This document shows, one piece after another, positions 1 to 16,843 of a stretch of 16,843 nucleotides of DNA. The stretch spans positions 1-16,843 of the forward strand of contig DXJL01000170.1 of NCBI GenBank assembly GCA_019057635.1. Reading direction: 5' to 3'. Origin of the DNA: Candidatus Heimdallarchaeota archaeon (lineage in GTDB: Archaea > Asgardarchaeota > Heimdallarchaeia > Hodarchaeales > Hodarchaeaceae). The notes below the pieces were generated by a model. It saw nothing but the letters and a program-made list of their open reading frames with translations, searched no databases and was not told the DNA's origin. Made by a program: the position numbers and the translations under genes. Positions within the stretch are counted from its first letter, which is position 1. Each line of letters begins with the position of its first letter.

Positions 1-447
1 ACTGGATAAGGTTGCAGCGGTGGATGCATATGAAATCTGCACAATATGATCATCTTTCGCTAGGTTTGCTACAGGTGTCGAAGCAGCTGAAGCGGCTGCA
101 CCAATAATCAGTTCAACGCCTGCTGCTTTAAGAGTGGTATAAGCTGTCACAGCTGTGGTTTCCACCCCTCCAGTATCTTCCACTTGGAGATGGATATCGA
201 AGTCAAAATCACTCGAAGCATTTATTTCAAACGCAGCGGCTCGCACACCATCAACTAATCCTGGCCCGAGGGCTTCAAGATCACCTGAAAGGGGTGCCAA
301 TACCCCAACCTCAATTACAGCTGGGAGGGCTTGCACCTTAGCTTGTGGATTCACTACAACTGGGGTTGCTTGTACGGTAGACAAACCTATTAATCCGAGG
401 AGAAGGAATGTCAAACCAAATGTAGATAATTTTTTGTATTTATTCAT
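1..447 (-). CDS. ABC transporter substrate-binding protein, branched-chain amino-acid (LivJ/LivK, type I periplasmic-binding-protein) family; 5' part only, runs off the window start
   Basis: Manually translated open frame from ATG at 447: MNKYKKLSTFGLTFLLLGLIGLSTVQATP (signal peptide)...IEVGVLAPLSGDLEALG...VEDTGG...LIIGAAASAASTPVANLAKDDHIVQISYASTAATLSS. The IGvlaPLSG, EDT, IIG..S and QISYAST motifs are typical of this family. An in-frame TGA a few codons upstream fixes the start. Confidence 0.92.
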   Translation of the reverse strand, partial: MNKYKKLSTFGLTFLLLGLIGLSTVQATPVVVNPQAKVQALPAVIEVGVLAPLSGDLEALGPGLVDGVRAAAFEINASSDFDFDIHLQVEDTGGVETTAVTAYTTLKAAGVELIIGAAASAASTPVANLAKDDHIVQISYASTAATLSS

Positions 448-540
448 ACTTTCACGTCATTTTCTCTTATCGAGAATTTCTTTTTTACCACTGTTAAGAC
501 CGATTCTTGATTTATTCAAAATTTTCCAAAAACAAGATCT

Positions 541-603
541 TTAATAGCCATGATCAGCATTTGGAAATTTTAAAAGCACTAGAACTACCAAGAAATATAG
601 CAC
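541..603 (-). CDS. Putative 20-aa hydrophobic Leu/Val-rich leader peptide MLYFLVVLVLLKFPNADHGY
   Basis: GTG start at 603-601 and TAA at 543-541. AAGGAGG (617-611) lies 7 nt upstream of the start. An in-frame TAA at 609-607 makes this GTG the first possible start. It contains seven consecutive Leu/Val codons. Confidence 0.45.
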   Translation of the reverse strand: MLYFLVVLVLLKFPNADHGY

Positions 604-747
604 TGGTTACCCTCCTTAATCCAAACGCTCTAAGTATTCACAAAATACTCAAATTCGGTTCGGATTAAAGGAAGATCACTGGTATTAATAATGATACCAG
701 TGCCAGCGAATCTCAATAATTGAGCTTTTGAACAATCCGAATCGAAT
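600..747 (-). promoter_or_regulatory. Structured leader RNA or cis-regulatory element with alternative stems
   Basis: Inverted repeats: 653-666/734-747 (14 bp, one non-Watson-Crick position), 677-685/694-702 (9 bp perfect), 712-716/720-724 and 633-638/644-649. Competing pairings: 658-674/611-626 (16 bp on the minus strand with 2 GU and 1 bulge) and 696-703/600-607 (8 bp perfect). Confidence 0.5.
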
Positions 748-780
748 CATTAACAATCAAGAATCATCACAAAAAATAGC

Positions 781-789
781 TATATAAAA
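781..789 (-). promoter_or_regulatory. Candidate archaeal TATA box (TTTTATATA) with purine-rich BRE-like GAAGAAA just upstream
   Basis: Matches the archaeal TTTAWA consensus on the minus strand. It would place the transcription start near 757-760, just 5' of the structured element. The AT-rich context makes a chance match possible. Confidence 0.35.
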
Positions 790-994
790 GAATTTCTTCT
801 GTAAGGGTTGTGTGATTATTTTCTGGAATTGTAATAAGATACATATCCCATTTAATGATATCGATAGAGTTACTATATTTTTACTAAAGCTATTAAGAAA
901 TTATCCAGATTCTTGACCTTCTTTTCAAGCCACTGTATATTTTTAAAGCAATTACTGAATAGCCACACCATAGCTCTTAAAACGGATCAGTTGA

Positions 995-1840
995 TTACAT
1001 CTTTTCATAATGCTCTTTATATTGATCTGCAGCATTAATAGCTCTTTCAGCGTTAACTATTATCCGTTTCTGAGCCCAAAAAGTATCAATCGAATAGAAA
1101 ATAACCGCACCCAAGAAGAAGATCCAAACTAAGACATCAATTGGATTTTGGGTTAGTAGGTTATAGGTGATTGTCGCACACATGATGAGAAGAGCATAAC
1201 CAAAGGAGAGAAAGATATAGCTCAGTGAATCGATGTATAACCAATTCTTTATCCAATTTACCCCTGCGAACTCAATGTATGAACCAACGAATATTGCTAT
1301 AAACAACAACCCTAATAAACCTGCAAAAAAGAAAGCAAAAAAGGTACAAATAGCTCTTAAATATAAGAAGTATTGATCCTTTCTTGTTTCTCCAAATCGG
1401 TACTCAAACAAAATCATTGGTATGATAAATAATATTCCAGGAAGAAAAAACCATTCTACAGGTGCTAAGATCATTTTGCTTATGGATATTGTGTGAAATG
1501 TTACCATTGCCCACGCAAAGCCGACATAATAACTAAATCCAAAATCTGGATTCCAAGGGTGGTATTTCCATTTATTGGATTTCACTCCCCAGTAATCAGT
1601 GACATAACCAATCATTAAGCCAAACCAGAAAAACGACCATTGTTGCATCTCTGCTCCAAAAACAATTTCGTATAACACCATATAGAGAATTCCTAAACCT
1701 AAACACAACCAATCATTCCGTGTTTTGTTATTTAACCATAATACAAAAGGAACACCAAATAAGAAAAAAGCTAAGTCCCACAAAGGGATAAAGGAAACAA
1801 GTTCTTCGGGTAATAGCATGACAAGACCAAATTTCTGCAT
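995..1840 (-). CDS. Polytopic membrane protein with an internal duplication; function unknown
   Basis: 281 aa with many hydrophobic segments. Two similar halves: TRND...IGYVTDYWGVKSNKWKY and TRKD...VGSYIEFAGVNWIKNWLY. Confidence 0.8.
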   Translation of the reverse strand: MQKFGLVMLLPEELVSFIPLWDLAFFLFGVPFVLWLNNKTRNDWLCLGLGILYMVLYEIVFGAEMQQWSFFWFGLMIGYVTDYWGVKSNKWKYHPWNPDFGFSYYVGFAWAMVTFHTISISKMILAPVEWFFLPGILFIIPMILFEYRFGETRKDQYFLYLRAICTFFAFFFAGLLGLLFIAIFVGSYIEFAGVNWIKNWLYIDSLSYIFLSFGYALLIMCATITYNLLTQNPIDVLVWIFFLGAVIFYSIDTFWAQKRIIVNAERAINAADQYKEHYEKM

Positions 1841-2071
1841 TAAATGTAAAGCTCTTCACTAACAAGGAGTCTTATTTCAAACCGCTGTTAATGATACTTC
1901 ATCTTAAGGTTAGAAAGAGAGATATTTAATACTATCGAGGATCAGCGGAGAATGACACCACTTGTTAAGACTAAAGGGATAGGGTTACAACTTCGTAGGA
2001 GAATTTTTATTGGTAGGGCTATTTTTCCTTTGCTTGAGAAAAAGATTACCAATCAATTCTAGGTGTTGCTA

Positions 2072-2407
2072 ATGGTATCCATCATTGATGAGAAAGAGTT
2101 TGCAGAAAGAATTAAGTCTAATATTGCGTCCAATAATCCCCGTCCATTGGTTGTTGACTGTTTCACGGATTGGTGCCCTCCCTGCAAGGTATCGGCACCG
2201 GTTTATGAATCATTGAGTAAGAAATATACAGCAGCCGATTTTGTCAAAATCAATATTGATAGGAATCCTGGTGTAGCTCACAAGTTAAACGTACAAGGAG
2301 TTCCAACCTTTGCAATACTTCGGGGTAATAAACTTATCGCTAGAATAGTAGGTGCAGATATGCGAAAAGTTGAGAGTAAGATAAAAGAAGCAATTAAAGA
2401 ATCTTAG
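2072..2407 (+). CDS. trxA: Thioredoxin (WCPPC active site)
   Basis: LVVDCFTDWCPPCK, FVKINID, cis-Pro motif GVPTF and C-terminal IVGAD. ATG at 2072 follows an AGGTG SD-like motif; GTG at 2063 is an alternative start. Confidence 0.93.
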   Translation: MVSIIDEKEFAERIKSNIASNNPRPLVVDCFTDWCPPCKVSAPVYESLSKKYTAADFVKINIDRNPGVAHKLNVQGVPTFAILRGNKLIARIVGADMRKVESKIKEAIKES

Positions 2408-2589
2408 AAGGAATCTTGCTAGTTTACTGTGGGGTGTAGATCTTAATCTCGTCTATTTCTTGACATTTCTGAGTATTTTTCCTCAGGTGAAAAAACCCCA
2501 CTCCAATTAAATCATGAGTAATTCTGGTTTATTCGCTATATTTATAATTTATATTACATTTAATCCTCTAATGATAGCGAGTTCTAATT

Positions 2590-3465
2590 ATGTCATCTAC
2601 TGATTACTACAAATCTTTAGGCGTCTCGAAGAGTGCTTCTAAGAGTGATATAAAAAAGGCTTATCGTAAATTAGCCTTAAAATATCATCCCGACAGAGCA
2701 GTAAAAAGCGGTATGGATCCTAAAGTGGCTGAAGAAAAATTTAAAGAAATTTCTGAAGCTTATTCGGTTTTATCAGATGAAACTAAGCGACAGCAATATG
2801 ATCAATTCGGCTCTGACTACTTTTCTCAATTCAGAGGTCAGAGTGGCTTTCGTACATCGGTCGATCCTTTTGAGATATTTTCTCAGTTTTTTGGGGGGTC
2901 TTCAGGAGGTTTTTCGTTTCAGAATATGGGGGGGTCTCCATTTTCAAGTTTCCAACGACAGACACGAGCGCAAAAAGGATCAGATATCCAAATTTCCTTT
3001 AAAGTGACATCTTCTGACTTGTCAATTAATGATTCAATCCTAAAGAAAGTCATAAGTCTGAAAAGACGATTTGCTGATGGGAGTGAAAAAACAGAAAAAA
3101 TTAGAATTCCTATCCCAAAGAATGTAGAAGATGGGAAAATTCTGAGAATCCCAAAGAAGGGAAACCAAGGGAAACAAGGTGGTCCACCTGGAGATTTATT
3201 GGTTAAAATCTCACTTGTTGATGATATTTTAACCATTCCAATCTCAATCTTTCTGGCGATTCGAGGTTCAGAAAGTCTTTCGATAAAATCTCCTTCAGGA
3301 GATAGTTTAAGGGGAAGAATTCCACCCAATACCCGTGATGGAGATTTATTAAATTTCATATCTGATATTGGAGTCAATAGAAAGATTCGGGTAGTATATC
3401 GATATCCTTCTCAATTATCAGAAGAGAAGATTGCGTTATTAAACGAGCTGATTGAATTAAACTAA
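2590..3465 (+). CDS. dnaJ: J-domain co-chaperone, type II DnaJ-like (J domain, G/F-rich linker, short C-terminal domain, no zinc finger)
   Basis: [43 protein letters not shown], a G/F-rich region, and C-terminal-domain motifs KGSDI and [15 protein letters not shown]. No CxxCxGxG repeats. Confidence 0.9.
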
Positions 3466-3527
3466 AAGAAACTTGGTATCAGGCCTTTTAAATCTTTAAA
3501 TTTGATGAACGGTTTGTTAAATGTATT

Positions 3528-3830
3528 TCAATTATTGTTTTTTTTACCAAGTCTATCTAAAATATTATCGAGTCCTTGTTCATGAACCTCTTCAACAGTA
3601 TAGCAATGAGTTGGTTTCAGGTGGTGCTGAATGCTTTTTCCGAGAAATAATAATACAAAATTTACAGGAAAGTTTCCAAAATCAGTTTTGAAGAGCTTAG
3701 AAATAATTCCTATCGATATACCAGTTGAATCACTTATGCTTTTCTCACAGTACTCTTGGAAATAAAGCCATTCACTGAATTGTCCAATTACTGAAAATGT
3801 GATGACTATTTGAGTCATCATTTTCCACAC
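3528..3830 (-). CDS. Hypothetical small protein (doubtful; true start uncertain)
   Basis: 100-codon ORF in otherwise non-coding space with no recognisable motif. A strong hairpin overlaps its 5' end. Confidence 0.3.
   Translation of the reverse strand: MWKMMTQIVITFSVIGQFSEWLYFQEYCEKSISDSTGISIGIISKLFKTDFGNFPVNFVLLFLGKSIQHHLKPTHCYTVEEVHEQGLDNILDRLGKKNNN
3793..3825. repeat. Inverted repeat / hairpin
   Basis: TGATGACT-atttg-AGTCATCA (3800-3820), extended by GAAAA/TTTTC across a 2-nt bulge. Confidence 0.6.
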
Positions 3831-3957
3831 AACTTATCATATCACACTCAAACAGCTCAATTTTTAAAATATTGTTTGATTATTTCAGAATAGAACAGTA
3901 AGTACCCACTCCTTGATATTAAATTTGTGGAATCAAAGCCTAGGAGTTTTTAACCTG

Positions 3958-3984
3958 TAGGGATCTTTAACTTTTAAATCCCTA
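3958..3984. promoter_or_regulatory. Spaced palindrome, candidate operator upstream of the 513-aa gene
   Basis: TAGGGAT-N13-ATCCCTA with an AT-rich spacer, ending about 50 bp upstream of ATG 4034. Confidence 0.35.
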
Positions 3985-4033
3985 GAAATTTACTTTTCTC
4001 AAAAAATATCGAGAATGAGGAAAGGTTGCAGCG

Positions 4034-5575
4034 ATGACCTATCGTCGAGAAACTTGGAATCGATTTTTACAAACGATCTTACAGAGGATACCACCTCTAA
4101 TTTCTAATTATTCACCCTCTGACCAGATGCTAATCAGGACTGTGTTTGAAATTCTATCTAACAGTGGGGTGAGTACTAAAGAGGAACGGGATAGATTTCT
4201 TACTAACATGGATCAATTCGTACAAGACACAATAGATGAAATGGACTATTTTCAAACACCCTTTTTATGGTTTTCAAATACGTTTTTTCTCAATTCACAG
4301 CGTCTATTACTTGAAGCAAGTTTCCATGCAGATGATTTCATACAATATCTTGTCAGAGTATTACGAGGCGACACAGACACACAAGGATTTTTCCAACTTT
4401 TACAAAACAAAACCTCACTGAAGGATCTTAAATGGGAAGCACTACAATATTACTGTAATGAGATACATGATCCCTTAACAGAGGTCCAGATAGACATTCT
4501 ACGAGTTATTTATGCTATGGTTAATTCAGACCCTCTACGTGCGATGGATCAGCATTATATTACTCGTGAAATTGCCAATAATGTCCAAGTACCAAAACAA
4601 TTCCGGGGTTTACATCATTTATTTTCCCGTCTTGACTCAAGATGGGGAGTATGGATGTTCCCTGAGGCATTTGGAATAAGTATTTTATTGTTTAGATTAA
4701 CATTGGCCAAAACGCGTGAACTAGAATCTTTAATCGACTTTCTCGCCCCAGAGAATGTTGTTCTTGCAATGAGTAACGTTTATTGCAATCCTGATAAGCC
4801 CAAATCCTTTTTTGGGTTTATTTATACACCGAGTGAGACAGTTACTCAATTAACTGCTTACTTTGAACAAATGCTCGGTAATGATGATCTATCCGATTTT
4901 CTGATAGAACCAATTATTTCAACGCAGGCCGGGTCTTCATTAGCATTATATTCTTCAGGTAACGGGTGGGAGGATGTGTACCTACCTCAACAATTTAAGA
5001 ATGCAATTGAAAGTAGAAGAAGTATTAATCCGAAAGATGTATCGTTAAAAATGGGATGTATAACACCCCAATTATCTAATAGACTGAATTACAAGCTACT
5101 GGAGTCTCCACAACAGGCCATTAGCGTATATATCAAAGCATACAAGGCTTTTTCATTTGGAAATCTACCTATAAAACTTGGTGAAGATTATCACAACTCA
5201 GTGTTTTCTCAGGCCGATCTGGCATTACTAGCTAAGTTCTTCTCTAAGAAAATTGCTGGACCCACTTTCACGGTTCGAAATATCCTCAACGAGTTTTCAC
5301 TTGATATGTTTTGGGTCGAAATTCCTCCTAAATGGAAATGTACAGCACCCAGATTTCTCCATTGGTTACCTTGGGCTTCGATTCTTTCAACTGCTGATAA
5401 GACCATCCTCATTGCTCCTCTCACCTCAAATCTACTCAATTGGATTGAGAATCAATTATCTTGGCATATCGAACAGATCCACACAGTTTTTCGTCCCAAA
5501 GGTCTAAAGGAGGCGTGGTACGATTATCAAAAGGTATCTTGGAAAATACCTCGCATTTTAGATCTCAATAAATGA
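4034..5575 (+). CDS. Large hypothetical protein, possibly a divergent tandem winged-HTH / Lrp-AsnC-like regulator
   Basis: 513-aa ORF. LTEVQIDILRVIY resembles the first helix of a wHTH. It is followed by FPEAFGISILLFRL, which resembles the Lrp linker, and a second weaker unit FSQADLALLAKF...NEFSLDMFWVEIP. Confidence 0.6.
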   Translation: MTYRRETWNRFLQTILQRIPPLISNYSPSDQMLIRTVFEILSNSGVSTKEERDRFLTNMDQFVQDTIDEMDYFQTPFLWFSNTFFLNSQRLLLEASFHADDFIQYLVRVLRGDTDTQGFFQLLQNKTSLKDLKWEALQYYCNEIHDPLTEVQIDILRVIYAMVNSDPLRAMDQHYITREIANNVQVPKQFRGLHHLFSRLDSRWGVWMFPEAFGISILLFRLTLAKTRELESLIDFLAPENVVLAMSNVYCNPDKPKSFFGFIYTPSETVTQLTAYFEQMLGNDDLSDFLIEPIISTQAGSSLALYSSGNGWEDVYLPQQFKNAIESRRSINPKDVSLKMGCITPQLSNRLNYKLLESPQQAISVYIKAYKAFSFGNLPIKLGEDYHNSVFSQADLALLAKFFSKKIAGPTFTVRNILNEFSLDMFWVEIPPKWKCTAPRFLHWLPWASILSTADKTILIAPLTSNLLNWIENQLSWHIEQIHTVFRPKGLKEAWYDYQKVSWKIPRILDLNK

Positions 5576-5695
5576 GCCTCAACCCTAATCACTTTTAGAA
5601 AGGATAATTTCTTTTGAGAATATTTTTAAATGAAAAGGGAAACATCAATTTGTTAGGAAACTTTATCTTATGATTGAACAGGAGTTTGATGAGAC

Positions 5696-5977
5696 ATGGT
5701 TAGATTAATTTTCAAAAATCGAACGTTTTCAGAAGGTAGAGAAGAATCTGGGGATGCTGTTCTTATTCTTGATGAAGCTACTCAAACTGGAAAATTAGAA
5801 TACTCTCCTGACGCTGGATTAGTCATACGTAGAACAGCCCGAAGACAAGCTGAGAGTATTTGCAAATCAGGATTCTTATTGGGGAGTGGTAAACGACTTG
5901 GAATTAGTTTCAAACTTGAATCCGAAGAAGATTCGATTGGCGATCGATTGACCCAAATAGGTCACGAATATCGGTAA
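5696..5977 (+). CDS. Small protein, candidate divergent single gelsolin-like domain
   Basis: 93 aa with GGAG upstream. SGDAVLILDE...AGLVIRRTARRQAESI aligns by eye with the gelsolin core pattern SGD..ILD...(W.G..S)...ER..A...A..I, but the W.G residues are not conserved. Confidence 0.5.
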   Translation: MVRLIFKNRTFSEGREESGDAVLILDEATQTGKLEYSPDAGLVIRRTARRQAESICKSGFLLGSGKRLGISFKLESEEDSIGDRLTQIGHEYR

Positions 5978-5990
5978 ATTGGCATGTCCA

Positions 5991-6533
5991 ATGTCTGCTG
6001 GTGAAACGTATAAAGTTTTAATATGCGGAGATTATGCCGTAGGTAAAACTACGTTTGTGAAAACATTTCTAGATGAGGATAAAGCATTTCTAGAAGGATA
6101 TAAACCAACTATAGGAGTAGATATTGCTCGAAAGACTTTCACTCTTGACTCCATTGAAATTTGTTTTCAAATCTGGGATTTATCAGGCCAACAATCGTTC
6201 AAAACAATACGTCCTCAATTCTACAATAGAAGTGATGGAGTAATACTAGTTTTTGATATCACACGAAGAGATTCCTTTACTAATCTCTCTTCGTGGCTTG
6301 AGGAAATTCTTGATCAAACAGGAAGAATACCCATTGTAGTGGTAGGAAATAAAATAGATTTAGTAAATAAGACTGAGGATATTGTTCCCCAACAAGAAGC
6401 TAAGGAATATGTTGATCATGTATCCTCGTTAACGGGAATAAACGCTCCGTATATACAAGCTTCTGCAATTAATAGACAAAATAATTTCGATCCATTCATT
6501 ACTTTAGGGAAACTTCTTATCGAAAAACAATGA
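5991..6533 (+). CDS. Rab-like small GTPase (Ras superfamily)
   Basis: G1 GDYAVGKT, G2 YKPTIGVD, G3 WDLSGQ, G4 NKID, G5 ASA. RabF-like segments IGVDI, FQIW and LVFDIT. No C-terminal Cys prenylation motif. Start is ATG 5991 or TTG 5979. Confidence 0.95.
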   Translation: MSAGETYKVLICGDYAVGKTTFVKTFLDEDKAFLEGYKPTIGVDIARKTFTLDSIEICFQIWDLSGQQSFKTIRPQFYNRSDGVILVFDITRRDSFTNLSSWLEEILDQTGRIPIVVVGNKIDLVNKTEDIVPQQEAKEYVDHVSSLTGINAPYIQASAINRQNNFDPFITLGKLLIEKQ

Positions 6534-6549
6534 ACACTTACGTCAGAAG

Positions 6550-7467
6550 GTGAAAGGATTTCAGATATTAGCCCTAACGGACATTCACGGGAATGTAAAG
6601 GCTACCAGAAGCCTAGTTAAACATTTAAATAAACACTCCTATAATATTGACTTAATAATAATAGCTGGTGATTTACCTTCGACAACGTCATTGCCTGTTA
6701 TGGCCCACTATATGATAAAGCATCCACTTAATGCATTGTCCAAAAAAAACTATACTCGCTGGGTATACAAAGGTAAAGGGAGAAAATTTTTTGTCAGTAA
6801 GCAAATTTCCTCTATTAAAAAGGTACTAAACCTCTTATCTTCTCTTAAGATTCCCATAATTTACATACCTGGTAATGTGGATAGTTATGAAGCTATGAAA
6901 TTCATTTGTGATTGGAAGAAGACAAAAATAAATGTTCTCGACTCAAATTCTTACGAGGGGCATGGAATGATAATTATCGGGACAGGTGGTGCAATTATTC
7001 CTCCCTATTACTCAGAACCAATATGTGATCATGAATATCATGAAGTGGACTATGCGGAGAAGTGGGATCGTGTGATTGAGGGTACTTCTTTCTCTAGCAA
7101 GAGAAAAGTGAAGAATGTTGATATTCTACTTACTCATGAACCTCCACTGTTTGAAGCCGAATTTGATGATAAGAATGTCACAAAAGGAGGATCTCGAAGA
7201 GTTTCTGAAATCGTGAAAAAGATAAACCCAAGATTAGTCATTTTTGGTCATTATCATGAATTCTCCCTGACTAAAAACGTCAAAAAAGTCACTTATGTCA
7301 ACCCTGGCCCATTAGCATGCTATTATTTTGCATTCATTAATATTACACCTGAAAAAGTCGAGGTTTCACTTAATAAGTTACCAGCAGCGAAGTTAGATAG
7401 CATAAATAAGATATATTCAAAAAGAACAGCCAAAAACGTCTTTTATCGCTCTGTACGGTTTGTCTAG
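6550..7467 (+). CDS. Calcineurin-like metallophosphoesterase (Icc-related)
   Basis: Motifs DIHGN, AGDL, PGNVD, THEPP and GHYHE in the canonical order, with C-terminal VNPGP. Confidence 0.9.
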   Translation: MKGFQILALTDIHGNVKATRSLVKHLNKHSYNIDLIIIAGDLPSTTSLPVMAHYMIKHPLNALSKKNYTRWVYKGKGRKFFVSKQISSIKKVLNLLSSLKIPIIYIPGNVDSYEAMKFICDWKKTKINVLDSNSYEGHGMIIIGTGGAIIPPYYSEPICDHEYHEVDYAEKWDRVIEGTSFSSKRKVKNVDILLTHEPPLFEAEFDDKNVTKGGSRRVSEIVKKINPRLVIFGHYHEFSLTKNVKKVTYVNPGPLACYYFAFINITPEKVEVSLNKLPAAKLDSINKIYSKRTAKNVFYRSVRFV

Positions 7468-7469
7468 TC

Positions 7470-8444
7470 ATGGCTATACTCCAAAATTCCATTCAAGACT
7501 TTTTCACAATGCTCATGGATGACTTAGGACTACTATTTTCAGATCCTATCTCATTTTTCGACACTTATTTCTTTTCAGCTCCTGGGTATAACCTCTATAA
7601 TACCATTACGTACACCACAATTGGTATTTTAGCTATTCTAATTGTGGGAAGGATTATTATCAACCTCAATAAGTGGGGGATTCGACGCTGGGGTGAAGAT
7701 ACCTTTACCCCCATACAAATGGATAATGAATTTTTCATTGCCATACTCCCTTACATCTTCATTGGTTCTTCATTACGAGCATTGCAGGATGTAGCGACTG
7801 ACGGGAAGATTATTTCACCGTATGAATTTTTTGCGGATAGAGTCTTTGTCACTCCTGGAGTATATATTGTTACCATACTTCTAACCATAATATTAGGAAT
7901 TGCATCCATTGTCATTTCCCAAGAATATCTACAGGATCGTAAGTGTGTTTCAAATTGGAGATTTACATTTGCAGCAATCGGAATTGTGGTAGAAATCGTT
8001 CTTGTTTTACCGTTCATCCCTCTCTTGGTTGAAGATCAGTCAAACATGATAGGTGGCTTAGCAATAGTTTTGACAACTGCACTTTTCGCTGTTCTCTTCC
8101 ACTATTCTGCTGATTGGTTCTCGCAGAAATTTTACCCTGATGTTCCCATTAGAAGAGAGGAGAAATTTGCCATGATTACTCAAATGTTTGACGCTACGAA
8201 TACGGTGATTGCTATTGAATTCTTTGCATACGAAGAAAAACACTATCTACCAGCAATTCTATTCCAATCACCAGTTGGATCTTGGTCCTTTTTATTCATA
8301 AAATTTGGAATTGTTTTGTTCTTTCTTTGGTCATTACGTGGATTTGAGAACAGGAATTTAGAACGCTGGTTATTATGGGTAGTATTCCTTCTCGGGTTGG
8401 CAACAGGTACCAGAGATTTCCTTCGACTGATAACAAATACATAA
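7470..8444 (+). CDS. DUF63 family archaeal membrane protein
   Basis: Multi-pass membrane protein with GYNLYNT, GSSLRALQD, TPGVY, DATNT, YEEKH and GLATGTRD, matching the DUF63 signature as recalled. Confidence 0.85.
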   Translation: MAILQNSIQDFFTMLMDDLGLLFSDPISFFDTYFFSAPGYNLYNTITYTTIGILAILIVGRIIINLNKWGIRRWGEDTFTPIQMDNEFFIAILPYIFIGSSLRALQDVATDGKIISPYEFFADRVFVTPGVYIVTILLTIILGIASIVISQEYLQDRKCVSNWRFTFAAIGIVVEIVLVLPFIPLLVEDQSNMIGGLAIVLTTALFAVLFHYSADWFSQKFYPDVPIRREEKFAMITQMFDATNTVIAIEFFAYEEKHYLPAILFQSPVGSWSFLFIKFGIVLFFLWSLRGFENRNLERWLLWVVFLLGLATGTRDFLRLITNT

Positions 8445-8461
8445 CCGAATTGAAAATTATC

Positions 8462-9241
8462 CTAGATACGCACAGTTGTCTCTAATCGGATTCCCTTTCG
8501 ATCGACTGTCATTGGGACGGATATTGGAAGAAGAACTGATTTCCAAGCTTTTTGTACGGAAAAATTAATAGAAATCTTTCCAGCCCCGACGCGCCCAAAG
8601 GAAATATCAAAGACAAAATCAGCAATATGAGAGGCTAGTACCTCAATGTTTGGATCATGTAAATTCTTTACCATTAGTATAAAATGCAGCCCTGATCCTA
8701 AATCTCGAACAACATATTTTAGTGTTTCGACTGCAATTGAGACACTTTCAATAGAATTTGTACGAAGTAATGAGGAGATAGAATGAATACAGGTACATAC
8801 ATCATTGTATTGCATTATTTCAGGAATAAACCTTCTAGTGAAGAAACGAAGGGAATCTTGGGCATATCTATCCTCTAGATCAACCCCTGCGGTAGATTGG
8901 TATCCAATTACTGCGCCTTCTGCAGCTATTCTGGCCGAAAATGCGTCCATGAATTGCCATTTTTCCCCAGCAACAATATACGGTTCAAGTTGAAAATTAT
9001 AAATACCTAACTCCTCCACAATCTCGTTCGGCCTTCCATCATAATTTAGATACACAACCTTTTCAGTAGCTCCTGTTTTCAGCATACTGAAAAGAATTTG
9101 TTGAGTAAAAACTTCAAATTTTGTTCCAGGCTCTCCCAGAACGAGAATAACACTTTTGTTTGGGATACCAGGGTTATCTTCGCCACCGAGAAACAGATCG
9201 ATCGATTGAACCCCAGTTCGAACGGGATTTTCTGATTTCAT
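8462..9241 (-). CDS. KaiC/RAD55 (RecA-superfamily) ATPase-like protein with degenerate Walker motifs
   Basis: RTGVQSIDLFLGG..GIP..SVILVLGEPGT and C-terminal IADFVFDI and GIRLE are family hallmarks. Walker A reads GEPGTKFE and the Walker B region reads CIHSISSL. GGTGA SD at 9250-9246. Confidence 0.85.
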   Translation of the reverse strand: MKSENPVRTGVQSIDLFLGGEDNPGIPNKSVILVLGEPGTKFEVFTQQILFSMLKTGATEKVVYLNYDGRPNEIVEELGIYNFQLEPYIVAGEKWQFMDAFSARIAAEGAVIGYQSTAGVDLEDRYAQDSLRFFTRRFIPEIMQYNDVCTCIHSISSLLRTNSIESVSIAVETLKYVVRDLGSGLHFILMVKNLHDPNIEVLASHIADFVFDISFGRVGAGKISINFSVQKAWKSVLLPISVPMTVDRKGIRLETTVRI

Positions 9242-9397
9242 TTCTTCACCGAGAAACCCATAAACTAAATAGATATATATCTTTTTGGAAATGATTAAAG
9301 GTCGTTATTTCTCTAACTTTACAGAATTTGCAATGTGCTACCTCTCGCGTTCCAATGTCGTATAAACTGACAGAGATCTTGTGAAAAAACTGAAAGA

Positions 9398-10180
9398 GTG
9401 ATTAAAATGCATGATGTAGACCCCCTTGCCTTACCTTTCGAATTTCAAGGTACTGATGAAAATAAAAACATTAGTTGTCTATTATTACACTCTTTTACTG
9501 CTTCACCAAGTGAAGTTCGTCCATTAGGCCTGTATCTTCGAAATAAAGGTTTTTCTGGGATTGCTCCCTTGCTTCCTGGTCATGGAAGTGTACCAGAAGA
9601 TCTTGGAAACACCACATGGTTAGATTGGTATGCTGTCGCCCGTGATTCCTTATACTACTTGAAGGATTTATATTCACATGTTTTTGTTATTGGGGTCGCC
9701 CTCGGATCTGTACTCGCTACAATTTTGGCTGCTTCTCATCTTAGTGTAAGGATTAATGGTCTAATATTAATTTCCCCAAGTCAACATTCTCCCTCAACAC
9801 TAGTGAAAAATATTCTTCCCTTTGTAAAATTCTTTAAGAAGGATTTTGCCATGGTTGAAGAGAATGTGAGTGACGATCTTCGTGATCAGGGGCAATTTTT
9901 TTATTCCAAACGTCCTACTACAGCTCTAATTGAATTATACAGAGTAATTGGTTTTACCAATCATCGATTAGAAAATATCTTTCAACCTACTCTTGTTGTT
10001 AATACCCAAACTGCTGAAGGATCAGTAGATTTCATTTTTGATAAACTTACCAACGCGAAAGAGAAGAGAAAGTACACAATGAACACTTCCTCTTTACGCT
10101 GGTACTTAAATTCCTCAGAGGGAAAACCTGCTTTTAATGAAATTGCAGATTTTATGAAAAATACCATTAAAATAGGTTGA
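9398..10180 (+). CDS. Alpha/beta hydrolase of the carboxylesterase/monoacylglycerol-lipase (YvaK-like) type, apparently lacking the catalytic triad
   Basis: CLLLHSFTASPSEV and APLLPGHG..PEDL..TTWLDW match the family. The nucleophile elbow reads GVALG. ATG 9407 is an alternative start. Confidence 0.85.
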   Translation: MIKMHDVDPLALPFEFQGTDENKNISCLLLHSFTASPSEVRPLGLYLRNKGFSGIAPLLPGHGSVPEDLGNTTWLDWYAVARDSLYYLKDLYSHVFVIGVALGSVLATILAASHLSVRINGLILISPSQHSPSTLVKNILPFVKFFKKDFAMVEENVSDDLRDQGQFFYSKRPTTALIELYRVIGFTNHRLENIFQPTLVVNTQTAEGSVDFIFDKLTNAKEKRKYTMNTSSLRWYLNSSEGKPAFNEIADFMKNTIKIG

Positions 10181-10212
10181 AAAACAACAAATCTAAGAAA
10201 GATCTGTCCAAA

Positions 10213-11835
10213 TTAGCGATATCGCTTCGGTAAAACACGATAAAATATGCTGGCAATAGGTAAGCTAATCTTTAGGAACAGGTTCCAAGATAGGATTGGA
10301 AAGAATCGTGGAATCCGTGTACTTTCAAGTTTTCCAGGATTAAATATCTTATACGGATCCGTTTTCTTTTTTAATCTTTTGATTTTCCGTACATTTCCAC
10401 CATCTTCTTTATTTGGATAGGGACTGAGCCATAACCCACCGTTATTGCATGTTGAACCATTAACAGTCCAAGCAATACGAATTACTTGAAAAGTTCTGAA
10501 CCAATGGAACAAATAGGGTATAGAACCTAGAATTGGTAAAGAGCGTTTGCGTTGATCGGTGGGAAACCAAACCATAACCATGGAATTACGATTATTTAGC
10601 GCTACTATTTCCACACTGTAATTTTCTTCCTTAAACCACTTACTTAAGTAGGCTAAAAAGCTTCTAAGAACGTCAGATGGAACAATGACTTCGCTAACAA
10701 TTAATGAAGGACCCCCTCTCTTTAATCGCAGAGTGTAGAATCGATCATCCCATAATTCTTGTGCAATATTAGTTGGCAAAATATCGTCTAATAATTCTGA
10801 CTCTCCTTGAGAATTACTCCAATCTGTCTCTAAGAAGGTTGCTGAAATCATACCAGAATCAGCATTCTTAATGATCGATCCTAATACCTCATCATTTGTG
10901 ATCCACTTGAGGCTAACCTGATCAATATATCGTAAATAGAAAGGATTCATCTTTTGGAGTAGGTTAAACTTTTCCAAACCAATTTCACGTGATTTTGGTA
11001 GGATAGCAATATGATGTACTGGTATTTTTGGACGAACCTTCAAAGTTGCTTTCCAAATTACTCCTATAGTTCCAAAATTTCCTATAAAGTCTGAAGGTTT
11101 ATCTAAAACGAAAACTTCCCCATTAGTCCCTATTACTGATACAGAATGAACACTTTGAGTAATATCCCCAAATTTACTACTTCCAATCCCATATCCACCA
11201 GAGGCTATCCAGCCCCCAATAGATGACGAAGGAGCAGAGGAAGGGTAAGTATAGAGATCATACCCGTTTTTCTCTAAGAATTCTCTTAATCGTCTCCAAG
11301 TTATACCTGTTTCAACTTCTACAGTGTTTGTTTCTGTATTCACAGATAAAATTTCCTTAATCTGAGTGAAAATTAGTATAATTCCATTTTGGGTAGGTAA
11401 AGCTCCCCCATATCCACCTGTTCCTGCTCCTCGAGGTATTAAAGGAATAGCAAATTCTTCACACAACCTAATGATTGATTTTACTTCCTGATGATCTTTA
11501 GGTTGCACTACGGCCAAAACATCGAAATCGTATAATATCTTACCAAGTTTCGGAAGATCTGCTACATCTCGGGAATATAATAATTTTTCAAACTTCTTAC
11601 GATACACTCGCAATCCTTTAGATTGCAGATCATCTAATCGACTATGAATCAAAGCTCTTTCTGTTCTTAACTGATTTAAATTAACAAAAATAACTATACT
11701 ACCTAGTATCACTGCAATAAGTGGGAAACCAATAATATATTCATCTAGGTCAAGTATGTTAAGTAAGCAAACCAAACCAACGCAGATTAGTAAAACGGTA
11801 ATTGCTTGCGCTATTATCTTATCGTATGTGTGCAT
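10213..11835 (-). CDS. FAD-binding oxidoreductase (VAO/PCMH; GlcD / D-lactate dehydrogenase-like) with two N-terminal transmembrane helices
   Basis: AVVQP...EV, PRGAGTGGYGGALP, VETGITW, YPSSAPSSSIGGWIA, GNFGTIGVIW and C-terminal DPYKIFNPGK. Residues ~8-52 are hydrophobic. Confidence 0.9.
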   Translation of the reverse strand: MHTYDKIIAQAITVLLICVGLVCLLNILDLDEYIIGFPLIAVILGSIVIFVNLNQLRTERALIHSRLDDLQSKGLRVYRKKFEKLLYSRDVADLPKLGKILYDFDVLAVVQPKDHQEVKSIIRLCEEFAIPLIPRGAGTGGYGGALPTQNGIILIFTQIKEILSVNTETNTVEVETGITWRRLREFLEKNGYDLYTYPSSAPSSSIGGWIASGGYGIGSSKFGDITQSVHSVSVIGTNGEVFVLDKPSDFIGNFGTIGVIWKATLKVRPKIPVHHIAILPKSREIGLEKFNLLQKMNPFYLRYIDQVSLKWITNDEVLGSIIKNADSGMISATFLETDWSNSQGESELLDDILPTNIAQELWDDRFYTLRLKRGGPSLIVSEVIVPSDVLRSFLAYLSKWFKEENYSVEIVALNNRNSMVMVWFPTDQRKRSLPILGSIPYLFHWFRTFQVIRIAWTVNGSTCNNGGLWLSPYPNKEDGGNVRKIKRLKKKTDPYKIFNPGKLESTRIPRFFPILSWNLFLKISLPIASIFYRVLPKRYR

Positions 11836-12006
11836 ACAACTTCAGCAGTAATTTTTTATGTTAGAAGCTTATTAAAAAGTTATTGTACAAAGAATTTTTG
11901 AGTAGATGAAGACAAAGTCTCTTCAATCGAATGGATGAAGGCACACCTTCTAATAGTTCCTTTATATTTGAATTACTTGATTAATTGACTGGAGCACTTA
12001 TTAAAA

Positions 12007-12648
12007 GTGACAAACAAAGAGATGAAGTATATTTTATTTGATTTTGACGGAACTCTGATTGATAGTATGCCTTTCTTGGAAAAAAATGCAGTCACATTGT
12101 TAACGCGATATTTCTCTTACTCGGAACAGGAAGCACAGGCTAAATATCGAGAAACAACTGGTTTACCTTTTATTCAACAGATGGAGATCATTGCCCCAAA
12201 CCATACTCAAAATTCTACAATTGTTGATGAATTTGAAAAAATGAAACTAGAACTTATATATGAACAGCATCCATTCAATGATGCATTGGCAGTATTACAA
12301 AGGTTGAAGGCACAAGGTTACTTATTAGGTATATCTAGTGGCACGATTGAATCAATTATCACTACTTACCTAAAAAAAATAAATTTTGATTTGGTAAATG
12401 ACATTCTAGGATTTCGTCCTGGATTTGAGAAGGGTACTGACCATTTCAATTATGTCATGAAGAATCATTCACTTTCCCAATCACAAATCTTATTTATCGG
12501 TGATTCCTTACATGACGCGAAACGTGCAAAAGACAATCAAATTACATTTATTGGACGAATTGGAATGTTTACAAAATCGCATTTTGAAAATGTAATTCCC
12601 AATTGTACTATCATCCACGAATTAAATGAGATCTTCGATCGATTATAA
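12007..12648 (+). CDS. HAD-superfamily hydrolase (phosphoglycolate phosphatase-like, subfamily IA)
   Basis: Motif I FDFDGTLIDS, motif II GISSG, motif III Lys (EKG) and motif IV IGDSLHD. ATG 12022 is an alternative start. Confidence 0.92.
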   Translation: MTNKEMKYILFDFDGTLIDSMPFLEKNAVTLLTRYFSYSEQEAQAKYRETTGLPFIQQMEIIAPNHTQNSTIVDEFEKMKLELIYEQHPFNDALAVLQRLKAQGYLLGISSGTIESIITTYLKKINFDLVNDILGFRPGFEKGTDHFNYVMKNHSLSQSQILFIGDSLHDAKRAKDNQITFIGRIGMFTKSHFENVIPNCTIIHELNEIFDRL

Positions 12649-12654
12649 GAAAAT

Positions 12655-13113
12655 GTGATAATTATGGACTTAAGTACGAAATATCTCTATGGATCGGGTT
12701 TTCTAATAGGAGTATGGTTTATTGTATCCATATTTTCGATTAATTCTTCGTTGTTATTTAGTGACATCACTTCATTATACGATTATTTATTTTTTACCAC
12801 AGGGCCTCTTCCCTTCATTCTGATTGGATTATCCATTTCCGCTATGGGAATTTATTTCTATGTTCTTTTATTTACAAAAGAACGAATTAGAGGATTAAAC
12901 TTAGAGTTTGAAGCATCTCCAGATCTGAAAACATTCCGTGTAGTTAAAGATCATTCACCCAATCGACTTGCGAAGAAAGAAACCCCAGATACCGCCTATT
13001 GTAGCGCATGTGGTCGTGAGGTTCATAAACCATTTCGATGTGCCGCTTGTGGACAATTGTTGTGTGCTACACACATATTAGCAGGTGATCATCGTTGCAA
13101 GGAGGGAAATTAA
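12655..13113 (+). CDS. Two-transmembrane protein with a C-terminal AN1-type zinc finger
   Basis: C-x2-C-x9-C-x2-C-x4-C-x2-H-x5-H-x-C (CSAC...CAACGQLLCATHILAGDHRC, nt 13000-13098) fits the AN1 spacing. Two N-terminal hydrophobic segments. Confidence 0.85.
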   Translation: MIIMDLSTKYLYGSGFLIGVWFIVSIFSINSSLLFSDITSLYDYLFFTTGPLPFILIGLSISAMGIYFYVLLFTKERIRGLNLEFEASPDLKTFRVVKDHSPNRLAKKETPDTAYCSACGREVHKPFRCAACGQLLCATHILAGDHRCKEGN

Positions 13114-13785
13114 TTGGCAGAAGAACCTGAGTGGAAAAAAAAACTAGAAAAACAAAATCTCCTGGATAAGTTACACCTATCCGTGCAGGAACTCTCGGAG
13201 TTAGGTATAGGGTGGTTAATAATGGCTGCCATACTTATATATCTCAGAAGAGATAGGCTCTCAGGAGGTTTGTTTAAATTTGAAATTTTCTTACTAGTCT
13301 TACTGGTCAGCTTTTTCACGCATGAACTAATGCATAAATTTACTGCTATTCGATTTGGAGCTCGTGCATACTTCAAGATATCAAAAGAAGGATTAATAAT
13401 AACACTTCTATCTGTTATTATTGGATTTCCTATGCTTGCGGTAGGTGCAGTATTTTGGTGGGGAGAAGCGGCATCCTCTATTGGTATAAGAGGCCGTGTT
13501 TCGGCAGCGGGTCCAATATCGAATTTGATACTGATCGGATTTTCATATATGCTTATCGGTATAGGTTACGCCATTCTACCTTCTAACCTAGAATTAGCAT
13601 CTATTGTTCTACAAGTGGGGATAACGGGCGTATCACTAAATATTTTCATCGGACTCTTCAATCTTTTACCAATTGGCGTATTTGATGGTGCTAAAGTACT
13701 AGATTGGGATGGAAGAATTTGGATTGCTCTTATTGGATTGTTTTTATTCTTTGGTTTCTTTGGCGGTGGCTTTGGATTATTCTAA
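13114..13785 (+). CDS. Site-2 protease / peptidase M50 family intramembrane zinc metalloprotease
   Basis: HELMH zinc motif, AAGPISN and FNLLPIGVFDG (NxxPxxxxDG). TTG start with GGAGG at 13101-13105. Confidence 0.93.
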   Translation: MAEEPEWKKKLEKQNLLDKLHLSVQELSELGIGWLIMAAILIYLRRDRLSGGLFKFEIFLLVLLVSFFTHELMHKFTAIRFGARAYFKISKEGLIITLLSVIIGFPMLAVGAVFWWGEAASSIGIRGRVSAAGPISNLILIGFSYMLIGIGYAILPSNLELASIVLQVGITGVSLNIFIGLFNLLPIGVFDGAKVLDWDGRIWIALIGLFLFFGFFGGGFGLF

Positions 13786-13843
13786 AGCTGATCTTCTCCT
13801 TTTTCTTGGATACAATTTGATCCTCAACTAGAATCAGACAGAA

Positions 13844-15286
13844 TCATTTGATAATAGAAGACCAGGGATATCGTTTGGCTATTTCTGAAAGCAATCGATT
13901 CACTTTTTTCTCCTCAAATGTATCTTGATAACACAATGTAAGAACTGTTCCACCACGAGTTCGTTTCATTCGTTGATACATAGTTTTCACTGTATTCACA
14001 ACATCATACACGATTAACAAGTCTGCTTGTGGGATATCTATATCTCGTTCTCCCACACTTGTCATAATTAGAACAGCTTTTGTTGAATGACTTTTAAAGG
14101 CATTTAAAACCTCAGCTTTCTCTCGTACTTCGCCTGTAACTAAGAATGGGGTAAATCCTTTAGCTCTGACTTTTTCAACAAGTAAATGAGCGGTATCAAG
14201 ATAGGAACAAAGGACGACAGTCTTTGAAGATACTGAACGTGCTTCAAGAAGTTGTAATATACGTTTAACTTTCGCATTCGTTTGTGGAATTGCATGAATC
14301 ATCTGTTTCTCGATACCAAATTTCTTAAGTCGATAGAGAAATTTCTTATATTTATCCACTTGCATAGATACTGCGTATTTACGCATTAAAAGTAAACCAT
14401 TATACTTCTGAGTGTCATTTGCTTCCAACATACCAGATACTAGCGCAAGCTGGGAAATAGGAATCATTTCGAGGAGAGTAGGATTTTCAGCTTTTTGTTC
14501 TTCTAAAATCGACTCTCTAAGCCCTTTAATCGCTTGATCAATGTTTTGTAAGATGGTTCGTAGAGCTTCGCTTGGTTGTACTAAATCCTTTTTAATTTGA
14601 GTATACTGAATGTAAGAATCAACATCTGTTTCTGACATTAATTCATCCATGGAAATGATTTCCAGATCAGGGATTCGTCTATCTAGAGTAATTTTCTCAT
14701 CACGAATTTTAATTTGATCTTGTTGACGATCATAGAAAATGTGAGAATCACGAAGGGTTCCAGTCATACCAACAATCCATGCTTCCTGGATGAAATATGG
14801 AATTAATGTGTTGTATGGAAATACTAACAATCTTGAATCTCCCTGACGTCTAACAATTTTATCCACTTCATTAATTATAACTGCATCAAATTTAGGTCTA
14901 TTTAAAGGAATTTTCTCGAACACATTGGCAAAAGTTTGAGGGGTTGAAGCAACAATTCTAGCTTCTGTGATTATTCGCTTTCGTAGCCAAGTAGGAGTTC
15001 GGGAAGAGAATGATTGGAACTCACTGCCCTTGAAACCTCCGTATTCTTTCTCAAAATAATGGATAGTTTCCAAATAGCTTGTAGTGGAGTGTAAAAGTAA
15101 CAAGACTCTATGATTGGGTAAAATCTCTTTAATAAGAAGATATGTTAATACTCTCTTCCCCAAACCTGTGTCTACTTCAGCTATACAATGAATTTTTCTA
15201 TCAAAATTCTTTTTCAACCGTTTGAGAATGACAGATTGATATTCTCGCTGCTGAATCACGGTTTGGGGGGAGTTATTGTCGTCCAA
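13844..15286 (-). CDS. Divergent SF2 helicase of the Hef/FANCM-Mph1 type, without an ERCC4 nuclease domain
   Basis: Q motif REYQ, motif I DTGLGKR, Ib STPQT, II NEVD, III GMTGT, V TSVGERDIDIP and VI QRMKRTRG. Confidence 0.82.
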   Translation of the reverse strand: MDDNNSPQTVIQQREYQSVILKRLKKNFDRKIHCIAEVDTGLGKRVLTYLLIKEILPNHRVLLLLHSTTSYLETIHYFEKEYGGFKGSEFQSFSSRTPTWLRKRIITEARIVASTPQTFANVFEKIPLNRPKFDAVIINEVDKIVRRQGDSRLLVFPYNTLIPYFIQEAWIVGMTGTLRDSHIFYDRQQDQIKIRDEKITLDRRIPDLEIISMDELMSETDVDSYIQYTQIKKDLVQPSEALRTILQNIDQAIKGLRESILEEQKAENPTLLEMIPISQLALVSGMLEANDTQKYNGLLLMRKYAVSMQVDKYKKFLYRLKKFGIEKQMIHAIPQTNAKVKRILQLLEARSVSSKTVVLCSYLDTAHLLVEKVRAKGFTPFLVTGEVREKAEVLNAFKSHSTKAVLIMTSVGERDIDIPQADLLIVYDVVNTVKTMYQRMKRTRGGTVLTLCYQDTFEEKKVNRLLSEIAKRYPWSSIIK

Positions 15287-15405
15287 CTTGTATAAAAGAT
15301 TCCTTATCCACTTTTTTGTATTCTTTGATTATTCTGGTATTTTATCGAACTACTAAAAAAATTAACTCGTTTGAACAAATCATGTCTTAAATAGGTGTTA
15401 TAGTA

Positions 15406-16347
15406 ATGGAAAGACGAGTTTTCTTGGGTTATTTAGTAACAATTGCTGCAGGACTCTCGTTTGGATTCATCCCAATCATAGTTGCGCTACTTCGCGACCT
15501 AGACGTTTCTATCCTTGAGCAGACGTTTCTTAGATTATTCTTCGGGGGCATTACTGGATTTCTTGGTTTAATGGGATATATTAAATGGAAAAGAGAGAAA
15601 TTCAACCTCGCAATCAGAAAAGAGGTCCAAAAAACGTATATCTGGCAAGGACTAATTTTCACAGTTGCAATCATGGTGTACATTGGATCTATTATCCTCG
15701 ATACACCTGTTGGAGAAGCAGCTCTTCTTATTCAGGTTCATCCTCTCATAACACTAATTTTAGGTGCTCTCCTCTTAAACGAACTCGTAGATAGAAGAAA
15801 AATATACTCTCTGGTACTTGGATTTACGGGTTTAATTCTCCTTACTCGACCATGGGAAGGAGAGGAATTTTTCTCTTCATTTCTCGGAGACCTGTTAGCA
15901 ACTCTAAATGGGGTATTATACGCCATTTATCTCGTGATTGGTGCATCTAGTGTGAAAATTCGTGCAAAGATACCATCTTTTTTGTCTATATTCTGGGTAT
16001 TAGTCTGGGGATTTGTTTGGGGCATAATGATTATTGTTATTCTATATTTACTTCCTTTTAATTCCGAATTTTTATCCTTCAATCTACAAAGCCTAACTCT
16101 AACATCCGTACTAGTCTTAGGAGTGTTTTTAGCTATCCTAGGGAGTATCTTACCATATGGTTTAATCATGTTATCGAATAAATATGAGATTGAATCATCA
16201 ATCCAATCCATACTTCTCTTGGGAGAACCAATTGCAGCAGTAATTCTCGGTTATTTAGTTTTAACAGAACCAATTACGTCGTGGTATTTGTTCGGAGGGT
16301 TTTTTCTACTCCTTGCGATCATTAATATTCTTTCAACAGCAAACTAG
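15406..16347 (+). CDS. DMT-superfamily (EamA) transporter
   Basis: About 10 transmembrane segments in two EamA repeats: FLRLFFG, PVGEAALL..HPLIT..LGALLLNE, GDLLA and EPIAAVILGYLVLTE. Confidence 0.92.
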   Translation: MERRVFLGYLVTIAAGLSFGFIPIIVALLRDLDVSILEQTFLRLFFGGITGFLGLMGYIKWKREKFNLAIRKEVQKTYIWQGLIFTVAIMVYIGSIILDTPVGEAALLIQVHPLITLILGALLLNELVDRRKIYSLVLGFTGLILLTRPWEGEEFFSSFLGDLLATLNGVLYAIYLVIGASSVKIRAKIPSFLSIFWVLVWGFVWGIMIIVILYLLPFNSEFLSFNLQSLTLTSVLVLGVFLAILGSILPYGLIMLSNKYEIESSIQSILLLGEPIAAVILGYLVLTEPITSWYLFGGFFLLLAIINILSTAN

Positions 16348-16472
16348 CAAATGATTAACATTAGTGCAATTTAAGACGGTTTACACGCGTATGCATAAAA
16401 ATCAGGCATTAAAGTTATCATTTCAGATGAATTAGTTTTTTCCCTTCTGTTGTACCCGAACTTCAGGAATTC

Positions 16473-16843
16473 TTACACCCAGAAATGCTCGTATTTTTCC
16501 AATGTGGGCCGAAGTATCGCATTTTTACTCCACTGAATATCAAATTTCATTGGAGACCCCTGTGCTCGTTTTATAACTTTTCTTGTATACTTAGTGATTA
16601 AAGGATCAGTATTTAACTCTGTTAGGGGTATCCACCGTACATCAGACACCTCGTCATCGTCTTGAACAATTTTCTGACCCCCATTAACTAGTTGACATAC
16701 AAACACGCAGTAGAGGTCAGTTAAATGATCGCTGGTTCGTACCATACTTCGTAATCCAATTACTCCGTTAGGTCGAACTGAAATTCCTGTTTCTTCTAAT
16801 ATTTCCCTCACCACCGCCTCTTGGAGTGTTTCTCCAGGATCCA
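16473..16843 (-). CDS. NUDIX hydrolase, 5' end outside the window
   Basis: The frame stays open to the window end: DPGETLQEAVVREILEETGI, which is the Nudix box (Ex7REUxEExGU). The ORF-track start at 16814 is an artefact of truncation. Confidence 0.93.
   Translation of the reverse strand, partial: DPGETLQEAVVREILEETGISVRPNGVIGLRSMVRTSDHLTDLYCVFVCQLVNGGQKIVQDDDEVSDVRWIPLTELNTDPLITKYTRKVIKRAQGSPMKFDIQWSKNAILRPTLEKYEHFWV

Follow-up and report, generated by a model that had tools for sequence, protein, structure and literature searches.

A conserved mRNA leader with two mutually exclusive folds, and its possible role as a switch, upstream of a Liv-type ABC transporter operon in Hodarchaeota

Locus, putative promoter and distribution of the element

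The window, that is the whole stretch of DNA analysed here, is an entire contig of 16,843 bp (~36% GC) from a member of the Hodarchaeota, which are placed within the Asgard kingdom Promethearchaeati (NCBI). The element under study sits in a 547-bp gap that separates two minus-strand genes, a membrane ORF and a gene for a substrate-binding protein (Table 1). The binding-protein gene starts at the ATG 447-445 (minus strand) and has its own SD-like sequence, GACGUGA, at 458-452. At homologous loci, where the binding-protein orthologues are full-length, these are followed by LivH-, LivM-, LivG- and LivF-like genes. Throughout, G000 denotes the genome of the window, and G002, G018 and G004 those of its homologues, G004 being the most divergent.

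Table 1. Features at the leader locus, with positions numbered along the window.
Feature	Position	Strand	Remarks
Binding-protein gene	1..447	-	Peripla_BP_6 / ANF_receptor; N-terminus signal-peptide-like; truncated by the contig end
Segment g, AAUCAAGAAUCGGUCUUAACAGUGG	488..513	-	possible third partner of segment a
Hairpin P5, UUUCCAAA ... UUUGGAAA	523..567	-	U5 run in the 3' arm, then AUUUUGAAU
Short uORF (GUG, 20 aa, MLYFLVVLVLLKFPNADHGY, UAA)	541..603	-	peptide not conserved
Segment e, GUUUGGAUUAAGGAGGGU	609..626	-	3' partner of c in fold B; SD-like GGAGG at 615-611
Inner hairpin, nested in the c-e helix	629..653	-	stem sequence variable; UUU..UGA of the loop region conserved
Segment c, shared strand	649..676	-	partner of a (fold A) or of e (fold B; helix core 676-658)
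Hairpin P3, CACUGGUAU / AUACCAGUG	677..702	-	in both folds; best-conserved helix
Hairpin P2, CUCAA-UUA-UUGAG	712..724	-	fold A; in the MFE; genome-specific, 60% of cells pair across the four homologues
Segment a, GUUAAUGAUUCGAUUCGGAUUGUU	731..754	-	5' partner of c in fold A; first 8 nt invariant in 4/4 homologues
TATA-like box, TTTTATATA	781..789	-	read in the sequence; element lies ~10 nt further on
Upstream membrane ORF	995-1840	-	281 aa, multi-pass, without Pfam family

Nineteen of the 22 genomes of the genus carry the membrane gene. No NCBIfam family is assigned to the orthologue in G002, and the orthologue in G020 carries one in-frame TGA. The LivH-like permease of G002 (L045 6633-9002, minus strand) is 789 aa long; its BPD_transp_2 domain spans residues 432-724 only, which leaves a long N-terminal extension of no assigned family. 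In G004 and G018, the counterparts of this permease have lengths of 551 and 817 aa, respectively. Other genes on the contig encode a Ras-family GTPase, a DUF63 protein, a KaiC-like protein, DnaJ and thioredoxin. On the plus strand, a 513-aa ORF at 4034-5575 has no Pfam family, and at 5696-6533 a 93-aa ORF immediately abuts the gene of the Ras-family small GTPase.

A TATA-like box had been read at 789-781 in the first-pass annotation of this DNA; the sequence is present there and the element lies just after it. TATA-like sequences were observed at the aligned position in G018, G004 and G002 too, and a TBP is encoded in the genome (in the control search, TBP matches were obtained in archaea only). 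From the position of the box, transcription probably starts ~22-27 nt downstream of it, near 770-758. One 151-nt metatranscriptome contig (depth 3, one run) covers 362-512; provided that it represents RNA, it implies a 5' UTR of 65 nt or more. No contig of this run mapped to 537-2000, an absence that counts neither for nor against transcription there. In G002, G004 and G018 (L045, L046 and L047), a near-identical block, GTGAAAATGTAATTGCAATATAAACAAG, lies ~20-60 nt upstream of the TATA-like box. It holds the palindrome ATTGCAAT, is aligned to about 830-795 of the window and could be a transcription-factor operator. In the alignment of the window's own genome with these three, the block is absent from the former.

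We found the element in four genomes of one genus only, and the gene order is the same at all four loci: membrane gene, leader, binding protein and LivHMGF-like genes. The leader, counted from its conserved 5' block to the start codon, measures 319, 318, 324 and 318 nt in the four homologues. A BLAST search over 41 relatives returned two homologous intergenic regions, with 80% and 73% identity. Of 83 genomes of the class searched with the covariance model R1, four have the element, among them G004 with its more divergent copy. A second model, R2, was built from all four sequences. Applied to 22 genomes of the genus, it recovered the same four copies with E-values no higher than 7e-34, together with 14 further weak matches (E 0.01-0.44) in nine genomes. 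The two best of these weak matches, in G002:C4 (27 bits) and G007 (23.7 bits), do not adjoin a transporter gene. The G002:C4 match falls in a stretch (L075 1135-2211) of more than 1 kb that has no ORF of 70 aa or longer, and it shares GUUAAUGA and UAUCU with the element.

In a 151-genome sample of the phylum, R2 matched only G000 and G002; the 22 genomes listed for this sample do not include G004 and G018, and none of the other 129 gave a match. Scanning 185,579 species genomes for a sequence pattern gave only three contigs, equal in length to G002:C54, G004:C101 and G018:C57. A metagenome scan with the G002 binding protein yielded 16 loci, one with 74% identity and the rest with 24-26%. R1 with its filters off gave no match on 15 of these 16 loci (L062 was left out), and the 331 nt upstream of the 74%-identical binding protein are not homologous to the leader and fold with a z-score of -0.43. 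Within its own 3.19-Mb genome the element is single-copy (the next best match is 20 nt long, E 0.086), R2 finding no second copy at E below 0.09; a MITE-like repeat or mobile element was rejected on this ground.

The leader is absent at the two inspected loci, in G020 and G010, where no binding protein follows the membrane gene. In view of this absence, and since the element has its own TATA-like box, we rejected the possibility that it terminates transcription of the membrane gene. In G010, a similar-looking hairpin is located between convergent genes.

Several other identities were considered and set aside. The first-pass annotation had been unable to match the leader to a known riboswitch consensus, and Rfam agrees, with no match at gathering scores in the whole window. 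When Rfam 15 was run on 400-1000 with E up to 10, six matches were obtained, all far below threshold, the best being snoU18 with 18 bits against the 47 needed. An archaeal C/D box sRNA was rejected on that score and because its candidate box, GUGAUGA at 769-763, is not kept: the homologues have UAGGAUU, GAGGAUU and GGGGUGU at this place. A T-box-like reading of a UGGN motif fails because the motif is not conserved in the homologues. A SECIS element does not fit either: its motif is likewise not conserved, the genes on either side are free of internal stops in the four element-bearing genomes, and in fold A of G004 the AUGA of segment a takes part in Watson-Crick pairs. Passages of PMC11227280 indicate that clades other than Loki, Thor and Sif appear to be without Sec usage.

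Two mutually exclusive folds of the leader

The RNA read from the minus strand folds far more stably than dinucleotide-shuffled controls. The MFE of 760-590 is -56.1 kcal/mol compared to a shuffle mean of -34.3 +/- 3.9 (z -5.65; 0/200 shuffles as low). For 766-590 the z-scores ranged from -5.1 to -5.7 (0/200 as good), and for the 351-nt stretch 790-440 the value was -5.39 (0/100). Minus-strand windows placed over the element gave z-scores of -4.5 to -7.1, and the background, taken from 20 strand-windows in seven other intergenic regions of the contig, ranged from +0.75 to -2.40. The 180-nt domains of the four homologues behaved similarly (z -5.1, -4.2, -4.2 and -5.2; 0/200 shuffles each). The plus strand folds to -40.4 kcal/mol only and loses the c-e helix described below; the G-U pairs of fold B are therefore strand-specific, as had been claimed for them.

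Both folds described by the first-pass annotation were reproduced, and all of the helices that it quoted occur on the minus strand. In fold A, two arms of 14 nt (653-666 and 734-747, 93% complementary) close a three-way junction with the hairpins 724-712 and 702-677; this is the MFE helix of a transcript cut before 626. Fold B is the MFE of 760-590, in which 676-658 pairs with 626-609 around the nested hairpin 653-629, and the hairpin 702-677 is retained. Nucleotides 666-658 are common to both folds, which makes them mutually exclusive, as the annotation had stated. Two details were found to be local. The outer helix that was proposed to bury the GUG (~708-696 with 607-600) is present in the window but is unique to this genome; it rests on ACCAGUG, in place of which both G002 and G018 have AUCUACG. 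Likewise, hairpin 724-712 (P2) is present in the MFE but is not kept in the homologues.

The individual helices differ in how they are conserved. The a-c duplex has an energy of -17.3 kcal/mol, which 1/1000 shuffles reached. All the cells of P3 pair in 4/4 homologues, one pair varying as U-A, U-G and C-G. In the inner hairpin, two pairs are changed on both sides, with 64% of the cells paired in an alignment that is uncertain at this place. In fold A, the junction nucleotides show little conservation among the four sequences, which give no support to P2 either. Further downstream, P5 is found in the full-leader MFE of G000, G002 and G018, and G004 has a hairpin of different sequence at the same place.

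Segment g forms a duplex of -19.0 kcal/mol with an extended segment a (3/1000 shuffles as low). Its complementarity is notable in three species and weak in G004 (62/1000), and the comparison of homologues revealed no own-versus-cross pattern for this pairing. We also observed that g complements the 5' end of the leader, which is invariant; UUGUUAA/UUAACAG of G000 has its equivalent in AUGUUAA/UUAACAU of G018 and G004. The a-g complementarity hints at a long-range closing helix, to which G004 lends weak support.

On the alignment of the four sequences, 84% of the cells pair in fold B compared to 36-48% with slid partners. Six pairs of this fold have both partners changed, a number reached in 5/500 shuffles, and four of the six lie in the c-e helix; the covariation score was reached in 1/500. 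The RNAalifold consensus is also fold B. Fold A, on the other hand, did not rise above shuffles on the unedited MAFFT alignment of the same four sequences, its covariation score being reached in 129/500. The a-c helix of G004 has 17 bp with two small bulges, which cannot be represented in an ungapped alignment, and support for a-c needs indels in G004.

We therefore compared the two pairings through their energies, each segment being paired with its own partner and with that of the other genome. For a with c, the own pairs have energies of -17.3 (G000) and -18.2 kcal/mol (G004) and the cross pairs -7.4 and -11.8. For c with e, the own pairs have -22.5 (G000) and -19.1 kcal/mol (G004) and the cross pairs -8.3 and -13.3. 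When substitution sets of equal size were drawn at random, the observed energy was reached in 34 and 11 of 5000 cases for a, and in 46 and 0 of 5000 for e. Both alternative helices are kept by correlated, compensatory substitutions in G004, a single divergent lineage; fold A does not exceed shuffles on the plain alignment. The comparison covers four sequences and effectively one independent divergence (G004 versus the other three), too few for an R-scape-type statistic. As read from these sequences, c changed in the G004 lineage and both its partners followed; this one divergence is the main evidence that both conformations matter.

The order of folding was followed in silico as the MFE of the growing transcript. 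In G000, G002 and G004, the a-c helix is present from ~112 to 142-148 nt, and c-e replaces it beyond ~148-166 nt. The order fold A first, fold B once e is made, was hence obtained in three of the four species but not in G018, where a-c does not become the MFE at any length of the growing transcript and 12 kcal/mol are needed to enforce it. For the full-length RNA, equilibrium favours fold B by 8-25 kcal/mol, and the probability of a-c is at most 2e-6 in all four. The direct-path barrier from fold A to fold B was estimated heuristically at 11-16.5 kcal/mol. Because fold B wins at equilibrium by such a difference, any switching would have to be kinetic, i.e. set during transcription, or driven by a factor.

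Shine-Dalgarno motif and short upstream ORFs

The 3' end of the 16S rRNA of G002 is GGAUCACCUCCU, and AAGGAGG in segment e complements its CCUCC; owing to this complementarity AAGGAGG is a strong SD-like sequence. It had been proposed that the two folds alternately expose and hide the SD and the start codon. The hidden pair, however, does not belong to the downstream gene, whose ATG lies ~165 nt further on and is preceded by its own GACGUGA. The GUG at 603-601 opens an ORF of 20 aa only, and G002 and G018 have no GUG at that position. GGAGG is present in three of the four homologues and absent in G004, and serves at most a short unconserved uORF.

A start codon is found 6-12 nt after e in all four homologues. 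The counterparts of the uORF are 8 aa (G002), 18 aa (G018) and 54 aa (G004) long and unrelated in sequence. The peptides start with LYFLVVLVLL in G000, FLVIPVL in G002 and ILEFLGLEF in G018. The uORFs of G000 and G018 enter the 5' arm of P5 and both stop at leader position 226, and the stop codon of the G004 uORF overlaps the ATG of the binding protein (ATGA overlap).

We calculated the accessibility of these signals with and without the a-c helix enforced. In the three species having GGAGG, the mean unpaired probability of the motif is 0.01-0.10 in the free ensemble compared to 0.28-0.40 when a-c is enforced. In G004, which lacks the motif, the corresponding probability stays at 0.27 on enforcing a-c (0.27 before). 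The predicted accessibility of the transporter RBS is not affected by enforcing fold A in the four homologues (0.67/0.62, 0.60/0.60, 0.26/0.31 and 0.47/0.47). Since the hidden SD is not that of the gene, the transporter RBS does not respond, and the uORF and GGAGG are not conserved, we infer the output of the switch from the arrangement of the leader; ribosome loading on the leader is most likely the controlled step.

Interpretation of the leader and its relation to known systems

The element is a real, conserved and strand-specific structured leader with two co-varying, mutually exclusive helices, and it constitutes a new family of RNAs from an Asgard archaeon, of a regulatory kind that is already known. 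We propose that it is the 5' domain of an mRNA leader of ~319 nt that belongs to a Liv-type (HAAT family) ABC transporter operon of Hodarchaeota, in the Heimdall group of Asgard archaea, and that it works as a two-state, kinetically controlled switch; we give this reading a probability of about 0.5. During transcription, segment a would pair first with c and close the three-way junction with P3 (fold A). Once e has emerged, it could take the place of a and give the far more stable c-e helix (fold B), which would hide the strong SD-like AAGGAGG and the start of the short uORF. The state that persists would then decide ribosome loading on the leader. This loading would set the expression of the operon, either via passage of ribosomes over P5 with its U-tracts or through coupling as suggested by the overlap in G004. 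The trigger may be a metabolite, a protein, a tRNA or the translation status, and the transcript would presumably run from the start site predicted above into the operon.

The same observations bear on a static reading, in which fold B alone is functional as a 5' stem-loop domain for mRNA protection, protein binding or processing, and a-c is an intermediate of folding or a by-product of the resemblance of a to e. The dominance of fold B in the ensemble of all four homologues and in the RNAalifold consensus is what this reading would expect, as is the weakness of fold A in G018 and on the plain alignment. The P3 stem, moreover, is invariant in sequence, which suggests sequence-specific recognition. 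A by-product, however, should not track c, and the four substitutions in segment a of G004 restore pairing with its own changed c, as judged from the own versus cross energies and from the rarity of random substitution sets that do as well (34 and 11/5000); we consider a static element unlikely. If the three-way junction of fold A were instead an aptamer, for example for a transported amino acid, the leader would be a metabolite riboswitch in the strict sense, with the ligand holding fold A against e. The junction topology, the a/c/e arrangement resembling an expression platform, a kinetic order suited to co-transcriptional sensing, the position ahead of a transporter operon and the lack of a match to known families all speak for it. 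Nevertheless, the junction strands vary, P2 is not conserved and the distribution is confined to four species of one genus; a ligand-held fold A would also switch uptake on when the ligand is present, which is an unusual logic. We hold this reading to be rather improbable. The same low expectation attaches to its boldest form, namely a first natural riboswitch class native to Asgard archaea, in which a three-way-junction aptamer would sense an amino acid or a related metabolite co-transcriptionally and strand displacement between a and e would gate ribosome loading on the Liv-type leader.

Two further readings place the function outside the a/c/e segments. The uORF starts of G000, G002 and G018 are rich in Leu, Val and Ile and stand ahead of a Liv-type transporter, and in G000 and G018 the uORF runs into the 5' arm of P5, which has a U5 run, and stops at the same leader position; a leader-peptide attenuator, in which ribosome stalling senses charged branched-chain tRNAs and controls P5 with its U-tracts, was considered for these reasons. 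It is very unlikely, because the uORF of G002 ends after eight codons, before P5, and that of G004 is 54 aa long and not rich in Leu, Val or Ile. Moreover, U-rich sequence in a genome of 36% GC gives such codons by chance, the substitutions show no third-position bias (alignment inspected by eye), the uORFs lie downstream of a/c/e, and the only terminator-like site found in a scan is P3 itself. To our knowledge, hairpin-dependent termination is not established for the archaeal RNA polymerase. We see still less in favour of an independent small non-coding RNA gene that merely happens to lie upstream of the operon, in spite of its own TATA-like box, the compact stable 5' domain and the U-runs that follow this domain in some species. 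No conserved U-tract stands directly after the domain (G018 has none), conservation and constant length continue to the start codon, and inspection of 600 to 447 by eye revealed no further conserved promoter-like box. Wherever the element occurs, the binding-protein gene follows it, and the RNA-library contig over 362-512, if it is RNA, gives a 5' UTR of at least 65 nt.

The proposed two-state switch can be compared with three known kinds of leader. Bacterial translational riboswitches, e.g. the adenine add and TPP thiM leaders, have expression platforms built of three segments, anti-anti-SD, anti-SD and SD. Here, too, there are three segments, and the one in the middle can pair on either side. 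Its helix with the downstream segment conceals an SD-like GGAGG, that with the upstream segment closes a junction of several helices, and the order of synthesis favours the upstream helix first. Unlike those platforms, the element has no Rfam match, and neither a ligand is indicated nor a conserved junction core seen; the hidden SD belongs at most to a short uORF that is not conserved, and not to the regulated gene, one homologue is without the SD motif, and the host is an Asgard archaeon. The trp, leu and ilv leaders are leader-peptide transcription attenuators of amino-acid operons. Common to them and to the present leader are the length, an amino-acid-related operon, alternative hairpins, a short ORF rich in Leu, Val and Ile (in three of the four species) and a downstream hairpin associated with U-runs. 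The uORF here, however, lies downstream of a/c/e rather than within segment 1 of the alternative hairpins, neither its length nor its content is conserved, and a scan detected no canonical hairpin-plus-U-tail terminator at P5.

Among archaea, the fluoride (crcB) riboswitch of Thermococcus kodakarensis is described in PMC8241225 as the only experimentally determined natural archaeal riboswitch at that time. It shares with the present element the character of a cis-acting structured archaeal leader upstream of a transport-related gene. The two differ in that no match of sequence or structure was obtained in the Rfam scan, the present element is about three times larger, and it is confined to one genus. 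A full-text search of the literature on riboswitches in Asgard archaea and Hodarchaeales, in titles, the opening lines of abstracts and parts of PMC10450193 and PMC11227280, gave no description of such an element.

Natural RNA switches are barely documented in archaea, and this leader is a candidate in a group with almost none known; its reach is limited to four species of one genus. The two exclusive, co-varying helices make it a concrete, mutable test case for control of translation or transcription by RNA structure in the closest prokaryotic relatives of eukaryotes, and the leader could show whether SD-dependent gating of a uORF operates in Asgard archaea.
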